NCBI GenBank assembly: GCA_031416075.1
Contig: JANOSY010000017.1
Span: forward strand, 135,388 to 199,387
Reading direction: 5' to 3'
Origin: Candidatus Tenderia sp.
GTDB taxonomy: Bacteria > Pseudomonadota > Gammaproteobacteria > Tenderiales > Tenderiaceae
DNA: 64,000 nucleotides
A program made the position numbers and the translations under genes. This document shows positions 1 through 64,000 of the stretch, one piece after another (position 1 is the stretch's first letter; the number at the start of each line of letters is the position of its first letter). Under the pieces are notes generated by a model, which made no database searches, was not told the DNA's origin, and worked only from the letters and a program-made list of their open reading frames with translations.

Positions 1-383
1 GTGGCGAACAGTTCCGCCAGGGACTGCTGCGCCAGAGCCTGAAGATATTCCGTTCCAATCGCATCATCTGGGGCGAACACGCCAATCTAAAAGGGAGTGA
101 TCGACTGCTAAGTTCAGCGGCCGGGTTGCGCGGCCAGCCGGTCTTTGCCACCTTTGTGATTGCTGCGGGCGCGATACCACCAGAGCTACTGGAGCAGTGT
201 CGCGCCGTTAGCGCACCTGGTGATGGCGCCACCTGCGTTACCGCGCTGCCAGAGATTTTTGTCGGCCGTTACCTGGGCCGCAGCACACAATCAGCACGGC
301 TCTATTTTGAAGCGCTCTGGGCGCTGTTGCGCCCCTGGTATGCAGGCATGGCCGCACAGCGGCCGCGCATCTGGAACACATAA
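1..383 (+). CDS. ureD: Urease accessory protein UreD (5'-truncated by window edge)
   Basis: Frame is open from base 3 (GEQFRQGLLRQSL...) and ends in the UreD-type ...LWALLRP...RPRIWNT, directly upstream of ureA. Confidence 0.9.
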   Translation, partial: GEQFRQGLLRQSLKIFRSNRIIWGEHANLKGSDRLLSSAAGLRGQPVFATFVIAAGAIPPELLEQCRAVSAPGDGATCVTALPEIFVGRYLGRSTQSARLYFEALWALLRPWYAGMAAQRPRIWNT

Positions 384-453
384 GGAACCACTGATTAATT
401 CCTCCGCTCATGGTTCGACAAGCTCACCACGAGCGGAATTAATCAGTGACACC
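384..453. mobile_element. Small MITE-like element with terminal inverted repeats enclosing one REP-like hairpin
   Basis: CACTGATTAATTCC (389-402) and GGAATTAATCAGTG (435-448) form a perfect inverted repeat; the interior 404-436 belongs to the TTCGACA(A/G)GCTCA repeat family. Confidence 0.7.
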
Positions 454-487
454 GCAACTCTAATGCATGAATTAAGGACTAACACCG

Positions 488-790
<303 letters not shown>

Positions 791-800
791 GGAGTGCGCC

Positions 801-1106
801 ATGATCCCCGGAGAGATAATTACCCAGTCAGGCGAGATCGAACTCAACGCCGGACGGCAGACAATCGAGATCGACGTTTCAAACAGTGGTGACCGCCCGA
901 TTCAAGTTGGATCGCACTACCACTTTGCCGAGACCAACGACGCACTCAGTTTTGATCGCCAGCAGGCACACGGCTACCGCCTCGACATCGCCGCCGGAAC
1001 CGCCATCCGTTTTGAACCGGGCATGACCCGCCGCGTGCAACTGGTCGCGCTCGCGGGCGAACGCAAGGTATTTGGTTTTCAGGGACGGGTGATGGGGCCG
1101 CTTTGA
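801..1106 (+). CDS. ureB: Urease beta subunit
   Basis: MIPGE...[15 protein letters not shown]...[15 protein letters not shown]; ATG at 801 after GAGGAG. Confidence 0.98.
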
Positions 1107-1161
1107 AACACCCGAATAACCTGGCGATAGAATAAACCTGTGTGTGAGAAAAATATCAGAC

Positions 1162-1653
1162 ATGAAATTTGAAATTGACATCGCAGACCTTTTAAAAATT
1201 GATGATATCGAGCTATCAGAACTTCTGACACAGGTCTATGTCGCTGGTGGATTCATGGAGCCTGACGAGGCGATTACGCTTTTAGAACCGTCCGCTGTCA
1301 GAAAACGTGGGATGGTAATCGGTGCTCGTGAAACGAAACATCATAAATTGGCTGGTATTGTTATTGTTGTTCCGCCAGATTCGCCGGCCCGACGCATGGC
1401 AAAAAACAGTGAGGCGGAAATGCATCTATTAGGGGTCAAGCCAGAATACAGAGGACATGGTCTCGGTCGAATGCTTATTGAAGCAGTCATTGATAAGGTT
1501 AAACAGAACAACTTCTCAAAGATTATTTTGTGGACGCAGTTTTCCATGACATCCGCCCAGAAGTTATATGAGGCAGCGGGATTCACTCATATAGATGACA
1601 TGCAGAGAAATGGCCGTAGCTTCAAAGTTTATGAGCTGGTGCTTGGTGGCTAA
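1162..1653 (+). CDS. GNAT family N-acetyltransferase inserted between ureB and ureC
   Basis: Acetyl-CoA motif LGVKPEYRGHGLGRML and AQKLYEAAGF; more AT-rich than the ure genes; start could also be GTG 1144. Confidence 0.9.
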   Translation: MKFEIDIADLLKIDDIELSELLTQVYVAGGFMEPDEAITLLEPSAVRKRGMVIGARETKHHKLAGIVIVVPPDSPARRMAKNSEAEMHLLGVKPEYRGHGLGRMLIEAVIDKVKQNNFSKIILWTQFSMTSAQKLYEAAGFTHIDDMQRNGRSFKVYELVLGG

Positions 1654-1755
1654 TAGCATCAGCGCGGATAACATTTAGATCTTGTTGGATGCCAAACGGG
1701 TAATCAAGCTGCATCATTAAAAATTGGCACCACACACTTTAGGGGAGCACTGTTT

Positions 1756-3459
<1,704 letters not shown>

Positions 3460-3470
3460 TGTTGCCGCTG

Positions 3471-3920
3471 ATGTTACAGATCACAGAACGTTTAACCTCT
3501 GGCGAGCAGCATGACGACCGACTGATACTGCCGTTTGACCGACGCCAGAAGAGCCGCTTGCGGGTTACGCTGGAGTCTGGCACCGAGGCCGGGCTGTTCC
3601 TGGCGCGTGGCACCCTGTTACGCGGCGGTGACCGGTTGCGCGGCGACGACGGCCGCATCGTGCTGATCGTAGCCGCAGACGAACCTGTGATGCGTATCAC
3701 TGCCACAACCACACACCAGCTGATGTGTGCTACCTACCACCTCGGCAATCGCCATGTCCCGCTCCAGATTGGCGAGGGGTGGCTGATACTCGAACAGGAC
3801 CACGTCCTGCAAGAGATGTTGTTAGGGCTAGGTGTGACGGTCACCTATCAAAACGCGCCTTTTGAACCCGAGGCAGGTGCCTATGGCGGCGGACATCGTC
3901 ATCATCAGGATGGCGATTAA
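3471..3920 (+). CDS. ureE: Urease accessory protein UreE
   Basis: RQKSRLR, YHLGNRHVPLQI, PFEPEAGAYGGGHRHH; start could also be 3459. Confidence 0.97.
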   Translation: MLQITERLTSGEQHDDRLILPFDRRQKSRLRVTLESGTEAGLFLARGTLLRGGDRLRGDDGRIVLIVAADEPVMRITATTTHQLMCATYHLGNRHVPLQIGEGWLILEQDHVLQEMLLGLGVTVTYQNAPFEPEAGAYGGGHRHHQDGD

Positions 3921-3955
3921 AAATCCGCACCCAAAGCACCATGTGGAGCAGGTTT

Positions 3956-4050
3956 TTCGTGGCGAAATTGTCGAACCATAGACGGAGGACGATTAACGTC
4001 ACCAGCCCTTCGACAGGCTCAGGGCGAGCGGAGGATTTATTCAGAGGTTC
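3956..4050. repeat. Degenerate REP doublet with one MITE terminus
   Basis: TTCGTGGCGAAATTGTCGAACCATAGACGG (3956-3985) faces GCCCTTCGACAGGCTCAGGGCGAGCGG (4005-4031); GGATTTATTCAGAGGTTC (4033-4050) resembles the terminal repeat of the 384-453 element. Confidence 0.6.
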
Positions 4051-4063
4051 GTTAAAAATTATT

Positions 4064-4246
4064 TATGCGGCTGTCATCATGATCAAAGGACAGCTAAAGA
4101 TCGAGCCGTGCGGTTGCCATCTTCATGATCAAGGAACGATTAAAAATCCAATCGTGCAGTGGCCATCGTTGTTATCAGGAGACGGACAAAAATCATCATC
4201 AAGAGAATGTTAAAAGCTGTCATTATCAGAAGGCACCCAATAATCC
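4064..4246 (+). repeat. Degenerate tandem array (about 5 copies) of the ureE 3' end
   Basis: GCGGTTGCCATCTTCATGATCAAGGAACGATTAAAAATCC (4110-4149) aligns to GCGGCGGACATCGTCATCATCAGGATGGCGATTAAAAATCC (3886-3926); further copies start near 4064, 4156, 4193 and 4219. Confidence 0.75.
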
Positions 4247-4277
4247 GTTCGTCCTGAGCCTGTCGAAGGATGAACGG
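4245..4277. repeat. REP-like palindrome, left flank of GIY-YIG gene
   Basis: CCGTTCGTCCTGAGCCTGTCGAAGGATGAACGG; inverted copy at 4574-4606 (31/33 identical). Confidence 0.85.
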
Positions 4278-4300
4278 ATTAACTAAAAAGGATAAACAAA

Positions 4301-4666
4301 ATGTTTTGGGTCTACATTCTCCGCTGTGCCGACGGCAGCTATTACACAGGGCACACCGACAATCTTGAAAGACGAATGGGACAATACCTGGCCGGAGAGT
4401 GTGAGGGCTATGTCTCAACACGTCGTCCAGTGGAACTTGCCTGGTCGCAGGAGTGTGTCACCAGAGAAGAGGCCTTAACCGCTGAGATGCAGATCAAAGG
4501 ATGGAGCCGTAAGAAAAAAGAGGCCATGATGCGCAGCGACTGGACGGAAGTTTCTCATTTAGCAAAAAGTAAATCGTCCATCCTTCGACAGGCTCAGGAC
4601 GAACGGCCTGCCTCACGTAGTGCTTTGGGTACGGATTTAACTCTGCTGCGGAGTAATAAAAGTTGA
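4301..4666 (+). CDS. Small GIY-YIG nuclease (YhbQ/UPF0213-like); C-terminus extended by read-through into the REP
   Basis: FWVYILRCADGSYYTGHTDNLERR...EALTAEMQIKGWSRKKKEA; the tail ILRQAQDER is translated REP sequence. Confidence 0.9.
   Translation: MFWVYILRCADGSYYTGHTDNLERRMGQYLAGECEGYVSTRRPVELAWSQECVTREEALTAEMQIKGWSRKKKEAMMRSDWTEVSHLAKSKSSILRQAQDERPASRSALGTDLTLLRSNKS
4574..4606. repeat. REP-like palindrome, right flank of GIY-YIG gene
   Basis: TCGTCCATCCTTCGACAGGCTCAGGACGAACGG is the reverse complement of 4245-4277 with 2 mismatches. Confidence 0.85.
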
Positions 4667-4733
4667 TTAGCCACTATTTTCATATTGCATCTCAATGCAG
4701 ATGCCCTGCATCCACAATTACGGTCGCACCATC

Positions 4734-5435
4734 ATGATTGATTCACTCGCACTCGCCCGACTGTTACAACTGGCCAGCCCGATGTTGCCGGTGGGCGCCT
4801 ACAGCTACTCCCAAGGTTTGGAGTGGGCCATTGAAGAGGGCACGGTGTACGACGCCGCCACTGCCGAGCAGTGGATCGGTGATGTGCTCGAATTTTCACT
4901 CGGCAGCTTTGAACTGCCGTTGCTGTGGCGCATGTGTCACGCCTGGCAGTTGCAGGATCAACAACAGATCAACCACTGGAACGATTTTTTCTGTGCCGGA
5001 CGCGAGACCGCCGAGTCCCATGCCGAAACATTGCAGATGGGTTATTCACTGCGGCGGCTGCTCAATTCACTAGAGTCGTTGGAATCCATTGGTGAAGGGC
5101 AAACATCACCACTGCAACAGCTGCAAGAGATCTCGCCAATCAGCTTCCCCACCGCCTACGCCTGCGCCGTGGCCAGTTGGAAAATCCCGATTGACGCAGC
5201 GCTGCAAGCCTACGCCTGGTCGTGGCTCGAAAATCAGATCAGCGCCGCTATAAAAACTATTCCGCTGGGGCAAACCGATGGTCAGCGCACCCTATTTGCA
5301 TTGGCAGGACGCCTGCCGCAATTGATAACACACGCCTGCATACTTGAAGACGATGAGATCAGCAACTTCGCTCCCGGCCTCACCTTTGCCGGATGCCGCC
5401 ACGAGACTCAATACAGCCGTCTATTTAGATCATAG
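4734..5435 (+). CDS. ureF: Urease accessory protein UreF
   Basis: LLQLASPMLPVGAYSYSQGLE...PLGQTDGQ...HETQYSRLFRS. Confidence 0.98.
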   Translation: MIDSLALARLLQLASPMLPVGAYSYSQGLEWAIEEGTVYDAATAEQWIGDVLEFSLGSFELPLLWRMCHAWQLQDQQQINHWNDFFCAGRETAESHAETLQMGYSLRRLLNSLESLESIGEGQTSPLQQLQEISPISFPTAYACAVASWKIPIDAALQAYAWSWLENQISAAIKTIPLGQTDGQRTLFALAGRLPQLITHACILEDDEISNFAPGLTFAGCRHETQYSRLFRS

Positions 5436-5500
5436 ATTTTCAGGAATTGTAACTGTTCAGAACTTGTCTGACATTGAGTTAAACCACTGGCCAATATGAT

Positions 5501-5534
5501 GTAGAGTGGATTAGCGTTTTTTGCGTAATTCACC
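5501..5534 (+). repeat. Degenerate GTAG-type REP
   Basis: GTAG followed by an imperfect palindrome GTGGATTAGCG-TTTTTT-GCGTAATTCAC. Confidence 0.6.
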
Positions 5535-5638
5535 AAGCGTGCGAAGCACTCCAGCTATTTTTTAGCCGTGCTTTATCAAGGCAGAAAGATAAAGATGTTG
5601 AATAGTTAAAAACTGTTTTATTAAAGGAAAATACAGTG

Positions 5639-6253
5639 ATGAGAAGAGAGACCCTACGCATCGGCATCGGTGGTCCGGTTGGTTCCGGCAAAACCGCACT
5701 GACACTTGCGCTCTGCCAGCAGCTGCGCCAGCGCTACAACATCGCCGTAGTCACCAACGACATCTATACCAAAGAGGATGCTGAATTCCTCACACGTAAC
5801 GAGGCGTTGGCGCCAGAACGCATCATCGGCGTTGAGACCGGCGGCTGCCCACACACCGCCATTCGTGAAGATGCCTCCATGAATCTGGAGGCGGTGGATC
5901 AACTCTGTCGTCGCTTTGAAGGGTTGGAGATCGTCTTCATCGAGAGTGGTGGCGACAACCTGGCCGCCACCTTCAGCCCCGAACTCTCCGATCTGACTAT
6001 TTATGTAATCGACGTCTCGGCAGGCGAAAAGATTCCACGCAAGGGCGGCCCCGGAATCACCAAGTCAGACCTGCTGGTGATTAATAAAATTGATCTGGCC
6101 CCCTACGTTGGCGCTTCACTCGAGGTGATGGATCGCGACGCCAAACGCATGCGCGGCGAACGGCCATTCTTTTTCAGCAACCTTAAAACCGGCCAGGGGT
6201 TGGATGAGATTATTAAGTTCATTGAAGCCGAAGGGCTGATGGTAGCTCGATAG
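5639..6253 (+). CDS. ureG: Urease accessory GTPase UreG
   Basis: [10 protein letters not shown]-loop, ETGGCPH, ESGGDNL, INKIDL. Confidence 0.99.
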
Positions 6254-6288
6254 CGCGGCAAAAAACTCCGCACCTTCAGCTATGTTGA

Positions 6289-6735
6289 TCACTCCCCAAT
6301 TTCTGGTTCAACAAGTTTTGCGAGTGCGGCAAGCGACTCCTGCCAACCGAGGTAACACATCTCGACGGGGATGACGTCAGGGATGCCCGCCTGCACCACA
6401 TTCAACTCAGTGCCACAGGAGACCTGTTTCAAAGAGACCGTCACCTCTATCACGCTAGGAAGATTTGGGTCCTCGAATTTATCTGTATAGCGAATCAATT
6501 CGTTTGGCACCAGCTCCAAGTATTCACCGCCGAAGGAGTGGCTCTTTTGGGTAGTGAAGTTTGTAAACGACATCCTGAATGACCCGCCAACCTTGGCATC
6601 CATATGATGCACGGTGCAGGTAAAACCGTTTGGAGGAATCCACTTGGCCATGGCATCGGCATTGAGGAATGCACGATAAACCCGCTCCGGCGGTGAACGC
6701 AAAACACGATGCAGACGAACAGTGTTGGTGGCCAT
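6289..6735 (-). CDS. SRPBCC/AHSA1 domain protein
   Basis: MATNTVRLHRVLRSPPERVYRAF...DAKVGGSFRMSF...CYLGWQESL. Confidence 0.9.
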   Translation of the reverse strand: MATNTVRLHRVLRSPPERVYRAFLNADAMAKWIPPNGFTCTVHHMDAKVGGSFRMSFTNFTTQKSHSFGGEYLELVPNELIRYTDKFEDPNLPSVIEVTVSLKQVSCGTELNVVQAGIPDVIPVEMCYLGWQESLAALAKLVEPEIGE

Positions 6736-6884
6736 GATTTTTCTCTCCTTTTGTTGTTGGGTTTCAGAATCTGTTTCGACACAGGACTTAAAGATATTAC
6801 CTTGCACCTTTAAGCGCCAGAAGTTCACGACAACTGCCTATCCTGTACAGCATGAATGGTTAACATTCGGATCATAATCGTTTG

Positions 6885-7574
6885 TTAAATATGGCACTCA
6901 TTGCTCAATAGCGACCTTATATCAACCGCATATTTCTGATAAGAATTCCAACCAAGTATCGAACAAATATTTGACGAATATGAAGTAATAGACTCTCTTT
7001 CAAGATCAAACGCAGGATCATTAAAATCTCCATAGTCATGATTGGTTGCCAGCGCTTTAAATATATTACGACTTATAATTCTCAGGCCACTTTTATCATC
7101 GAAGTGGTTATACTGGTTGCGCCCTGCATAAATAACGAGGCCTAAAGGCACACCCCTAACAACCCTGCCAAATGCAAATTTTTTTATTATATTTATTGCA
7201 TTGGATTTACTTTTTTCACCATTACAACCATGGCACAGATATAATAAGAAATCGTCGAACTTGCTGTTAATGGCATGCAGTTCAATTCCTTTAAACGCTA
7301 TTTGTAAAATCGAACCTGAAATAACATGCATCGAAAACAAGCTGGCTTGATACTCTTCTCTCGCATACTTGGCGACCTCGAATTCTTGCCGCACTTCTGG
7401 CCTTGACCTCCACTCCTCATATTTTTTTTCAAATTCTCCTTCCTTGCCGTTATGGCGAAACACCGCTACAGGAGGAATGCTCATTCCGATTAAGCCCCTG
7501 TAATAATCAATAGACTCAAACATGCTTTTTACTGCATGCTCAGTTTGATCTATGTATTGTTCTGAGCTGATCAT
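6885..7574 (-). CDS. Hypothetical protein, AT-rich (probably horizontally acquired)
   Basis: 229-aa ORF with markedly lower GC than its neighbours; motif IYAGRNQYNHF. Confidence 0.75.
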   Translation of the reverse strand: MISSEQYIDQTEHAVKSMFESIDYYRGLIGMSIPPVAVFRHNGKEGEFEKKYEEWRSRPEVRQEFEVAKYAREEYQASLFSMHVISGSILQIAFKGIELHAINSKFDDFLLYLCHGCNGEKSKSNAINIIKKFAFGRVVRGVPLGLVIYAGRNQYNHFDDKSGLRIISRNIFKALATNHDYGDFNDPAFDLERESITSYSSNICSILGWNSYQKYAVDIRSLLSNECHI

Positions 7575-7638
7575 TTCAATTTTCTCTTAACAGATAATCG
7601 CCTCAAAAGCGGGGCAATCAAACATCCCACTTTTTTAG

Positions 7639-7680
7639 GTGGCAATCTGGAATATATACTCGGCTCTCGCATGAATGACA
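7639..7680. repeat. Decayed CGTC-type palindromic repeat remnant
   Basis: Minus strand TGTCATTCATGCGAGAGCCGAGTAT...GATTGCCAC resembles GTCATTCCCGCGAAAGCGGGAATC-type repeats. Confidence 0.35.
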
Positions 7681-7865
7681 AAAAAAACTTAGCCGCGCAT
7701 AAAACACCGACACATCAACGGGGCATGTATTTAATTCTGGTGTTTTTGTCTGGTCTCTTACTTCAATGTCGCCGAATCGTGAAACACCAACAATCCAAAA
7801 CCTTCCTTTCTCAACCTTGATCACACTGCTCACCGCAGAAATCGCCACTTCACCCACAACAGTGC

Positions 7866-8858
7866 TCATCTAACCTGTCGTGTCATCACCCGCTCCTCCA
7901 ACAATCGCCGCAGCGGCTGCAACTCCGGCACCCGCTGCACCACTTCCAACACATATTCCATGATGCGTGGAATATCTTGCAGATAGCCGGGTTTGCCGTC
8001 GCGGATGTTGAGGCGGGCGAAGATGCCGAGCACTTTGAGGTGGCGTTGCACGCCCATCAGATCAAACCATTGCAGCAGCTGTTGCTGGCTTTCGCCTGCG
8101 TTGACGCCTGCGGTCATTGCTTGTTGGCGATACTGCGCGACCCATGCCTCTACACGTTGACGTGGCCAGGCGATGTAACAATCTTTGAGTAGTGAGACGA
8201 GGTCATAACTGACCGGGCCGATCACGGCGTCCTGAAAGTCGAGCACGCCGGGGTTGTGTTGGGTGGTGAGCATGAGGTTGCGTGAGTGGTAGTCGCGATG
8301 GACCCAGACGTAGGGTTGTTGCAGTGACTGTTGCGTCAACCACTCCAGCACTTCATCCAGCGCGTGCTGTTGTTCTGCGGTCAATCTGATTTGCAGATGT
8401 TTTTCCAGGAACCACTCCTGGAACAGCGCCATCTCGCGCATCAATAAAGCATGGTCGTAACGTGGCAGCGCTGCGTCGGTGAGTTTGCCGTTGGCCTGTA
8501 GCTGTACCAGGGCGGTGATTGCGTCGCCGTAGAGTTGATCTGCACTCTGCTCATTCAGGGCGGGTAGGTATTGCTGATGGCCCAGATCACTCAGCAGCAA
8601 AAATCCTTGCGTCAGATCCTGCTCCAGCACTACCGGCACGTTGAGGCCATAATCCGCCATGGCCGCTGAGATCTTGATGAAGGGGCCGCAATCCTCTTTC
8701 TCTGGCGGCGCATCCATGACGATGTGGCTCGTGCCCGGCAGCGTTATCCGGAAGTAGCGCCGGAAACTGGCGTCGCTGGAGGCGGGGGCGATCTGGGCAC
8801 CACTGATACCGAGTGTCTGCTCTACCCAAACGGTTAACTGTTCCAATCTTCTGTCCAT
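7866..8858 (-). CDS. amgK: MurNAc/GlcNAc anomeric kinase (APH family)
   Basis: ASSDASFRRYFR, VMDAPP, HRDYHSRNLM, DFQDA, QRHLKVLGIFARL; divergent from lptD. Confidence 0.9.
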   Translation of the reverse strand: MDRRLEQLTVWVEQTLGISGAQIAPASSDASFRRYFRITLPGTSHIVMDAPPEKEDCGPFIKISAAMADYGLNVPVVLEQDLTQGFLLLSDLGHQQYLPALNEQSADQLYGDAITALVQLQANGKLTDAALPRYDHALLMREMALFQEWFLEKHLQIRLTAEQQHALDEVLEWLTQQSLQQPYVWVHRDYHSRNLMLTTQHNPGVLDFQDAVIGPVSYDLVSLLKDCYIAWPRQRVEAWVAQYRQQAMTAGVNAGESQQQLLQWFDLMGVQRHLKVLGIFARLNIRDGKPGYLQDIPRIMEYVLEVVQRVPELQPLRRLLEERVMTRQVR

Positions 8859-9053
8859 TGTGACCCTTTGTGACTGCTTTGCTGAACGACCTAGCCCCCG
8901 TTTGCCGCTGAAAAACGGGTATACTTGCCAACCTTATATATGAACATCAGCGTGTGGGCCTGACCATTTATGAATTCTGTAGTAAGTTACGATAAAACCC
9001 GTGATTGTGCCATCTCTTCACTTGACTTCCGCAGCTGCTGACAGCATCTGTCG

Positions 9054-11303
9054 ATGTACAAATCCCATAAAAACACTCTTCTGATTCTTGCCCTCTCTGC
9101 TGCTATCAATGCCGCCCAGGGGGAAGAAAGCCCTGTGCTGTGGGGGCAGTGCCACGCCTGGCAGCTCCCTGAGTTTAGTTATCCCGGTGAGGATCGTGGT
9201 GAACAGTCTGCCACTTTTCTGGGGGCGGACTCCAGTGAGGGGCGCGACAATGAGGTGATTGATCTGCTTGGCAACATTCGTGTGCAGCGCCCTGATCAGC
9301 AGCTGTTTGCCGATAAGGCCACCTACAACCGGGCGCTGAAGACGCTGGAGGTACATGGCAATATCCGTTACGAAGCGGCGGATTTTACCACCCAGGCCGA
9401 CTACGCACTCATAGCCCTGGAGGGTGGCAAAGGACGGTTTGAGAACAGTCAATACGTCATCCCTACACGCCACGCCCGTGGCAACAGTCGTGTCATTGAC
9501 ATTCAAAGCAGTGATCTGACGGTATTTCGTCAAGCCAGTTACACCACCTGTGATCCCGGCAATGAAGACTGGATACTGCGCGCCAGCAGTGTTGAGCTGA
9601 ATCGGGGCAGTGGCATGGGCAGCGCCTGGAACGCCCGAATCGCTTTTCAGGGGGTGCCGTTTCTCTACATCCCCTATATTCGTTTTCCCATCACCAACGA
9701 ACGGATGACAGGGCTGCTCGCCCCCACCTATGGCACTTCAAAACTGGGCGGTACAGAGCTGGCACTGCCGATCTATATTAACCTGCACCCTCAGCTCGAC
9801 CTGACCATCACCCCCCATAACTATACCAACCGTGGTTTGAAATGGGATAACGAGCTGCGCTACCTCAGCCACTATGGCAGCGGCAAGATTCACACAGAAC
9901 AGATCGATGATGGCGTCTATGGCCAGGAGCGTCGCCTGTTTGAATATAACCACACGGGCCAGCTAACAGGCGACTGGAGCAGTGACCTGCTCTACAACCG
10001 TGTCTCTGACCGCTACTACTTTAACGATTTTGGGAACTCACTCAGCGTTAGCAGCCTGACCCATCTGGAGCGTCACGCCCAGCTGACACACGCTGATCGT
10101 TATGGTCGTTTTTTCATTCAGGCCCAGGGGTTTCAAACCATTGATGACTCCACCCCGTACAGCGAGCGCCCCTATCGCCGCCTGCCACAGCTCACCTATA
10201 CCAGCGTACCGTATGGCATGGGCGCACTACGGCTGAACCTGAACAGCGAGCTGGTCCGTTTTCAACAGCATGAACGGCTCACTGGCAGCCGTGCCAACCT
10301 CACGCCATCACTGTCGCTGCCTTATCAACGCCCGGCGGGGTTTATCACCCCCAAGCTCAGTCTCAGCCTCAGTCGTTATGCGCTGGAAGAGGCTTACAAT
10401 ACGCTCGACACCCGCACACTGCACCGTGTAGTGCCAATCACCAACATCGACAGTGGACTCTATCTGGAGCGTGAAACAACACTCTTTGGCGGCAACTATT
10501 TACAGACCCTCGAACCCCGCGCCTTCTATCTCTACGTGCCCTATCGTGACCAGTCTGACTATCCGATATTTGACAGTGGCAGCTATGACTTCAGCAGCGC
10601 CCAGCTCTTTCGCACCAACCGGTTTGCCGGTACCGACCGGATTGGTGACGCCAATCAGATCACCGTTGCCCTCACCTCACGACTACTGCAACAACAGGAT
10701 GGCTGGGAGCTTATGCGTGGCAGCATTGGACAGATCCAATATTTCAAAGATCGCCAGGTAACACTTACCGGCAATCAGATTGACAGCCGCAACCACTCCG
10801 AAACCATTGTTGATGCTGAGTTTCACCCCACCCGGCCACTCAGCATCCGTGGCGATCTGTTCTGGAACAGTGACAATAACAGCGTCACACGACGCGATCT
10901 GCGCCTGCAATATATGAACGACGAACGCCACATTCTAAGTATTAACTATCGCCAGCGCAGCACACCCGACACCGTCGCCAATACCGCCGCACGGGAAATC
11001 GACAGCGCCATTCTCTGGCCGCTCACCAGCCAGTGGAGTATCATTGGACGCCGCTACCACTCCCTTGATGATAACCGCACGCTGGAAAAACTGGCGGGGG
11101 TTGAATACAGCGACTGCTGCTGGGCGTTTCGTGCTGTGCGCCACGCCACCTTTGTAGAGTCCGCCGGTGCCACCAGTGCCCCCTACGGAACCTTGCGCTA
11201 CGGCTGGTATCTACAGCTTGAGCTGAAAGGACTCACCAGCCTGGGCGACAGCATCGACAAACTGATGCAGGATAAAATTCTCGGCTATAAGGCCATACCT
11301 TAG
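9054..11303 (+). CDS. lptD: LPS-assembly protein LptD
   Basis: OstA N-domain, YTTC, QTLEPRAFYLYVPY, DRIGDANQ, YSDCCW, QLELKGL; upstream of surA. Confidence 0.97.
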   Translation: MYKSHKNTLLILALSAAINAAQGEESPVLWGQCHAWQLPEFSYPGEDRGEQSATFLGADSSEGRDNEVIDLLGNIRVQRPDQQLFADKATYNRALKTLEVHGNIRYEAADFTTQADYALIALEGGKGRFENSQYVIPTRHARGNSRVIDIQSSDLTVFRQASYTTCDPGNEDWILRASSVELNRGSGMGSAWNARIAFQGVPFLYIPYIRFPITNERMTGLLAPTYGTSKLGGTELALPIYINLHPQLDLTITPHNYTNRGLKWDNELRYLSHYGSGKIHTEQIDDGVYGQERRLFEYNHTGQLTGDWSSDLLYNRVSDRYYFNDFGNSLSVSSLTHLERHAQLTHADRYGRFFIQAQGFQTIDDSTPYSERPYRRLPQLTYTSVPYGMGALRLNLNSELVRFQQHERLTGSRANLTPSLSLPYQRPAGFITPKLSLSLSRYALEEAYNTLDTRTLHRVVPITNIDSGLYLERETTLFGGNYLQTLEPRAFYLYVPYRDQSDYPIFDSGSYDFSSAQLFRTNRFAGTDRIGDANQITVALTSRLLQQQDGWELMRGSIGQIQYFKDRQVTLTGNQIDSRNHSETIVDAEFHPTRPLSIRGDLFWNSDNNSVTRRDLRLQYMNDERHILSINYRQRSTPDTVANTAAREIDSAILWPLTSQWSIIGRRYHSLDDNRTLEKLAGVEYSDCCWAFRAVRHATFVESAGATSAPYGTLRYGWYLQLELKGLTSLGDSIDKLMQDKILGYKAIP

Positions 11304-11328
11304 ATTTGATCATCAACAGGTCACCAAT

Positions 11329-12600
11329 ATGAAATATTTTCTTACAATACTCACTCTGATTGCCACACTCAGCGCACAGGCAGAGCCGGTAAAAATCGAC
11401 GGCATCGCCGCCGTCGTCAATGAAGAGGCGGTTACGCTGAGTGAACTGGATAACGAAATAAAAACCGTCAAAGCCCAGCTGCAACAGCAAAAAAGCAGCC
11501 AGCCCAGCGACGCAGCCCTGCAACGGCAGGTGCTGGAGCGTTTAATTGTCATTCATCTGAAGCAGCAGCTGGCCGACCGTAACAACATCATCATTGATGA
11601 CGAGACCCTTAACCGCGCTATCAGCAGCATCGCCAAACAGAACAACATTTCACTGGCACAGTTACGCAATGTAATCGAACGGGACAGTTTTGATTTCAAT
11701 CTCTATCGTGAAAACATTCGCCACGAGATTCTCCATACCCGGCTGCGCCAGCGTTATGTCGACAACCGCATCAACATCACCAGCGCCGAGATTGAACTCT
11801 TTCTCAAACAGCAAGAGAAGAGTGGCGGCAATGAAAACGAGTATCAGCTTAACCATATCCTGATCAGCATCCCCGAAGGTGCCAGTGCCGAAACCATTCA
11901 AACAGCCAAACAGCGCGCCCAAGCCATTCTCGACCGTCTCGCCAAAGGTGAGCCGTTTGCAGAGCTCGCCATCGCCGAATCCGATAGCCAACAGGCGCTG
12001 AGCGGTGGTGACCTTGGCTGGCGCAAACTGGGGGAGATCCCTTCACTCTTTGCCAATATTGTGGTGGATATGAAAAAAGGCGATGTCAGCACACTCATCC
12101 GCAACCCCAGCGGCTTTCACATCATCAAACTCAACGATGAGCGTGGTGGCGAACGCCACATGGTCAACCAGAGCCACGTTCGCCACATCCTAATCAAGAC
12201 CGATGAGGTCACCGACGACAACGCCGCACTGCACAAAGTCGAAGAGCTGAAATCACGTATCGAACAGGGCGATGACTTTAGTCTCATTGCAAAAGCACAC
12301 TCCGATGACAAAGGCAGTGCCACCAAAGGTGGCGACCTCGGCTGGGCCAGCCCCGGTCAAATGGTGCCGGCGTTTGAAAAGGTGATGAACGACATCGCCC
12401 CGAATAAAATCAGCGACCCCTTCCAGAGTCCGTTTGGCTGGCACATTTTAGAGGTGCTGGAGCGCCGCACTCAGGATGATACTGACCAGTACAAACGCAA
12501 CATCGCCCGTCAACAGCTCTTCGAACGTAAAGTGAGTGAAGAGGAAGAGCTATGGTTACGGCAACTGCGTGATGAAGCGTATGTTGAGATTCGAATTTAG
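11329..12600 (+). CDS. surA: Periplasmic chaperone/PPIase SurA
   Basis: IAAVVNE N-domain and two parvulin domains (HILI, GGDLGW). Confidence 0.97.
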   Translation: MKYFLTILTLIATLSAQAEPVKIDGIAAVVNEEAVTLSELDNEIKTVKAQLQQQKSSQPSDAALQRQVLERLIVIHLKQQLADRNNIIIDDETLNRAISSIAKQNNISLAQLRNVIERDSFDFNLYRENIRHEILHTRLRQRYVDNRINITSAEIELFLKQQEKSGGNENEYQLNHILISIPEGASAETIQTAKQRAQAILDRLAKGEPFAELAIAESDSQQALSGGDLGWRKLGEIPSLFANIVVDMKKGDVSTLIRNPSGFHIIKLNDERGGERHMVNQSHVRHILIKTDEVTDDNAALHKVEELKSRIEQGDDFSLIAKAHSDDKGSATKGGDLGWASPGQMVPAFEKVMNDIAPNKISDPFQSPFGWHILEVLERRTQDDTDQYKRNIARQQLFERKVSEEEELWLRQLRDEAYVEIRI

Positions 12601-12672
12601 CTGATCGCCTGATCCCCTTCACTGTCCAATCGGCACCAAAGGGGAACACCATTTAACAGACAGAGTATCGGC

Positions 12673-13671
12673 ATGAACAGACCGCTCAGACTCGCCATCA
12701 CCCCCGGAGAACCTGCAGGCATCGGCCCCGACCTGGTTGTCACGCTGGCGCAGCAGCCACACACACATCAGCTCATCGCCATTGCCGATCCTGCACTGCT
12801 CAGCGCCCGTGCACAGCAGTTAGGGTTGCCGCTGACACTCAAAACATTTAATGCCAACGCACCTATTGAGTCACACCAACCCGGCGTACTTGACATACTG
12901 CCCGTTGCACTACACAACGCAACCACACCGGGCCATCTTGATGTCAATAACGCCAGCTACGTACTGGAGACGTTACGCCAGGCAACACTCGGCTGCATGC
13001 ATGGCCAGTTTGATGCACTCATCACCGCCCCCGTACACAAAGGGGTTATTAACGATGCAGGCATTAAATTCAGCGGCCACACGGAATTTCTTGCGGAACT
13101 CACACAGACACCACAAGTGGTCATGATGCTGGCCACCCCCGGCCTGCGCGTAGCATTGGCAACCACACACCTGCCCCTGCGCCAAGTAGCCGATGCCATT
13201 ACCCAACCGCTACTGGAAGATGTGATTACTGTTCTGAACAACGCGCTGATCAATCAGTTTGGCATCCCGCAGCCGCATATTTTTGTCTGCGGCCTTAATC
13301 CACACGCCGGTGAAAATGGCCATCTCGGCCACGAAGATGAAGAGATTGTCGCCCCTGTATTGGAACGTTTACGTTGCAAAGGGGTGCGCCTGACTGGCCC
13401 GCTGCCCGCCGACACACTTTTTGTGCCTAAATATCTCAACCATGCCGATGCGGTACTGGCCATGTATCACGACCAGGGATTGCCTGTGCTCAAACACAAA
13501 GGGTTTGGCAACGCCGTTAACGTCACTCTTGGCCTGCCAATCATTCGCACCTCCGTTGATCACGGTACCGCGCTGGAGCTGGCGGGCACTGGCAGAGCCG
13601 ACAGCGGCAGCCTCGCCTACGCGATTACTATTGCCATCGAGATGGCACAACAGAAGAGCTTCGCCTCATGA
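12673..13671 (+). CDS. pdxA: 4-hydroxythreonine-4-phosphate dehydrogenase
   Basis: [41 protein letters not shown]. Confidence 0.98.
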
Positions 13672-14477
13672 ACCAACAAAATGACAGCCATCGCGCCCGC
13701 AAACGTTTTGGTCAAAACTTCTTACATGATCAACAAATCATTCAACGCATTGTCAGTTCACTCAGGGCCAAGCCCAGTGACCGTGTTGTGGAAATTGGCC
13801 CAGGACTCGGCGCACTTACACAACCATTGATCGACATTGTTGGCAAAATTGATGTCGTTGAGATCGATCGTGATCTGGTCGCACGGCTGCAACAGCACTA
13901 CTCACCCGAGGTGATGACCATCCACAGCCATGATGCATTGAAGTTCGATTTCCACACACTGGTAACCGCTGGTGAGAAGCTTCGCATCATCGGCAACTTA
14001 CCCTACAACATCTCCACTCCACTGCTGTTTCATCTCATGGAGCAACTCGATGTTGTGCAGGATATTCATTGCATGTTGCAAAAAGAGGTTGTTGAACGTA
14101 TGGCGGCAAAACCCGGCGACAGCGCTTACGGCAGGCTTAGTATCATGCTGCAATACCATTGCGATGTGGTGAAACTTTTCAACGTTGGTCCGGGGGCATT
14201 TCATCCGGCACCCAAAGTTGACTCCGCCGTAGCGCGACTCACACCGCACACCACTAAACCCACACATGTCAACGATGAAAAAATATTTAGTAAAGTTGTC
14301 AATCAGGCCTTTAGCCAACGCCGTAAAACATTACGCAACTGTCTTAAAACATTGCTAAGCACCGAACAGATCGAATCATGCAACATAGATCCAACGGCAC
14401 GCCCAGAGACGCTCTCACTGTCTGACTTCGCCAAACTTAGCAACATCACCGTAGACTCACCAGACACATCCAAGTGA
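13668..14477 (+). CDS. rsmA: 16S rRNA m6,2A1518/1519 dimethyltransferase
   Basis: [33 protein letters not shown]. Confidence 0.98.
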
Positions 14478-14908
14478 AACTTAAAGGACAATTCTGGTCA
14501 GGCTGGTATACAGCCCTGCTGCTTACTGCGGGTGTGGTTTTTATAATCATCGAACTGCCACAAGGCTATAGCAGCGATCTCTCTATCATCGGCCAGGGTA
14601 AAGATGCAATTGTCATTGTTCACGATAGCAAAAGTTTCCCCAGTGTCGAGTTTCTCAGTCGCATGAATGTCATTCGTGACAAACATAAACAGCACGTAGT
14701 TTTTTCCGTGGCTGACATTAAAGAGAAGGCCGGGGCTGAATTTGCACAAGAGCATAGCGCAAAACCACCATCACTCCTGCTCTTCACCGCTGACGGCACG
14801 CCATTAGGCAACATCAGCGGAAATCGCTCTTCTGATGTCATACTAAACTCTATTGAAAATAGATTTCAGTGGCCACATAACCAGCCGAAGCAATCAACTA
14901 CATTTTAA
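14474..14908 (+). CDS. Hypothetical membrane-anchored protein, possible thioredoxin-like fold without CxxC
   Basis: N-terminal TM segment, GYSSDLSIIGQGK, C-terminal PSLLLFTADG; overlaps the rsmA stop. Confidence 0.55.
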   Translation: MKLKGQFWSGWYTALLLTAGVVFIIIELPQGYSSDLSIIGQGKDAIVIVHDSKSFPSVEFLSRMNVIRDKHKQHVVFSVADIKEKAGAEFAQEHSAKPPSLLLFTADGTPLGNISGNRSSDVILNSIENRFQWPHNQPKQSTTF

Positions 14909-15009
14909 TAACCCAAAAAAATTAACAATCTACCATTCACTTTTCTACTTTTCACTTTCTCAAAGAGCCAATATTTAGCCTATAAACCTCACAAATACTC
15001 AGTAGAGAC

Positions 15010-15026
15010 AATCTGATATTCAGATT
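15010..15026. promoter_or_regulatory. Perfect inverted repeat upstream of the FadL-like gene, candidate operator
   Basis: AATCTGA-TAT-TCAGATT in an AT-rich promoter region about 100 bp before the ATG. Confidence 0.4.
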
Positions 15027-15127
15027 TTATCTTACGTATAAAAATTAAATCTGAGACCAATCTCTATTTACCTTTACACTCTCAGCCCTGCGCTCCAAAG
15101 CAGTTAAAAGGATGACAGGACAACTTT

Positions 15128-16585
15128 ATGAACCACTTTCCATTACGGCGCACCATCGCCCTGCTCTCTCTGGCACCGTTTTCTGCCCTTGCCACCAATG
15201 GCATGAACCTGGAAGGATACGGCCCCATTGCATTAGGTATGGGGGGAACCTCATTTGCTTTCGACAACGGCACAGCGGCAGTCATCAATAATCCTGCCAC
15301 ATTGGGGTTAATGGAACGTTCAAGCCAGCTCGACCTGGCCATTGGTTTTTTAGGCCCCGATGTCAGCTCCACACACACCGCCAGTGGCATGCGTGCTGAC
15401 TCATCTGCCGACGGTTTCTACATGCCCGCAGTTGGCTGGGCCACAGGCTCGGGTCCCTGGACCTCTGGCGTGGCGCTGTTTGGCCAGGGCGGTATGGGCA
15501 CAGAGTTCTCCAGCAGCAGTTTTATGTCTAATCCCGGCGGCATGTCACCCTCACCCGATCTGATTAACCGTTCAGAGGTGAGTCTGGGCCGTGCAATAGC
15601 GCCGCTTGTCTACGCCGTAAACCCCCGGCTTCAGGTTGGCGGCAGTATTGATTTTGTCTGGGCGGGAATGGACCTGCGGATGGCAATGAGCGAGTCACAA
15701 TTTCAAGATCTGGCCAACCCCTCCAGTCGTCAATATGGATCTGCCTCCGGCTCCATGGTCAACGCCTTCGGGGCGATGTACGAACCCTTTGGTGGCTCGG
15801 GCATTAACAAGCTTTACCACGCTTATTTCGACTTCAGCAATGACAACGACTTTTCCGGCAAGGCACGTGGATATGGTTTAGGTGCAAAACTGGGGCTGAC
15901 GTACCAGATGAATCCCAAAGTCACCCTCGGTGCAACCTACCACGCTAAAACCTGGCTCAATGATCTCACCACCAACGACGCGCAGATGAGCATGGCCGTC
16001 AACGGTGATGAAGGGCTTCTCACCACGGGCACACCTTCTGGAAGTGATGTCGACAAGATCATCAACCTGACTGGGCAGATCGCCGTCAAAAACTTTGAAT
16101 GGCCCGCCATCACAGGCATTGGTTTTGCCTTTCGGCCCACAGGTGAATGGCTACTGGCCGCGGACTACAAACGGATCTTCTGGTCAGATGTGATGGATAA
16201 TTTCAGCATGACCTTCACCGCCGCCAATCAGACAAGCAATGGCGGCTTTGCCGGAAAACAGCTCGACGCTACCCTTTACCAGCGCTGGCAGGATCAAGAT
16301 GTAATTGCACTGGGCGCAGCCTATCAACTAACAGACACATGGACAGTGCGGGCGGGCGCAAACTTTGGTGACAACCCGATCCCCGACCGTTTTCTGAACG
16401 CTCTATTTCCCGCCACCATTGAAAAGCACTATACTGCCGGGGTTGGTTACCAGATCAATAAACAGAGTGCCATTAACAGCGCCATCAGCATCGCCCCCGA
16501 GGCTCGTTTTATTGCCGCCAACGGCATTGCCAGCCAACACCAGCAACTCAACTGGCAGCTGATGTACTCCCGGCTATGGGAATAG
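15128..16585 (+). CDS. FadL/TodX family outer-membrane transporter
   Basis: Signal peptide, ATNGMNLEGYG...GMGG and the NNPA hatch motif; alternating beta-strand pattern. Confidence 0.9.
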   Translation: MNHFPLRRTIALLSLAPFSALATNGMNLEGYGPIALGMGGTSFAFDNGTAAVINNPATLGLMERSSQLDLAIGFLGPDVSSTHTASGMRADSSADGFYMPAVGWATGSGPWTSGVALFGQGGMGTEFSSSSFMSNPGGMSPSPDLINRSEVSLGRAIAPLVYAVNPRLQVGGSIDFVWAGMDLRMAMSESQFQDLANPSSRQYGSASGSMVNAFGAMYEPFGGSGINKLYHAYFDFSNDNDFSGKARGYGLGAKLGLTYQMNPKVTLGATYHAKTWLNDLTTNDAQMSMAVNGDEGLLTTGTPSGSDVDKIINLTGQIAVKNFEWPAITGIGFAFRPTGEWLLAADYKRIFWSDVMDNFSMTFTAANQTSNGGFAGKQLDATLYQRWQDQDVIALGAAYQLTDTWTVRAGANFGDNPIPDRFLNALFPATIEKHYTAGVGYQINKQSAINSAISIAPEARFIAANGIASQHQQLNWQLMYSRLWE

Positions 16586-16641
16586 TGACACGCAGGTAAC
16601 ATATCGATCACCCGATAAATTTGGATTGCAAGGATGCAGTC

Positions 16642-16992
16642 ATGACAATAAAGACCGTACTCACTGATGAAAGACCAGGACGCCCACTTGCGGTCACCCT
16701 GTTAGCCATTGCCGTGACAGCAATGCCTGCCATCACCTTCTCCTTATCTGATAACCACTCTGGCTTTTCTCTCCACTATTTAAGCGCCCAGCCACCAACA
16801 GGCAGCGATAAAACACCGCGCCCGGCCATTATCATCACCGGAAAAACAGACCAGCAGTTAAACACAGAGTTGACACAGGCGGAGCAGGAGCTACAGCAAG
16901 CTAAAACTGAGCGGGAAAAGACACTACGGAGAATCGAGCAGCTCAACAAAATATTAAAAAGAAAACTCGATGAGGCGCAGCTCGCGCAATAA
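16642..16992 (+). CDS. Hypothetical protein with N-terminal hydrophobic segment and C-terminal coiled coil
   Basis: ORF with heptad-rich tail ELTQAEQELQQAK... Confidence 0.5.
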   Translation: MTIKTVLTDERPGRPLAVTLLAIAVTAMPAITFSLSDNHSGFSLHYLSAQPPTGSDKTPRPAIIITGKTDQQLNTELTQAEQELQQAKTEREKTLRRIEQLNKILKRKLDEAQLAQ

Positions 16993-17058
16993 AACAGATC
17001 ACCAAAACAGAACAGGGCGACCAAGGCCGCCCTGCTCCAATATAAAAATAGCAATCCA

Positions 17059-17634
17059 CTATTTACGTTCGGCCTCAACCTCAAAGGTCAGCACCATATC
17101 GTCGCCGACCGCAGGCAGTGCGTATTTAACTCCAAAATCTGAACGTTTGATTTTGGCACTGGCATCAAAACCACAGACATAAGCCCCTTTTTTCATGGGG
17201 TGATCACCGCAGTTAATACGCGCAACCTTAAGGGTTACCGGTTTGGTGGTGCCTGCCAATGTCAACTCCCCCTCAACTGTTGCACTTTTTTTATCGACAA
17301 TCACCACTTTGGTGGATTTATAAGTAATCGTTGGAAACTCGCCCGCGTTCAGGAAATCAGGAGAACGCAGGTGGTCATCACGCTTGGCAAAGCCGGTATT
17401 CACCGATGCTGCATCAATCTTGATATCAACCGTACCGGTGTTTTTGGCCCAATCAATCGTCAATGCCCCTTCTGTTTTATCAAAACGCCCCTGCATGGTT
17501 GAGAAACCAAGATGGCTAATCGCAAAGTGTGGATAGGTGTGGGTCGGGTCGATGGTGTACTGCTCCGCAGCATTAACCAGAACCGGAGCCGAAACGGCGC
17601 TCATCATTGCCACTGCCAGATAGATCTTACGCAT
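17059..17634 (-). CDS. YceI family periplasmic polyisoprenoid-binding protein
   Basis: Signal peptide, YTIDPTHT, SHLGFS, RDDHLRSPDF, IKRSDFG. Confidence 0.95.
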   Translation of the reverse strand: MRKIYLAVAMMSAVSAPVLVNAAEQYTIDPTHTYPHFAISHLGFSTMQGRFDKTEGALTIDWAKNTGTVDIKIDAASVNTGFAKRDDHLRSPDFLNAGEFPTITYKSTKVVIVDKKSATVEGELTLAGTTKPVTLKVARINCGDHPMKKGAYVCGFDASAKIKRSDFGVKYALPAVGDDMVLTFEVEAERK

Positions 17635-17675
17635 AGTATTTTCCTCTTTTGAGTTAAAAAAATAGTGCCAGAACA

Positions 17676-18506
17676 TTAAATAGGTGGCGCGCCCAGGTCA
17701 CGCCAGGTCAGATAGATTGCAACACCAGCGGGTAACACCGCCATCACTACCCGTACCACCAGCTGCACAAACAACGGCCAGCGTGCGGATATCGGCAGGC
17801 GCACCAACAACGGCACCAGCGCCAGCAGCGCCAGTGTATACCAAGGCAGCTTGGAGTAGACCATAGCACCCACACCCAGTAGCGCCGTCACTGCCACCAG
17901 CGGCACCACCATTAGCGCACCGGCAGCCACCGGCCGGCCAAACAGTTGTAACAACAGCCGTGCGCCAATCGCAGCGGCGATGGCCGAGGCCAGCTGACCG
18001 TAGAGTGCCGTTGCCCCCAGCAGCGCAGTGAGTCCAGTACCCAGCGCCAACGCAAAAATCATACTGTCGGCCTGTACCGGTTTATCTTTCAGCCCAACGC
18101 TGGCGGCAACCAGCCAACCGACATAGGCACTGCCCGCCACTGCCAGCAACCAGACCGGCCACGCATCAAAACTATTAATACGTGGCCACAACAACCAGAG
18201 GCACGCGGCCGCACCCGCGACAAACAGCAGCCCCGGCGCCAGTCGTCGCCACCGTACCAGATCAAGCAACAGCCCCAGCACCACCGCACCGCAACCCAGT
18301 AATACAATCTTACGATCAGAGCGCAACGGAAAGAGTTGAAAATCGGTAATCAGATAAACAGAGGCGGCAAAACCCGCCAGTGCTGATAGCCCAGCCCAAT
18401 ACCAGCCATGTGGACGCAAAATAAGCGCCACTATCAGGCTGACAACAAACGGCACGACTGCCGACTGGACCAAGGGATTTGTTAAGAGGTTATCCATAAT
18501 CACCAT
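17676..18506 (-). CDS. Hypothetical polytopic membrane protein
   Basis: 276 aa, almost entirely hydrophobic TM segments; co-oriented with the YceI gene. Confidence 0.7.
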   Translation of the reverse strand: MVIMDNLLTNPLVQSAVVPFVVSLIVALILRPHGWYWAGLSALAGFAASVYLITDFQLFPLRSDRKIVLLGCGAVVLGLLLDLVRWRRLAPGLLFVAGAAACLWLLWPRINSFDAWPVWLLAVAGSAYVGWLVAASVGLKDKPVQADSMIFALALGTGLTALLGATALYGQLASAIAAAIGARLLLQLFGRPVAAGALMVVPLVAVTALLGVGAMVYSKLPWYTLALLALVPLLVRLPISARWPLFVQLVVRVVMAVLPAGVAIYLTWRDLGAPPI

Positions 18507-18685
18507 GTATAGAGCAAGACAGGCCTGAAGAGTTCAGAATGACAGAGAGATTTCATCTACCATCGCCGCACAAACAAATAATACTACACACACTCACTTT
18601 AATAAGTACAAACAATAGCTATACTCAGCACGCGGTTATTATTGGCGACCGCACACAACAACAACCATTTTCGGGGGCATCAAAA

Positions 18686-19714
18686 ATGAGCAGCAGCAAA
18701 AAATATAGCAAATTCACACTCTGGACCATCAGCGCGTTGTTGCTTGGCGCCTGTGGCGGCGGTGGTGGGGGCGGCAGCAACGGACTCGCCTACACCGGCC
18801 CTACATCGCCCGCCACCATTACAACAGACAATGGCAAACAGATTGCCACTGAGGCCTACATCAATGGCGAAGGCGGAGCGGCGCTCGGCACCATCTTTGC
18901 CTCAGCCACCAGCACCAGCACCAGCACCAGCACCAGTACCAGTACCAGTACCAGTACCAGTACCAGCACCACGGAAGATAGCGGCACACCACGTATCATG
19001 AGTGTGGCGCAGACGCTGGTCGGCGCGGTCAACAGGATCAATCTGACAACAACCAATACCCCATCGGTTAGCCGCGCCACACAGACTGAAACCGACACCA
19101 TCATCGGCAGCTGCGGCGGCTCGGAGCAGTACAGCATCAGCTTCGACGACGTTACCGGCAACTTCAGCGGCACCGTCACTTTTACCAACTATTGTGAGGC
19201 TGGCGACACCATAAATGGTGGCATGAGCATGTCGGGCAACGTCAATCCTGATACCTCCGTGTTTGGGCTGATGACCATGAACTTCTCCTCCCTGACCTTC
19301 AGCTCCAGCAGCGACTCGTTCACCATTGATGGCAGCATCACCTCCAATCTCGGCACCGCGCCTATTGTGATCACGTCAAATCTGAAGCTAAAGGATAACA
19401 GCAGCGGCAAAGTATTTTGGGCCGAGAACCATGTCACCACTATTTACACGGTGGTTGCAGGTGAAGAGATCAGCACCACCGGCCGGTTCTATCATCCGGA
19501 TTATGGTTATGGGGAGCTGACCACCCCAACCCGCATGTTCATCGCCGACACTGACGAGTGGCCTTCATCGGGCGTGATGATTGTCACTGGGGCCAACAAC
19601 TCAAAGGTTAAACTGACGGCCATATCCAATACCACCTACAACTATGAAGTGGATGCTAACGGCGATGGTGTCTATGAGACACAACAACTTGGTCAGCTCT
19701 GGGCCGATCTGTAG
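18686..19714 (+). CDS. Putative lipoprotein with Ser/Thr repeat linker
   Basis: Lipobox LLGAC followed by poly-G, (TS)10 linker, beta-rich body and C-terminal DANGDG. Confidence 0.8.
   Translation: MSSSKKYSKFTLWTISALLLGACGGGGGGGSNGLAYTGPTSPATITTDNGKQIATEAYINGEGGAALGTIFASATSTSTSTSTSTSTSTSTSTSTTEDSGTPRIMSVAQTLVGAVNRINLTTTNTPSVSRATQTETDTIIGSCGGSEQYSISFDDVTGNFSGTVTFTNYCEAGDTINGGMSMSGNVNPDTSVFGLMTMNFSSLTFSSSSDSFTIDGSITSNLGTAPIVITSNLKLKDNSSGKVFWAENHVTTIYTVVAGEEISTTGRFYHPDYGYGELTTPTRMFIADTDEWPSSGVMIVTGANNSKVKLTAISNTTYNYEVDANGDGVYETQQLGQLWADL
18908..18967 (+). repeat. Hexanucleotide tandem repeat (ACCAGY)10
   Basis: 4x ACCAGC, 5x ACCAGT, 1x ACCAGC, in frame (Thr-Ser). Confidence 0.95.
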
Positions 19715-19729
19715 ATAAGCGGTCACAAC

Positions 19730-19757
19730 AAAAAGGGCGCTTGGTGCGCCCTTTTTT
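19730..19757. terminator. Bidirectional intrinsic terminator
   Basis: AAAAAGGGCGC-TTGGT-GCGCCCTTTTTT between convergent genes. Confidence 0.85.
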
Positions 19758-19763
19758 ATTTTG

Positions 19764-20498
19764 TTATTTACGTTCCACTATCACGTCCGGCTGGCCGTTA
19801 ATCTCGGTCATCGCGGCAATCATCCACTGCTCCGCCTGTTCATTGATCTGCGCGGCCTTAAGAGATTTACTATCGATCACCGGACCGATCTTGACACGAA
19901 TCACACCGGGCTTTTTAAGGAAGCCGTGACGCGGCCAGAAGTGACCGGCGTTATGGGCAACCGGCACCACCGGGTGACCACTCTTCTCCGCCAGCAACGC
20001 GCCGCCATAACCAAATTTGCGCATCGTGCCCGGCGCCATCCGCGTGCCTTCGGGGAAGATGATGAGCCAGCGCCCTTCATCGAGACAGATCTTGCCCAGC
20101 TCCACCAGCTGCTTGAGCGCCTGACGACCTGAGGCACGATCAATCGCTACTGGTTTAAGCAGCGCCAGACCCCAACCAAAAAACGGCACGCGCAGCAGCT
20201 CGCGTTTGAGCACCCAGGTCTGCGGCGGTAGAATCGCCTGCAACGCCAACGAATCCCAGGTGGAGGCGTGTTTGCATAAGACGATGGCAGTCTCAGACGG
20301 CAGATTTTCCAGCCCCTCAACCTCATAACTGAGATTACAGCTGAATTTAAGCCACTTGATATTGAGCCTGGCCCACTGACTGATGAGACGATAACGGGTG
20401 GCAAAACTGAACGGCCAGGTCAGTCCACCGAGCAGCGCAAAGATGATCGCCGTGATCACCATAAAGATAAAAAACAGTAATGAACGCAGATACAACAT
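19764..20498 (-). CDS. plsC: 1-acyl-sn-glycerol-3-phosphate acyltransferase
   Basis: KHASTWD (HxxxxD), FPEGTR; follows glyQS-gmhB. Confidence 0.92.
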   Translation of the reverse strand: MLYLRSLLFFIFMVITAIIFALLGGLTWPFSFATRYRLISQWARLNIKWLKFSCNLSYEVEGLENLPSETAIVLCKHASTWDSLALQAILPPQTWVLKRELLRVPFFGWGLALLKPVAIDRASGRQALKQLVELGKICLDEGRWLIIFPEGTRMAPGTMRKFGYGGALLAEKSGHPVVPVAHNAGHFWPRHGFLKKPGVIRVKIGPVIDSKSLKAAQINEQAEQWMIAAMTEINGQPDVIVERK

Positions 20499-20549
20499 AT
20501 GCGGCTATTCCCTAACGCTAATGCAACACCGCGACAACGGACGAGACCA

Positions 20550-21092
20550 TCACTGATCTTCCAGCAGCAGTGCATCCACCACTGCGGCGAGGTTGTCATA
20601 CACCTCCAACCCGGCGCGGTTGCCTAATGTTGCCAACGTCTGTTCACCCTTGCCAGTGCGCACCAATATCGGCCGGGCACCGACCACTTCGGCAGTTTGC
20701 AGATCACGCAATGAGTCACCGACTGCCGGTACGCCAGTCAGATCCACGCGCAGCCGTGTGCCGATGTCGCGAAACATACCCGCTTTGGGTTTACGACACT
20801 CACAGCCATCATCCGGTCCATGAGGACAGAAAAAAACAGCCTCGATGGCGCTACCCGCCTCTTTTACCAGTCGATGCATTTTGTCGTGTATGCGCATCAA
20901 GGTATCGATATCAAACAGGCCCCGCGCGATGCCGGACTGGTTGGTGGCAACCACTACGCGATAGTCGTTCATGGTAAGACGGGCGATCGCGTCGATGCTG
21001 CCGGGTAGTGGGGTCCACTCATCAACAGACTTGATAAACGCATCGGAGTCTTCGTTGATCACACCATCACGGTCGAGAATAATCAGTTTCAT
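20550..21092 (-). CDS. gmhB: D-glycero-manno-heptose 1,7-bisphosphate phosphatase
   Basis: LDRDGVIN, TNQSG, CPH...CECRKP, VGDS. Confidence 0.95.
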   Translation of the reverse strand: MKLIILDRDGVINEDSDAFIKSVDEWTPLPGSIDAIARLTMNDYRVVVATNQSGIARGLFDIDTLMRIHDKMHRLVKEAGSAIEAVFFCPHGPDDGCECRKPKAGMFRDIGTRLRVDLTGVPAVGDSLRDLQTAEVVGARPILVRTGKGEQTLATLGNRAGLEVYDNLAAVVDALLLEDQ

Positions 21093-21095
21093 TAT

Positions 21096-23180
21096 CTATC
21101 CCTGCAACCGTGAGACATCGGCAATCTGCATGAAGAGATTGCGTAACTGATTGAGCAGGGCCAAACGGTTGAGTTTCACCTGCTCATCCTCAGCCATCAC
21201 CATCACCTGGTCGAAAAAGGCATCAACCGGCTCACGCAGTGCCGCCATCTGTTGCAGTGCGCTGGCGTAGTCGAGCTGCTCCAACGCCGGTCTCACCGCC
21301 ACGGCCACTGCATCAATACGTTCGGCCAGCGCCTTTTCAGCTGCATCCTGCAACAGAGCGGTGGTGATAGCCGCAGGAATCTCGATACCACCCTCTTGCG
21401 CCTGACGCAGGATATTGGAGGCGCGTTTGTTGGCAGCGGCCAGCGACGCTGCCTCATTCAAACTACGGAAGGCATTGACGGCACGGACCCGCTGATCAAA
21501 GTCGTAAGGGCGTGTGGCGCGTACTGCTGACACTGCCTCAAAGATATCTACCGAGATTCCGGCATCGGTGTAGTAGACACGCAGACGTTCCATCATAAAA
21601 TCGAACAGCTGACCATCAACATGAGCGGGGAACTCACGACCACTGACACGGTAGTGAGCGATGCTCTCATCAATCAGCACCGTCAGATCAAGTGGCAACT
21701 GCTGCTCGATGATGCTGCGCAGCACCCCCAGCGCGGCACGCCGCAGTGCAAACGGATCTTTTGAACCGGTAGGCAGTTGGCCAATACCAAAGATACCCAC
21801 CAGCGTATCGAGTTTGTCGGCGATGGCGACCGCCTGGCCAATCACACCCTTGGGCAGCTCATCACCGGCAAAACGTGGCATGTACTGTTCATCCATGGCG
21901 TTGGCCACCGCTTCGTGTTCACCATCATGCTGCGCGTAGTAGCGCCCCATGATGCCCTGCAACTCGGGGAACTCGCCGACCATGTGGGTCATCAAATCAC
22001 ACTTGGCGAGCTGTCCGGCACGGATGCCATCCACTTTTTTACCACCCAGCTGCTCGGCAATAAAACCGGCCAGTGCGGCGATGCGTTCTGACTTATCAAA
22101 CACGGTGCCGAGCTGCTGCTGGAAGACGACGTTTTTCAATACTTCACGTTGTGATTCGAGCCTGCCTTTACGATCCTGATTCCAGAAAAATTCGGCATCG
22201 GTGAGACGTGGACGAATCACCCGCTCGTTACCACCGCGCACTGCCGACACATCTTTGCTTTCGATGTTGCTGACGGTGATGAAGTTGGGCATCAGCTTGC
22301 TGTGTTTATCAACGACGTGGAAATATTTCTGGTGCCCCTTCATCGCCGAGATCAACGCCTCGGCGGGCACGGCGAGGAAACGCTCCTCAAACGAACCGGC
22401 AATCGCCATCGGCCACTCAATCATGCCGGTCACCTCATCCAGCAGCGCATCATCGATCACCGCCGTGCCGCCCAGCTTGACGGCGGCGGCCTGCACCTGA
22501 CCACGAATCGCTTCACGGCGATCACCAAAGCTGGCCACAACACGCCCCTCGGTCTGGAGCAGCGGCGCATACGCGGCCGGTTCTGTTATGTAGAGTGTGG
22601 CGGGGTGGTGGAAGCGGTGGCCTCGAGTCTCACGGCCCGATTTCACCGCCAGCATCTCCGCATCGATCACTTCGTTACCCAACAGCAGTACCAGCCAGTG
22701 CACCGGACGGACAAATTCAGCGCTAAGATCGCCCCAACGCATCCGCTTTGGAATCGGCAGTGTATCGAGTGACTGCTGCACAATGGCAGGGATCAACGCC
22801 TGAGTGGGTTTACCTTTCTCCATGCCGCGATAGACCAGCCAGCTGCCCTTGTCGGTTTCGAATCGTTCCAGCAGATCCATGGTGACACCACAGGATGCAG
22901 CAAAACCGAGCGCCGCTTTGGTGGGACCATCAGGGCCAAAGGCGGCTTGCAGTGCAGGGCCACGACGCTCGGTGGCCTTGTCGGGTTGGGCAGTGGCGAG
23001 TGCCTCAATCCACACCGCCAGGCGCCGTGGCGCGGCATAACTGTGCACAACCCCATGTTGCAGACCGGCCTTGGCAAACCCTTCGACGATGCCGTTAGTG
23101 AAGGCCTCTGAAAGTTTTTTCAGCGCCTTGGGTGGCAACTCTTCAGTACCCAGTTCGACCAGAAAATCGCGTGTAGTCAT
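21096..23180 (-). CDS. glyS: Glycyl-tRNA synthetase beta subunit
   Basis: FLVELGTEELPP, PKRMRWG, EFPELQG, GSKDPFALRR. Confidence 0.99.
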   Translation of the reverse strand: MTTRDFLVELGTEELPPKALKKLSEAFTNGIVEGFAKAGLQHGVVHSYAAPRRLAVWIEALATAQPDKATERRGPALQAAFGPDGPTKAALGFAASCGVTMDLLERFETDKGSWLVYRGMEKGKPTQALIPAIVQQSLDTLPIPKRMRWGDLSAEFVRPVHWLVLLLGNEVIDAEMLAVKSGRETRGHRFHHPATLYITEPAAYAPLLQTEGRVVASFGDRREAIRGQVQAAAVKLGGTAVIDDALLDEVTGMIEWPMAIAGSFEERFLAVPAEALISAMKGHQKYFHVVDKHSKLMPNFITVSNIESKDVSAVRGGNERVIRPRLTDAEFFWNQDRKGRLESQREVLKNVVFQQQLGTVFDKSERIAALAGFIAEQLGGKKVDGIRAGQLAKCDLMTHMVGEFPELQGIMGRYYAQHDGEHEAVANAMDEQYMPRFAGDELPKGVIGQAVAIADKLDTLVGIFGIGQLPTGSKDPFALRRAALGVLRSIIEQQLPLDLTVLIDESIAHYRVSGREFPAHVDGQLFDFMMERLRVYYTDAGISVDIFEAVSAVRATRPYDFDQRVRAVNAFRSLNEAASLAAANKRASNILRQAQEGGIEIPAAITTALLQDAAEKALAERIDAVAVAVRPALEQLDYASALQQMAALREPVDAFFDQVMVMAEDEQVKLNRLALLNQLRNLFMQIADVSRLQG

Positions 23181-24146
23181 TTAGTTTTTCTCCCCTTTCA
23201 AATTACTTTTCAACATGGGGAACCCCAGCGCTTCACGGCGGGCGTAGTAGACCTCAGCGACGGCACGCGCCAGCACCCGCACACGACCAATGAAACGGGC
23301 ACGTTCGGTCACGGAGATAGCACGACGGGCATCGAGCATATTAAATGTGTGCGACGCCTTCATCATCTGCTCGTAAGCGGGCAGTGGCAGTCCTAGCTCT
23401 ATCAGTTTGCCGCTCTCTTTTTCGCAGACGTCGAACCACTGGAACAGGGCCTCGACGTTGGCGTGTTCAAAGTTGTAAGCGGACTGCTCCACTTCATTCT
23501 GGTGGAAGACATCGCCGTAGGTGACATCGCCACCATCACCATCAGCAGCACCGCGGGTCCAGATCAAGTCGTAGACGCTGTCCACACCCTGGATGTACAT
23601 CGCCAGACGCTCTAGGCCGTAGGTGATCTCGCCGGTGACAGGTTTGCAGTCGAGTCCGCCGACCTGCTGGAAGTAGGTGAACTGCGTCACCTCCATACCG
23701 TTGAGCCACACCTCCCAGCCGAGACCCCATGCGCCGAGTGTGGGTGACTCCCAGTTATCTTCAACAAAGCGGATGTCATGCACCAGCGGATCAAAACCGA
23801 GCAGCTTCAGCGAACCAAGGTACAGTTCCTGAATCTCAAGCGGTGAGGGTTTAAGCACTACCTGGAACTGATAATAGTGTTGCAGACGGTTGGGGTTTTC
23901 GCCGTAACGGCCATCGGTGGGACGACGCGACGGCTGCACATAGGCGGCACGCCAAGGCTCCGGACCCATGGCGCGCAGGAAGGTGGCGGTGTGGAAAGTC
24001 CCGGCGCCCACCTCCATGTCGTAGGGCTGCAATACCACACACCCCTGCTCGGCCCAGTAACTTTGCAGGGCCATGATCAGTCCCTGAAAGGTGGAAATAT
24101 CGTACTCGGCAGCAACGCTGCGCGGACTGTTGGTCACCACAATCAC
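23181..24146 (-). CDS. glyQ: Glycyl-tRNA synthetase alpha subunit
   Basis: [34 protein letters not shown]; exact start uncertain. Confidence 0.99.
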
Positions 24147-24216
24147 CCCTTGGATAGTCTTGTCTGCGTAAAAACGGGGGATTATACCCTCTGCCCGCCC
24201 TGGGTGGCAGCCGCGC

Positions 24217-25164
24217 TTATCGCAGCATCAGCCCGAGGTTAAGCGACAGCGACTCCCAGTTCACCTCATTCAGGCGTGTACTACCCACATCACCGTCCGA
24301 AAAGTAGATGGTGTCTACGCCATGATCAGTAGTCCAATTGCCATAGTCGACCCCCACCAGCCACGAGATATGCCTGTTCAGCGGCGACGTAACATTAAAG
24401 GCAACCGTCACACCCTGGCCATTCGCACTATGTGTGTAGCTTTTAGGGTGGGCAAAATCGGTCCGCAGATTCCAGTCCGCCACCGCGTCGTAGCGCACCA
24501 TATGGTATTTCACATCCAGCACCAGCTTTAGCCCGCTGGCCAACGACTCATTCACAAAACTCATCCCACCCCATACACCGCGCCACTCGGTATCATAACT
24601 GGAGTTCAGCCCCGCAAAAGGCCCAAGTGACGGCGGATCGTTATAGGGGTCCATGGTTTGATTGCCGTTAAACATCGTCAGCTCCTGACGGTGCATCGAA
24701 TAACCGGCCATGGGCATCAGATACCCCCGATAACCCCGCGAAGCAGGGGCTTCCAACCGATAACCTACTCCGACACTGGCATCGGCAATACGTCCCCCCG
24801 CCCCGTTATTGGAACGGGAAAACTCGGCCTGACGGTTATCCAGAAAGTAATCAGAGTCCTGATTGGCACCCGAATCGATATCACCGTATCCCCCGCTTCC
24901 AAACAGGTGGAGTGCGCCACTGCTCAGATCCAGCTTGAGTTTGGTCTGCCGCGTCACCAGGTTGTTCCAGGTCAATTCAGAGAGAATATTTGGGCTCTGG
25001 CCGTTGCCCTGGCCCGCAATGGTCCAGTCTAATCTGTCAACACGATACCCACGCTCCGCCGTCAACTCGAACCCCTGCCCGGCCTCGCCCGGCTCAGCTG
25101 CCGCGCCCTGACAAACGCCTGTACCTACCAATAAAATCACCACCCATCGCCTGTTACTCATCAT
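24217..25164 (-). CDS. Outer-membrane beta-barrel, omptin-like
   Basis: Signal peptide, NILSELTW and NQDSDY motifs reminiscent of omptins, terminal beta-strand [10 protein letters not shown]. Confidence 0.55.
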
Positions 25165-25302
25165 CTTTTCCCATGTACACCCACCATTATCGCCCAGACC
25201 AAGTCATACCCGATCTTTTACCCATAAATTCAAAACACTATTCAAGAGAGACTACATTACAGCCGATTTACCCTATGTAAAGTGCAAAATAGGGACGCTG
25301 CC

Positions 25303-25914
25303 ATGAACCATATCGTCACTGAGAACCACATCGTCACAGAGCCGACTGCCACCGCCCAATGGCAACACCTGGTACACGAGGCTGAAACGCGGGCACACCG
25401 CACCCTCGGGGAGACTCTGGAGAGTTATCTTGTCTTCACCCTCATGCGTTTCACCCAGCGCCCCCAGCTGCTGGAAGGCATTATGGCCCTGGAATTTCTC
25501 AACAGCCTCAATACACAAGGCACCCAGCGCCACAACAACCTACGGGATGTGGGCGACCAGTGCCTGCTGTTTGCCGGTCTGTTCCCCCAAAATGCCCGCC
25601 GTCGCCTGGTCCGGATTGGCTATTTTGTCAGTCTCGGACGTAGCGCCTACCAGCAAATTCACGACAATCAACGACATACTACCGCCAAGCTCTACGGTCA
25701 GCTAGCCTCAGACTTTATCGCCATGATGGATGTCCTACTGGCCATACGCAGTATCAACCCTGCCAATGTCGTGCTGTCACCTCTGGAAGCCTTTGAATTA
25801 TGGGAAGATACCGGCAGTCAGCAGGCCCGCGCCTCGCTGGCACAACGGACAACGGCAGCACCCATCGCCAGCCGCCACCCCCTTAAACACGACGCCAGCC
25901 CCCGCCACCATTAA
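25303..25914 (+). CDS. Conserved hypothetical protein
   Basis: ESYLVFTL and LRDVGDQCLLFAGLFP...YFVSLGRSAY motif typical of a gammaproteobacterial conserved family. Confidence 0.75.
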   Translation: MNHIVTENHIVTEPTATAQWQHLVHEAETRAHRTLGETLESYLVFTLMRFTQRPQLLEGIMALEFLNSLNTQGTQRHNNLRDVGDQCLLFAGLFPQNARRRLVRIGYFVSLGRSAYQQIHDNQRHTTAKLYGQLASDFIAMMDVLLAIRSINPANVVLSPLEAFELWEDTGSQQARASLAQRTTAAPIASRHPLKHDASPRHH

Positions 25915-25988
25915 GTAACTCGTCGTCCGGCGGCCAAATTTGGTATATTTGGCCGCCTTTCTATCTCAAGCAACCAAACAAACCCCCC

Positions 25989-27035
25989 ATGTCAAAACAG
26001 ATCAAAGCAGTAGCCCTCATCTCTGGCGGCCTCGACTCCATGCTCGCCGTACGCGCCATGCAGGACCAGGGCATCCACATCGAAGGGATCAATTTCTACA
26101 CCGGCTTCTGCGTTGAGGGACACACCCACGCCATCCGCAAACAGGATCAGAACAAACAGAAACGCAACAACGCGCTGTGGGTGGCGGAACAACTTGGCAT
26201 CAAGCTGCACATTATCGATGTGATCGAGGAGTACAAAGATGTACTCATCAACCCCAAACATGGCTACGGCGCCAACATGAACCCCTGCCTCGACTGCAAG
26301 ACCTTTATGGTGCGCAAGGCGATGGAGTGGATCAAAGAGAACGAATTTGACTTCATCATCACCGGTGAGGTGGTCGGGCAGCGCCCCATGTCGCAGCGTA
26401 AAGACACCATGCAGATAGTGGTCAAGGAGTCCGGTGCCGGCGGTCTGTTGGTACGGCCACTCTGCGCCCAGAACCTGGCACCGACACTGCCCGAGCAAGA
26501 GGGGTGGATCGACCGTGAAAAGATGCTCGGCTTCAATGGCCGTTCACGCAAACCGCAGATTGCCCTGGCCGAAGAGTACGGCTTTACCGACTTTGCCCAG
26601 CCCGCGGGGGGTTGCTGCTTTCTTACGGATGAGAGCTACTCCAAAAAACTGGTCGACCTCTGGCAAGTACAAGGCCACAAAGAGTATGAGTTTGACGATA
26701 TAATGCTGCTAAAAGTCGGCCGTCATATTCGGCCATCGCCCCTCTACAAACTCATTGTCGGGCGTGAAGAGGGAGAGAACCGCTTCATGGAGGGGTACCG
26801 CAACCGCTTTGACTACTTTTTTAACAGCAGCCACCCCGGCCCACTGGTACTGATGGACGGTCAGCTCAATACCCCAGAAGATATCGAACTGGCCGCCCGG
26901 GTTGTCGCCCGTTTTGGTCAGGGACGTGACGCAGAACAGGTGACCGTCACCTACACACCCTTGCAGGGTGCCCCACAATCAATCACCGTCAAACCCTTTA
27001 CCGCCGACGAGATGCCCAAGGAGTGGTACATATGA
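25989..27035 (+). CDS. PP-loop tRNA sulfurtransferase-like protein (ThiI/MnmA/TtcA-like with DUF814-type tail)
   Basis: SGGLDS PP-loop, NPCLDCK, TGEVVGQRPMSQ, PAGGCC, KVGRH, IVGREEGEN. Confidence 0.85.
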   Translation: MSKQIKAVALISGGLDSMLAVRAMQDQGIHIEGINFYTGFCVEGHTHAIRKQDQNKQKRNNALWVAEQLGIKLHIIDVIEEYKDVLINPKHGYGANMNPCLDCKTFMVRKAMEWIKENEFDFIITGEVVGQRPMSQRKDTMQIVVKESGAGGLLVRPLCAQNLAPTLPEQEGWIDREKMLGFNGRSRKPQIALAEEYGFTDFAQPAGGCCFLTDESYSKKLVDLWQVQGHKEYEFDDIMLLKVGRHIRPSPLYKLIVGREEGENRFMEGYRNRFDYFFNSSHPGPLVLMDGQLNTPEDIELAARVVARFGQGRDAEQVTVTYTPLQGAPQSITVKPFTADEMPKEWYI

Positions 27036-27271
27036 GCACACCACAACAGACCCTGGATGTACGTGGCCATCTCTGCCCCATCCCCGTCATTCGTACCCAG
27101 AACCATGCAAAAAAACTTGCAGCGGGGGATATACTGGAGGTACTGTGCACGGACCCGGGTGTTACCAGCGATATTCCAGCATGGTGCCGCATCAGTGGCC
27201 ACCGCGTGATCAGCATAGAGACACGCGACGGTGCCATCGTTGTCACAATTATGATTGGTAACGAGCGCTAA
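27032..27271 (+). CDS. TusA family sulfur carrier
   Basis: LDVRGHLCPIPV, DIPAWC; overlaps the upstream stop. Confidence 0.92.
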   Translation: MSTPQQTLDVRGHLCPIPVIRTQNHAKKLAAGDILEVLCTDPGVTSDIPAWCRISGHRVISIETRDGAIVVTIMIGNER

Positions 27272-27274
27272 GGA

Positions 27275-27322
27275 AGCGCCAAAATAGGGCAAAAAATCCA
27301 GCGAACGCACCAAAAAGACGCC
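27275..27322. promoter_or_regulatory. Tandem NtrC-binding sites (glnA enhancer)
   Basis: AGCGCCAAAATAGGGCA (27275-27291) and CGCACCAAAAAGACGCC (27306-27322) resemble TGCACC-N5-GGTGCA; 31 bp apart. Confidence 0.7.
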
Positions 27323-27388
27323 CGCAGGATTTTTATAGAAAATTACTAGTTCATTGTTACAGTTCGACTTTTGTCACTCCAAAACATG

Positions 27389-27403
27389 TGGCATATTTCC
27401 TGC
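27389..27403 (+). promoter_or_regulatory. Sigma-54 promoter of glnA
   Basis: TGGCATATTTCCTGC has GG-N10-GC spacing. Confidence 0.8.
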
Positions 27404-27505
27404 TGTAGTTCTGAACTCAAAATAATGCCGTACCAACAGGTACGGTCAGTGTTAACCTTGGCAACCTAAAAAACTGTTCACGAGCCTTTCGCAGGGAGAA
27501 AAGCA

Positions 27506-28912
27506 ATGTCAGCTGCTGTGCTTAATATGATCAAAGAGAACGACGTAAAATTCGTCGACTTCCGTTTCACCGATACCCATGGCAAAGAGCAACACCTCTC
27601 TATACCTGCCAAAACCCTCGTCGCCGATGACTTCAAAGATGGCCGCATGTTTGACGGCTCCTCCATCGCCGGCTGGAAGGGTATTGAAGCGTCCGACATG
27701 GTGCTGCTGCCTGATGCCAACACCGCTGTGCTCGACCCCTTTGCTGACGAGACCCAGCTTATCCTCCGCTGTGACATTCTCGAACCCAATACCATGACCG
27801 GTTACGAACGTGACCCACGCTCTGTTGCCAGACGTGCTGAAGAGTACCTGAAGTCAACCGGTATCGCCGACACCGCCTTCTTTGGCCCTGAGCCAGAGTT
27901 TTTCATTTTTGACGATGTCCGCTGGGGTGCCGACATGAGCGGCTGCTTCGTGAAGATCGACTCCGAAGAGGCCGACTGGAACTCCGAAAAGGTTTACCCA
28001 GGTGGCAACATGGGTCATCGCCCCAATACCAAGGGCGGCTACTTTCCCGTCCCACCGGTCGACAGCCTGCACGACGTCCGTGCCGCCATGTGTCTGGCAC
28101 TGGAAGAGATGGGTGTTGAGGTTGAAGTTCACCACCACGAAGTGGCCACTGCTGGCCAGTGCGAAATTGGTACCAAATACAGCACACTGGTAGACCGCGC
28201 CGATAAAACCCAGATCATGAAGTTTGTCATCCACAACGTTGCCCACGCCTACGGCAAGACTGCTACTTTCATGCCTAAGCCGATGGTTGGCGACAACGGC
28301 TCTGGAATGCATGTGCACCAGTCACTGGCCAAAGATGGCGTTAACCTCTTCAGCGGCAACCTCTACGGTGGCCTCTCTGAAATGGCACTCTTCTACATCG
28401 GCGGTATCATCAAACACGCCAAGGCGCTGAACGCCATCACCAACCCGACCACCAACAGCTACAAACGCCTGGTGCCGCATTACGAAGCCCCGGTATTGCT
28501 GGCCTACTCCGCCCGCAACCGCTCCGCCTCGATCCGCATTCCGTTTGTTGCCAATCCCAGAGGCCGTCGTATCGAAGTGCGCTTCCCTGACCCCATGGCC
28601 AACTCCTACCTGGCCTTCTCCGCCATGTTGATGGCCGGCCTGGACGGTATCCAGAACAAGATTCACCCCGGCGACGCCATGGATAAAAACCTCTATGACC
28701 TGCCAGCAGAAGAGCTGAAGAACATACCGCACGTCTGCCACTCACTGGATCAGGCCCTGGATGCCCTGGACCAGGATCGCGAGTTCCTGACCCGTGGCGG
28801 CGTCTTCACCGACGATATGATCAACGCCTACATCGACCTGAAGATGCAGGACGTGCAGCGCATCCGCATGACCACTCACCCGGTTGAGTTCGACATGTAC
28901 TACAGCCTGTAA
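27506..28912 (+). CDS. glnA: Glutamine synthetase type I
   Basis: [36 protein letters not shown] adenylylation site. Confidence 0.99.
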
Positions 28913-28937
28913 GCTTGTTCCTATAGTTGTTGTTTGT

Positions 28938-28967
28938 AAAAAAGCCTCCGCTTGCGGGGGCTTTTTT
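28938..28967 (+). terminator. Intrinsic terminator after glnA
   Basis: AAAAAGCCTCCGC-TT-GCGGGGGCTTTTT. Confidence 0.8.
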
Positions 28968-28983
28968 ATTGATGAAGATTAAA

Positions 28984-29000
28984 TGCACCACTTAAGTGCA
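28984..29000. promoter_or_regulatory. NtrC-binding site upstream of glnL
   Basis: TGCACCACTTAAGTGCA, close to consensus. Confidence 0.8.
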
Positions 29001-29128
29001 AACATTTACAATCGATGCATGGAAGGGTGGCGAAAAGTACTTGCCGTGACTTAACATCATTAACAAAAAATCTTCAACCACCTGTTTTTAAACATATTTA
29101 AATCTAAACAAACAGCCCGACACCAAAC

Positions 29129-29143
29129 TGGCTTGGAGTTTGC
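29129..29143 (+). promoter_or_regulatory. Candidate sigma-54 promoter of glnL-glnG
   Basis: TGGCTTGGAGTTTGC (GG-N10-GC), about 130 bp downstream of the NtrC site. Confidence 0.6.
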
Positions 29144-29158
29144 TACAGCAGGTACATC

Positions 29159-30232
29159 ATGGCCAAAGCATTTAATCAAGGCGCACTCTTCAAGCGCATT
29201 CTGGAAAATACTAACGAGGCAATCCTGGTATTTGACCAAGTGCTACACCTCACCTGGCTCAATCCGGCGGCTGAAATGCTCTTTGCCATTAGCGTCCGCC
29301 GCGCCCAAGGCCAAGCACTCCACACCCTGTTTAATGACATCAACAACTTCAGTGACCATGTCAAACAGGCGCTGGCCAGCAACCACCCCTTTACAGAGCG
29401 GGAACGGGTATTTCATCTGCATCACGAACGTCTGGTTACCGCTGACTGCACCGTAACCCCATTGCAAGACGCACAATCGGGGGCGGCGATATTAGTTGAG
29501 CTTAACCAAGTGGACCGTCAGCTACGTATCGCCCGTGAAGAACACCTGTTGGCACAACACAGCGCCACCCGCGAGGTTATTCGCGGCCTGGCCCACGAAA
29601 TCAAAAACCCCCTGGGTGGGCTGCGAGGTGCCGCACAACTGCTGGAAGCGGAGCTCGACAGCGATGTACTCAAGGAGTATACCGGCATTATCATTCAAGA
29701 AGCCGACCGTCTCCGTAACCTGATGAATCGAATGCTCGGCCCCAATACCCTGCCGCAGAAACGCAACATTAACATTCATGAGCAGCTGGAACATGTACGC
29801 CAACTGGTAAAAAACGACTGCCCGCCAAACATAGAGCTATTGCGTGACTACGACCCCAGCGTACCCGATCTGTTTGCCGATCCCGACCTGATCATCCAGG
29901 CACTGCTCAATCTGGTGCGTAATGCTATTCAGGCGCTCGAGAGCGGCGGTAACATTACCCTACGAACACGTTGCCAGCGCCAGATCACCATTGGTCATAC
30001 ACGCCACAAACTGGTGGCCAGCATTGAGATTATCGATAACGGCAGCGGTATTGCCACCGACATGGTTGATAAAATTTTCTACCCCATGGTGACCGGTCGT
30101 GCCGATGGCACCGGATTGGGGCTGCCCATCGCCCAAGCACTGATCCACCAGCATGACGGTCTGATTGAGTGCAACAGCCGCCCTGGCGAAACCATCTTTA
30201 CCATTTTAATTCCCCTGGAGACACACCCATGA
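29159..30232 (+). CDS. glnL: Nitrogen regulation histidine kinase NtrB
   Basis: PAS domain, LAHEIKNPLGGLRGAAQLL, RDYDPS, GTGLGL. Confidence 0.97.
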   Translation: MAKAFNQGALFKRILENTNEAILVFDQVLHLTWLNPAAEMLFAISVRRAQGQALHTLFNDINNFSDHVKQALASNHPFTERERVFHLHHERLVTADCTVTPLQDAQSGAAILVELNQVDRQLRIAREEHLLAQHSATREVIRGLAHEIKNPLGGLRGAAQLLEAELDSDVLKEYTGIIIQEADRLRNLMNRMLGPNTLPQKRNINIHEQLEHVRQLVKNDCPPNIELLRDYDPSVPDLFADPDLIIQALLNLVRNAIQALESGGNITLRTRCQRQITIGHTRHKLVASIEIIDNGSGIATDMVDKIFYPMVTGRADGTGLGLPIAQALIHQHDGLIECNSRPGETIFTILIPLETHP

Positions 30233-31638
30233 ATACCGCTACCCATATCTGGGTGATTGACGATGACCGCTCCATCCGCTGGGTGCTGGAAAAGGCGCTT
30301 CAGAAGGTCGGTATGGAGGTGACCTGCTTTGAGAGTGGCTCGCGCATCCCCGAACTACTGCGTCAACAACAGCCCGACGCACTGATCACGGATATCCGCA
30401 TGCCGGGCACTGATGGCCTGGAGCTGCTCGATATGATCCACCTGAGCCACCCCGAGCTGCCGGTGATCATCATGACCGCCCACTCCGATCTCGATAGCGC
30501 CGTCTCCGCCTATCAAGGAGGGGCCTTTGAGTACATGCCCAAGCCGTTTGATGTTGATGAGGCGGTGGCCATCGTCAAACGCGCCATCGATCACCGTAAC
30601 CAGCAGCGCAGCAGCCAGAGCCAACCGCCAAAAAAGGAGACGCCCGAAATTATCGGCGAGGCCCCGGCGATGCAGGAGGTATTCCGCGCCATCGGCCGCC
30701 TCTCACGCTCCAACATCACCGTGCTCATCAACGGTGAGTCTGGCACCGGCAAGGAGCTGGTCGCCCACGCCCTGCACCGCCACAGCCCACGGACCAACAA
30801 GGCGTTTATCGCCCTGAACACAGCGGCCATCCCCCGCGACCTGCTGGAATCAGAACTCTTCGGTCATGAGCGGGGGGCCTTTACCGGGGCCCAGGCCAGC
30901 CGTCGTGGCCGTTTTGAACAGGCCGACGGCGGCACCCTGTTTTTAGATGAGATTGGCGATATGCCTGCCGAACTGCAAACACGCCTGCTGCGGGTACTGG
31001 CCGATGGCGAGTTCTACCGCGTCGGCGGCCATACCCCGGTCAAGGTCGATGTCCGGATCATCGCCGCCACCCATCAGGACCTGGAAGAGCGCGTTCGCCA
31101 GGGGCTATTCCGCGAAGATCTGTTCCATCGCCTCAACGTCATCCGCATCCACATCCCCGCGCTGCGCCAGCGACGCGAAGATATCCCACTCCTGCTTAAA
31201 CACTTCCTTGCCAGCGCCGCCAGCGAGTTAAGTGTTGAGACCAAACAGCTACGCAGCGACGTGGAAAGCTATCTATGCACCCTGGAGTGGCCCGGCAATG
31301 TACGCCAGCTGGAGAACATCTGCCGCTGGCTCACCGTCATGGCCTCCAGCCGCGAAGTACATATGGAGGATGTCCCACCCGAACTCAAATCCAAACAGAG
31401 CCAGAGCAGCGTTACCGGCGACTGGGAGGTCTCACTTAAACGCTGGGCTGAGCAGCGGCTGGCCGGCGGGGATGACAACCTGCTCAACGACGCCCTGCCC
31501 GCCTTTGAAAGTGTGATGATCAAAGCGGCCCTGAACCACTCTGGTGGCCGCCGCCAGGATGCTGCCAAGCTGCTGGGCTGGGGACGCAACACCCTCACCC
31601 GCAAAATCCAGGAGCTGGCACTGGAAAACGAAGTGTAA
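30229..31638 (+). CDS. glnG: Nitrogen regulation response regulator NtrC
   Basis: [10 protein letters not shown] receiver, [29 protein letters not shown]. Confidence 0.98.
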
Positions 31639-31730
31639 ACCAGCAACAGCAAACGATTAACCGATAATCCCACACCACCCCACGCAATCCCAGCTTGGAA
31701 AGCTCTGCGGTGGTGTGTATGCTTCCCACC

Positions 31731-32249
31731 ATGTTTCACATCGTCCTCTTTCAGCCCGAGATACCGCCCAACACCGGTAACATCATCCGCCTCTGTGCCA
31801 ACAGTGGCGCGGCACTCCATCTCATCCAGCCCCTGGGTTTTACACTGGATGACAAACGGCTGCGGCGTGCGGGACTCGATTACCACGAATTTGCCAGCGT
31901 GCAACAACACATGTCACTGGACCACTTTATAGAACAGTGTCGACCCAACCGGCTGTTCGCCTTCTCCACCAAAGGGCAACACGGTTACAGCGATACCCAC
32001 TACCAGTCAGGTGACGCCCTGCTGTTTGGCCCAGAGAGCCGTGGCCTGCCCGGCGAGATTCTCAGCCAGTTGCCCGCAGAGAACATCTTAAGAATCCCTA
32101 TGCTTAACAATAGTCGCAGCTTAAATTTATCCAACACCGTGGCCATTGCCCTGTTTGAGGCGTGGCGTCAAAATGGCTTTGCCACCGAAGCGCCCGTTGA
32201 TGGACAATCCACTCGCTGCATTCACCCCCCTGTAGCAACAGCGGTATAA
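31731..32249 (+). CDS. trmL: tRNA (cytidine/uridine-34 2'-O)-methyltransferase
   Basis: [38 protein letters not shown]. Confidence 0.96.
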
Positions 32250-32256
32250 TCAAACG

Positions 32257-34728
32257 ATGTATCTAACCACTCCTTTCAAATTGACACTACTGCTGTTACT
32301 GGCCATCACCTTGAGTGGTTGCATCAACGCCAGCACCACCAACCCGGATCAACCCAAAACCATTGAGCCACCAACAACAGTCACACCGCCCACCCCTGCC
32401 CCAAACACCCCCAAGGCGCTGCCACTTGTTGGCTTTAAAACCGTCAATACCGGGCAGGACCACAGCTGCGCCATTAAAAACAGCGACAATACACTCTGGT
32501 GCTGGGGCAGCAATACTCAAGGCCAGGCAGGATTCAATAACAGCACCAGCACCAGCTCGCCGATACAGATAGGCAGTGATCTGCTGTGGCAAAACATCTC
32601 CGGCGGCTACGGCCACGCGTGCGGCGTTGCCATCAGTGAGGTCAACGATCTGAGTGATAGCGCCCATAAAATCGAACTCCACCAGCTGCTCTGCTGGGGA
32701 GACAACAGGAAAGGGGCTGTCGGCTTTGGCAGCGCCACCGCCAACTACTACGAACCCACCGCTATCCAGGATGATGACTGGCGAGTAGTCAGCGCCGGCA
32801 ACAGCCATAGCTGCGCCATCCGCCTCGACAACAGCCTCTGGTGCTGGGGCGACAACAGCAGCTCACAGCTGGGCCATGTATCCGCCAAAACCACCAGCCC
32901 ATCACCGGTGGTCAGCAGCAGAGACTGGAGCAGCGTCAGCGCCAGTGATCAGTTCACCTGTGCACTCAAAACAGACCAGACACTCTGGTGTTGGGGCAAA
33001 AACGACACATCCCAGTTTGGCAATGGCACTACCAACAGCACCACGATACCCACCCTGATCAGCAGCGGCTGGAAAACCATCGCCACAGGCCAGGCCCACA
33101 GCTGCGCTATCAACAACAGCGACGAACTCTACTGCTGGGGCGACAACCGTTACGGACAGATCGGCAACGGCACCACCGTCAATCAACCCACCCCCTTCAA
33201 AATCACCACAGCCAGCGCCACCACCTGGTCGGTCGTTGCCAGCAGCCGACAACACACCTGCGCCATCACCCTCACCGACAAGTCATTATGGTGCTGGGGC
33301 AATAATGAGACGGGCCAGCTGGGCATCAACAATACTGCCCACCAGTCCCGTCCCATCAAAATCAACCACACCACCAGCTGGCTGACGGTATCGACCGGGG
33401 AGTCCCACACCTGCGCCAACGATAAAGCCAATGTCATCCACTGCTGGGGACTCAACCACTATGGCCAGATCGGCAACGGTCTATCCAGCGATACTGAACG
33501 GGCACGGCTGTTTGATACCTCCGCCAACTGGCAGACCATCGCCAGCGGCTATCGCCACAGCTGCGGGCTCAAAGGCAGCGCCGCCCCTTATTCACTCTGG
33601 TGCAGTGGTTTTAACCATTACGGGCAGGTCGGCACCGCCTCTACCAGCAGTCAGGCAACCCTGATACAGGTTCGGGCGACCACACAGAGCGCCATCCTCT
33701 CCGACTGGGAGAGCTTGAGCACCGGCCCCCACCACAGCTGCGCCATCGCCATCAGCGGGGCCAGCCACCCACTCTTCTGCTGGGGCGATAATCGACGCGG
33801 CCAGCTGGGTGACAACGTCACACTCAGCAATGTACCGCAGCACTGGTGGGCCAACAGCCGTTCACAGGTGGTTGTGGGGGCTGATGACTGGACCATGGTA
33901 GCAGCGGGGGCCAACAACAGCTGTGGTATAAAAGCGGGCAATGAGCTCTGGTGCTGGGGCGACAACAGCGGTGGCCAGATCGGCAATGGCACACTCAGCC
34001 TGCCAACCGACGCCCCCTTCTTACCCTATAAAATCGCCGGTAGCTGGCTCACCGTCGCCGTCGGCGGGGCTGAAGGTGACGGCGGCCATGTCTGTGCCAT
34101 TAAATCCAACGGCACCCTCTGGTGTTGGGGCAAAAACAGCCGCTCACAACTGGGCAATAGCGGTGGCAATCTGGCCACCCCCACCCAGATCGGTGCGGCC
34201 AACAGCTGGGTTCAGCTCCAGGCGGGCGAATACCACACCTGCGGACTGCGGGACGACAATACCCTCTGGTGCTGGGGCGATAACAGCCGTGGCCAGACCG
34301 GCTCACCCCAGGTGACACAGACCATCCCCGACCCCGCCGACCCCACAAAAAACATCTCTATCACCCTCTACCCCACCACGGTGACCGCCCCGACACAGGA
34401 GTCCGAAGAGGGCCGCTGGCTGAATATGAGCCTAGGTAGCAACTTCAGTTGTGGCGTACGTAACAACCGCACCCTCTGGTGCTGGGGCGACAACCGGTAC
34501 AAACAGCTCACCGGGGCGATACTATCCGAAAGTGCGTTTGCACCTGCAGTGATCCAGAGTAGCCCTGAATGGCAGCAGATAACCTTGGGGCAGCGGCACG
34601 GCTGCGCCATCCGCGAGGATACCAACACCTTAGACCGTTACACCTACTGCTGGGGCGAACGCTCACCCTATCAGTTTGGCGATGGCAACGCCTGGAAGAG
34701 CACGCCACAACCGCTCTCGCTACAGTAA
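32257..34728 (+). CDS. RCC1/BLIP-II repeat lipoprotein (14 repeats)
   Basis: Lipobox LSGC, Pro/Thr linker, 14 repeats of G..HSC....LWCWG.N..GQLG. Confidence 0.92.
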   Translation: MYLTTPFKLTLLLLLAITLSGCINASTTNPDQPKTIEPPTTVTPPTPAPNTPKALPLVGFKTVNTGQDHSCAIKNSDNTLWCWGSNTQGQAGFNNSTSTSSPIQIGSDLLWQNISGGYGHACGVAISEVNDLSDSAHKIELHQLLCWGDNRKGAVGFGSATANYYEPTAIQDDDWRVVSAGNSHSCAIRLDNSLWCWGDNSSSQLGHVSAKTTSPSPVVSSRDWSSVSASDQFTCALKTDQTLWCWGKNDTSQFGNGTTNSTTIPTLISSGWKTIATGQAHSCAINNSDELYCWGDNRYGQIGNGTTVNQPTPFKITTASATTWSVVASSRQHTCAITLTDKSLWCWGNNETGQLGINNTAHQSRPIKINHTTSWLTVSTGESHTCANDKANVIHCWGLNHYGQIGNGLSSDTERARLFDTSANWQTIASGYRHSCGLKGSAAPYSLWCSGFNHYGQVGTASTSSQATLIQVRATTQSAILSDWESLSTGPHHSCAIAISGASHPLFCWGDNRRGQLGDNVTLSNVPQHWWANSRSQVVVGADDWTMVAAGANNSCGIKAGNELWCWGDNSGGQIGNGTLSLPTDAPFLPYKIAGSWLTVAVGGAEGDGGHVCAIKSNGTLWCWGKNSRSQLGNSGGNLATPTQIGAANSWVQLQAGEYHTCGLRDDNTLWCWGDNSRGQTGSPQVTQTIPDPADPTKNISITLYPTTVTAPTQESEEGRWLNMSLGSNFSCGVRNNRTLWCWGDNRYKQLTGAILSESAFAPAVIQSSPEWQQITLGQRHGCAIREDTNTLDRYTYCWGERSPYQFGDGNAWKSTPQPLSLQ

Positions 34729-34777
34729 TGACCGGGCATACACCGCCCCACCACATTACCGGATAGAGCCAACGGCA

Positions 34778-36025
34778 TTAAGGCAGCAGCGTCTCGTGGG
34801 CAAACAGTTCGTCTACGGACTCACGACGCCGAACCAGATGGGCCTGATCCCCATCCACCATCACCTCTGCCAGGCGAGGGCGTGAATTGTAGTTGGAACT
34901 CATGGTAAATCCATACGCCCCCGCCCCACGGACCGCCAGCAGATCGCCCTCGGTGATCGCCAATACCCGCTCCTTACCGAGAAAGTCACCTGTCTCGCAG
35001 ACCGGACCAACAATGTCATACTCTTTTGCCACCACGTCACGACCTGGACTTACCGCCACAATCTCCATCCAGGCCGAATAGAGTGCCGGGCGCAGCAAAT
35101 CATTCATGGCCGCATCGACGATGGCAAAACTCTTATCGCCACTGCTCTTGAGATGCTCGACCTGTGTCACCAGGATACCGGCATTACCAACGATGGCGCG
35201 GCCTGGCTCCACCAACAACTCGATGTTGGAGTTGTTGAGACGCTGCTTGATGGCGGCGGCATACTCTGCCGGTTGCGGCGGTGTCTCGCCCTTGTAGCGA
35301 ATGCCCAGGCCACCGCCGATATCGAGATGGTCGATCTGAATCCCTTCGCCTCCCAGCGCCTCGATCAATAACAGCACCCGATCCAGGGCATCCACAAACG
35401 GTGCCACCTGCGTCAGCTGCGAACCGATGTGACAATCGACACCGGTGATATGAATGTTGCCCATTGCCGCTGCCTGACGATAGACCGATACCGCCTCATC
35501 AATCGCAATGCCAAACTTATTATCCTTCAGGCCGGTAGAGATGTAGGGGTGAGTCTGGGCGTCAACATCGGGGTTCACACGCACCGAGACCGGTGCCTTC
35601 ACCCCCATCTGTGCCGCCACCCCATTAAGCCGCTCCAGCTCCGGCAGCGACTCAACATTGAAACATTTGATCCCCACCTCCAGCGCCCGGCGCATCTCAT
35701 CGGCTCGTTTGGCAACACCGGAGAAGACCACCTTGGCGGGATCACCACCCGCCTTGATGACCCGCTCCAGCTCGCCCACTGAGACAATGTCAAAACCAGA
35801 ACCAAGCCGCGCCATCAGATTGAGCACAGCAATATTCGAGTTGGCCTTCACCGCATAACAGACCAGATGTTTCTGCCCCACCAGGGCATCATCAAAGGCG
35901 TGCCAGTGGCGTTCAATAGTGGCGCGGGAGTAGATATAACAGGGGGTGCCATACTGCTGTGCCAGCGCTTTCACTGGCATTTTTTCAGCAAACAGCTGGC
36001 CATCACGAAACTCAAAATAGTCCAT
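34778..36025 (-). CDS. lysA: Diaminopimelate decarboxylase
   Basis: YAVKANSN (PLP lysine), HIGSQ, EPGR, GPVCETGD, SNYNSR. Confidence 0.98.
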   Translation of the reverse strand: MDYFEFRDGQLFAEKMPVKALAQQYGTPCYIYSRATIERHWHAFDDALVGQKHLVCYAVKANSNIAVLNLMARLGSGFDIVSVGELERVIKAGGDPAKVVFSGVAKRADEMRRALEVGIKCFNVESLPELERLNGVAAQMGVKAPVSVRVNPDVDAQTHPYISTGLKDNKFGIAIDEAVSVYRQAAAMGNIHITGVDCHIGSQLTQVAPFVDALDRVLLLIEALGGEGIQIDHLDIGGGLGIRYKGETPPQPAEYAAAIKQRLNNSNIELLVEPGRAIVGNAGILVTQVEHLKSSGDKSFAIVDAAMNDLLRPALYSAWMEIVAVSPGRDVVAKEYDIVGPVCETGDFLGKERVLAITEGDLLAVRGAGAYGFTMSSNYNSRPRLAEVMVDGDQAHLVRRRESVDELFAHETLLP

Positions 36026-36036
36026 CACTCACACCA

Positions 36037-36177
36037 TCAATTCTGTTGCAACGGTTTTAACACCGCTGTTTGTTCTTTAGGAAAATAGAGATCGCCTCTC
36101 TGGCCGCACCCAATCACCAGCAGTGAAAGCACTACACAGAGACTCACCGCCGGAACATTCATACGTCGCCAGTTCAT
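36037..36177 (-). CDS. lptM: Small lipoprotein LptM (YifL/LppL family), absent from the ORF track
   Basis: Manual translation MNWRRMNVPAVSLCVVLSLLVIGCGQRGDLYFPKEQTAVLKPLQQN matches the CGxKGxLYxP motif; upstream of lysA. Confidence 0.85.
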   Translation of the reverse strand: MNWRRMNVPAVSLCVVLSLLVIGCGQRGDLYFPKEQTAVLKPLQQN

Positions 36178-36258
36178 ATCTGCACACCCTGTAGACAATA
36201 ACGCAAGAAGCGGGAATTATCCCAGAATTGGCGGGATGGGACCAAAGATAATTACGAT

Positions 36259-39159
36259 TTATTTAGACCGCGGAAATGTGGCCACAACCGGAGCAAACGG
36301 ACCATCCAGGTTTTGCAGCGCGCCATTCAACTTAATTTCAATGTTCTTTTTATAATTCAGGAAGTCAACTGTTGGCACCCGTCCATCCATATACCCATCC
36401 ACCATGACCGGGGAAAGATCCAGATCGGTAATAAAAATAGGATAACGCTGGCCACTCTGTCGTAAACGCACCACATGCATTGCCAGCGCCTTAAACAGGT
36501 CACTACCATACTCAATCGACGAGAACTCACGATCGTCACAATAAATGGTGAGCAGTGGGCGCCCCACCGGATCATCCGACACAATCACCTGTATGTTGAA
36601 ATAGCCCCGCTTATCAAACGCTATGCTGGTTTCACACTTAACAACCTGTTTTGGCGCATAGCGATCACGCACCACGTGGTAATACTCCACCTCAGTCGCA
36701 ACCACAGCATCCCCCACCAGCCCCACCAATTGACACTGCTGGCGCTGCATGACTGCATCAAGAAAGCGGTGAAACCGCCCCAGCAACAGCTCACCCTCAA
36801 TAAATTCCATCTCCTGATGAAAGAGCGAGCCATTTTCATCAAGCACATACACATCCACCTGCTTGCCATTTTCCCGATAAAAAAGCTGCACCACACTTGG
36901 TTTGTTAAAGGTATAAATAAGTGGCAGCAGCGTCTCCTGCAGCGCCAGACGATCGATCACCACCTGGCCATAGGATTGCCGCCCCCGTCCCAGATAGAGC
37001 AGCAACTCACCATAATTGGGAATAGCGTGGTAAGACAGCGTATCACCGTCAAAATAGAGCACATAGTATGAGCGGTCGACGTGCATCACATAACGGTTGC
37101 CAAGTGATGCCTCCTCGCCATAAAAACACTCCACCAGATCAACACAGAGCCGCTCAATGCGCTGCTGAATCGTATGGCGGTGGTTGGATGAAAAACAGAG
37201 CACCCTGGGGATAGGCGGTACCACCCCTTTTCCCGGCGGCATCAATTTAAAATAACCACTCAGACACTTAAACGCACTATCCCCCCCCTCAAAGTGATAC
37301 GTCATCACCTCTTTCCAGCTATTCAGGGCGATAATATCCACCCCCTTCACCATATTTTCCAGCAGCCCTCCATAGCTAAAGGCATCCGTGCGGTTACTTG
37401 CCAGGTGTTGACCATTACGCAGATGTGCCGTCATCACATCACACCCCAGATTAACCACAATAACCGCCTGTTCGGTATAGGCAGCCTTACCTAAATCCTC
37501 AACCTTCGCCTCCAATACCTGTCCCGCCGGCACCAACCGTTCAAACTCACGGACAAAGTCCACCACCTCCTGACTCCGCAGATGGCTATCGTGACGACTG
37601 ATTTTAATAAAAGTTGCCGCCGTCAACAGACCATTAAAATAGCCCCACGCCAGCAGCTCCACCACGTTCAAGCCACGTTTCAGGGCAACCATGCTGGAGA
37701 GATCACTGGATTTACCACTGTCACCATCTGCCAACAACGCCCAACCACCATCACGCCCTGTCTGGCGCAACTGGTAGAGTGTTAAAACCGTTTCACGCAC
37801 ATCCTCGGAAATACCCCGGTTTACAATCTCAACCTTGCCGGTTTTCCGTTCAAACGCCGCATAGAGCTTTCGTCCCAACGCATTAAGATCATATTTATTG
37901 ATTGCGGACAGCTGGGTATAACGTCGGCCAAAGTCGGAGAGAAACTGATAAGTATAGGTAAGCTCCTTAACCAGCGAACCACGCTCTTTCAATACCTGGC
38001 GAATCTTCCAGCCGGAACGGTCATCCAGCAGCACCAGACACCCCAGCTCCCACCCCCATGCGTTGGTCATGGAACGCAGCAGCTCACGTCGCCAATCATA
38101 TTGCGCTGGCTCAGGCTGACTCAACTTCTGGTTGACCTTGAAATAGAAACAGCGTCGCACCAGATCGAGCCGTTCATGCTCGTCGCGCTGCAGCAGATAC
38201 TCCTCAAGCCGACGATAGAGCATCAGGTAGGGATCAAGACGGTCCAGATCAAATTCACCTGCATAAATCGACTCTTTAAACCGCTGACAGAGCAGCTCAA
38301 TATCGGGATACTGCGAGGCATAAACCTCCATCAGCAGCAACTTCAACACCGATTTATAGGGCGAATCTATCCCCTTAAACAGCTGCCATAATGCGGCACC
38401 AAAAAACTCCTCCGCTGGAATAGTGGGAATACCACCAAAATCGACACACTCCCCCTCATTAACAATGCGTCGACTGTAAAGATCATGCAGATAAGCGTCA
38501 TAATGGCCCGCCCGCTCCTGCTCCACCGGCACCAGCCACCAGGCCGGATAGCGCCCCGCCAGCAACAGACTGGTGCGATAAAACTCCTCCAACAACAGAT
38601 AATACTGAGCTGTACCACTGCTTTCTGACGAAAGATCAACAATAGTGCCTTGCTTAAAGCTCTCCGCATTCATCAGGAAAAAATGGACCTCAAGCTCCTG
38701 CCCCTCCGCCCAATGTTCAATCGCTGCCGCCTTATTTTGCAACAACACCAACTGTTCCGCGCTCAAACCCGGCTGGTAACAGAGCCAGATATCAAAATCG
38801 CTTTTTTTGGAATAAGCCACCGTGCCACTACTGCCCATCAGAAACATGGACAACAACTCATAACGTGCCATGGCCCGTTTTTTATACTCAAAACGGCTGA
38901 CATAACGGTTAGCCCCTGCCAGCGCCCGCTCCGTCGGTGTGTAATCACAAATCCCCGAGGGGGCTTCCACCGCCGAATACCCTGGCAGCCGTGGGTGATT
39001 AATATGGAACAGCAGGGGTAAAAAATCGAGAAAATCACGCTGGGTGGCACGCATACAGTCACCCGCACGTTTCAAGCGCTCCCTGTTCAGCTGCAGGAAG
39101 CGCTTTTTAATCGCCTCCACTTCAGCAAATTCATTTTTTTTAATATCACCGTTAGACAT
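36259..39159 (-). CDS. cyaA: Class I adenylate cyclase
   Basis: LPLLFHINHP.LPGY, MGSSGTVA..KKSDFDIW, LLEEFYRT, SPYKSVLK. Confidence 0.95.
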   Translation of the reverse strand: MSNGDIKKNEFAEVEAIKKRFLQLNRERLKRAGDCMRATQRDFLDFLPLLFHINHPRLPGYSAVEAPSGICDYTPTERALAGANRYVSRFEYKKRAMARYELLSMFLMGSSGTVAYSKKSDFDIWLCYQPGLSAEQLVLLQNKAAAIEHWAEGQELEVHFFLMNAESFKQGTIVDLSSESSGTAQYYLLLEEFYRTSLLLAGRYPAWWLVPVEQERAGHYDAYLHDLYSRRIVNEGECVDFGGIPTIPAEEFFGAALWQLFKGIDSPYKSVLKLLLMEVYASQYPDIELLCQRFKESIYAGEFDLDRLDPYLMLYRRLEEYLLQRDEHERLDLVRRCFYFKVNQKLSQPEPAQYDWRRELLRSMTNAWGWELGCLVLLDDRSGWKIRQVLKERGSLVKELTYTYQFLSDFGRRYTQLSAINKYDLNALGRKLYAAFERKTGKVEIVNRGISEDVRETVLTLYQLRQTGRDGGWALLADGDSGKSSDLSSMVALKRGLNVVELLAWGYFNGLLTAATFIKISRHDSHLRSQEVVDFVREFERLVPAGQVLEAKVEDLGKAAYTEQAVIVVNLGCDVMTAHLRNGQHLASNRTDAFSYGGLLENMVKGVDIIALNSWKEVMTYHFEGGDSAFKCLSGYFKLMPPGKGVVPPIPRVLCFSSNHRHTIQQRIERLCVDLVECFYGEEASLGNRYVMHVDRSYYVLYFDGDTLSYHAIPNYGELLLYLGRGRQSYGQVVIDRLALQETLLPLIYTFNKPSVVQLFYRENGKQVDVYVLDENGSLFHQEMEFIEGELLLGRFHRFLDAVMQRQQCQLVGLVGDAVVATEVEYYHVVRDRYAPKQVVKCETSIAFDKRGYFNIQVIVSDDPVGRPLLTIYCDDREFSSIEYGSDLFKALAMHVVRLRQSGQRYPIFITDLDLSPVMVDGYMDGRVPTVDFLNYKKNIEIKLNGALQNLDGPFAPVVATFPRSK

Positions 39160-39444
39160 GTTTTATCCCCACCCACTGCATATCGGTTCCGGCCCATTCG
39201 AACTGAAGAAGGAGATACAAGCCAATACCCAAGAGGGAAAATGTAGGATATCAACAGCTCACAGGGACAACATTCTCCTCAAGCTATTTGAAAAGCCGCC
39301 GATAGGAGTGCCATCTCAGGGAAGGGATACAATGACAACGATGATGTGTAAGATGGAGACTCAACGATCTGCTGCTACTCGACTGTCTGCAGCAGTGGCC
39401 CCTATTCCTATTTGCCACCACACAGACTCAGGAGACCACATACC

Positions 39445-40269
39445 ATGAACCAGATGACCCTGACGGTAGTTCATGATGCCCTACAATCTGCCCCTGTTGG
39501 GATCGTTCTGCTGGATGAAAAAAAGGGTGTCCAGTGGTACAACGACACCCTGCCGCAGCTGCTGGGCGTCAGCCGCGAGGAGCTGTCAGGCACTATCAAA
39601 GAAGAGCTGCGTGCCATCCTGACCGATCCACCCGAAACAATCCGGCTTCAGATCAACGACAAACCGCGCTGGCTACGCTGTAACCGGCAATCCATCGATG
39701 CCAAAAACAGCGTCCACTTCTACCTCGACATCACCACCGAGCAGCTGCTGTTGCAAGAGCGCGACCAGCTGGTCGAAGATCTGCAGCAGCTCACCACCCG
39801 TGATATCGCCACCGGCCTGCCTAACCGCCACGCCCTGCTGCAAGGGCTAGAGCCACTGATATCCCGCAGTCGCCGCTACGGTAATCCGTTATCCCTGATA
39901 ATGTTACATGCACATCTGGATGGCAGCGAATCGATGAACGACGCACTCCAGGAGCAGATTTGGACTCAAATGGCACAACTGCTAAAAGACCAGATGCGCT
40001 GGGCTGACATCATCGGCCGTTATGACGGTGCTAACTTCTTGTTAATACTGCCAGAAACAACTGAAGAGGCAGCAGGACAACTGGCAGAGAAGCTCTCTGC
40101 CCTAGTCAAAGAACAGACCCTGGAAGCCACGGACGGAGAGCGTTATGGCATAAAACCCTACTGCGGCATTACCGACTGGCGCAAAGGTGATGACGCCAGC
40201 TTGATGTTGCAACGTATCAGCGACAACGTCTCCGCCGCCAAGGCGGCAGATCGCCCAATCGCCGCCTAG
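39445..40269 (+). CDS. PAS-like plus degenerate GGDEF domain protein
   Basis: [23 protein letters not shown] (GGDEF replaced by DGANF, RxxD retained). Confidence 0.85.
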
Positions 40270-41663
40270 TTTTGTCCCACAGATAACCGGTGGCGCGCCC
40301 GCGCCACCGCCAGTTTCACCTGTGCCGGCGCGGTACCCCCCACATGATTACGGGCCGCCACCGATCCTTGCAACGTCAATACGGCAAAGACATCCTCACT
40401 GATCAGTGGCGAAAACATTTGCAGCTCCTCCAGACTCATCTGCGCCAGATCTTTGCCCGTCTCCACCCCGTAACGCACCGCCTTGCCCACAATCTCATGG
40501 GCATCACGGAAGGCGATACCCTTACGCACCGCATAGTCGGCCAGATCCGTAGCCGTTGAAAAACCCTGCAACGCGGCACGCTCCATATTGTCACGTTTAA
40601 CCGTCAGCGCCGCCATCATATCGGCATAGACCTTCAACGAGCCACGCACGGTATCTACCGTATCAAAAAGAGGCTCTTTATCCTCTTGATTATCTTTGTT
40701 ATATGCCAACGGCTGGCCCTTCATCAAGGTCAACAGCGCAATCAGATTACCATTCACACGCCCGGTTTTACCCCGCACCAACTCAGGCACATCGGGGTTT
40801 TTCTTCTGTGGCATGATCGACGAGCCGGTGCAGAAGCTGTCGGGGATATCGACAAAATCAAACTGCGCTGAGGCCCAGAGGATCAGCTCCTCAGAGAAGC
40901 GTGACATGTGGGTCATCAGCAGTGCCGCTGCCCCGCAAAACTCAATCGCAAAGTCACGATCACTCACCGCATCCAGGGAGTTTTCAGTCACCCCGTCAAA
41001 CCCCAGCAACTGCGCGGTATATTCACGGTCAATCGGGTAGCTTGTCCCCGCCAGCGCCGCCGAACCAAGTGGCAGAATATTCACCCGCTTGCGACAGTCG
41101 AGCAGACGGTCGGCATCACGCCGTAACATCTCAACCCAAGCCATCATGTGGTGACCAAAGGTGACGGGCTGCGCCACCTGCAGGTGGGTAAAACCAGGCA
41201 TGATGGTCGCCGCCTCACGCTCCGCCAGATCCACTAGCGCCGTTTGCAGGCGGCGGATATCGGCAACAATGAAATCGATCTCGTCCCGCAGGTAGAGCCG
41301 AATATCAGTGGCCACCTGATCATTACGCGAACGACCGGTGTGCAGCCGCTTGCCGGCATCACCGATCAGCGCTGTGAGGCGCGCCTCGATGTTCATGTGC
41401 ACATCTTCCAGCGCCACCGACCACTGCAACTGGCCGGACTCGATCTCCGCCTGCACCTGGTCCAACCCTTGGATAATCTGATCACGGTCCGCCACGCTTA
41501 GCACCCCAACTTTGGCCAGCATAGTGGCATGGGCTTTAGAACCGTCGATGTCATGACGATAGAGGCGCTGATCAAAACCGACTGAAGCGGTAAACGCCTC
41601 CACAAATGCATCGGTCGGCTCGGTGAAACGCCCGGCCCAGGGCTTGGCACTCTGTTCAGTCAC
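40266..41663 (-). CDS. argH: Argininosuccinate lyase
   Basis: [28 protein letters not shown]; start taken as GTG 41663. Confidence 0.98.
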
Positions 41664-41777
41664 GGTGAACCTCTGTTGTTTTATAGGTAAAAGGGGGCAA
41701 TTATAACAAACGCGGGTAAGATACGTCGGCAGCAAACCGATACAGGATGTAACCCGGAGAGCATTAACAGAAACCCC

Positions 41778-42857
41778 ATGGCCGACACAGACCAAAATCT
41801 CAACCAGCGCACCTTTCTACCGGACTTTTGCAACATCCGCATTGTCTTTTCAATCGTGGTCATTGCCGAGTTGCTGGCCATCGTACTAACCTTGGCCAGC
41901 CCCGGCAGCCAGCAAGATCACTGGAGCTATCTAAGCCTCAGCTCCCTGTTTATTCAATGGATAGCACTGCTCTCCGCCGCCACCCTCTGTCTCTTGCGCC
42001 CCCTGCTGGCACGGCTGGAAGATAACCATACCGCCATCGCCGCGTATGGGCTGTTACTGCTGATCACCCTCCTCCTGAGCGAAGCGGCCTATTGGGTCAG
42101 CGACAACCTCGGTGCTGGCTCACTCAGCATCACCATGAATCACATGGAGTTCCTGGGTCGCAATCTGGCCATCTGCGCCATCACCAGCTTTATCACCCTG
42201 CGCTACTTCTATCTGCAACACCAGCTCACCCGCCGTATCGAGGCAGAAAACCAGTTTCGCCTTCAGGCACTCCAGGCCCGTATTCAGCCCCACTTCCTGT
42301 TTAACAGCCTCAATACCATCGCCAGCCTGATCCGCCGCCAACCGCGCCAGGCCGAAGAGGCCGTTGCCGATCTGGCCGATCTGTTCCGCCACACCCTCAG
42401 CGATACCACCGCCCGCGTGCCACTTACCGAGGAGTTGGAGATCACCCGCCGCTATCTGCAGATTGAACAGCTGCGCCTTGGCGAACGGCTGCGGGTGGAG
42501 TGGCAGATCGAGGCCCTGCCCAACGATGCCACCCTGCCATCACTGACACTGCAACCGCTGCTGGAGAACGCCGTCTACCACGGCATCGAAAAGCTGACAA
42601 ATGGCGGCACCATCAAGTGCCACGGCAGCTTTGATGGCAAACTGCTACGGTTCACCATCACCAACCCGGTGGCCAAGCATGATGAAAAAAACAGCCGCCC
42701 CAGCCTCAACATGGCGCTAGACAACATCAGCCAGCGCCTCCAGGCCCACTTTGAAGAGCAGGGGCGACTGACGGTGAGCCGCCCGGCTGGCCATTATCAG
42801 GTCGAGTTACAATTTCCCTATGTGTCACACCAAAACAGCGCAGCCACAGCCGTATGA
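41778..42857 (+). CDS. algZ: LytS-type sensor AlgZ/FimS
   Basis: [36 protein letters not shown]; argH-algZR-hemC synteny. Confidence 0.9.
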
Positions 42858-43603
42858 AAATACTAATCGTAGATGACGAACCCCTGGCCCGCAGTCGGCT
42901 GCGTGACCTGCTTGACGACATCGGCAACCACCAGATCGTCGGCGAGGCTGGCAATGGCCGCGAGGCGTTGGCGCAAGTAGAGCAGCTGCGCCCCGATCTA
43001 GTGCTGCTCGACATCCGCATGCCCGAACTCAACGGCCTCGAGGTCGCCCTGCACCTGAGCCGTTTTGAAAACGCCCCCGCCGTCATCTTCACCACCGCCT
43101 ATGACGAACACGCGCTCAAGGCCTTTGAGGCCAACGCCATCGACTACCTGCTCAAACCAATCCGCAGCAGCCGGCTGGAACAATCCCTGGCTAAGGTTCA
43201 CCGCCCCATCCAGCGCCAGACCATTACCCAGGCAGACGGCGAACCCCAGGGACGGCAACACATCTGCGCCCACCATCGCGGCGGCCTCAAACTCATCCCC
43301 ATCAACGAAATCATCTACTTCCAGGCCGACAGCAAATATGTGTCGGTCTATTTTCAGGGCGGCGAGGTGCTGATCGACGATCCACTCAAAGAGCTGGAGC
43401 AGGAGTTCAGCCACTGTTTTACGCGCATCCACCGCAGCACCCTGGTGGCTAACACCTATATCGAAAGCCTCAGCCGTGACAGCCAGGGGCAGTGCTTGCT
43501 CAAACTCCGTGAAGTGGATACCCTCTTTGAGATCAGCCGCCGCCAGCTACCCCAGGTCCGCAAACTACTAGCCGCCATCGGCGGCATTGGCGCAGCGGAA
43601 TAG
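42854..43603 (+). CDS. algR: LytTR response regulator AlgR
   Basis: VDDEPLAR.RL receiver, YFQADSKY, RIHR. Confidence 0.92.
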   Translation: MKILIVDDEPLARSRLRDLLDDIGNHQIVGEAGNGREALAQVEQLRPDLVLLDIRMPELNGLEVALHLSRFENAPAVIFTTAYDEHALKAFEANAIDYLLKPIRSSRLEQSLAKVHRPIQRQTITQADGEPQGRQHICAHHRGGLKLIPINEIIYFQADSKYVSVYFQGGEVLIDDPLKELEQEFSHCFTRIHRSTLVANTYIESLSRDSQGQCLLKLREVDTLFEISRRQLPQVRKLLAAIGGIGAAE

Positions 43604-43632
43604 CTTAAAAGCCCTGATTTAATCCGTTTTCC

Positions 43633-43649
43633 TGTCGATAAAATTTACA
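43633..43649. promoter_or_regulatory. PEP-CTERM box (putative PrsR enhancer)
   Basis: TGTCGATAAAATTTACA = TGT-N11-ACA, about 70 bp upstream of a sigma-54 motif in front of a PEP-CTERM gene. Confidence 0.7.
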
Positions 43650-43720
43650 GCACTGTCCCTACCACTGCTCAGTCCACATAAAAAACCAATTTAATCAATC
43701 AAGTAGCCGTCCAAAAAAGA

Positions 43721-43735
43721 TGGCTCACAACTTGC
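43721..43735 (+). promoter_or_regulatory. Sigma-54 promoter
   Basis: TGGCTCACAACTTGC (GG-N10-GC). Confidence 0.75.
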
Positions 43736-43783
43736 TCATGCCTACCTTGGGGACTAATTTAAGCATTACGGGAGAGCACAAAC

Positions 43784-44725
43784 ATGAATCTGGAGTTTTT
43801 TCCAAAAAGACCACTTGTCATACTCATCACCAGTATCGGACTACTCGGCACCCTGCCCGCCCATGCCACCGTCATTGACGGCCTGACGGCGCAGACATCG
43901 GCCCAGGTAGGCACCAACGCAGCCGTCACCAACGGCCCTAATATGGGGACTACCACAACATCGGCCTTCTCAAACGACAACGATACCCAATCCCAGGCAA
44001 ACGCCAGCTCATTTGGCTACGCCGTTGGCCCCTACGGCGCGGGCGGCAACGGTAGCGGCGTATTTGATGCCACAGGTAGATTTACACGCCAGTGGGATAT
44101 CACCAACAACAGCGGCATCGCACAAAACTACAGCTTTAATTTCTTTATCTACTACGGCGGCATGTCTGCCAGCGACAACAGCGCTGGTGGTAGCGGTTAT
44201 GCCGAGTACGAGGCCAAAATCCTGCGTGATGGCGTCACCACACTCTTCAGCAGTGCCGCCAAAATCACCAGCGGCGGCACACTCACCACCAGCGGCACCA
44301 CGCTCACCGGGGCCACGCAGTCTGGCACCAGCTACAGCTGGGGTGGCACCTACTTTACCGTCGACCTAGGTGTACTCAACCCTGGAGACTTCACCTTTGT
44401 GCAATATGACCTGGTCGGCCACGCCTTTGGAGACTACGGCTTCACCACCTACGACTGTGGCGGTGGCGGTGACAATGGCGGCTACGGTGACGCTGGTGAT
44501 GGAGACCTCATCCGCCTCATGGCCACAGTCGACACCCCTGGTACTGGCCAACAATGCACGCGCACAGGCAACTCTCACGCCTTCCTGGGTGATCCCAACA
44601 CCCTCAATACCACCCCCATCGCTGGCATTGGCGTAACCTCTCAGGCGGTACCCGAACCGGCCATGCTGGGCCTGATGGGAATAGGTCTGGCGGCCTTTGG
44701 ATTGCGTCGCCGTCCACGTAGCTAA
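43784..44725 (+). CDS. PEP-CTERM sorting domain protein
   Basis: Signal peptide, Ser/Thr/Gly-rich body, C-terminal VPEPAMLGLMGIGLAAFGLRRR. Confidence 0.95.
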   Translation: MNLEFFPKRPLVILITSIGLLGTLPAHATVIDGLTAQTSAQVGTNAAVTNGPNMGTTTTSAFSNDNDTQSQANASSFGYAVGPYGAGGNGSGVFDATGRFTRQWDITNNSGIAQNYSFNFFIYYGGMSASDNSAGGSGYAEYEAKILRDGVTTLFSSAAKITSGGTLTTSGTTLTGATQSGTSYSWGGTYFTVDLGVLNPGDFTFVQYDLVGHAFGDYGFTTYDCGGGGDNGGYGDAGDGDLIRLMATVDTPGTGQQCTRTGNSHAFLGDPNTLNTTPIAGIGVTSQAVPEPAMLGLMGIGLAAFGLRRRPRS

Positions 44726-44744
44726 CCCGCCGCAGTTTTTTACC

Positions 44745-44770
44745 ACGGGCGCCCTGGCGCCCGTTTTTTT
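44745..44770 (+). terminator. Intrinsic terminator after PEP-CTERM gene
   Basis: ACGGGCGCC-CT-GGCGCCCGT followed by a T run. Confidence 0.75.
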
Positions 44771-44790
44771 ACCCGTAAAAAAGGAACCGC

Positions 44791-46032
44791 ATGGCCACCA
44801 TTGTATTCAACTGGGAACTGGGGACTGATCTGGGCCACATCAACCGACTGCTACCCATTGCGCTGCGCCTGCAGGAGATAGGGCACCAACCTGTCATGCT
44901 GCTACGCGACATCAGCCGTGCTGACGCCATCCTGAGCCAACATCAGCTGGCGTTTTTGCAAGCGCCTGTCTGGCTGACTCCCGTCCATGGATTGCCGCCC
45001 GACATCAACTTCACCGAAACACTGTACCGTTTTGGCTATCTCCATCCCGACGGCCTGTTATCCATGGCCAAGGCGTGGCGCACCCTGTGGGCGCTGCTCA
45101 ACCCCGCGCTCCTCATCTTTGAGCACGCCCCCACCGCCCTGCTTGCCGCGCGCGGCCTCTCCATTCCACGGATAATCATCGGCAACAGCTTTAGCATCCC
45201 CCCTGCGGAACGACCGCTGCCACGCTTTCGGTGGTGGACAAGCGGCGTCGGCGAACTGCCGCGCCTCGAAGAGACCGAGACCCGCGCCACAAAAAATAGC
45301 AATACCGCGCTAACAACGCTGGGTGCGCCACCCATCAGCCAGATCTCCGATCTGTTCCAGGCAGAGGCCGTTCACATCTGCGGCAGCCCCCAGCTTGATG
45401 CCTATGGCCCACGCACCTCTTGTGATTATATCGGCCCCATCCACCCCACCGCACTGGGAGCCACGCCACGCTGGCCGCTGAGCGATGGCCCCACGGTGTT
45501 CGCTTACATCAAACCACGCTATCCACATTTGGAGGCGCTGCTCCAGGCGATTGCCAACAGCAATGCGCGTTACCTCATTGTGGCTCCCGGCATCCCCGAA
45601 GCACTGGTGCGCCGCTACCAGAAGGGGCACGTTCTATTCAGCACGACGTTAGTACGGATGGATGAGGTGGTTAAACAGTGCCAGCTTGTCATCTGCCATG
45701 CCGGCGGCGGCATGACTGACATCGCCCTCAATGCGGGCAAGCCCCTGCTCCTGCTACCCACCCAGATGGAGCAGACCATGACCAGCCGCCGGGTAGAGGC
45801 GTTGGGCGCCGGACTCTTTTTACCACCAGAAGGTAACCCCGGCCTGCTGCCAAAACTGATCAGGCAGATGTTGGAACAGCCCTCCTTCGGCCACCGCGCC
45901 ACCGAATATGCCGCCAGCCTGGCCAATACCGATCCATCGGCGGCCATCGAGAGAGTGATCGACAGCTGCAAAAAACTGCTGACCATGCCACCCCCGTCAA
46001 CTGACAAGCCAGACAGGCCAACACCGCGATAA
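44791..46032 (+). CDS. GT-B glycosyltransferase (GT1/UDP-glycosyltransferase-like)
   Basis: WELGTDLGH, ICHAGGG, GKPLLLLPTQMEQ. Confidence 0.85.
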   Translation: MATIVFNWELGTDLGHINRLLPIALRLQEIGHQPVMLLRDISRADAILSQHQLAFLQAPVWLTPVHGLPPDINFTETLYRFGYLHPDGLLSMAKAWRTLWALLNPALLIFEHAPTALLAARGLSIPRIIIGNSFSIPPAERPLPRFRWWTSGVGELPRLEETETRATKNSNTALTTLGAPPISQISDLFQAEAVHICGSPQLDAYGPRTSCDYIGPIHPTALGATPRWPLSDGPTVFAYIKPRYPHLEALLQAIANSNARYLIVAPGIPEALVRRYQKGHVLFSTTLVRMDEVVKQCQLVICHAGGGMTDIALNAGKPLLLLPTQMEQTMTSRRVEALGAGLFLPPEGNPGLLPKLIRQMLEQPSFGHRATEYAASLANTDPSAAIERVIDSCKKLLTMPPPSTDKPDRPTPR

Positions 46033-46092
46033 TTTGCTTCAAAACGGCCCAAGCCGTAGCATAGGCACTCCGCTGTAAACTAAAGAACAATC

Positions 46093-47025
46093 ATGTCAAA
46101 AGAGACTATTCGCATCGCAACCCGCAAGAGCCCACTCGCCATGTGGCAGGCTGAGTATGTTCGTGACCGCCTGCTGGAGGCCCACCCCGGCCTGCAGGTA
46201 GAGCTGCTGGGCATGACCACCCAAGGGGATAAAATCCTCGATTCCCCATTGGCCAAAATCGGCGGTAAGGGGCTGTTTGTCAAAGAGTTAGAGGTGAGTA
46301 TGCTGGAGGGTGAGAGTGATATCGCCGTACACTCCATGAAGGATGTACCGGTGGCCTTTCCTGACGGCCTGCATCTGGCGGTCATCTGCGAACGCGAAGA
46401 TCCACGGGACGCCTTTGTCTCCAATCGATTTGCCACTCTGACCGATCTGCCCCAAGGTGCCCGTGTTGGCACCTCCAGCCTGCGCCGCCAGTGCCAGATT
46501 CGTGCCCTGCGCCCGGACCTGAAGATTCTCGACCTGCGCGGCAACGTCAACAGCCGTCTTCGCAAGCTTGATGATGACGAATACGACGCCATCATCCTCG
46601 CCGCCGCCGGACTGATCCGCCTCGGCTTTCATGACCGCATCACCCAGTTCATCGATACCGATACCAGCCTGCCCGCCATCGGCCAGGGGGCGGTTGGCAT
46701 TGAGTGTCGCAGCGGTGATGCCCGCATCAACGCCCTGCTGGCGCCACTCAACCACCGCCCCACCCAGATCCGGGTACTGGCGGAGCGGGCCATGAACAAC
46801 CGCCTTGAGGGGGGCTGCCAGGTCCCTATCGGCGGCCATGCCACCCTGAATGGGGATGCCATCCACCTGCGCGGGCTGGTCGGCGAGCCTGACGGCAGCA
46901 AGATCATCAGCGGCGAAGTGCGCGGCCTTGCCAGCGACGCGGAGGCCTTGGGCATCAAACTGGCCGACGACCTGCTCAGCCGGGGTGCCGCCACCATTCT
47001 TAACAAGCTGTACGGCAAAGGCTGA
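46093..47025 (+). CDS. hemC: Hydroxymethylbilane synthase
   Basis: [44 protein letters not shown]. Confidence 0.99.
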
Positions 47026-47106
47026 CGCAAACATGTGCGAGTGGAGTATGGTGGCAGGGTCAGCAACTGCAAGAGAGAGGCACTCTCCGCGGCCGTTGCC
47101 CTCTGT

Positions 47107-47871
47107 ATGACTGAACCGCAGCCACTGACGGCAACCACCATTGTGGTCACACGTCCGGCCCATCAGGCCGGGCCGCTGTGTCGATTAATAGAAGCCCAGG
47201 GGGGCAGAGCCATTACCTTTCCGGCATTGGAGATCAGCGCAACCGACTCGCCACAACCGCTGCTACAGCGGCTGCAGCAGTTCGACATGGCCATCTTTAT
47301 CAGCGCCAACGCGGTGGAGTATGCCACTGCCCACATCTCCGAAATACCGCCTGCACTGACACTGGCTGCCGTTGGCAAGCAGACCGCGGCCCTGCTCAGA
47401 CACCATTACCGACACGCCATACTCACTCCCGCCACACAGGCCGACAGTGAGTCGCTGCTGGCACTGCCGACGCTGCAACAGGTAACGGGGAAACAGATCC
47501 TAATTGTACGGGGCGAGGGGGGGCGCGAGCTGCTGGCGGAGACCCTGGCACAGCGGGGGGCCCACGTCGAGTATGCGGAGGTCTACCGTCGTGCCCGCCC
47601 TGACGGCAATCTGACCTCACTCCAAACCCAACAGCCTATTGATCTGCTCACGGCCACCAGCAATGCCAGCCTGCAAAACCTGTACGATATGGCCACCGTG
47701 CCACAACGTGGCTGGTTGCTGCAGCTGCCGCTGATTGTGATTGGCCAGCGCTGCGCGACACTGGCGGCCCAGCTCGGCTTTCGCCATCCGGCCACTGCGG
47801 CCCATGACGCCAGCGATGCGGGACTGTTACAGGCCATGCTCCGCTGGCGTCACCACCACCCGATTCATTGA
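47107..47871 (+). CDS. hemD: Uroporphyrinogen-III synthase
   Basis: VVTRP, FISANAV, DSESLL, RGEGGRELL, EVYRR. Confidence 0.95.
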   Translation: MTEPQPLTATTIVVTRPAHQAGPLCRLIEAQGGRAITFPALEISATDSPQPLLQRLQQFDMAIFISANAVEYATAHISEIPPALTLAAVGKQTAALLRHHYRHAILTPATQADSESLLALPTLQQVTGKQILIVRGEGGRELLAETLAQRGAHVEYAEVYRRARPDGNLTSLQTQQPIDLLTATSNASLQNLYDMATVPQRGWLLQLPLIVIGQRCATLAAQLGFRHPATAAHDASDAGLLQAMLRWRHHHPIH

Positions 47872-47899
47872 TGATACTTTTTGCTGCAAGGACTACGTT

Positions 47900-49108
47900 A
47901 TGACCGATGTCACCGAAAAGAGCGCACCTGCCACCCCAGAGCAGCCCCCCCAGGAGAGTGCCTCCAGCGCCCCGATCGCCACCACTGAGGCGACGCCCAA
48001 GCCTGCGGAAAAGGCCAAAGCAGCGGCTGAGCCCCTCAGAGCCAAACCAGTTGACGAGACGACCCGCACCAAAAAAGGGGGTGGAACCGCTATCGCCGTC
48101 GTGGCTTTGATCTTGGTAATTGGTGCCGCAGCCGCCGGTTACGGCGGCTGGCATAAACTTCAGCAACAGCAGCAGTCACTGGAGCAGCGGCTGGCCGCCG
48201 AAGAGCAGGCCGTTTCGGGGATCCGCTCCGCCAGTCAGTCCGATACCCAGACGTTGCAGCAGCAGATCAGCAGCCTCAACGAGGCGATGAACGCCGCCAC
48301 GCAACACGACACCCTGCTTGACGAACGGCTGACCGACATCGACAAACGCCTTGAGGAGCGCCGCAGCAATACCTGGATGGTCTCTGAGGCCCGTTATCTC
48401 ATCAACATCGCCAGCTACCAGACCCAGCTCAACTACAACATCAAAACCGCACTGGTGGCCCTGGAGGGTGCTGACCACCGGCTCCGGGATCTCGACGATC
48501 CATCCCTGCTCAAGGCCCGTCAGATTGTTACCGACAACATTGCCTCCTTGCGGGCAGTCACCCCCGTTGATCTCCCCGGCATCGCCCTATTACTGAGTCA
48601 ACTGGAACAGCAGGTCACCACCCTGCCACTGCTCGATCAGGATGCTCCGCCAGCGACTGCCACCGGCGCTACGACCGACACTGCCGAGGTATCAGGTCCA
48701 GAACGTTTTCTGAATAAAATATGGAATGATATCAAGGGGCTGGTGGTTGTCCGCCACAACAGCGGGGCGAAGGGTGATGCTGTCTCCACCCCGGATCAAC
48801 GCATCTACCTGCAACAGAACCTGCGCCTGAAGCTGGAGGTCGCTCGCCTGGTCCTGCTGCAACGTGATACCCGAACGTTCCATGACACCATCGCCACCAT
48901 TCAGGTATGGCTGAACCGCTATTACGATATCAACGCCAGCAGCACCGACGCGATGCTGAGCAGTCTGACACCACTGGCAACGCTGGAGCTGCAACCAGCA
49001 CTGCCGGACCTGAGCGGCGCGCTGCATCTGCTCGATAGCTGGCAGGAGCTGCATAAGAGCAACACCAAGGTTGAGACTCCACAGCAGAAGGAGCCAACCT
49101 CTCTATGA
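47900..49108 (+). CDS. hemX: HemX protein
   Basis: N-terminal TM, coiled coil, W.VSEARYL, LQQNLRLKL; hemCDXY synteny. Confidence 0.9.
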   Translation: MTDVTEKSAPATPEQPPQESASSAPIATTEATPKPAEKAKAAAEPLRAKPVDETTRTKKGGGTAIAVVALILVIGAAAAGYGGWHKLQQQQQSLEQRLAAEEQAVSGIRSASQSDTQTLQQQISSLNEAMNAATQHDTLLDERLTDIDKRLEERRSNTWMVSEARYLINIASYQTQLNYNIKTALVALEGADHRLRDLDDPSLLKARQIVTDNIASLRAVTPVDLPGIALLLSQLEQQVTTLPLLDQDAPPATATGATTDTAEVSGPERFLNKIWNDIKGLVVVRHNSGAKGDAVSTPDQRIYLQQNLRLKLEVARLVLLQRDTRTFHDTIATIQVWLNRYYDINASSTDAMLSSLTPLATLELQPALPDLSGALHLLDSWQELHKSNTKVETPQQKEPTSL

Positions 49109-50382
49109 AATTCATCCTCTACACACTGCTCGTATTACTCGCCATTATCGGTCTGGCCTACTCGGCCCAGCAGGATCCGGGTTACCTCATGGTCACGCTA
49201 CACGGCTGGAGCATAGAGACCAGCGCCACCTTTGGTGTCGTGGTCATGTTGCTTGCCTTTCTCTGTTTCTATCTTGTACTGCGACTGATCAACTTCACCC
49301 TGCAGCTACCGCGTCGGCTACGCCGTTGGCGTAAATTGCGCGCCGCCCAGAACAGTCGCAAACAGCTGATTCAGGGCATGATGCAGCTCACCCTTGGGCA
49401 GTGGTTCAAGGCTGAAAAGTCACTGCTTAAATCGGCCCAGCACGACGATCTGGCGGTCCTTGCCTACATGGGGGCGGCCCGCGCCGCGCAAGGACTCAAG
49501 GTCAAAAACCGTCGTGACGGCTACCTGTTGCTGGCAAAAGACAGATCGCCCAACAATACCCTGGCCCTGGCCCTGGCCCTCACCCAGGCCCAGCTTGAAG
49601 CGGAGGATGGCCACCCCGAACAGTCTGTCGCCACCCTCAACCGGCTCCCGCTCAACCACCGCAACAACGGTTATGCCCTGGGCATACTGGCGGGCTACTA
49701 TGCGGAACTCAAAGAGTGGCCAACCCTGGTTGAGCTGCTACCACGCTTGCGCCGTCATGACGCACTGCCACTCAGCCAATATTACGAGTGCGAACATCAG
49801 GCCTATTCAGGGCTGATCAATCAACTGGCAAAAAAAAATGACGGCACCACCCTCTGGCGGCTCTGGGATGAGCTACCCTCCCGGCTGCAGGAGCGCGAAG
49901 ATATTGTTGCCGACTACAGCTGTGCCATGATCAACCTCGGTTACGCCGATGAGATCGAAGAGCTGCTCTACCGCCATATCAATAAAAAATGGAGTGACTT
50001 CCTCGTTTATCTCTATGGTCTGATGGATGGCAAGGCCGACATCCACCTCAGCCGTGCCAAGAACTGGCTCAAAACCCACCAGGGCAGCGCCGTTTTACAC
50101 CTCACCCTTGGTCGGCTTGCGGTGCGGGCACAGCAGTGGAAAAATGCCCGCTATTATCTGGAGACTAGTTTGAAGATCAGCGCCAGCGCCGAGACCTATC
50201 AGGAGTTAGGCAATCTGCTATCACACATCAGCGAGCCAAAACTCGCCCTTGAGTGTTATCGTCGAGGGTTGGCGCTGTCAGACAACCGACTAGTCAGGCG
50301 TGAGGTTAAAACCGGTGTGGTTGAACGACCTGGCTTGCCAACATCAAAAACAGACACCGCGATGGTGACGGCAGAGGCCTAA
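49105..50382 (+). CDS. hemY: HemY-N/TPR heme biosynthesis-associated protein
   Basis: DPGYLMV, IETS, AARAA, TPR-like C-terminus. Confidence 0.9.
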   Translation: MKFILYTLLVLLAIIGLAYSAQQDPGYLMVTLHGWSIETSATFGVVVMLLAFLCFYLVLRLINFTLQLPRRLRRWRKLRAAQNSRKQLIQGMMQLTLGQWFKAEKSLLKSAQHDDLAVLAYMGAARAAQGLKVKNRRDGYLLLAKDRSPNNTLALALALTQAQLEAEDGHPEQSVATLNRLPLNHRNNGYALGILAGYYAELKEWPTLVELLPRLRRHDALPLSQYYECEHQAYSGLINQLAKKNDGTTLWRLWDELPSRLQEREDIVADYSCAMINLGYADEIEELLYRHINKKWSDFLVYLYGLMDGKADIHLSRAKNWLKTHQGSAVLHLTLGRLAVRAQQWKNARYYLETSLKISASAETYQELGNLLSHISEPKLALECYRRGLALSDNRLVRREVKTGVVERPGLPTSKTDTAMVTAEA

Positions 50383-50455
50383 TAGCAACAACGGCTGCGG
50401 CAACCACAACGCCGCAGCCATAAACCGTCTCACCAGACTCTTACCAACAGACGTG

Positions 50456-51466
50456 TTACTGGCTGGCAAACTCAAAACTATCAAAATAGAACTGCTCACC
50501 CGGCAAACCGCGTGAGCGTGCCCCTTGGCGCATCGCCTCCACCATGCTCGGCGGACCGCTGGTGTAGAGGTCATAACCACTCAGATCAGCAAAGTCATCC
50601 AGTACCACCTGATGTACCCAACCGTTGCGACCACGCCACTGATCTTCAGGCTTGGCATCGGAGAGCACCGGAATATAGTGAAAATTGTCCCGCTCGCCCC
50701 AGGCGCTGGGCAGGGCATTCAGGTAGAGGTCACTCTGCGTCCGAACCCCCCAATAGAAATAGATCGTCCGTGTCAGTTCGCTCTGGATAAAGTGTTCAAC
50801 CATGCCCTTGATCGGTGCAAACCCAGTCCCCCCGGCCACACAGATGATCGGGCGCGGCGACTTTTCGCGCAGATAAAAACCACCAAAGGGGCCCTCAATG
50901 CGGAGGATCTCCTTCTCTTTCATGCTGTTAAACACATAGCTGGAAAATGTACCACGCTCCACCAGCCGGATATGCAGCTCAACAAACTGATCATCATGGG
51001 GGGCATTAGCAATGGAAAAACTACGCCGACGCCCATCCGCCAGCAGGATATCGATGTACTGCCCAGCCAAAAACTGCATTCGCTCACTGTCGGGTAACTT
51101 CAGGTAGAGCCGCATCACATCATTGCCCAACCGCTCCAGCTTCACCACCCGCGCCGGCATTTTGCGGATGGGCACCTCCTGGCTGCTGCTGACCTCATGA
51201 ATCTCCAGCACCAGATCGCTACAGGCCCGTGCCTGGCAGCAGACGGTCTGACCAATCGCCTCCTCCACAGGACTGAGCGCCCCCGGACGACCATCCGGAT
51301 ACACCACCTGACCGGTCACAATTTTGCCTTTGCAGGCACCACAGATGCCGTTGCGGCAACCATACGGGATGGATAGACCGTGGCGCAGGGCCGCATCCAG
51401 GATCACCTCATCAGCCTCCGCCGTCACACAATGGCCACTTGGTTGAATTATGATTTGGTAACTCAT
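50456..51466 (-). CDS. 2Fe-2S/FAD/NAD oxidoreductase (CDP-6-deoxy-delta-3,4-glucoseen reductase family)
   Basis: PYGCRNGICGAC, RSFSIAN, AGGTGFAP, GPPSMV. Confidence 0.92.
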   Translation of the reverse strand: MSYQIIIQPSGHCVTAEADEVILDAALRHGLSIPYGCRNGICGACKGKIVTGQVVYPDGRPGALSPVEEAIGQTVCCQARACSDLVLEIHEVSSSQEVPIRKMPARVVKLERLGNDVMRLYLKLPDSERMQFLAGQYIDILLADGRRRSFSIANAPHDDQFVELHIRLVERGTFSSYVFNSMKEKEILRIEGPFGGFYLREKSPRPIICVAGGTGFAPIKGMVEHFIQSELTRTIYFYWGVRTQSDLYLNALPSAWGERDNFHYIPVLSDAKPEDQWRGRNGWVHQVVLDDFADLSGYDLYTSGPPSMVEAMRQGARSRGLPGEQFYFDSFEFASQ

Positions 51467-51515
51467 ACTACTCCCCTATATCCTTATCCCATCTCTCACC
51501 AAAGAACGATTCTCC

Positions 51516-52403
51516 ATGATTTCCAATTCAAGCAAAACCCTGAACCCTATTTTTATTATCGGCGGCGGCGATATTGGCTGCCGTATAGCCCAGTTGTGGC
51601 ATCAGTGCGGGGCTGCCGTCACGACCCTTGGCCGCCGCAGTACGCCGTGTGGCGGCACGACTAACCATCTCCGCGCCGATCTGGATCAACCCGCCACACT
51701 AACGGCACTGCCCACAGCAGGAGCCATGCTCTACATCACCACCCCACCACCGCCGCAAGGTGACCGTGATCCACGCATAGAGAACCTGTTGGCGGCAATC
51801 GATCCTAGCGCTTTACCAAAGCGTATCATCTACATCAGCACCAGTGGCGTCTACGGCGACTGCCATGGCGACTGGGTGGATGAGCACCATCCGACCCAGC
51901 CACAGGCGGCACGTTCAAAGCGGCGGCTAGCGGCTGAGCAGGCGCTGACCGAGTGGGCCAAGAGACATGCCGTCGCCACCACTCTGTTACGGGTCGGTGG
52001 CATCTACGGCCCTGGGCGGCTACCTCTGGAGCGGCTGCGTCAAGGAATGGACATCCTCAAACAAGAGCTCGCCCCCTACAGCAACCGCATTCACGCCGAT
52101 GATCTGGCGCGGATCTGTGTGGCAGCCGCCCAGCCACCGGAGCAACATGCGCTCTACAACGTCAGCGACGGCCACCCCACCACCATGAGCGACTACTTTA
52201 TCCACGTTGCCCGCGCCGCCCAGCTACCCGCACCCAACGAGATCGACTGGCAGACCGCAGAGCAGACCTTATCCGCGGAGATGCTCTCCTACCTGCATGA
52301 GTCCAAACGGCTCGACAACCGTAAAATGTTACAGGCGCTGGGGGTGACTCTGGACTATCCCACATTAGCAGAGGGTTTAAAGGCGTGTGGCCTACCGGCC
52401 TGA
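51516..52403 (+). CDS. NAD-dependent epimerase/dehydratase (atypical SDR)
   Basis: GGGDIG, YISTSGVYGD, GIYGPGR, NRIHADDL. Confidence 0.9.
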   Translation: MISNSSKTLNPIFIIGGGDIGCRIAQLWHQCGAAVTTLGRRSTPCGGTTNHLRADLDQPATLTALPTAGAMLYITTPPPPQGDRDPRIENLLAAIDPSALPKRIIYISTSGVYGDCHGDWVDEHHPTQPQAARSKRRLAAEQALTEWAKRHAVATTLLRVGGIYGPGRLPLERLRQGMDILKQELAPYSNRIHADDLARICVAAAQPPEQHALYNVSDGHPTTMSDYFIHVARAAQLPAPNEIDWQTAEQTLSAEMLSYLHESKRLDNRKMLQALGVTLDYPTLAEGLKACGLPA

Positions 52404-52449
52404 GGCGCTATACTGACACCCCCGCAAATCATCAAACCAAGGATTACCC

Positions 52450-53322
52450 ATGCACGACGGCGATACCCTGCAACGCTTTCTGTTTGAAGACAGCCATGTC
52501 CGGGGGCTGTTTGTCCACCTCAACGCCAGCTACACCGCCGTCAGCGAGCGTTACAACTATCCAGCCATTGTGCAACAGCAACTTGGCGAGGCACTGGCCG
52601 CCAGCACCCTGCTGGGGGCGACCATCAAGTTTGGTGGCTCCCTGATCATGCAGCTGCAAAGCAGCGGCCCGATCCAGCTGCTGGTAGCCCAGTGCAACAA
52701 TGAGCGCCATATACGGGGGCTGGCCCGCTGGCAGGATGAGGGGTTAAGTGCCGATATGGCCAACCCCTTTGGCCAGGGCCGCCTCGTCATCACCCTCGAT
52801 AGCAGCACCAGTGATGAGCGTTATCAGGGCATTGTCGGCGTTGAGGGGGGCCGTTTAAACCAGGCCATCGAAACCTACTTCACTCAGTCCGAACAGCTCC
52901 AGACACGGTTGTGGCTAGCCGCGGATGGGCAGCAGGCCGTAGGCATGTTGCTGCAACATATGCCGGGGAGCGAACCTGACCCTGACCTCTGGGACCGTAT
53001 TGAGGCGCTGGGGGCCACCCTCACCCCGAATGAGATGCTGACCCTGCCGACCCAGACGATACTGCACCGACTCTTTCACGAAGAGGATCTGCGCCTGTTT
53101 GATGCTGAACCCGTCAGTTTCCGCTGCAGCTGCTCCCGCGACAAAATTGCCACCGTGTTACGCACACTCGGCAGCACTGAGGCCCATGAGATCCTCAACG
53201 AACAGGGCAAGATCAGCGTTGACTGCGACTTCTGCAACCAACACTACCGCTTTGATAGCATTGACGTTGAGCAGATTTTTGCCACCAACGCCCCACCCCC
53301 TGGCAGTGATAGCAGCCATTGA
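52450..53322 (+). CDS. hslO: Hsp33 redox-regulated chaperone
   Basis: RFLFE, YFTQSEQL, zinc motif CSCS...CDFC. Confidence 0.98.
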   Translation: MHDGDTLQRFLFEDSHVRGLFVHLNASYTAVSERYNYPAIVQQQLGEALAASTLLGATIKFGGSLIMQLQSSGPIQLLVAQCNNERHIRGLARWQDEGLSADMANPFGQGRLVITLDSSTSDERYQGIVGVEGGRLNQAIETYFTQSEQLQTRLWLAADGQQAVGMLLQHMPGSEPDPDLWDRIEALGATLTPNEMLTLPTQTILHRLFHEEDLRLFDAEPVSFRCSCSRDKIATVLRTLGSTEAHEILNEQGKISVDCDFCNQHYRFDSIDVEQIFATNAPPPGSDSSH

Positions 53323-53487
53323 AAGTCGGCCCACTTCAGCCAAAAATAGCCCCTGACCAAAAAAGTTCCGCACAAAACTGGACTTGCCAGACAAAGCCTG
53401 CCTAAAATCGTGCTCCCCGGCTAGGTGAGGCATAACACAACAGCTGATTACGGGGGGGAACGCCTCACCAAACGACAAACAGTTTGA

Positions 53488-53596
53488 TAGAACCTATCTC
53501 AAAGTTTTTTGCGGCACCCCAAGGCGATGCGTGCAACTGCCAGCAGCCCATGTATATGGTCGGCACCACCACAACTCAGCTTTGAGATAGGTTCTA
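53488..53596. mobile_element. 109-bp MITE with perfect 17-bp terminal inverted repeats
   Basis: TAGAACCTATCTCAAAG (53488-53504) and CTTTGAGATAGGTTCTA (53580-53596); the outer TA may be a target duplication. Confidence 0.8.
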
Positions 53597-53630
53597 ACCA
53601 AAGTTCTTAAATGAAGAAGGGAGTATCTGC

Positions 53631-54470
53631 ATGAAAGTAACAGTGAAACAGACCGCTTTAATCCTGGCCATGGGGCTGATCTCTGCCAGTGCCATCGCCG
53701 CTGATGGTGCCAACCACCTCGCCGAAGGGGCTGCCTGTGAAGGGTTTGGTCCACAGACCCCGCGCGACATCGACAGTCTGGCAGGGAACAACAAACGCAG
53801 CGCCACGCTGGCACCAAGTTCATCAGAGATGAATCTGTGCAACATCCACTTTCACAAAAATGCTGAACACAAGGCCAAGGCATTTGCGATCTACGCTGGC
53901 GAAGGTGATGGCCATGGTTTTGAGAGCGGCTACCAGTGCGGCATCAGCAAGGAGCTGAGCAAAGCCGAACTGGCCCCCACCAAAGAAGCGATCTGCAAAG
54001 GCGAACACGGCGATCTGAAGCCTGGCGATACCATTGAAGTTCACTGGGTTCACAGCTCTGGTGACGTCAAGCCCGGACCAACCTTGGGTTCATGCCTCTC
54101 CGACAGCCTCATCAACCCGGACCTGCGGGTAGAGACCCAGGTCTTTACCTTGGTAAACGATGACAAGGCCCTGGACTTCAATACCATGGATTACGATGGC
54201 AACATGGTCAATGGCTACCACCAGCCCAAGTCTATCCCCAGCAATACCGGCAAAGCCGTTCAGTTTACAGGCTCAACCACCGGTCCAAAGTACAACGAGC
54301 AAGCCTGTTCCCCTATCAATGTTACCTGGAGCGTTCGTCCACAGTGCGCCAAGGTCAACATCAACACCGTTGGCGAATGGTGCAAGAGCAACGAATTCAA
54401 GGAAGATCACGCTCACGGCGTACGTAAGCTGGTGACCAATCCTAAGCTGCTCTCTAACATCAAGAAGTAA
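53631..54470 (+). CDS. Secreted delta-class carbonic anhydrase (diatom TWCA1-like)
   Basis: Signal peptide; GPQTPRDI, LCNIHFHKNAEH, GDTIEVHWVHS, GSTTGP, CSP.NVTW, HAHGVRKLV. Confidence 0.8.
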   Translation: MKVTVKQTALILAMGLISASAIAADGANHLAEGAACEGFGPQTPRDIDSLAGNNKRSATLAPSSSEMNLCNIHFHKNAEHKAKAFAIYAGEGDGHGFESGYQCGISKELSKAELAPTKEAICKGEHGDLKPGDTIEVHWVHSSGDVKPGPTLGSCLSDSLINPDLRVETQVFTLVNDDKALDFNTMDYDGNMVNGYHQPKSIPSNTGKAVQFTGSTTGPKYNEQACSPINVTWSVRPQCAKVNINTVGEWCKSNEFKEDHAHGVRKLVTNPKLLSNIKK

Positions 54471-54684
54471 GCATGAAGTCGGGGGGGTGTGACACAACAG
54501 CCAAACCACCCACGCAACCACATTATATGTTGAAAAAAAAATACCCGCGGGTAATAAAGCGGGGGTTTTTTTTTGGTGGTTACCAAAACTTTGCTCATAT
54601 CAAAAATAAATTTTTATCCTTTTTGTGGGTGGGTTGCCACACTGGTCCAACCCCCCCGACTCATCCAGATAAGATGTTACAAAC

Positions 54685-54718
54685 AAAAAGCCCGCTGTAA
54701 TTACAGCGGGCTTTTTTT
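54685..54718. terminator. Bidirectional intrinsic terminator
   Basis: AAAAAGCCCGCTGTAATTACAGCGGGCTTTTTT between convergent genes. Confidence 0.85.
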
Positions 54719-54824
54719 ATGGCACGACAAAACAGAAGGGCCGCATCTGCGGCCCTGCCAACTAACTAACAAATCACTCAGTGAGGAGGCCGACCATCAA
54801 CACAAGGCGGTTCCCACCCAACAA

Positions 54825-55580
54825 TTACTTATCTTCATCACTCATCCGCTTGTGCAGCACGACAGGCTTACTCTTGGCGCGCAACCGCATATTGACCATC
54901 TCTACCGCCAGTGAGAAGGCCATGGCAAAGTAGATATACCCCTTCGGTACATGGACATCCAACCCTTCAGCCATCAACGCTATACCAATCACCACCAGAA
55001 AGCTCAGCGCCAGCATCTTGATGGTGGGGTGTCTATCCACAAATTCACCAATGGATTTTGCCGCCACCATCATCACCATCACCGCCAGAACAATCGCAAT
55101 CACCATGACCGACACATGCTCCGCCATGCCCACAGCGGTAATGACCGAGTCGAGGGAAAAGACAATATCAATAATAGCGATCTGCACCACAATCGAGAGG
55201 AAACTGGCCCCCGCCTTGGCGGCAGTGCTCTGCTGCTGCTCTTCACCCTCAAGTGAGTTGTGGATCTCCATGGTGCTTTTAACCAGCAGGAAGAGCCCAC
55301 CACCGATGAGAATCAGGTCACGACCGGAGATCTCCTGATCAAAGATGGTGAACCATGGCTCCACCAGCTGCATGATCCACGCCAGTGCCAGCAACAAGGC
55401 AATGCGGGTACCCATCGCCAATGCCAAACCAATCTGTCGCGCCCGCTGTCGTTGATGCTCTGGCAAACGGCCCACCAGAATAGTGAGAAAAATAATGTTA
55501 TCAATCCCTAACACTATCTCCAACGCGGTCAGTGTGGCTAACGCAATCCACGCCTCGGGTAAATAGATCCACTCAAACAT
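54825..55580 (-). CDS. TerC family membrane protein
   Basis: LEIVLGIDNIIF, DIVFSLDSVITAVG, HPTIKMLAL, PKGYIYFAM. Confidence 0.96.
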   Translation of the reverse strand: MFEWIYLPEAWIALATLTALEIVLGIDNIIFLTILVGRLPEHQRQRARQIGLALAMGTRIALLLALAWIMQLVEPWFTIFDQEISGRDLILIGGGLFLLVKSTMEIHNSLEGEEQQQSTAAKAGASFLSIVVQIAIIDIVFSLDSVITAVGMAEHVSVMVIAIVLAVMVMMVAAKSIGEFVDRHPTIKMLALSFLVVIGIALMAEGLDVHVPKGYIYFAMAFSLAVEMVNMRLRAKSKPVVLHKRMSDEDK

Positions 55581-55615
55581 TCAGGCTCTCCATCAAAATC
55601 CAGTGACAAAACCGC

Positions 55616-55688
55616 GTAGCCCACATATTTATCGTGTGCGGGGTCGCGCGCGGCTATTCTACAGCCCCGCACGAAGTTACGCAGCTAC
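55616..55688. repeat. Degenerate GTAG REP doublet (REPIN-like) overlapping the ubiD stop
   Basis: GTAGCCCACAT...GTGCGGGG (from 55616) faces CCCCGCAC...GCAGCTAC (to 55688); ubiD's TAG is part of the minus-strand GTAG. Confidence 0.65.
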
Positions 55689-57154
55689 TCAAAAATCCCC
55701 AGCGACTGCCACAGCCCATCGACCCGCTGCTTGACCGCTTCATCCATCACAATCGGCACACCCCACTCGCGGGCAGTCTCGCCGGGCCATTTGTTGGTGG
55801 CGTCAAACCCCGCTTTGGACCCCAGCCCCGAGACTGGCGAGGCAAAATCAAGATAATCGATCGGGGTATTCTCAATCATCACCGTATCCCGGGCCGGGTC
55901 CATACGGGTAGTCATGGCCCAGATCACATCCTTCCAGTCACGGACGTTAATATCCTCATCCACCACAATCACAAATTTGGTGTACATAAACTGGCGTAAA
56001 AATGACCAGACCCCCAGCATCACCCGCTTGGCATGGCCAGCATACTGTTTTTTGATGCTGACACAGGCCATGCGGTAGGAGCACCCTTCCGGTGGCAGAT
56101 AAAAATCGACAATCTCCGGAAACTGCTTTTGCAACAGCGGTATAAAAACTTCATTTAACGCCACCCCCAGCACTGCCGGTTCATCGGGCGGGCGGCCGGT
56201 ATAGGTGCTGTGGTAGATCGGTTTGTCACGATGGGTAATACGTTCAATAGTAAAGACCGGGAATTTATCCACTTCGTTGTAGTATCCGGTATGGTCACCA
56301 AACGGCCCCTCGTCCGCCAGTTCACCCGGTTCAAGATACCCTTCGAGCACAAACTCTGCCGAGGCTGGCACCTGCAAATCGTTACCGATACATTTGGTCA
56401 CCTCGGTTTTGCCACCCCGCAGCAGACCGGCAAAGGCGTATTCAGAGAGCGAATCCGGTACCGGCGTCACCGCACCAAGAATCGTCGCCGGGTCGGCCCC
56501 CAGGGCCACCGCCACCGGAAACCGCTGCCCCGGATGGGCCAGCTGCCAGTCACGGAAGTCGAGCGCCCCGCCGCGATGGGCGAGCCAGCGCATGATCACC
56601 TTGTTTTTACCGATCACCTGCTGGCGGTAGATCCCCAGATTCTGCCGCGCCTTGTGTGGCCCCTTAGTCACCACCAGCGCCCAGGTGATCAGTGGACCCG
56701 CATCACCGGGCCAACAGGTCTGAATCGGGAGTTTGGCCAGATCAACATCGGCCCCCTCTATTATATGGGTCTGACAGGGGGCATTTTTTACCACCTTCGG
56801 GGCCATGTTCAGCACCTGTTTATAGATGGGCAGTTTGTCGAGGGCATCACGCAGCCCCTTGGGCGGCTCAGGCTCTTTTAAGGTGGCCAGCAGTTTGCCA
56901 ATCTCACGCAACGCCGTCACAGAGTCCGCCCCCATGCCCATCGCCACCCGTTTGGGGGTACCAAACAGATTACCCAACACGGGAATGTCGTAACCTGTCG
57001 GGTTTTCAAACAGCAAGGCTGGCCCCTCGGCACGTAACGTACGATCACAGATCTCGGTCATCTCAAGATGGGGGCTGATGGGTTGGGCAATGCGTTTAAG
57101 TTCGCCCTGTGTTTCAAGCTGGCCAATAAAATCACGCAAATCTTTATATTTCAT
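55685..57154 (-). CDS. ubiD: 4-hydroxy-3-polyprenylbenzoate decarboxylase
   Basis: [34 protein letters not shown]. Confidence 0.98.
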
Positions 57155-57318
57155 ATTCAAACTCAGTAGAGGCAGAACAGTGCGGAGCATAACAAACAAC
57201 AGCAGAGTACGCCCCCTGTTCACGATCTCGGTGAAGGGATGCTGCAGCCACCCAACGCATCAGGCATAATGGCCAGCAGCAGACTTGTCACCAGCAGCAG
57301 GCAACATACCTTAGTACT

Positions 57319-59328
57319 ATGTATAAGCAGCAACGACCACGCCATCAAACCCCAATAACAGCACTGCGTCACCTCAGCGCCGCCCTGCTGCTATGTATGG
57401 TGCCAATCACCCCCCATGCCGCCAGCGATACACCACCGCCCATTATTGATACCGAGCCACCCACCAACATCAATATCATCGAACCGGGCCCCACGACGCT
57501 GCCCGCCAGCCGCCCAGTAATCACCCTGAAGGTGGCCACCGACGTGGCCTCCAGCATCACAGCCACCGATAGTACGCAGGCCGGCAGCCCCAGCTCCGAC
57601 ATCACCGGTTATCCAACCAGCACGGTGGGACCGATGGCCCCCGGCAAACATACCATCACCTGGACCGCCACCGATCTGGGCAATAACAGCAAAAGCATTG
57701 AACAAAACATTTATGTACTGCCGGAGGTCAATCTTGCCGTCGACCAGACCGTCGGCGAGGGGAACAGTAACGTCACCGTCACCGCTCATCTCAGTGGCAA
57801 AGCCCCCCACTATCCGGTCACACTGCCCTACACCGTCAGTGGCACCGCCAGTGCCGGTGGTGTGGATCACAACGCGGTTAGCGGTAACATCATCATTAAC
57901 GGCCCGGCCACCTCCGGCAGTATCAGCTTTGCAGCGGCCAACGACACCCTGGCGGACGCCAATGAAACCGTTATCTTTGAGTTGACGACCCCCTCCCTGG
58001 AGCCAGACCGCGTCATCGCCGGCAGCAAAACCCGCCACACCGTGACCATCATTGAGACCAACCTAGCCCCTATCGTCGCCCTCTCTGCCCAGCAAGGCAG
58101 CGGCGGCACCACCCAGATAGTCACCACCAATGGCGGCCCGGTAATACTCACCGCCAGTGCCAACGACCCCAACGGCGACACCATCAGCAACTATGACTGG
58201 AGCGCCAGCGACAATGCCTTGGTTCCCACCAGTGGCACCACCAGCAGCAGTTTCACATTCAACCCCGCCGGTCTCACCCCCGGCACCTACACCGCTCGTA
58301 TAACCGTGAGCGACAACAATGATGCCAGCAGCACCCGCGACCTGCTGCTGCGGGTCAACGCCACCGCCAGCCTACTCTCCACCACCGCTGACAGTGATGA
58401 TGATGGCATCGTTGACAGCATCGAAGGTGATAAAGACGATGATGGTGATGGCATCCCCAACTATCTCGACGCCGTCGACAATCCCGCCTGGTTGCCCGGC
58501 TGGGAGCTGCTCACCTACCGTGCCGATCTCAAACGTAACAATAGCTTTGTCTCAGGCCCGATCACCTTCTCCTGGGTGCTCAACACCGTTAGCAGCAACC
58601 GCGTCTACTACCCGCTGCTGCTTGCCACGGAACCAGGCCTCAAGCTCAGCGTCGGCCCCACCGCCCGCGCCAATAGCAGCAACCATGGTCGCATCAATAC
58701 CACGGCCGCCTCACTACACTTTGGCAGCACACCGGGAGATACCCTGGTCAGTGCCGATGGTCAGGTGGTCGATATCGAAATCAGCGGCCTTGGCACCACC
58801 GGCCAGAGCGTCTACCTTGTCATTCCCCAGGCCGCTGCGCTGCCCGATACCTCCAGCTTCAAAATCATCAGCGCCGCACACATCTGGCAGGATTTCACCA
58901 ATCAAGGTGCCGGAGGCAAAAATGAACTGCTCTTCATCCTCAACAAAGATAGCGACAACTACTGCGCCAACCCCGGTGGTGCCTATACAACCGTCACAAC
59001 TGGCAGCAGTACATTGGGCACAGGCGTCTCGTGTATTGAACTGCTTATAGAAGATGGCGGCCCCAATGACTACGACGGCAAAGCCAACGGCGTCATCCGT
59101 CTGCTCGGAGCCCCCTTTGTTAACAGCGCTGCTAACAATGAAACACTTACCACCCCACCCGACTTTAGTGGTCCCGCCGAAGGGTCCGTGGAATCACTCA
59201 ACAAAATCACCCTGACACAGGGCGGTGGTGGCATCGGCTTTATCAACCCCTGGGGAGTCATTGGCTTACTGCTGCTCTATACGTTACGTCGTCGCTACTG
59301 GCACCACATTATGACGCACCAAATTTAG
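57319..59328 (+). CDS. Surface protein with HYR/Calx-beta/PKD-like domains, Asp-rich Ca-binding repeats and GlyGly-CTERM tail
   Basis: Signal peptide, GKHTITWTATD, DTLADANET, YTARITVSD, DDDGDGIPNYLD, IEDGGPNDYDG, GGGG-hydrophobic-RRR tail. Confidence 0.8.
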   Translation: MYKQQRPRHQTPITALRHLSAALLLCMVPITPHAASDTPPPIIDTEPPTNINIIEPGPTTLPASRPVITLKVATDVASSITATDSTQAGSPSSDITGYPTSTVGPMAPGKHTITWTATDLGNNSKSIEQNIYVLPEVNLAVDQTVGEGNSNVTVTAHLSGKAPHYPVTLPYTVSGTASAGGVDHNAVSGNIIINGPATSGSISFAAANDTLADANETVIFELTTPSLEPDRVIAGSKTRHTVTIIETNLAPIVALSAQQGSGGTTQIVTTNGGPVILTASANDPNGDTISNYDWSASDNALVPTSGTTSSSFTFNPAGLTPGTYTARITVSDNNDASSTRDLLLRVNATASLLSTTADSDDDGIVDSIEGDKDDDGDGIPNYLDAVDNPAWLPGWELLTYRADLKRNNSFVSGPITFSWVLNTVSSNRVYYPLLLATEPGLKLSVGPTARANSSNHGRINTTAASLHFGSTPGDTLVSADGQVVDIEISGLGTTGQSVYLVIPQAAALPDTSSFKIISAAHIWQDFTNQGAGGKNELLFILNKDSDNYCANPGGAYTTVTTGSSTLGTGVSCIELLIEDGGPNDYDGKANGVIRLLGAPFVNSAANNETLTTPPDFSGPAEGSVESLNKITLTQGGGGIGFINPWGVIGLLLLYTLRRRYWHHIMTHQI

Positions 59329-59731
59329 CAAATACCTCGGCCTCAGTCATATTCACCGTCTCATTTGCAAAGTTATAAAAGTCAGGTTTTTTATCGATAA
59401 AGATCTGATGATCCAGTACAAACTCACTCTGATCATCAAAAAGACCGGCCGACAACATATAGTGCTGACTCGCTTTTAATCTGTAAAAAACATGGCTGCC
59501 ACACTTCTTGCAAAATCCACGTTCAGCCCATGCCGACGAATTGTATACGGTTAAATTATCCTCCCCCTCAAACGCAACATCTGTACCACAATCAGCAGCA
59601 AAAAATGGCCCACCACTCCACTTCCGACACATCCCGCAATGACACGCCCCCACATTTGCATTCAATTTAGCCACCGACACACGCACACCACCACACAGGC
59701 AACTGCCCGTACCGCTATTCATATCACTCAT
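59309..59731 (-). CDS. GFA/CENP-V family protein
   Basis: GSCLCGGV, CHCGMCRKW, RGFCKKCGS. Confidence 0.93.
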   Translation of the reverse strand: MSDMNSGTGSCLCGGVRVSVAKLNANVGACHCGMCRKWSGGPFFAADCGTDVAFEGEDNLTVYNSSAWAERGFCKKCGSHVFYRLKASQHYMLSAGLFDDQSEFVLDHQIFIDKKPDFYNFANETVNMTEAEVFAKFGAS

Positions 59732-59885
59732 GCCATCCTCCTTGAATTCCGCATATTTTCAGCGACAATACCTCTCAGCATCAATCAACACTTACTGCGT
59801 GTTGACACAAAATCAAACCATAAGCATCGACAAAATTATAGACACAAAAATCCGGTTAATGCCAAACATGAACAATCAACCCTCG

Positions 59886-60479
59886 TCAGGTGTTATCAAT
59901 AATAGGCGGGGTAAACTCTGACTGCAAAAGCCCAAAACATTTAAGATCATGAAAGGCACCTTTCCAGTAACCACTTTCACGCCGGAGTCCCTCCTCCTTA
60001 AAACCCAACCGACGCAGCAACGCTTCAGAGGCATCATTACCAGGCACCGTATCGGCCTGGATTCTATTCAACACCCCACACACAAGCTCACCGGAAAATG
60101 CCGCTTGAATAGCTGCACACACCGCCTCCGTAGCGTAACCATTGCCCCAAACATCTGGCAGAAGGTCATACCCGATAACAGCGGATCTCATCGTCTGACT
60201 CCATGAGTTAAAACCACATGTGCCGATGACACCGCCTGAGCTTTTTAGACAGATGGCCCAACGAATACCTAAAGAGGCAGCATGACGCGTTTGAAATAGA
60301 TCGATCAGACTTCGCGCCTGTTCAATATGGGAAAAAACTTCCAGGTCGTAGTACTCAACCACCTTGTGGTTAGAAAACAGATTAAAGACCGCAACGTCAT
60401 CGCTGGCCTTAAGTTCGATCAATGCCAGGCGCGGGGTATTAATTTCTGGAAATATCACACTGTTCTCTTTCTGAACCAT
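59886..60479 (-). CDS. GNAT family acetyltransferase (RimJ/RimL-like)
   Basis: IGYDL...WGNGYATEA, N.ASEALLRRLGF.EEG. Confidence 0.92.
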   Translation of the reverse strand: MVQKENSVIFPEINTPRLALIELKASDDVAVFNLFSNHKVVEYYDLEVFSHIEQARSLIDLFQTRHAASLGIRWAICLKSSGGVIGTCGFNSWSQTMRSAVIGYDLLPDVWGNGYATEAVCAAIQAAFSGELVCGVLNRIQADTVPGNDASEALLRRLGFKEEGLRRESGYWKGAFHDLKCFGLLQSEFTPPIIDNT

Positions 60480-60521
60480 GATGCCCTCGACAAGCCATGT
60501 GCACAGGCCATCTATCAACGC

Positions 60522-61043
60522 TCAATCCTTCTTGGGACACATACACTCTTTGGCGATCGTTTTCAGCTCCGATACGTACCCTTTAAAGGCGTCCTCCATA
60601 ATGGGTTGACTTCTCTTTTGAACGTGCTGGGTAAACTCAGCCAGCGTCTCTTTGGTGGCGGCAATATCTTTCTGGCCAACTTCAGAGGTGTAAAATGCAA
60701 TCAGCTGATCCAACTCGCGATCTGAAAATTTCGGACCGTAATATTGTGCCCACACCTCAACAATCTGCTCCGCCGTCCAGTCTCCTTGTGCCTTCTCCAT
60801 AAAATGGGTCAAGGCTTGTTCAAACCGTTTTTTATACTGCTCATCAGGGCTAAGGTGAAGCATTGCCTGTTCAATCATGGAGTGGGCCTGCTTCTCACCT
60901 TCGAGCCTTCCTGAGTCGATCTGTTGTTGCCACATGCCAAGCAACCCCTGGGCCTTTACCAGCGTTGCAATCTTGTCCATACGCTCATCCGCAACAGCCA
61001 GCGCTGGAATAACCATGAACACTATTAATAGTATGTGACGCAT
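60522..61043 (-). CDS. DUF2059 domain exported protein
   Basis: Signal peptide; YGPKFSDRELDQLIAFYTSEVGQK. Confidence 0.8.
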   Translation of the reverse strand: MRHILLIVFMVIPALAVADERMDKIATLVKAQGLLGMWQQQIDSGRLEGEKQAHSMIEQAMLHLSPDEQYKKRFEQALTHFMEKAQGDWTAEQIVEVWAQYYGPKFSDRELDQLIAFYTSEVGQKDIAATKETLAEFTQHVQKRSQPIMEDAFKGYVSELKTIAKECMCPKKD

Positions 61044-61103
61044 TATAAGCTCCAACTGTTTATCCACCCTCCTCTTATCAACAGAGAAGAGGGCAGCACC
61101 CAC

Positions 61104-63143
61104 CTATGCTGCTAAACCGCTATGGCGCAACAGCGCATCGATATTTGGCTCCCGGCCACGGAATTCAACAAACAGATCCATCGGCTCCCGTGAACCACCT
61201 TGCTCCAGCACTGTAGTCAAAAATTTCAAACCCGTCTCTCTATCAAAAATACCATTCTCTTCAAAAGCAGAAAAAGCATCGGCAGAGAGCACTTCAGCCC
61301 ATTTATAACTGTAATAACCCGCCGCGTAACCGCCGGCAAAGATGTGGGAAAAGCTGTGTGGGAAACGGTTGAACGAAGGTGGATTAAGTACCGCTACCTG
61401 CTTGCGCACCTCCTCAAGAATTTCGTAAACCCGGCCACCACGGTCAGGGGTATATTCCAGGTGCATCCTGAAATCAAAAATCGAAAACTCAAGCTGCCGC
61501 ACCATCTGCATCGCTGACTGAAAGTTCTTCGCTGCAATCATCTTATTAAAAAGTAGATCGGGCAGCGGTTCACCATTTTTATAATGACTTGAGATCAGAT
61601 CCAGCGCCTCTCGCTGCCAGCACCAGTTCTCCATAAACTGGCTTGGCAGCTCCACCGCATCCCAGGGCACGCCACCGATCCCGGCAACGCTGGGGTAGTT
61701 CACCTGTGTCAGCATGTGGTGCAAGCCATGACCAAACTCATGGAACATGGTCAGCACTTCGTCATGGGTGAAGAGCGCCGGATCACTGCCGATGGCGGGT
61801 GAGAAGTTACAGATCAGATACGCAACCGGTGCCTGCACGCCCTTGGCCGTGACCATGCGGGTCAGGCAATCATCCATCCAGGCACCACCACGTTTATGCG
61901 GACGTGCATGTAAATCAAAATAGAAACTGCCACGCAGTGTGCCCTTGGCATCATGGATTTCAAAGAAACGCACATCTTTATGCCAGACATCAACATCCAT
62001 ACGCTCCGCAATGGTCACGCCATACAGGCGATTGACCACTGCAAACATTCCGTTAAGCACTTTGCTCTCAGGAAAGTAGGGCTTCAACTCCTCCTGGCTG
62101 ATGGCATATTTGTGCTGCTGGAGTTTTTCTGAATAGTAGGTAACGTCCCACGACTCCAGCTGCGCCAGACCGTGCTGTTCTTTGGCAAAGGCACGCAACT
62201 CATCCAGCTCATTTTTAGCCATAGGCAAAGCGCGCTCCGCCAAATCATTTAAAAACGTCAACACCTGATCGGTACTCTGCGCCATCTTGGTGGCCAGTGA
62301 ATATTCAGAGTAATTTTTAAAGCCCAGAAGCTGCGCCTCTTCATGACGCAGCGCCAAAATCTGCTCCATCACCGGTGTGTTGTCCCACTGCCCCGCATGC
62401 GGCCCCTCATCCGAAGCCCGTGTGGCAAAAGCAGTATAGACATCACGACGCAACTCACGATCATCGGCGTAGGTCATCACCGGCAGATAGGAAGGATATT
62501 CAAGATTAAAGACCCAACCATCCATCTCTTCACGCTCAGCAATCTGTTTTGCCATACCGAGCGCTGACTCAGGCAGACCACTCAGACGTGCCTCGTCAGT
62601 AATCTGAATCTTCCAGGCGTTGGTCGCGTCGAGTACGTTCTCGCCGTATTTGCTGGTAAGGCTGGATAGCTCTTGAGCAATCTCTTTGTAACGTGCCTTT
62701 TTGTCGGCGGGCAGACCGATGCCGGAGAGTTTAAAATCACGCAGGGCATTATCGATGATCTTCTTTTGCGCCACGTTCAGTGTTTTGTACTCCGCACTGG
62801 CAGCAATCTGGGTAAAGGCGTTAAAGAGCCCCTCGTGCTGGCCCATCTCGGTGCCGTAATCACTCAGTTTTGGCAGGCAGGCGTTGTAAGCGGCGCGCAA
62901 CTCATCACTGTTAAGCACCGAATTCATGTGGCTCACCGGCGACCAGATACGGCCAATACGCTCATCCACCTCCTCCAGCGGCTGCACCAGGTTATCCCAT
63001 GTGTATTCGCTGTTGGCCGCCAGCAGCGCAGCAACCGCCTCACGGCTCTGCGCCAGCAGTGCATCGAGCGCCGGTTCGACATGCTCAGGTTTGATCAGGG
63101 AAAAGGGTGGCAGACCTGCCATCTCCAGCAGTGGATTAGTCAT
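61104..63143 (-). CDS. prlC: Oligopeptidase A (M3 family)
   Basis: MTNPLL, KRGGAWM, FHEFGHGLH, VELPSQ, YYSYKWAEVL, FRGREP.IDALLRHSG. Confidence 0.98.
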   Translation of the reverse strand: MTNPLLEMAGLPPFSLIKPEHVEPALDALLAQSREAVAALLAANSEYTWDNLVQPLEEVDERIGRIWSPVSHMNSVLNSDELRAAYNACLPKLSDYGTEMGQHEGLFNAFTQIAASAEYKTLNVAQKKIIDNALRDFKLSGIGLPADKKARYKEIAQELSSLTSKYGENVLDATNAWKIQITDEARLSGLPESALGMAKQIAEREEMDGWVFNLEYPSYLPVMTYADDRELRRDVYTAFATRASDEGPHAGQWDNTPVMEQILALRHEEAQLLGFKNYSEYSLATKMAQSTDQVLTFLNDLAERALPMAKNELDELRAFAKEQHGLAQLESWDVTYYSEKLQQHKYAISQEELKPYFPESKVLNGMFAVVNRLYGVTIAERMDVDVWHKDVRFFEIHDAKGTLRGSFYFDLHARPHKRGGAWMDDCLTRMVTAKGVQAPVAYLICNFSPAIGSDPALFTHDEVLTMFHEFGHGLHHMLTQVNYPSVAGIGGVPWDAVELPSQFMENWCWQREALDLISSHYKNGEPLPDLLFNKMIAAKNFQSAMQMVRQLEFSIFDFRMHLEYTPDRGGRVYEILEEVRKQVAVLNPPSFNRFPHSFSHIFAGGYAAGYYSYKWAEVLSADAFSAFEENGIFDRETGLKFLTTVLEQGGSREPMDLFVEFRGREPNIDALLRHSGLAA

Positions 63144-63263
63144 GACAATGGATTCCTTTAGTGAAGATAAAACGTGGCCAAACTTTACCACATTCGCCGA
63201 AGGTGATGATGCCCAGCTTCGACGCAATCACCAGGACAAACACACCGGCAACACCAAACAAGC

Positions 63264-63290
63264 CCGTTCGCCCTGAGCCTGTCGAAGGGC
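63264..63290. repeat. REP-like palindrome of the GIY-YIG-associated family
   Basis: CCGTTCGCCCTGAGCCTGTCGAAGGGC, nearly identical to 4245-4271. Confidence 0.85.
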
Positions 63291-63302
63291 TAGTGATGTA
63301 AC

Positions 63303-63407
63303 CTATAAGCAGTTCCGCGTGGGCACAAAAAACGTGCCCACCCTACGTGGCTTCCTATTTAAACGCCACACCTGCCGTTTAAAGGCATCTGAGTAGTTGA
63401 CGTTCAC
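63303..63407 (-). pseudogene. N-terminal remnant of a RelE/ParE/HigB-type toxin, truncated at a REP
   Basis: GTG 2 bp after the upstream stop gives VNVNYSDAFKRQVWRLNRK, then REP-derived sequence and a stop. Confidence 0.6.
63316..63346 (-). repeat. GTAG-type REP
   Basis: Minus strand GTAGGGTGGGCACG-TTTTTT-GTGCCCACGCG. Confidence 0.85.
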
Positions 63408-63409
63408 GA

Positions 63410-63640
63410 TTAGTCAGCGTCGGTGCCATCCCAGAGAGTATCAACCGAGCGAGTCCGGCCTGCCTTTACATCGCACCATCCGTCACGGAAAGCATCCTCC
63501 GCACTGGGCCAAGGCTCATCCTCTTCGATCCCCTCACGGAACGAGTGCACCAACCGCAGCAGTAACGCCCGATAGCGCTCTGGCGTTTGGTCGATCTCAG
63601 CGTGGAGCTGTTGGGTGATGTTTTTGTTGTCCGTGGCCAT
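63410..63640 (-). CDS. Putative type II antitoxin
   Basis: 76-aa acidic protein with C-terminal [22 protein letters not shown], directly upstream of the toxin remnant. Confidence 0.6.
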
Positions 63641-63747
63641 AACAGATTACCTCGTTGTCTATTTCGCCATGTTATCAGTTATCGGCATCTAAACCGAAGG
63701 CATGGATGAGGCTGTTTAAGGTGTTGTAGCGCCGTAGATACCTTGTT

Positions 63748-63882
63748 CGTGTGCACGCCTTTTATACCCACGCAGCCAACACCCTACTAATCATTCACCA
63801 CACACATTATCACCGGTCGTGGTGATGGTGCATGGAATGCACCTTACTTGGCTACAGACCGCGTGCGCACAGCGCACCCTAA
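63748..63882. repeat. Cluster of degenerate GTAG-type REPs
   Basis: CGTGTGCACG...ACCCACGC and ACCCTAC (63748-63787), TGGTGCATGGAATGCACCTTAC (63826-63847), CGCGTGCGCACAGCGCACCCTAA (63860-63882). Confidence 0.65.
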
Positions 63883-63972
63883 TGAAATGGACTCCTCCCA
63901 TCTTCAAACGGCATCATGGTGTGCCAAGCGGGTGAGTCGGTCATCGGCCAAACGAGAGAGAGGGAATCCGAT

Positions 63973-64000
63973 ATGAAACATAACGCAGTCGTCGTTGGAT
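63973..64000 (+). CDS. Possible start of a gene running off the window (MKHNAVVVG...)
   Basis: ATG preceded by purine-rich GAGAGGGAA; too short to identify. Confidence 0.35.

Follow-up and report, generated by a model that had tools for sequence, protein, structure and literature searches.

The window (the whole 64,000-nt stretch of DNA analyzed here) belongs to a 3.49-Mb genome (G000). Between the host genes ureE and ureF it carries a GIY-YIG nuclease cassette with hairpin-forming REP units, a MITE-like derivative of the cassette family, and a head-to-tail array of five relics of the ureE 3' end (U1 to U5; 4060 to 4246), located downstream of the live end, U0 (Table 1). UreE is 87 to 88% identical to UreE of the same genus. 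A scan of positions 3700 to 4900 found no terminators, and a search of 3300 to 5200 against Rfam gave no family at an E value of ≤1. Three promoter-like sites occur in 3700 to 4900, where 1.0 ± 0.9 were expected.

Table 1. Features between ureE and ureF, with positions in the window
Feature	Position (strand)	Description	Evidence
ureE	3456–3920 (+)	154 aa, ending GGGHRHHQDGD-stop	ORF; Pfam UreE_N, UreE_C
U0, live unit	3875–3926 (+)	ureE tail, stop TAA (3918–3920), AAATCC	Alignment
MITE-like derivative of cassette family	3927–4055 (+)		Other genome copies, at least 19 at E ≤ 2e-8
U1, relic	4060–4102 (+)	43 nt	29/41 identical to G003 ureE end; 29/40 to U2
U2, best-preserved relic	4103–4149 (+)	47 nt	36/42 identical to G003 ureE end
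U3, relic	4150–4194 (+)	45 nt	32/43 identical to G003 ureE end
U4, truncated relic	4195–4217 (+)	23 nt	16/21 identical; placement by register
U5, truncated relic	4218–4246 (+)	Abuts REP(−)	20/29 identical
REP(−) hairpin unit	4241–4281 (+)	15-bp stem, 11-nt loop	Inverted repeats I2, I3, I4
GIY-YIG nuclease gene	4301–4666 (+)	121 aa	PF01541, E 3.4e-19, residues 1–73
REP(+), partner of REP(−)	4582–4606 (+)		I2
Cassette right arm	4607–4689 (+)	25-nt insert mirroring MITE inner left part; decayed right TIR	I1
T', relic of original ureE end	4724–4741 (+)	..SHHHD-stop in old ureE frame; overlaps ureF ATG (4734)	
ureF	4734–5435 (+)	In-frame ATG at 4695 also possible	ORF; PF01730

GIY-YIG cassette and its repeats

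Relatives of the GIY-YIG protein align over residues 1 to ~93; REP(+) and the flank of that unit supply the codons for its final ~28 aa. The best matches in the PDB are named UPF0213 (1zg2, 7.9e-13; 1ywl, 7.2e-11), and NCBIfam gave no family match. Among 368 matched stretches, 115 coded for relatives, and 80 loci were kept (protein identity, 62 to 93%); according to record titles, these span Methylococcales, Nitrosomonadales, Gallionellaceae, and Desulfurivibrionaceae.

Two inverted repeats involve the right side of the cassette: I1 (3921 to 3984, at the MITE-like derivative, with 4575 to 4638) and I2 (4245 to 4281, at the cassette REP(−), with 4570 to 4606; 92% complementary). The palindromic unit is of the REP type (~25 nt, hairpin forming, and found 43 times in the genome when ≤5 mismatches are allowed); as DNA, REP(−) was predicted to fold at −13.1 kcal/mol (z, −5.5; 0 of 200 shuffles). 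Genome-wide, the MITE-like derivative is ~170 nt long, has terminal inverted repeats (TIRs), and occurs in about 20 copies. The copy in the window is without its outer left TIR (consensus TIR, CTAAGGAACCTCTGAATAA) and consists of the inner left part, a decayed REP(−) (~3953 to 3984), a REP(+) (4007 to 4031), and the right TIR, TTATTCAGAGGTTCGTTA. The array thus lies as the initial annotation had placed it, adjoining the GIY-YIG cassette (PF01541) and between two REP units, namely this REP(+) and the REP(−) at 4245 to 4269. The right arm was judged by eye against its canonical counterparts (GGATTTAC..TCACATAGAGCC) in loci L042 to L050.

Tandem relics of the ureE 3' end

That annotation, made from the sequence letters, had reported about five decayed copies of the ureE end. 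Its sequence strings and coordinates were found in the window, and the copies are real, standing above both shuffled and whole-genome controls. With the ureE end (3874 to 3926) as the reference searched against 4048 to 4246, six ranked nonoverlapping local matches scored 36, 23, 19, 17, 16, and 15. None of 1,000 dinucleotide shuffles reached any of the six ranks, and 199-nt segments drawn at random from this genome (n = 3,000) reached ranks 1 to 6 in 0, 0, 0, 1, 0, and 0 cases. The rank-5 match (TTAAAAAT, 4052 to 4059) lies at the right end of the MITE and is not a unit. Alignment of U2 with U0 gave 35/42 identical positions, slightly above the hand count of about 33 of 42, and bore out the identity of the last 13 bases; this 13-mer, CGATTAAAAATCC, is exact in U0 and U2 and found nowhere else in the 3.49-Mb genome. 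The dot plot proposed as a check (3850 to 4300 against itself) showed 55 windows with ≥11/14 identical positions, a number reached by 0 of 300 shuffles (5.6 ± 4.3; maximum, 26), with main offsets of 46, 223/224, and 270. Tandem Repeats Finder (TRF) reported no repeat in 3700 to 4800 with default parameters; with relaxed parameters, it found a period of 46 at 4069 to 4194 (2.7 copies, 67% matches, score 130) and a period of 24 at 4170 to 4233. The head-to-tail arrangement with above-chance similarity, seen with relaxed TRF and at dot-plot offset 46, qualifies the relics as a tandem repeat.

It had been foreseen that the similarity might disappear once CAT repeats were masked. With the CAT run (3894 to 3906) masked, the right half of the unit, AGGATGGCGATTAAAAATCC, remained significant (none of 2,000 attained the summed score), and the left half alone did not (rank 1 reached by 1,492 of 2,000). 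Alignment with the ureE ends of relatives, which had also been suggested, gave significant scores for part of the array. When the orthologous end in G003, a genome of the same genus, served as the reference, U2 (score 43; z, 17; 0/300) and U3 (score 33; z, 11; 0/300) were the only individually significant units; U5 was weak (score 17; 2/300), and U1 (score 11; 237/300) and U4 (score 13; 31/300) were not significant alone. U1 is linked to the array through U2 at offset 46, and U4 and U5 are linked to it by register and position. The native tail of G001, also of the same genus, was likewise matched by U2 (24; 1/300) and U3 (23; 0/300), and GTGGCCATCGT is common to U3, G001, and G003. The proposed origin of the copies from the 3' end of ureE is therefore upheld by the matches of U2 and U3 to the ureE ends of relatives.

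Each unit is composed of ~36 nt of ureE tail followed by ~9 to 10 nt, TAAAAATCC, corresponding to the cassette left end (junction unit, ~47 nt). TAAAAATCC terminates U0 and U2 and is present in decayed form in U1, U3, U4, and U5. In canonical cassettes of other taxa, it precedes REP(−) exactly (L042 and L045) or with one mismatch (L049); these 9 to 10 nt are probably cassette derived, with the native ATGATTGA region as another possible source. By eye, ATGATCAAGGAA..TAAAAATCC resembles the left-arm ends of L042 and L044. Since the units carry cassette-end sequence, the copies postdate the insertion and reproduce the gene/element junction. U5 occupies the position held by the live ureE end in G003, and its junction with the hairpin (..AATAATCC/GTTCGTCC) matches that of G003 (..AAAAATCC/GTTCGTCC). 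A search of the 3.49-Mb genome found no other copies of the units.

The units were also compared with decayed REP(+), the MITE ends, and the canonical left arm as candidate sources. Scores were ≤22 and mostly within the range of shuffles, and the few scores of 20 to 22 that exceeded nearly all shuffles are due chiefly to TTAAAAATCC or its complement; these sources were rejected as the main origin.

The units are related to one another by shared changes. U1 and U2 have CATGATCAA in common, and U1 to U3 have TGCGG/TGCAG where TATGGCGG would stand, a change absent from the live end. This shared derived change indicates copying from an already diverged relic, and together the two characters show that local duplication took place in two rounds or more, in agreement with the earlier view that successive events, rather than one amplification, produced the array.

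Comparison with relatives and metagenomic contigs

In G001, the site is empty (..CATCGTCACCATCACGATGATTGA), and the ureE stop overlaps the ureF ATG. A 184-nt metagenome contig (X8), in which 3902 is joined to 4727, is an empty-site allele of a relative. In G003, a hairpin-flanked GIY-YIG cassette occupies the site with a single unit, and ureE reads through TAAAAATCC into the REP(−) hairpin; its UreE tail thereby gains 19 junk residues, of which the short prehairpin stretch contributes six and the hairpin with the sequence after it contributes 13. The empty site (G001 and X8) versus the occupied site (G003 and G000) shows that the cassette was inserted at the ureE/ureF overlap. On the far side of the cassette, T' aligns locally with the G001 end, TCGTCACCATCACGATGATTGA (score 24; 0/1,000 shuffles), and a direct repeat of 11 to 12 nt, TCG(T)CACCATCA, surrounds the whole insert (U versus T'). 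A host-only direct repeat flanking an element, as expected of a target-site duplication, was found solely for this pair; in the array, the units include element-end sequence, and no elements separate them. An upstream continuation of T' to GCAG.TGCC, the left boundary of the units, was rejected (score 8, reached by 1,000 of 1,000 shuffles).

The live end of G000 differs little from that of G003 (44/47 identical, with a 1-nt insertion), and the extra base relative to the G003 unit places TAA in frame. G003 has one unit and G000 has six, U0 included. The order of MITE and REP(−) differs between G000 and G003, and no single simple path connects the two arrangements; deletion or recombination scenarios at GAACGGATT/ATTAACTAA and TAAAAATCC are readings by eye. 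Contigs from two other studies contain the array with 0 and 1 differences and in this respect show it to be stable, although contigs cannot reveal rare variants. Recombinant or copy-number variants, which the initial annotation had suggested looking for, were absent from contigs of four sequencing runs; runs X2 and X3 are without cover over 4102 to 4209, and a joint in X3 (3898 to 4755) was left out because it has unknown letters between both sides.

Loose tandem arrays number 84 in the genome, and among these the ureE-tail array alone has a REP within 150 nt (1 of 84 arrays; 43 REPs); a genome-wide search for similar gene-end arrays beside REPs found no other. In members of the element family in other taxa, tandem arrays of 40- to 52-nt units adjoin REP(−) (L048, L050, L066, and L073) or REP(+) (L046). 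All of these consist of REP-containing units and none of host gene sequence, so the parallel with the ureE-tail array is loose.

Origin of the array

The array is probably nonfunctional debris, i.e., a decayed, locally amplified series of copies of the junction where the 3' end of ureE meets the GIY-YIG cassette at its left end. In our reading, it is a minisatellite that decayed within a hot spot of rearrangement, and the array itself is most likely inert. Comparison of the genomes shows the following course. In the ancestor, the stop of ureE and the start of ureF overlapped, an arrangement seen in G001; the cassette was inserted into this overlap, with the 11- to 12-nt repeat left on either side, and ureE thereafter ran through ~9 to 10 nt (TAAAAATCC) and on into REP(−), the state found today in G003. 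Head-to-tail duplication, in at least two rounds, then multiplied this ~47-nt junction unit in the lineage of G000, and the later rounds used an already diverged relic as the template. A 1-nt insertion in U0 created the in-frame TAA and the short tail HRHHQDGD-stop. U0 now adjoins a MITE derivative of the cassette's own element family, and U1 to U5, in the loop between the MITE REP(+) and the cassette REP(−), are decaying by substitutions, frameshifts, and truncations. At the REP boundary, where hairpins can form, replication slippage, unequal exchange, or break repair may have produced the duplications themselves, and an Ssn-like nuclease (see below) may, by analogy, have contributed.

The earlier proposal that the array serves as a reservoir of alternative Ni-binding tails was not sustained. 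The units lie in three frames, U4 and U5 are truncated, the genome holds no other copy, and no recombinant or copy-number variants were seen in contigs of four sequencing runs. Nor does the array form a His-rich tail of UreE in one frame continuous with ureE. It is conceivable that the units once coded, the junction unit having been duplicated in frame to give several GGGHRHHQ-type metal-binding modules that the U0 frameshift, the MITE, or both later truncated; we consider this unlikely. Measured between GTGCC and AAATC, both included, the G003 unit has 48 nt (16 codons), so its duplication would stay in frame, and relatives with long or His-rich UreE tails exist (e.g., L027 and L121 to L126). 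U3, U4, U5, and REP(−) form a single ORF (4125 to 4286); U5 and REP(−) of G000, in their own frame, read ..CHYQKAPNNPFVLSLSKDERIN-stop, which is like the end of G003 UreE (..HRHHQEAIKNPFVLSLSKDERIGKKES-stop). However, the current lengths (43, 47, and 45 nt) put U1, U2, and U3 in three frames, with the His codons of U3 to U5 sharing one. The change derived in U1 to U3 is missing from the live end, so their source was a diverged copy, and no comparable multimodule tail was seen among the 16 genome and 8 metagenome loci examined. All units are stop free in the His frame, but simulations of neutral decay gave the same result in 22% of cases (P = 0.22), and this property was dropped as a sign of past coding.

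A second explanation would make the cassette's nuclease the driver: an Ssn-like nick 5' of the REP(−) hairpin in single-stranded DNA (ssDNA), followed by out-of-register repair, would duplicate ~45 nt of flank. The single-domain GIY-YIG gene between inverted hairpin repeats fits this idea, as do three joints that fall immediately after ATCC, at the 5' base of either a hairpin or an element end (U0/MITE, U2/U3, and U5/REP(−)). Against it, later rounds copied internal diverged units and not the boundary unit, no second REP of this genome has such an array, the hairpin motif of Ssn nucleases is missing at the locus, and the best solved relatives of the protein bear a different name. We regard this explanation as doubtful.

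The initial annotation had also mentioned an insertion record as a possibility. In such a record, every unit would be the footprint of its own insertion cycle (long target duplication, then excision or collapse). The units do postdate the insertion, as their cassette-end sequence indicates; there is no sign of one insertion per unit. The direct repeat of ureE tail around the whole insert and the interruption of the series by two element copies (MITE and cassette) would suit such a history, but element-end sequence is part of the units themselves, U1 to U5 follow one another directly without remnants of elements in between, and the derived characters common to U1 to U3 mark them as copies of each other. 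Furthermore, flank repeats of canonical copies are ~8 nt or not obvious (by eye), and long duplications are absent at MITE copies elsewhere in the genome, which together make this origin highly improbable. Chance resemblance through CAT/His-codon low complexity, to which the masked left half and the nonsignificance of U1 and U4 alone might point, is scarcely credible in view of the control scores (0 of 1,000 shuffles; 0 or 1 of 3,000 segments), the significance of the masked right half, the 13-mer unique to two sites, and the dot plot.

Relation to known systems

The array resembles minisatellites or VNTRs in its head-to-tail units of 43 to 47 nt, in its several rounds of duplication, and in a unit number that differs between relatives (1 in G003 versus 6, U0 included, in G000). 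It differs from them in that the units are old and diverged (69 to 86% identical to the source), two are truncated, and the contigs examined did not vary in copy number. Integrated mobile elements can leave attL/attR-type partial copies of gene 3' ends, e.g., at tRNA genes. Similarly, the insertion here provided ureE with a replacement end and displaced a partial copy, T', to the far side; unlike in those systems, the flanking repeat is only 11 to 12 nt, there is no integrase, and the five extra copies are contiguous, one sided, and joined to element sequence.

The ~25-nt palindrome in 43 copies, its ~170-nt derivative, and the REP tandem arrays in relatives recall REP/BIME and MITE systems. 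In contrast to REP/BIME, the associated gene is a GIY-YIG nuclease and not a Y1 (RAYT) transposase, and the array derives from host gene sequence and not from REP units. The link of REPs to the RAYT transposase is mentioned in the discussion of a study of Ssn nucleases (Chenal et al. 2025, PMC11893778), which describes ssnA with inverted NTS/SRM hairpin repeats on both sides (NTS-ssnA-NTS) and further copies scattered over the genome. According to this source, Ssn enzymes cut ssDNA a short way upstream of the hairpin, within the variable flank, and dsDNA and RNA are not cut. Its authors remark on the insertion sequence-like architecture, cassette mobility is put forward there as a hypothesis only, and the main text reports no flank duplications (the word "duplication" occurs 0 times). 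The locus in the window is similar in its small single-domain GIY-YIG protein (PF01541 over residues 1 to 73 of 121), in the hairpin-forming inverted repeats 5' and 3' of the gene, and in the array, which occupies the flank just upstream of the hairpin, where Ssn is described as cutting (PMC11893778). It is dissimilar in that its REP units do not fit the degenerate SRM motif, HGTCWYN(0-2)YYVSBRHN(0-5)WNVSBRGN(0-2)RNCYNB (PMC11893778), for which both strands of 3801 to 4800 gave 0 matches and the 3.49-Mb genome gave 19, and in that the nearest solved structures are named UPF0213; the protein is at most a candidate member of the Ssn clade (cd10448). A literature search found no paper joining GIY-YIG with repetitive extragenic palindromic elements and, among the matches listed, nothing relevant on tandem duplication of the histidine-rich C terminus of UreE.

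Implications

Hairpin-flanked GIY-YIG cassettes could conceivably be active editors of their own borders, nicking 5' of the REP hairpin and generating ~45-nt duplications through misregister repair, a proposition by analogy with Ssn to which we give little credence. If it were true, border editing would rewrite, extend, or regenerate adjoining host gene ends and leave fossil arrays, and it would be a mutational mechanism undescribed for this cassette family, with the first in-genome signature of a cut site. Were the duplications nuclease driven, the array would mark the in vivo cut site of an enzyme family under development as ssDNA tools. The locus presents a datable series of events: a small hairpin-flanked GIY-YIG cassette entered an operon where a stop and a start overlap and remodeled the C terminus of a nickel chaperone, the UreE tail being extended by readthrough in G003 and trimmed back by frameshift in G000. 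The empty site, the occupied site, the MITE derivatives, and the near-identical copies across bacterial classes together constitute direct comparative evidence of cassette mobility.

A tandem array of ureE relics between ureE and ureF

The urease operon lies on the plus strand (ORF calls and Pfam), and its ureE stop codon is separated from the ureF start by ~800 nt containing a tandem array and a GIY-YIG nuclease gene. A second in-frame ureF ATG, at 4695, falls within insert-derived sequence; by eye, neither this start nor the one at 4734 has an obvious Shine-Dalgarno sequence.

Features of the urease locus. Identities and local scores of units refer to the orthologous ureE end of the same-genus genome G003; scores were tested against 300 shuffles.
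Feature	Positions	Strand	Identity	Score (shuffles reaching it)	Remarks
ureA	488-790	+
ureB	783-1106	+
GNAT acetyltransferase gene	1144-1653	+			Within the operon, between ureB and ureC
ureC	1756-3459	+
ureE	3456-3920	+			Stop 3918-3920
U0, live end	3875-3926
MITE-like copy	3927-4055				Immediately 3' of U0; family ~170 nt
U1, relic	4060-4102		29/41	11 (237/300)
U2, relic	4103-4149		36/42	43 (0/300)
U3, relic	4150-4194		32/43	33 (0/300)
U4, relic	4195-4217		16/21	13 (31/300)
U5, relic	4218-4246		20/29	17 (2/300)
REP(-)	4245-4281				Pairs with REP(+), 92% complementary; the pair brackets the GIY-YIG gene
GIY-YIG gene	4301-4666				121 aa; PF01541, E 3.4e-19
REP(+)	4570-4606
ureF	4734-5435	+			ATG at 4734
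ureG	5636-6253	+

Sequence controls confirm the array and its derivation from the ureE end. The repeat strings quoted in the initial annotation are present where it placed them. Against the reference ureE end (3874-3926), the stretch 4048-4246 gave six ranked, nonoverlapping local scores (36, 23, 19, 17, 16, and 15); no rank was matched by any of 1,000 dinucleotide shuffles, and among 3,000 random 199-nt segments of the window's genome (G000), one reached rank 4 and none reached the others. One of the six matches, TTAAAAAT at 4052-4059, belongs to the end of the neighboring MITE-like copy (an apparent gene-less derivative of the cassette family) and is no unit of the array. Only two sites in the 3.49-Mb genome carry the 13-mer CGATTAAAAATCC (3914-3926 and 4137-4149). 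The self dot-plot that had been proposed for 3850-4300 contained 55 windows with ≥11/14 identity (300 shuffles, 5.6 ± 4.3; maximum, 26), with dominant offsets of 46, 223/224, and 270. Low-complexity CAT repeats do not account for the similarity, since the 3' half of the unit remained significant after the CAT run was masked (summed score, 0/2,000); the 5' half alone was then not significant. Default TRF detected no tandem repeat at the array, and relaxed settings returned a period of 46 at 4069-4194 (2.7 copies, 67% matches) and of 24 at 4170-4233. Taken singly, U1 and U4 are not significantly similar to the G003 ureE end; U1 joins the series through U2 (29/40 identity, offset 46), and U4 and U5 were assigned by register and position. 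The units have no further match elsewhere in G000.

The array had been described as lying between two REP units, and inverted-repeat and fold analyses place it exactly in the loop from the REP(+) of the MITE-like copy to the REP(-) of the cassette. The latter is predicted to fold into a 15-bp hairpin (4241-4281; -13.1 kcal/mol; z, -5.5); an Rfam search around the locus returned no family. In the MITE-like copy, REP(-) is decayed, REP(+) (4007-4031) is intact, and the outer left terminal inverted repeat (TIR) is missing. Its family (consensus TIR CTAAGGAACCTCTGAATAA) has at least 19 further copies in G000, of long and short types, and resembles a cassette derivative that kept REP(-) and REP(+) but lost the gene by internal deletion. 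Because post-ureE-stop sequence pairs with the cassette 3' end in a 64-nt inverted repeat (3921-3984 and 4575-4638; 73% complementary), block 3921-4638 resembles one composite element with long TIRs.

Empty and occupied sites in relatives

The insertion history of the cassette at ureE/ureF is well supported. UreE was found in 15 of the 41 genomes searched, including G000 and, of the same genus, G001 and G003; G002 (84% complete) and G004 (95% complete) had no match. G001 has an empty site, where the ureE end (GGCCATCGTCACCATCACGATGATTGA) overlaps the ureF ATG. G003 carries the cassette with a single unit, its UreE reading GGGHRHHQEAIKNPFVLSLSKDERIGKKES to the stop and running through GCGATTAAAAATCC into REP(-); having no stop of its own, this UreE (L022) gains 19 residues (EAIKNPFVLSLSKDERIGKKES) by read-through into the hairpin. 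Locus L041 has the same arrangement and is possibly not independent of G003. A relic of the original ureE end, T' (TCGCACCATCATGATTGA), is kept just upstream of ureF in G000 (4724-4741) and G003. It matches the native G001 end (score 24; 0/1,000 shuffles). Thus, 11 to 12 nt of the His tail are directly repeated on both sides of the insert; alignment did not support a longer ureE-tail copy on the right, at T'. A 184-nt contig from metagenome run X8, joining 3902 to 4727 with 10 differences over ~180 nt, is an empty-site allele of a relative.

Six distant metagenome relatives (L121 to L126; 68 to 80% identity) have no insert, and their UreE extends ~20 to 25 aa beyond HRHHHDD, an extension lost in the window's genus. 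The extended reading frames (e.g., EPAPLIRPPQRAKARLEKAQHD) stop within the ureF ATG or a few bases before it.

The GIY-YIG cassette as a mobile element

As judged from comparative sequence data, the hairpin-flanked cassette (4241-4689; L041 to L120) demonstrably behaves as a mobile element, given the empty site in G001, the occupied sites in G000 and G003, the empty-site contig, and relatives across several bacterial orders. Relatives of the protein were encoded by 115 of 368 search-pattern stretches; the 80 kept (62 to 93% identity) come, by record title, from Methylococcales, Nitrosomonadales, Gallionellaceae, Desulfurivibrionaceae, and others. In canonical copies among 20 loci compared, the order is left arm, REP(-), gene, REP(+), and right arm, with ends GGCTCTATGTGA and TCACATAGAGCC. 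Alignments to relatives cover residues 1 to about 93 only; REP(+) and its flank (4567-4666) supply the codons for the last ~28 residues (SILRQAQDERPASRSALGTDLTLLRSNKS). G000 carries a single full copy plus a paralogue of 36% identity. In Nitrotoga-like loci (L044, L046, L048, and L050), the cassette lies between apparent hypD and hypE genes, with a flank repeat of ~8 nt, AATGA(A/G)TA, visible by eye.

Among described systems, Ssn comes closest: these small, single-domain GIY-YIG nucleases are encoded by genes with hairpin repeats on either side (PMC11893778). The G000 cassette shares this architecture, but its REPs do not fit the SRM motif published there (0 local matches; 19 in the genome); we therefore call it Ssn-like by resemblance and claim no cd10448 membership. 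Among solved structures, the nearest carry the name UPF0213.

Origin and fate of the array

Classical target-site duplication is ruled out as the origin of the units, which include element-end sequence. In cassettes from other taxa, CAGCTAAAAATCC followed by GTTCGTCC lies directly 5' of REP(-) (L042; near variants in L045 and L049). TAAAAATCC closes U0 and U2, and decayed forms close U1, U3, U4, and U5; the part 5' of it matches native ureE of cassette-free G001 (U2, score 24; U3, score 23). Each unit thus appears to copy the gene/element junction, comprising about 36 nt of ureE tail and about 9 to 10 nt of element end, and copying would have followed insertion. The live ureE end of G003 has its positional counterpart in the U5/REP(-) joint of G000.

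CATGATCAA is common to U1 and U2 (CA(C/T)CATCA or TGTTATCA in U0, U3, G001, and G003), and TGCGG/TGCAG is common to U1 to U3 (TATGGCGG in live ends). These shared derived characters show descent from a copy already diverged from the live end, with at least two rounds of duplication, the later ones internal to the array. They bear out the successive events previously proposed and, by pointing to copying within the array, speak against one unit per insertion.

The reading that best accounts for the array is a decayed minisatellite built from a gene/mobile-element junction; a duplication mechanism can be offered only tentatively. Most economical would be an initial step at the hairpin border (slippage, unequal exchange, or out-of-register repair of a break), followed by more unequal exchange within the array and neutral decay. 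Tandem arrays with units of 40 to 52 nt adjoin REP(-) in L048, L050, L066, and L073 and REP(+) in L046, suggesting that hairpin borders of this family are prone to local tandem amplification; their units contain REP, not host sequence. Three identical 40-nt copies in L050 point to recent amplification. Among 84 loose arrays in G000, only the ureE array lies near any of 43 REPs. Duplication driven by the nuclease is improbable, although three joints directly after ATCC, at the 5' hairpin base or element end (U0/MITE, U2/U3, and U5/REP(-)), would fit breakage there. The MITE/REP(-) order differs between G000 and G003, so additional deletions or recombinations, sketched from direct repeats seen by eye, would be needed.

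A 1-nt insertion in U0 relative to G003 puts TAA in frame, leaving a short tail in G000 (HRHHQDGD) near that of G001 (HRHHHDD). The suggestion that the array is a reservoir of alternative Ni-binding tails is rejected: His codons occupy three different frames, one in U1, another in U2, and the third in U3 to U5, and the array is nearly identical in contigs from two studies other than the window's likely source (X4, 274 nt, 3998-4271, one difference; X8, 151 nt, 4056-4206, none). No length variants or recombinant ureE tails were seen in contigs from four runs, although contigs cannot reveal rare variants. Every unit is stop-free in its own His frame, an outcome reached in 22% of neutral-decay simulations and thus uninformative on coding. 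More telling than the array are the demonstrable mobility of the cassette and the remodelling of the UreE C terminus.
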